Below are positions 1-11,693 of a stretch of 11,693 bases of DNA, in pieces. Made by a program: the position numbers and the translations under genes. The notes under the pieces are model-generated. The model was not told the DNA's origin and did not search any database. It worked only from the letters and a program-made list of their open reading frames with translations. How positions within the stretch are numbered: position 1 is the first letter of the stretch; every line of letters starts with the position of its first letter. Source of the DNA: Bdellovibrionales bacterium (GTDB lineage: Bacteria; Bdellovibrionota; Bdellovibrionia; Bdellovibrionales; UBA840); contig JBBKWS010000131.1 of assembly GCA_037969075.1 (NCBI GenBank), positions 1 through 11,693 of the forward strand, in the 5' to 3' direction.

Positions 1-1215
1 GACCCTGCGGTAACCGCAGAGGTTTTTGGTTTTAATTATTTATTGGCTTTTTTAAACTCTACATTTGGTGAGTTAAACACACAGCAGATTAGTTCTCAGA
101 TATATGGGATCTATACGGGCTTGGTGTATTTTACTCCTTTCTTTGGTGGTATTTTAGCGGATAAAGTTCTAGGTCAGTATCGCACGGTTTATGTGGGCGG
201 TATATTAATGGCTGTGGGCCATTTTTTAATGGCATTTGATAAGTTCTTTTTACTAGCGCTACTTTGTATCATCTTAGGTAATGGCGCATTTAAACCAAAT
301 ATCTCTACACAAGTTGGTAACCTATATAAAGAGGGTGACAATCGTCGTGACGGAGCATTCACCATATTTTATATGGGTATTAACTTAGGAGCGTTTTTTG
401 CTCCACTAATTTGCGGAACTTTAGGTCAAACAGTTGGGTGGCATTGGGGCTTTGGAGCTGCTGGTGTTGGTATGATCTTAGGTTTGTTTGTGTATTGGTT
501 AGGTAGTGATTTAGTGCCTAAGCACACAACTAATCTTGAAGAAAATAAAAAAGAGAAGCGTCCACTTAGCTCGCAAGAGTGGAAGTCAGTTTGGGCCTTA
601 TTATTACTTTGCTGTTTGAATATAACTTTTTGGGCGATATTTGAACAACAAGGCAATGTACTTCAATTGTGGGCAGATGAAAGAACCAATTGGATGCTTT
701 TAGGATTTGAGATTCCATCTACTTGGTATCAATCTTTTAACCCAGCATTTATCTTTATTTTTGCGCCTCTGGTTACTCAATTATGGAAGAAGCAAAACAC
801 TAAAGGCAATGAACCTTCGTCTGTTGCTAAGATGGGTATCGGCTGCTTTCTATGTGGAGCCGCGTATCTTGTAATGATAGCCGCAGCACTAATTGTTCCA
901 GAGAATGAGCGTGGAAGTGTTTTCTGGTTAACGATGACGACTTGGATGTTTACTATGGGTGAATTGTACCTATCTCCAATCGGTCTATCTTTGGTAACAA
1001 AAGTAGCTCCTCGCCCTATCGTTTCTATGATGATGGGTGCGTGGTTTATGTCGAGTTTCTTTGGTAACTACTTAACTGGCTACATTGGTACATTCTACTC
1101 TGTAATGGAAAAGAATGAGTTTTTTGCAATGCTAGCTGCTTTAGGTATGGGTACAGGATTGATTTTCTTTATCCTTAAGAAGCCTTTAAAAGCTGTTATC
1201 GGTAAAAACGTATAG
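1..1215 (+). CDS. Proton-dependent oligopeptide transporter (POT/PTR family, MFS), 5'-truncated by the window edge
   Basis: Frame is open from base 1 (DPAVTAEVFGFNYLL...), so the TTG at 43 is probably not the true start. POT motifs: GGILADKVLG, GNGAFKPNIS, FTIFYMGINLGAF (PTR2 signature), GELYLSPIGLS. Many hydrophobic helices. Confidence 0.93.
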   Translation, partial: DPAVTAEVFGFNYLLAFLNSTFGELNTQQISSQIYGIYTGLVYFTPFFGGILADKVLGQYRTVYVGGILMAVGHFLMAFDKFFLLALLCIILGNGAFKPNISTQVGNLYKEGDNRRDGAFTIFYMGINLGAFFAPLICGTLGQTVGWHWGFGAAGVGMILGLFVYWLGSDLVPKHTTNLEENKKEKRPLSSQEWKSVWALLLLCCLNITFWAIFEQQGNVLQLWADERTNWMLLGFEIPSTWYQSFNPAFIFIFAPLVTQLWKKQNTKGNEPSSVAKMGIGCFLCGAAYLVMIAAALIVPENERGSVFWLTMTTWMFTMGELYLSPIGLSLVTKVAPRPIVSMMMGAWFMSSFFGNYLTGYIGTFYSVMEKNEFFAMLAALGMGTGLIFFILKKPLKAVIGKNV

Positions 1216-1262
1216 GCACCCAGTTCCTTTTGCGGTTTATACCGTTCTAGGAGATTTAAACT

Positions 1263-1292
1263 AAAAAAGCCGGAGTTATTTCCGGCTTTTTT
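1263..1292. terminator. Intrinsic terminator, potentially bidirectional
   Basis: AAAAAA-GCCGGA-GTTATT-TCCGGC-TTTTTT: perfect GC-rich stem flanked by A and T runs, 47 nt after the transporter stop. Confidence 0.88.
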
Positions 1293-1385
1293 GTGCCTAA
1301 ATTAAGCCTTAAAAATGACATATTTTGGCCACTGTCTTGGTTTTAAACACCTGAAATCTATACACTATTATAAAACTGAGTAGGG

Positions 1386-1402
1386 TGGGAACTAAAATTG
1401 CT
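1386..1402 (+). promoter_or_regulatory. Candidate sigma-54 (RpoN) -24/-12 promoter
   Basis: GGAACTAAAATTGCT: GG (1388-1389)-N10-GC (1400-1401) with TTGCT, close to the TGGCAC-N5-TTGCW consensus. It lies 16 nt before the ATG at 1418. Confidence 0.55.
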
Positions 1403-1417
1403 TTATATAATTAAGCT

Positions 1418-2536
1418 ATGACCCCCCTTTTTTTAATAACCCTATTTGTGTTAGTGACAAGCCCTAGTTATGGGAAGACGGTAATATGCAGTAGTCTATG
1501 GGACCAAAGCAATTCAATGAATGATTACGGGAAGGACTTTAAGGGAGAGCTCCTGGCGGAGTGGAAATATGCACAAGACTTCTTTAAGGCTGAATCAGTA
1601 AATGTTGAAATAAATCGTACAAGCTACTTGGTGAGTGCTGACGGTAGAGAAGTAAAAATTTCTACAGAAGGTAAGCATCCTTTAAACCAGTTTGCTAGGG
1701 ATGTTTATGAGGCTCACAAAGCGGATGTAGTCTATATACCTGGGAATCTTGATCCTATATTTACTCCCGTGATAGTTAAAAATGAGGTTACAGGCTTAAA
1801 AATACTTCTTCCTTTAGATGTTTTAACTCTTCCATTTAATTTGGCTCGAACATTTCCAGCTTTACATGAATTAAGACATCTTACAGATTATACTTCAATC
1901 TTTGAAGGGCGTGATACAGCTTTTCTAGGTAGAGTAACCAGTTTAAAAAAAGGTACAGAGATACCCGGTAAGATAAAAGAGAATAGTTTTGGCTATGAGA
2001 CATCTTTTGGTTTTAACGAGCTTAGAACTTTCTTTTCACAGTTACATCAGCAAACGTTGAGGCTTTCTCTTAGACTAAAACAAGGTAATATGTCTGAGAT
2101 AGAAATCAAAGAGCGAGCATTGAGTGTACAGGATACTCTTACGTCATTACAATTATTGACGGATAGAACTTCACGAACATTAGATGTGTTACTTAAAGAA
2201 AGTAAGTCTGCCGAGTACACTCAGGAAAATATAAAGTATAGAGATGTTAGTATTACGACGGTCACAATTATTTTTACTGTAGACGGTGTTCCTTTAAAAA
2301 TTAGTGCCCCATTGCCTGCTGCAAAAACTGGGGATAATTTTAACCAGTTAGCATTAGATCATTTAAAATGGACCCTGAGTGCGGCTAATCTATTAACTGC
2401 TGCCATGGCGCCCGCTGTATCAGCTTCATCCAAGGTAGATGCCAATAATATTGATATATCAAAATTAAAGAGTTTTGTTGAAACCATATTAGAGGATTTG
2501 AGGCCTGCCATCATTCATCCCTTTTATAAAAAATGA
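1418..2536 (+). CDS. Hypothetical secreted protein with HExxH motif (putative zincin-like metallopeptidase)
   Basis: 372-aa ORF. Signal-peptide-like N-terminus (MTPLFLITLFVLVTSPSYG). HELRH at residues 150-154 and a candidate third ligand Glu201 (FNELRTF). No family recognised. Confidence 0.6.
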   Translation: MTPLFLITLFVLVTSPSYGKTVICSSLWDQSNSMNDYGKDFKGELLAEWKYAQDFFKAESVNVEINRTSYLVSADGREVKISTEGKHPLNQFARDVYEAHKADVVYIPGNLDPIFTPVIVKNEVTGLKILLPLDVLTLPFNLARTFPALHELRHLTDYTSIFEGRDTAFLGRVTSLKKGTEIPGKIKENSFGYETSFGFNELRTFFSQLHQQTLRLSLRLKQGNMSEIEIKERALSVQDTLTSLQLLTDRTSRTLDVLLKESKSAEYTQENIKYRDVSITTVTIIFTVDGVPLKISAPLPAAKTGDNFNQLALDHLKWTLSAANLLTAAMAPAVSASSKVDANNIDISKLKSFVETILEDLRPAIIHPFYKK

Positions 2537-2580
2537 TTTTTTTGATGCACTTTTAACCAAAACAAGTTAATTCTTTGAAC

Positions 2581-2928
2581 TGATCTATGGGTATTCGCGC
2601 CCCTTAAAAGGTGAGGAAAGTCCGGACTCTATATGGCAGTGCAAGGGGTAACGCCCCTCCGGCGTGAGCCGAGGAACAGTGGAACAGAGAAAATGTCTAA
2701 GGCATTGAGCCTAATACTGGGAGCGGGAGGTATTAGGGGAGCCAAGGAGTGAAAATAGCTAAACTCTGCACGGAGCAAGATCAAATAGGAAAGCATTAAG
2801 TACGGCCAGTACGAGCTTTCGGGTAAGGTCGCTTGAGGCCATTAGTGATAATGGTCCCAGAGGAATGAATACCGCCTTTATGATTTGGCAAAAGACTAAA
2901 GGTACAGAATCCGGCTTACAGTAGATCA
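2581..2928 (+). ncRNA. rnpB: Ribonuclease P RNA, bacterial type A variant lacking P13/P14
   Basis: GAGGAAAGTCCGG (2613-2625) and ACAGAATCCGGCTTA (2904-2918) form P4. P1 TGATCTAT/GTAGATCA. P2 GGTATTC/GAATACC. P7 GTGCA/TGCAC. P8 AGGGG-TAACG-CCCCT. P9 CGGC-GTGA-GCCG. P15 GATC/GGTC with L15 GGT. P16 GAAAGC/GCTTTC. P17 GTAC/GTAC. P6 TGGC/GCCA. P18 GGCCATTA-GTGA-TAATGGTC. P19 GCCTTTA/TAAAGGT. Confidence 0.97.
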
Positions 2929-2940
2929 AAATGCCATTTT

Positions 2941-2969
2941 TAGGGCCCTTAGGGGCCCTATATTTTTTT
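2941..2969 (+). terminator. Intrinsic terminator of rnpB
   Basis: TAGGGCCC-TTAG-GGGCCCTA followed by TATTTTTTT, 12 nt downstream of P1. Confidence 0.88.
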
Positions 2970-3054
2970 CAAATAACAAACATATTCAAAGTCTATTTTC
3001 CAATAAAAATTAAGAGTGTTAGTTTCCTTCTGAATCAATAAAAAAGGGGAGAGA

Positions 3055-3885
3055 ATGAAGCTACTTTTGGTCATAATATTATTTGGAAGTTTTTCAGCCA
3101 ATGCAAAGGACACACTTTACTGCAAAGTTAATAAAAGAGCTGCGAACGCCTTAGAATCAGTATCGGATGGTTGGAGTTACAATGAGTACTGCCAAGAACC
3201 ACTTTTATCAGGTGACGTTTGTTTTACAGGTTCTAGAACTAAAATTATAGAGCGATTAAATTTAGGGAATCGTGTTGGATCAGATGAGGACTGGATTGAA
3301 GGTGCAAGATACAATGGAAGAAATTTGCAATATACTGTCGTAGACGGCCCCAATGAGTGGGAAGAAAAATATATCATTAAAAAATGTACCCCAGCTTTTT
3401 TTAGAAATTCAGAGCCCGAGCAGCTGCCCTTATTTCCAGGGATAGAAGAAAAAAAAGATCTTGAAGCATTGCAAGCTTACTTAAACACAGAAAATGTTGG
3501 TAATGGTGATGCGGGAATGGTTCCGTATTTAGTTTCATCATTGCAGATTGAAGTTAGCAAAATGTTAGCTAGCCACAGAGAGGCTAGTCGTGATTACCAA
3601 GAAGATAGTGATGCGAATGATGCATATTTTATAGATCATGAAATGCGATCCACAGCATCTAACTTAGTGGATTGGATGGAGTTATCAGAAACTAATCCGG
3701 AAAATGTCACTGAGGATTTCAAACCTTTGCTAGATAGAATGATTGAAAAAGGTGTAGTGCTAAAAATTATTTCTGTTGGCCCGCCTGAATCTTGTTATGA
3801 TCCTACATATTGTAGATGGCAGTTATTTAATATCTTTTTATCAAATGGTGAGCACTATTATATAAATTTTGATTTTACAACCTAA
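3055..3885 (+). CDS. Hypothetical secreted protein, probably two domains, 6 Cys
   Basis: 276 aa. SD GGGGAG at 3046-3051. Signal peptide MKLLLVIILFGSFSANA with an A-x-A cleavage site. The 3' end overlaps the convergent methyltransferase gene by 11 bp. Confidence 0.75.
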   Translation: MKLLLVIILFGSFSANAKDTLYCKVNKRAANALESVSDGWSYNEYCQEPLLSGDVCFTGSRTKIIERLNLGNRVGSDEDWIEGARYNGRNLQYTVVDGPNEWEEKYIIKKCTPAFFRNSEPEQLPLFPGIEEKKDLEALQAYLNTENVGNGDAGMVPYLVSSLQIEVSKMLASHREASRDYQEDSDANDAYFIDHEMRSTASNLVDWMELSETNPENVTEDFKPLLDRMIEKGVVLKIISVGPPESCYDPTYCRWQLFNIFLSNGEHYYINFDFTT

Positions 3886-4927
3886 GCTTTTCTGCCCAAA
3901 CCACAAATTCGATACCGTAGCGATTAAAAGAAGGAGCTACGCGACCTCGGTTCCAATAAAGTAATCGAAAATGTTTATCTATTCGTTTGCTTAACTCAAA
4001 TTCAGAGCCACCAAAAGGTGGCCCTTCTCTTTTATCAAAAGAAAAAAATATTCCTAAAAGATGCCCACCCTCTCTAAGGCTTGTACGCCATAGTTTTGCC
4101 AATTCCCCCCTGCGTTTCGGGTCAATGGCCGAGTAATTTGTGTGATCAAACACGATATCAAATTTATTTTTAAACTCTTCTTTGTTTTCAAAGTAATCCG
4201 CTTGCAACCACTTTAGATGATCTGTTTCGCCATGAGTTTTTTGTGCTTTAGCGATAGCTACGGGTGAAAAATCAACAGCAGTCACAATGTGACCGAGAGA
4301 GGCAAGATAAGCAGCATCGTTTCCAGTGCCACATCCTAAGACTAAAATTTTTGATTTTTGTAATTTTAAAGTTCTGACTGCCTGCTGCAAAAGTGGGTGA
4401 TGAGCCTCCAGTTGCCAGCCAGGATGTGGGTTTTCTTTATATTTTGCAGACCACCACTGTGATTGGCTGACTTCAGACTTTGCTTGGTAAATGTAGGGGG
4501 TTTCGTATCTGACATCATGGTAAGTCATAGAGTCGTCATCGAACTCGCAATTATCAAAAATTTGTTCTTGTGCTTGTCTTGATAACACAAATGGTAGATC
4601 CGTTTTAGTTCTTCCGTGTAATCTATCCCAGTCATCTAGGCTAAGAGAAAATAAATCTATAGTTTCGACTTGTGTTTCGACAGGTTTAAAAGAAATATCT
4701 TCGCCAAACTCAAGATTAGAAACTACAAATATCTGGTCGTAAGGTTCGATCAAAAACTCTTTATTATGAATCTTACTAACAAAAAAGTGATCCTTGCGGC
4801 GCAATCCCTTGTAAAACTCAGTCAAAAAATTAGGATCAGTGATGGGTTGTCCTTCAAAAACGGGTATACCTTCATCATTAATTTGAATGCACTTGTCTGC
4901 TGCAATCTCTATAAGTTCATTATTCAT
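3875..4927 (-). CDS. Class I SAM-dependent methyltransferase (TPMT/thiol-halide MT-like) with an N-terminal DUF1285-like domain
   Basis: The C-terminal half has motif I ILVLGCGTGND, AVDFS, ADYF, FDIVFD and the TPMT-family GPPF. The N-terminal ~145 aa resemble DUF1285. SD GGAG lies 7 nt upstream of the ATG. Confidence 0.85.
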   Translation of the reverse strand: MNNELIEIAADKCIQINDEGIPVFEGQPITDPNFLTEFYKGLRRKDHFFVSKIHNKEFLIEPYDQIFVVSNLEFGEDISFKPVETQVETIDLFSLSLDDWDRLHGRTKTDLPFVLSRQAQEQIFDNCEFDDDSMTYHDVRYETPYIYQAKSEVSQSQWWSAKYKENPHPGWQLEAHHPLLQQAVRTLKLQKSKILVLGCGTGNDAAYLASLGHIVTAVDFSPVAIAKAQKTHGETDHLKWLQADYFENKEEFKNKFDIVFDHTNYSAIDPKRRGELAKLWRTSLREGGHLLGIFFSFDKREGPPFGGSEFELSKRIDKHFRLLYWNRGRVAPSFNRYGIEFVVWAEKLRL

Positions 4928-5090
4928 TGGGTAGCTCCGATGGAATTATTTCGGCATCAGTTGGTGGGGCCTCAAGATTTTCAATTTCTGTAGGTATCAC
5001 TTCTGAGGCAACTCGTGGGAGAGGGCTGCCCATAAATCGATAGGAAACAATAACAAGAGTGAAGAATAACAAAAGCTGTAAATATCGCAT
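4920..5090 (-). CDS. Small membrane-anchored or secreted protein, 56 aa (not in the ORF track)
   Basis: Manual translation: MRYLQLLLFFTLVIVSYRFMGSPLPRVASEVIPTEIENLEAPPTDAEIIPSELPNE*. SD GAGG 5 nt before the ATG. The stop overlaps the methyltransferase start (ATGAATAA, 8 nt). Confidence 0.72.
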   Translation of the reverse strand: MRYLQLLLFFTLVIVSYRFMGSPLPRVASEVIPTEIENLEAPPTDAEIIPSELPNE

Positions 5091-5119
5091 GTTGACCTCG
5101 TATTTGTTAAGGTAGGGAT

Positions 5120-5147
5120 TCTAGATACTGTTGGCAACATATCTAGA
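5120..5147. repeat. 28-bp imperfect palindrome in the divergent promoter region
   Basis: TCTAGATA-C-TGTTG-G-CAACA-TATCTAGA, flanked by AGGTAGG direct repeats at 5110-5116 and 5147-5153. Confidence 0.6.
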
Positions 5148-5262
5148 GGTAGGCTTAAAAAAATCTCTCAAAAGCATATTATTTAGGCAGTACTGCTTTG
5201 CCTCAGTGCTAGTTTTTTAAAATTTAATGGTGCATAATCTAGAGTTTAACTAGAGGTAAACA

Positions 5263-6525
5263 TTGAACATTCTTGAAACTTTAAGACAGCGTGGTTTTAT
5301 CTATCAGACAACTCATGACAAAGAGCTGGAGGAGCATTTAGAAACTTCGCGAGTTTTCTATGTAGGTTTTGATCCAACTGCAGACAGCCTGCATGTTGGT
5401 AGTCTAATTCCATTGATGGCAATGGTACATATGCAAAGAGCGAAGCACATACCGATTGCTATTGTTGGCGGAGGAACTGCAAGAGTCGGTGATCCTTCGG
5501 GGAAAACTGAACTTCGTAAAATGTTAACAGAAGAAGAGTTAGATAATAATGCAAATGGTGTTGCTTCACAAATTAAACGATATCTAAATCTTGATGGTAT
5601 AAATGGAAAGCTTGTTAACAACAAAGATTGGTTGTTGAAATTAGGGTATATTGAATTCTTAAGAGATATAGGTAAGCATTTTTCGATCAATAGAATGTTA
5701 ACAGCAGAAAGTGTGAAGATGCGCTTAGAAAAAGGCTTAAGCTTTATTGAATTTAATTATTCGTTATTACAGGCCTATGATTTTTATACCTTACTTAAGG
5801 ATCACAACTGCACAGTGCAAATGGGTGGACAAGATCAATGGGGCAATATTGTTGCAGGAGACGATCTGTGCCGTAGAATGGGCCTTACGCAAGATACATT
5901 TGGGATTACGTTTCCACTTCTGATGAATGCAAGCGGGACTAAATTTGGTAAATCTCAAGATGGTAATGTGTGGTTAGATATCAATAGGACACCTGCATTA
6001 GAATATTATCAGTTCTTTAGAAATACGGCAGATCAAGATGTTGAAAAGCTATTGAAACTATTTACTTTTTTACCAGTAGATGAAATTGCTACTCTAATAA
6101 AAGAAAACTTAAATCGCGCTAAAGAAATTTTAGCCTTCGAAGCTACAAGCATTACTCACGGCGAGGAAATTGCCGCAGCTGCATACGCCACAGCTTCTAA
6201 TCAATTCGGTTCGGCTGATCCTGATAATAAAATAAAGACATCCTCTAAAATTGTATCTGTAAACATAAAAAATAGCCTTGATGTTCCGACTCTAGAGATT
6301 TCAAAATCAGAAATACAACAAATGAATTGGGCTACTTTGGTTCATAAATCCGAGTTTGCTGTCAGTAAAGGTGAGGCGCGTAGATTGATTCAGGGTAAAG
6401 GCGTTAAGTGGGAAGATAATACGGTTGAAAAAGCTGAAGATTTAATTCCTGCCGCAGCTTATGCAGAGGGCTCATTTTTATTAAAAGTTGGAAAGAAAAA
6501 ATTTAAACGTATACAGGTGAAGTAA
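5263..6525 (+). CDS. tyrS: Tyrosine--tRNA ligase
   Basis: [15 protein letters not shown] (HIGH), [21 protein letters not shown] (KMSKS), C-terminal S4 domain ([14 protein letters not shown]...KVGKKKF). TTG start with SD GAGGT at 5253-5257. Confidence 0.97.
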
Positions 6526-8147
6526 TGGATTCATTAGAAGTAATTACATCAGAGATAGATACTACCTCTTCTGGTTTTAACGCAAACAAAGAGGTTCTGT
6601 TGGCGCTAACAGAACAATTTAAAAAACACATAGAGCAAGTAAAACTGGGCGGGGGAGCAAAGTCTATCGCTCGTCATAAAGAAAAAGGAAAGTTAAGCGC
6701 CAGAGAAAGAATCGAGAAGCTATTAGATGCTGACGCTAGTTTTTTAGAGCTTTCAACTTTAGCAGCAATCGGAATGTATGATGATGGGGCCCCAGGGGCA
6801 GGAGTAATCACAGGAATTGGTAAAATATCAAATCAAGAATGTGTGATCGTTGCCAATGATGCTACAGTAAAAGGCGGGACATATTTTCCGATCACAGTTA
6901 AAAAGCATTTGCGGGCGCAAGAGATAGCATTAGAAAATGGCCTACCATGTATTTATTTAGTGGATAGTGGAGGAGCATTTTTACCTCTACAATCTGAGGT
7001 GTTTCCTGATAGAGATCATTTTGGACGTATTTTTTATAATCAAGCAAGAATGTCAGCTGAAGGAATTCCGCAGATCGCTGTTGTGATGGGTTCTTGCACG
7101 GCGGGGGGGGCTTACGTTCCTGCGATGAGCGATGAGACCGTTATTGTAAAGGGCACTGGGACCATATTTTTAGGCGGGCCACCGCTTGTCAAGGCAGCAA
7201 CTGGAGAAGTTGTGGATGCAGAGTCTTTAGGTGGGGCAGATGTTCATACAAAAATAAGTGGAGTAGCCGATCATTACGCAGAAAATGACGAGCACGCCCT
7301 AGAGATTACAAGAAATATAGTCGCCTTCTTAAATCAAACAAAGAAACAACCTTGTAAGCTAGCAGCAGCAGAAGAGCCGGCGTATCCACAAGAAGAATTG
7401 TATGGAGTGATACCAAAGGATAGTAAGCAATCATTTGATGTAAGAGAAGTGATTGCAAGAGTAGTAGATGGATCTAGATTTCAAGAGTTTAAAAAGAATT
7501 ATGGGACAACTTTGATAACGGGTTTTGCCCATATATATGGTTATCAAGTAGGAATAATTGCAAACAATGGAATTTTATTTAGTGAGAGCTCATTAAAAGG
7601 TGCGCATTTTATCGAGCTTTGCACGCAACGAAATATTCCTTTGGTGTTCTTACAAAACATAACAGGATTCATGATTGGCAAAAAATATGAAAACGAAGGT
7701 ATAGCAAAAAATGGCGCAAAGCTTGTGACGGCAGTAAGTACAACTCATGTACCCAAATTCACAGTTATCATCGGGGGGTCTTATGGAGCGGGTAACTACG
7801 GCATGTGCGGACGTGCTTACCAGCCAAGACAACTTTGGATGTGGCCTAACGCTAAAATTTCTGTAATGGGTGGAGAGCAAGCAGCCAATGTACTACTTAC
7901 TGTAAAAATGGAACAGACGGCCCGCAGGGATGGCAAAGAGATGACTGCAGCTGAGCAAGAAGAGTTTAAAAGACCGATACTTGAAAAATACGAGGCAGAG
8001 AGCTCTTGTTATTATTCATCGGCAAGAGTTTGGGATGATGGAATTATTGACCCAACTGACACTCGTAAAGTAATAGCAATGGGATTAGCCGCTTCATATA
8101 ATAAGCCCTGGGGCGAACCTAAGCCTTTTGGAATATTTAGGATGTAA
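6525..8147 (+). CDS. liuB: 3-methylcrotonyl-CoA carboxylase beta (carboxyltransferase) subunit
   Basis: [71 protein letters not shown] and C-terminal FGIFRM are typical of MCC-beta. Operon context agrees. Confidence 0.95.
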
Positions 8148-8148
8148 A

Positions 8149-8934
8149 ATGATAGAAGTAAAAAAACATGAGCTATACTGGCAAATCACTTTAAATCGTC
8201 CAGAAGTGCATAATGCATTTCACCCAGAGATGATCGAAAAGATTACTGCCACCTATTTAGAGGCTGCGAAAGCAAAAATCAAAATGGTTGTTCTTAACGG
8301 AAATGGTAAGAGTTTTTCTGCGGGTGCAGATTTAAATTGGATGAAATCCATGGCCGATTATTCTGAAAAAGAAAACTACCATGATGCTTTAAAGCTATTT
8401 GATATGTTTTTAGCAATCTATGATTGTTCAGCGGTAACTATTTGTGTGGCGCACGGAAATGTCTTTGGCGGCGGCCTTGGTTTTATTGCTTGTTCAGATG
8501 TTGCTATTGCAGTCAACGACACTAAGTTTTGTTTTAGTGAAGTTAAGTGGGGGCTTTCACCTGCGACCATATCGCCATTTGTCAGAGCTAAAACTTCTGA
8601 AGCACATGCGAAACACTTGATGCTAACAGCCGATATTTTTACGGCAGAAGAGGCTAAACTTGCGGGCTTGGTATACAAGGTAGTGGGTGAAAATGAATTG
8701 GCTCAGACTGTAAAAGACCTAACTAAAACAGTTTTAGAAAATGGAACAGAAGCGCTGTGTGCTACTAAGAAACTATTGAACTTACAGGGGCATCAACCGC
8801 TACGCTGTAGAAAAGAGACGGCAAAATTGATTGCGAAAAGACGAGTAAGCGCAGAAGGGCAGCAAGGCTTAAATTACTTTTTAACTAAAGCAATGCCGGC
8901 GTGGAAAAAAATTCAAGACGGAGTCGATTTATGA
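8149..8934 (+). CDS. liuC: Methylglutaconyl-CoA hydratase (crotonase family)
   Basis: TLNRPEVHNAF, FSAGADLNWM, GGGLGFIACSD, FSEVKWGL. Start moved from TTG 8128 to ATG 8149, 1 nt after the liuB stop, with AGGA upstream. Confidence 0.88.
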   Translation: MIEVKKHELYWQITLNRPEVHNAFHPEMIEKITATYLEAAKAKIKMVVLNGNGKSFSAGADLNWMKSMADYSEKENYHDALKLFDMFLAIYDCSAVTICVAHGNVFGGGLGFIACSDVAIAVNDTKFCFSEVKWGLSPATISPFVRAKTSEAHAKHLMLTADIFTAEEAKLAGLVYKVVGENELAQTVKDLTKTVLENGTEALCATKKLLNLQGHQPLRCRKETAKLIAKRRVSAEGQQGLNYFLTKAMPAWKKIQDGVDL

Positions 8935-10406
8935 AAATAAAAAGACTTGGAATTGCAAACCGTGGAGAAGTGGCGGTTCGGATCATTCAGGCTTGCAAAA
9001 GCTTAGGTATAACTTCGGTATTATTGCATTCAGAAGCGGATGAAAAATCATTAGCCTACCGAATGGCAGATGAAACTATTTGTATTGGACCTGCGGCCAG
9101 AAACGAATCGTATTTAAGTATTGATGCGAATATAAGAGCTGCTAAAGAAAAAAGAGTAGATGCAATACATCCAGGTTTTGGATTTTTATCTGAAAACGCT
9201 GCGTTTGCAGAAAGAGTCACTAAAGAAAAGATGATTTTTGTGGGGCCAAGAGCTGAAACGATCAAACAACTAGGGGATAAGATTTCAGCAAAGGATCTAA
9301 TGAACAAGGCTGGCGTGCCCACAATACCAGGATATCAAGGTGAAAAGAATGACATTGAATCTTTAAAAAAAGAAATAATAAAAATTGGATTTCCTGTTTT
9401 AGTTAAAGCTGCGGCCGGTGGCGGCGGGCGCGGAATGAAAGTTGTTCGAAATAAAGATGAAATTGAAGAAATGGTAGCTTCAGCAAAAAGAGAGGCTATA
9501 GAGGCGTTTGGAGATGATAGAGTTTTTTTAGAAAAGTATTTAGAAAAACCTAAACATATCGAGTTTCAAATATTTGGTGATACTCATGGAAATGTAATAC
9601 ATCTTTTTGAACGAGAATGTTCTGTTCAAAGACGCCATCAAAAAATAGTTGAAGAGGCTCCATCAGTGTCTTTAACAGATGTCCTTAGAAGTAAAATGGC
9701 AGAGGCCGCAGTTACTGCCGCAAGGTCTGCAAACTATGTTGGGGCGGGAACAGTTGAGTTTTTACTAGAGGGCGACAGTTTTTACTTTTTAGAAGTAAAT
9801 ACTAGATTGCAGGTAGAACATCCTGTAACAGAATTAATTACAGGTATTGATTTAGTACAAATGCAGATCAAGATAGCAGAAGGGGAGAAACTCCCTTATA
9901 GCCAAAAACAAGTAGTGTCCCGTGGACATTCTATCGAATGTAGATTGTATGCCGAAGACGCATATCAGGGTGGTATCCCTTCTACGGGCAAGGTCCTATA
10001 TCAAAAATTCCCAGTAGGGCCTAAGAGACGGTTTGATTTTGGACTAGAGGCAGGAGATGAGGTAACACCATTTTATGATTCTATGATTGGTAAATTGATC
10101 GTATATGGTGAATCAAGGGAGAACGCTATCAATGAGATGCTTAAGGTTCTTGATGACACAGTCATATTTGGAATTAAAACTAATATTCCATATTTAAAAA
10201 AGATTTTACAACACGAAGAGTTCATAGCCTCTACTATGACTACAAAATTTATCGAAACGTATTTTGCTGAAGGTATTGAAGCTCCAATCTTAACCGAACA
10301 ACAAGAGAAGCAGCTGCAAATACTTAGTTCACAAATTCAATCTACTTATCAAGGTGAATCATCTTCGCAAAAAGGGCCCTTCTCAGAAGGCTGGAGAAAT
10401 ACATGA
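8931..10406 (+). CDS. liuD: Biotin carboxylase subunit of 3-methylcrotonyl-CoA carboxylase (LiuD N-terminal part, no biotinyl domain)
   Basis: IANRGEVAVR, IHPGFGFLSEN, KAAAGGGGRGM, RECSVQRRHQK, EVNTRLQVEHPVTE. Start moved to ATG 8931 (ATGA overlap with the liuC stop, SD GGAG at 8920-8923). No AMKM motif. Confidence 0.9.
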   Translation: MKIKRLGIANRGEVAVRIIQACKSLGITSVLLHSEADEKSLAYRMADETICIGPAARNESYLSIDANIRAAKEKRVDAIHPGFGFLSENAAFAERVTKEKMIFVGPRAETIKQLGDKISAKDLMNKAGVPTIPGYQGEKNDIESLKKEIIKIGFPVLVKAAAGGGGRGMKVVRNKDEIEEMVASAKREAIEAFGDDRVFLEKYLEKPKHIEFQIFGDTHGNVIHLFERECSVQRRHQKIVEEAPSVSLTDVLRSKMAEAAVTAARSANYVGAGTVEFLLEGDSFYFLEVNTRLQVEHPVTELITGIDLVQMQIKIAEGEKLPYSQKQVVSRGHSIECRLYAEDAYQGGIPSTGKVLYQKFPVGPKRRFDFGLEAGDEVTPFYDSMIGKLIVYGESRENAINEMLKVLDDTVIFGIKTNIPYLKKILQHEEFIASTMTTKFIETYFAEGIEAPILTEQQEKQLQILSSQIQSTYQGESSSQKGPFSEGWRNT

Positions 10407-10771
10407 AGATGCTTGAAATTAGTTGGGGCAGTGAAACAAAAAAAGTAATTGCTATGAAGCAAGGAAGAAAACTCTGGGCCCATATTGATGGTGAAGTAAT
10501 ATGCTATGAGGCAAAGGGTTCATCGGCTAATCAGTCAAAGGCTGCGTTTACCTTTGGCCCATTAAAGTCGCCGATGCCAGGTAAAATCATGAAAGTTAAT
10601 ATAAAAGTCGGAGATGTAATTGAGGCAAAGAAAACTTTAATTGTGCTTGAAGCAATGAAAATGGAATACAGTATAAAAGTTCCTGAATCGTCTAAAGTTA
10701 CAAAAGTTCTTTGTGCAGCTGGTGACCAGGTAAAAGAAGGCCAAGTACTACTAGAAGTGGAGAAGGTATAA
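10403..10771 (+). CDS. Stand-alone biotin carboxyl carrier protein (LiuD C-terminal part)
   Basis: SPMPGKI and LEAMKME (biotinylated Lys86). ATGA overlap with the upstream gene and its own GGAG SD. Confidence 0.92.
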   Translation: MKMLEISWGSETKKVIAMKQGRKLWAHIDGEVICYEAKGSSANQSKAAFTFGPLKSPMPGKIMKVNIKVGDVIEAKKTLIVLEAMKMEYSIKVPESSKVTKVLCAAGDQVKEGQVLLEVEKV

Positions 10772-11667
10772 TGGCTAAACAGATTCGTATCGTTGAAGTT
10801 GGGTTACGTGATGGCCTGCAGAATGAGAAGCAAGAGCTAAGTGTTTCGCAAAAAGTGAAGCTAATAGACAAGCTGGTGCGATCCGGCAGTAGATATATGG
10901 AAGTCGGTGCTTTTGTCTCCTCTAAATGGGTACCTCAAATGGCTGACACAGAGGCTGTTGTTAAAGAGGTTCTTTTAAATAATAATTATAAGACCATAGA
11001 ATTTTCTGCCTTAGTACCAAATGAAGTGGGAATGCAAAAAGCACTTCTATATAAGGTTCCTGAGGTCTCAGTATTTACTGCAGCTTCAGAATCTTTTACC
11101 GAAAAAAACATTAATTGCAGCATAGATGAATCGTTTAAAAGATTTGAGCCAGTTTTAAAGCTTGCCAAAAAAAATAAAATCAAAGTTAGAGGCTATTTAA
11201 GCACAGCGTTTGTTTGTCCCTATGAAGGACTTATAGATCCTAAGAGGACTCTCAAAATTTGCGAAAGACTATTTGAGCTGGGAGTGTACGAGGTATCGGT
11301 TGCAGATACAATTGGCGTGGCTAATCCAAAACAAGTGGAAAGCTTAGTAAAAAAACTAACTACTAAGTTTTCTAAGAAAAAAATCGCTATGCATTTTCAT
11401 GATACTAGAGGTATGGCACTAGCGAATGTACTAAAAAGCTTAGAGCAAGGTATAACTACATTTGACGCCAGTATAGGTGGTTTGGGTGGGTGTCCCTATG
11501 CAGAGGGTGCGGCTGGAAACGTAGCAACTGAAGATTTAGTTAATATGCTACATGAAATGGGATATTCTACTGGTATAGATTTAGAGGATCTGGTGGATAC
11601 GTCAAAGTGGTTACAAAGTATTTTTTCTAGAAGTCTTAATTCGAAGTTATCAAAAATTACACTTTAA
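10771..11667 (+). CDS. liuE: Hydroxymethylglutaryl-CoA lyase
   Basis: EVGLRDGLQNE, HFHDTRG, GGLGGCPYAEGAAGNVATED. TAATG overlap with the BCCP gene. Confidence 0.95.
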   Translation: MAKQIRIVEVGLRDGLQNEKQELSVSQKVKLIDKLVRSGSRYMEVGAFVSSKWVPQMADTEAVVKEVLLNNNYKTIEFSALVPNEVGMQKALLYKVPEVSVFTAASESFTEKNINCSIDESFKRFEPVLKLAKKNKIKVRGYLSTAFVCPYEGLIDPKRTLKICERLFELGVYEVSVADTIGVANPKQVESLVKKLTTKFSKKKIAMHFHDTRGMALANVLKSLEQGITTFDASIGGLGGCPYAEGAAGNVATEDLVNMLHEMGYSTGIDLEDLVDTSKWLQSIFSRSLNSKLSKITL

Positions 11668-11682
11668 TAAGTAAGGAGCTTT

Positions 11683-11693
11683 ATGTTTGGTCT
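11683..11693 (+). CDS. Start of the next gene (MFGL...), truncated; possibly TatA/E family
   Basis: Strong SD AAGGAG at 11673-11678, then ATG TTT GGT CT. Fewer than four codons are visible. Confidence 0.4.

Follow-up and report, generated by a model that had tools for sequence, protein, structure and literature searches.

Textbooks present the bacterial class A RNase P RNA as an RNA enzyme in which the P13/P14 strut holds the substrate-binding domain together. In archaea, this strut has been lost, and the loss is thought to be compensated by proteins, including L7Ae bound to a kink-turn in P12. Kinks have already been documented in both types of the enzyme, namely kink-turns in archaeal P12 and pK-turns or kink-turns at P16/17 of bacterial RNase P RNA, the ones at P16-P17 having reportedly been described by Meyer et al. 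in 2012. In archaea, the kink-turns of P12, helped by L7Ae, make P12.1 fold back on P12 (Wan et al. 2019, PMC6565675), and archaeal L12 has been proposed to take over, via these kink-turns, the role of bacterial L14 on P8/9 (Lai et al. 2017, PMC5499556). Two other precedents are relevant: the RNase P RNA of Deinococcus radiodurans, in which L12 pairs with an extension of P9 and reinforces the S domain (PMC8457005), and riboswitch kink-turns, which mediate tertiary contacts without a protein (McPhee et al. 2014, PMC4382518).

A bacterial order that includes the culturable model predator Bdellovibrio bacteriovorus displays the same loss of P13/P14 and a kink in the same helix, with no L7Ae-family gene in the genomes searched. 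The case described here comes from an 11,693-nt stretch of the genome of an uncultured Bdellovibrionales lineage (the window), in which an earlier note, made from the sequence alone, had recognized a kink-turn in the P12 of an RNase P RNA.

The host RNase P RNA and the kink-turn in its P12

The rnpB gene of the window (Table 1) matches the full length of the RF00010 (RNaseP_bact_a) covariance model, positions 1-367, with a score of 209.2 bits (E value of 4e-67) against a gathering score of 100 bits, which places it among the bacterial class A RNase P RNAs. The usual hallmark that separates type A from type B, P13/P14, is nevertheless absent from it: in the Rfam alignment, a single nucleotide stands for the 43 model positions of P13/P14, and P12 has an insertion relative to the model. 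The earlier placement of the motif in the P12 of a bacterial RNase P RNA devoid of P13/P14 is thereby upheld. This is the only rnpB match in the whole 2.5-Mb assembly (90% complete). The search for rnpA in the same genome was positive as well (PF00825, 59.6 bits, G000:C198:36-293); its 116-aa product is of ordinary size and is encoded away from rnpB.

Table 1. Coordinates of rnpB, the elements of its P12, and adjacent features in the window
Feature	Position	Strand	Basis or pairing
rnpB, RNase P RNA, bacterial class A, without P13/P14	2579..2934	+	RF00010 match
J11/12, conserved region with one tRNA-elbow-binding T-loop	2685..2695	+	P12 alignment
P12 base, 5' strand	2696..2700	+	UCU pairs with GGA 2746-2748; A2699 and A2700 face A2744 and A2745
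Kink-turn C helix, bulged strand, -3b to -1b (GGC)	2701..2703	+	Pairs with 2741-2743
Kink-turn bulge L1-L3, 3 nt (AUU)	2704..2706	+	
Kink-turn core G1b, A2b, G3b	2707..2709	+	
NC (distal) helix, 5' strand	2710..2718	+	Pairs with 2729-2737
L12 decaloop GGGAGCGGGA (family consensus GGGAACGGGA)	2719..2728	+	
NC helix, 3' strand	2729..2737	+	Pairing and strand-length counts
Kink-turn core G3n, G2n, A1n	2738..2740	+	
C helix 3' strand GCC, then A2744/A2745, then P12 base GGA	2741..2748	+	
J12/13 joined straight to the 3' side of P11, GUGAAAAUAGCUAAAC (P13/P14 deletion site)	2749..2764	+	Rfam alignment
Intrinsic-terminator-like hairpin and T-run, 3' of rnpB	2941..2970	+	8 pairs, 6 of them G-C, then TATTTTTTT

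The P12 of this RNA spans positions 2696-2748 and contains a sequence-perfect kink-turn, which we take to be almost identical to Kt-7. Its coordinates (2701..2743) proved exact as previously noted, down to the individual pairs, the bulge, the 9-bp stem, and the loop. The core consists of the G2707.A2740, A2708.G2739, and G2709.G2738 pairs, and the distal stem of 9 bp ends in the wobble pair U2718.G2729. Only one G.A/A.G tandem is present and the distal helix is regular up to the loop, so this is not a double kink-turn. The minimum free energy fold of positions 2695-2749 has exactly the two flanking helices of the kink-turn around a 6x3 internal loop, but its stability is unexceptional (z = -1.66), so that thermodynamics alone provides little proof. 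A scan of both strands of the 2.5-Mb genome for generic kink-turn hairpins returned three sites, including the P12 of the window, and the stem-plus-loop combination was found once, so that the module is present in the genome as a single copy.

The proximal part of P12 shows a peculiarity of its own. In the window's genus (the window and its congener L007), positions 2699-2700 and 2744-2745 form a tandem A.A mismatch, whereas 47 of the 50 relatives have two Watson-Crick pairs and a bulged G at the same point. An irregularity at a distance of three pairs below the kink-turn is thus a conserved feature that takes different forms.

The genes surrounding rnpB have housekeeping functions; they comprise those for a POT transporter and a methyltransferase, as well as a class I tRNA synthetase gene and a leucine catabolism cluster. 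At 5263-11667 (+), this class I synthetase, of the Tyr/Trp type, precedes a cluster that resembles one for leucine/isovalerate catabolism, with genes for a carboxyltransferase, an enoyl-CoA hydratase, a biotin carboxylase, a biotin carrier, and an HMG-CoA-lyase-like protein; all of this is ordinary metabolism. The two open reading frames that flank rnpB, at 1418-2536 (+; 372 aa) and 3055-3885 (+; 276 aa), have no Pfam match, and the N termini of both products are hydrophobic and signal-peptide-like. They are kept beside rnpB in the same genus only (26% and 69% identity, respectively, in L007), and no neighbor of rnpB is conserved beyond the genus.

Conservation, covariation, and distribution of the P12 module

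The P12 alignment comprises 50 segments, 46 from the order and 4 from family f15, that were picked blind to the motif. G1b, A2b, G2n, and A1n of the kink-turn core are each found in all 50 segments, position 3n is G in 49, and the -1b:-1n pair is C:G in 48. Position 3b is U in 31 segments, G in 18, and C in one, and the complete list of 3b:3n combinations consists of U:G (31), G:G (18), and C:C (1). The bulge is 3 nt long in 49 of the 50 segments (AUU in 27, UAU in 14, UUU in 3, and other sequences in the rest), with variable L1 and L2 and with U at L3 in 49. These are the sequence features of a simple kink-turn of the Kt-7 type, i.e., a C helix, a 3-nt bulge, and a tandem G.A/A.G that opens the NC helix. 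Lack of conservation of the tandem and the bulge, which the earlier note had named as grounds for abandoning the idea, is thus contradicted by the relatives (50/50 and 49/50, respectively), although these are not independent of each other, so the counts overstate the number of evolutionary trials.

Both flanking helices vary freely in sequence while retaining their pairing: 94.3% of the cells are paired, and 15 of the 17 pairs change on both sides. None of 500 shuffles reached any of the observed measures, and sliding the partner strand by 1 to 3 columns lowered the pairing to 34 to 58%. Covariation is seen in the C helix (G-C, G-U, and A-U) and in the NC helix, where two-sided changes occur at all 9 pairs and 90.8% of the cells are paired. 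With an invariant core and two covarying helices, the assignment to the standard kink-turn consensus holds, and so does the anticipated covariation of P12 across related rnpB genes. Given its rarity in the genome scan and its conservation with covariation in the relatives, the kink-turn motif in P12 is not a matter of chance; by sequence and comparative criteria, it is real and conserved.

The distal arm is of nearly constant length even though all nine of its distal pairs vary in sequence: the 5' strand, counted from 3b to the closing pair, has 10 nt in 47 of the 50 segments, and the 3' strand has 10 nt in 45. The L12 loop is GGGAACGGGA in 44 segments, and the remaining six have single variants of it. 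The GAAC core of the loop is found in 46 segments, with GAGC and GAAU occurring once each. Alternatively, the loop can be seen as a pair of GGGA repeats or as a GGAA tetraloop, closed by G-C, that is followed by a GGGA bulge. The proximal arm has 8 pairs and one conserved irregularity, the bulged G of most genera or the tandem A.A of the window's genus.

Such regularity bears on the view that the internal loop does not form a kink-turn in three dimensions, or that P12 was extended by neutral, functionless expansion. The unremarkable fold stability and the repeated loss of the module within the order (see below) would agree with it, but four bases that are invariant amid freely varying helices, a constant arm, and a near-invariant loop are unlike neutral sequence, and the 3-nt bulge, the tandem G.A/A.G, the C:G pair at -1, and the G at 3n make up the defining signature of a kink-turn. 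This view is accordingly very improbable.

The distribution of the module was assessed on the rnpB genes of 50 genomes of the order, including that of the window (30 + 20 loci; one further genome had no match), with the presence of P13/P14 scored by eye on sequence segments. All 50 of these RNAs lack P13/P14, and 46 of them carry the P12 module; the order, which is Bdellovibrionales according to the database titles, includes B. bacteriovorus. The other four (L003, L015, L022, and L071) have a short plain P12 hairpin in its place. They belong to families f1 and f7, so that the arm was lost independently at least twice, and can be considered natural deletion mutants for comparison.

In the phylum-wide sample, 142 of the 151 genomes had an rnpB match, and 50 loci from other orders were read. 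Canonical P12-P13-P14 regions were seen in 33 of these, while 13 lacked P13/P14 and had a minimal or different P12; family f15, which lies outside the order, has the module in 4 of 4 RNAs. Altogether, 17 of the 67 P13/P14-less RNAs of the phylum are without the module, so the proposal that it is a necessary companion of P13/P14 loss did not stand. The module appears to be accessory rather than essential, judging from its losses (at least two) within the order and from the related lineages in which a minimal P12 suffices. When the 33 canonical and 17 module-less RNAs were scanned for kink-turns under relaxed criteria, only scattered chance matches of 3 to 4 bp were obtained, none of them in P12, but the scan also missed 2 of 7 true positives and is therefore a poor test.

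A pattern scan of 185,579 species genomes, which required the exact consensus loop, the 3' kink-turn strand, and GUGAAA, returned at least 119 stretches; among the 80 matches listed, 63 were rnpB and 17 were chance matches outside rnpB. The titles of the 63 listed rnpB matches name Bdellovibrio (including B. bacteriovorus), Bdellovibrionales, Pseudobdellovibrionaceae, Bdellovibrionota, and Bacteriovoracaceae, with three vague or odd ones. Within the reach of this pattern, the module is a trait of the phylum; since the exact consensus loop was required, diverged versions elsewhere would be missed.

Two individual sequences deserve mention. The metagenome-assembled L149, titled Bacillota, has a P12 module identical to that of named Bdellovibrio strains (e.g., L156), and the identity extends from 45 nt upstream through approximately 14 nt downstream of the loop; the Bacillota label is probably a binning or labeling error. 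The other is L098 (genome G074, family f17), from another P13/P14-less lineage, a single sequence with a longer P12 that, by eye, resembles a k-junction: its bulged strand reads AGC-UUU-GA-CUU, and the other strand has AAG-GA, one A, the hairpin GAGG UUU CCUC, AA, and GCU. L097, L099, and L101 fit such a reading less simply. Should the k-junction of L098 prove real, the kink-turn may predate the order and may have been elaborated in different ways.

Predicted folding of the P12 arm and candidate contacts of its loop

A kink-turn that fits the L7Ae-binding consensus suggests that a protein of the L7Ae family, similar to YbxF or YlxQ, might be recruited as an additional subunit, as had been proposed for this RNA and as occurs at P12 of archaeal RNase P (PMC5499556, PMC6565675). 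Six-frame searches with PF01248, the family that includes YbxF and YlxQ, found no member in the window's own genome (0/1), in 41 genomes of the order, or in 151 of the phylum (with a completeness of 90% or more for 35 and 123 of them, respectively), whereas the same search detected the positive controls, Bacillus subtilis, Thermotoga maritima, Lactococcus lactis, and four archaea. Recruitment of L7Ae, YbxF, or YlxQ was therefore rejected as the explanation; this part of the original proposal is close to refuted, and its probability is minimal. By the same token, an archaeal-type complex of L7Ae with P12, which requires that a gene of this family be encoded, does not apply to the genomes searched.

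The sequence of the kink-turn points to folding that needs nothing but metal ions. According to the rules worked out in the Lilley laboratory, kink-turns of the metal-ion-foldable class have G at 3n or C at 3b, a 3b:3n pair that is not Watson-Crick, and C:G or A:U at -1b:-1n (PMC4382518, PMC8191799). The 3b:3n and -1b:-1n pairs of the 50 segments fall into this class, with the status of U:G being an interpretation of the rule text. "Watson-Crick pairs plus GU" at 3b:3n are listed as poor folders (PMC4382518); in our reading, this "GU" has G at 3b and U at 3n (the arrangement of U4), which leaves U:G, the combination in 31 of the 50 segments, slightly ambiguous; its placement among the folders follows the statement on the 3n=G column. 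The G:G, U:G, and C:C combinations all specify the N1 conformation (PMC4914095), so the variation at 3b:3n is confined to one geometry, which is what would be expected if the trajectory of the arm matters. On these grounds, the P12 kink-turns are predicted to fold with metal ions alone.

The absence of PF01248 members may still leave room for an unrelated protein that binds the kink-turn or the loop. In such a scenario, the kink-turn, the decaloop, or both would be the site of a non-L7Ae protein, a lineage-specific second subunit or an assembly factor, and P12 would be kinked only when bound. Kink-turns are frequent protein sites, and a bacterial example, in OLE RNA, is recognized by OapC and not by L7Ae (PMC9723947); a near-invariant, purine-rich 10-nt loop is typical of protein sites as well, but equally so of tertiary contacts. 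However, protein-dependent kink-turns, such as those of U4 and box C/D, are biased toward the non-folding class (PMC4382518), and the 3b:3n and -1b:-1n pairs of P12 belong to the self-folding one. Nor does the genome contain another copy of the module that would hint at a shared binder, the genes beside rnpB are shared only within the genus, and RnpA, with its 116 codons, is unexceptional. A protein of this kind is, on balance, unlikely.

The geometry of the arm suggests where its tip might go. With the included angle of 50 degrees of a generic kink-turn (PMC5061560), helix arithmetic for a 12-pair distal arm and an 8-pair proximal arm would set the loop approximately level with the base of P12 and about one helix diameter to the side. 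The corresponding landing area would be the surroundings of the J11/12-J12/13 T-loop module and the site from which P13 and P14 emerge in canonical RNAs.

The explanation that we favor, at somewhat better than even chances, is that the P12 arm, folding back without a protein, braces the specificity domain through RNA alone, with its tip making a sequence-specific tertiary contact. In the proposed mechanism, the kink-turn would fold through metal ions and/or tertiary contacts, with no L7Ae-type protein, and would bend the distal arm (approximately 12 stacked pairs) back beside the base of P12 (a proximal arm of approximately 8 pairs). The decaloop GGGAACGGGA would thus come to lie roughly level with the tRNA-elbow-binding T-loop module of J11/12-J12/13, in the space that P13/P14 hold in ordinary class A RNAs, where its sequence-specific tertiary contact would stabilize the specificity domain. 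The suggestion in the earlier note that P12, folded back by the kink, substitutes for the lost strut agrees with the fixed arm length, the near-invariant loop, and the predicted self-folding, and it parallels the proposal made for archaea (PMC5499556). Some findings count against such a brace. The module is dispensable, being missing in 4 of the 50 RNAs of the order and in 13 P13/P14-less RNAs of other families, and a search by eye for a receptor of L12 gave no conserved single-stranded complement.

That search covered Watson-Crick pseudoknot partners of the UCCC/UCCCG type in the rnpB sequences of the relatives, and the pairing partner that had been looked for did not emerge. The loop varies too little to bring a partner within reach of covariation analysis. 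A comparison of the window, whose loop is GGGAGCGGGA, with L007, which has the consensus GGGAACGGGA, revealed differences in P9 (compensatory), the closing pair of P12, P15 (one base), L18 (GUAA to GUGA), and the P19/P1 region; none of these is an obvious partner of the loop.

A different kind of lead came from the full-length alignment of 49 module-bearing RNAs and the four that have lost the module. Outside P12, the two groups differ at A2692 in J11/12 and at a few positions that are changed in two of the four. A2692 (alignment column 10) is A in 49 of the 50 module-bearing RNAs; of the 17 P13/P14-less RNAs that have no module, 16 carry U, G, or C there and 1 carries A. The position differs even between close relatives, the module-less L015, L022, and L071 on the one hand and L027 on the other. 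A2692 is a possible contact point of L12 or else a phylogenetic coincidence; this lead is a weak one, suggestive but phylogenetically confounded.

The same pattern at A2692 could also speak for a contact with the substrate. The folded-back L12 would then touch, for example, the elbow or the variable region of the tRNA instead of the ribozyme, acting as a lineage-specific recognition element, and the arm arithmetic would place it beside the T-loop module that binds the elbow. The GAAC core of the loop is presumably complementary, with wobble, to the tRNA T-loop sequence GUUC. However, the T-loop bases of a folded tRNA are tied up in tertiary pairs, lineages without the module process their tRNAs with a minimal P12, and RNase P reads the elbow by stacking (PMC6565675). 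A substrate contact is thus rather improbable, more so than a protein site.

A broader version of these ideas would make Bdellovibrionota a new architectural class of bacterial RNase P, in which the P12 arm evolved independently of archaea after the loss of P13/P14 and the decaloop serves as a dock for a non-L7Ae subunit or as a tRNA elbow contact. We regard this version as doubtful.

Comparison with known systems

In the openly accessible literature searched, there was no P12 kink-turn in a bacterial RNase P RNA and no structure of a Bdellovibrio RNase P RNA, although an earlier description may exist in older subscription surveys. The description of this architecture in the earlier note as possibly undescribed can therefore be kept for bacterial P12, although kinks in archaeal P12 and at P16/17 had been known. 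Its characterization as archaea-like is apt as an analogy only, since P12 has a single kink-turn here and not the archaeal double one.

If the RNA-only brace is true, these RNAs would represent a natural experiment in convergent RNA architecture. They would offer a two-component system, consisting of the RNA and RnpA, for testing the contribution of the archaeal fold-back in the absence of five proteins, and the known protein-independent kink-turns would then include one from a ribozyme.

One of the closest counterparts is the archaeal P12 with the kink-turns KT2 and KT3, which likewise belongs to an RNase P RNA without P13/P14 and has a kink that folds distal P12 back, as would be the case here. 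The proposed roles of the archaeal kink are to put L12 in place of the bacterial L14-P8/9 strut and to hold the T-loop module in position (PMC5499556, PMC6565675). The archaeal P12, however, has two kink-turns that share a helix and are bound by L7Ae, and it ends in a tetraloop, whereas the P12 of Bdellovibrionales has a single kink-turn and a conserved 10-nt loop in a phylum where no L7Ae-family gene was found. Partners such as Rpp21 and Rpp29 would not be expected in Bdellovibrionales either. The host RNA of Bdellovibrionales is a bacterial class A ribozyme with RnpA, and, in contrast to the archaeal P12, its kink-turn belongs to a sequence class that is predicted to be protein-independent. 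On the reading favored here, it could be viewed as a bacterial protein-free counterpart of the archaeal P12 fold-back.

Within bacterial RNase P, the pK-turn or kink-turn at P16-P17 provides a parallel, as the kink lets a terminal loop reach its receptor (Daldrop et al. 2013, PMC3672288; P12 is mentioned 0 times in the text of that paper). That kink is part of the C domain, whereas the P12 kink-turn lies in the S domain and is tied to a lineage without P13/P14. The L12-P9c contact of D. radiodurans is similar to the proposed role of the P12 module in being a lineage-specific contact of the P12 tip inside the S domain; it is, however, a pseudoknot formed by Watson-Crick pairing with an extended P9, and the RNA concerned has retained P13/P14, while the P12 module has a kink-turn and no pairing partner that could be found in the relatives' rnpB sequences. 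The SAM-I riboswitch's kink-turn resembles the P12 module in being simple, with G at 3n and C:G at -1b:-1n, and in its metal-ion folding, which is predicted for P12. SAM-I kink-turns have A:G at 3b:3n in 60% of cases (PMC4382518) and belong to a riboswitch, whereas the P12 module has U:G or G:G of the N1 class and belongs to a ribozyme; in both, the kink presumably brings a distal loop into tertiary contact.
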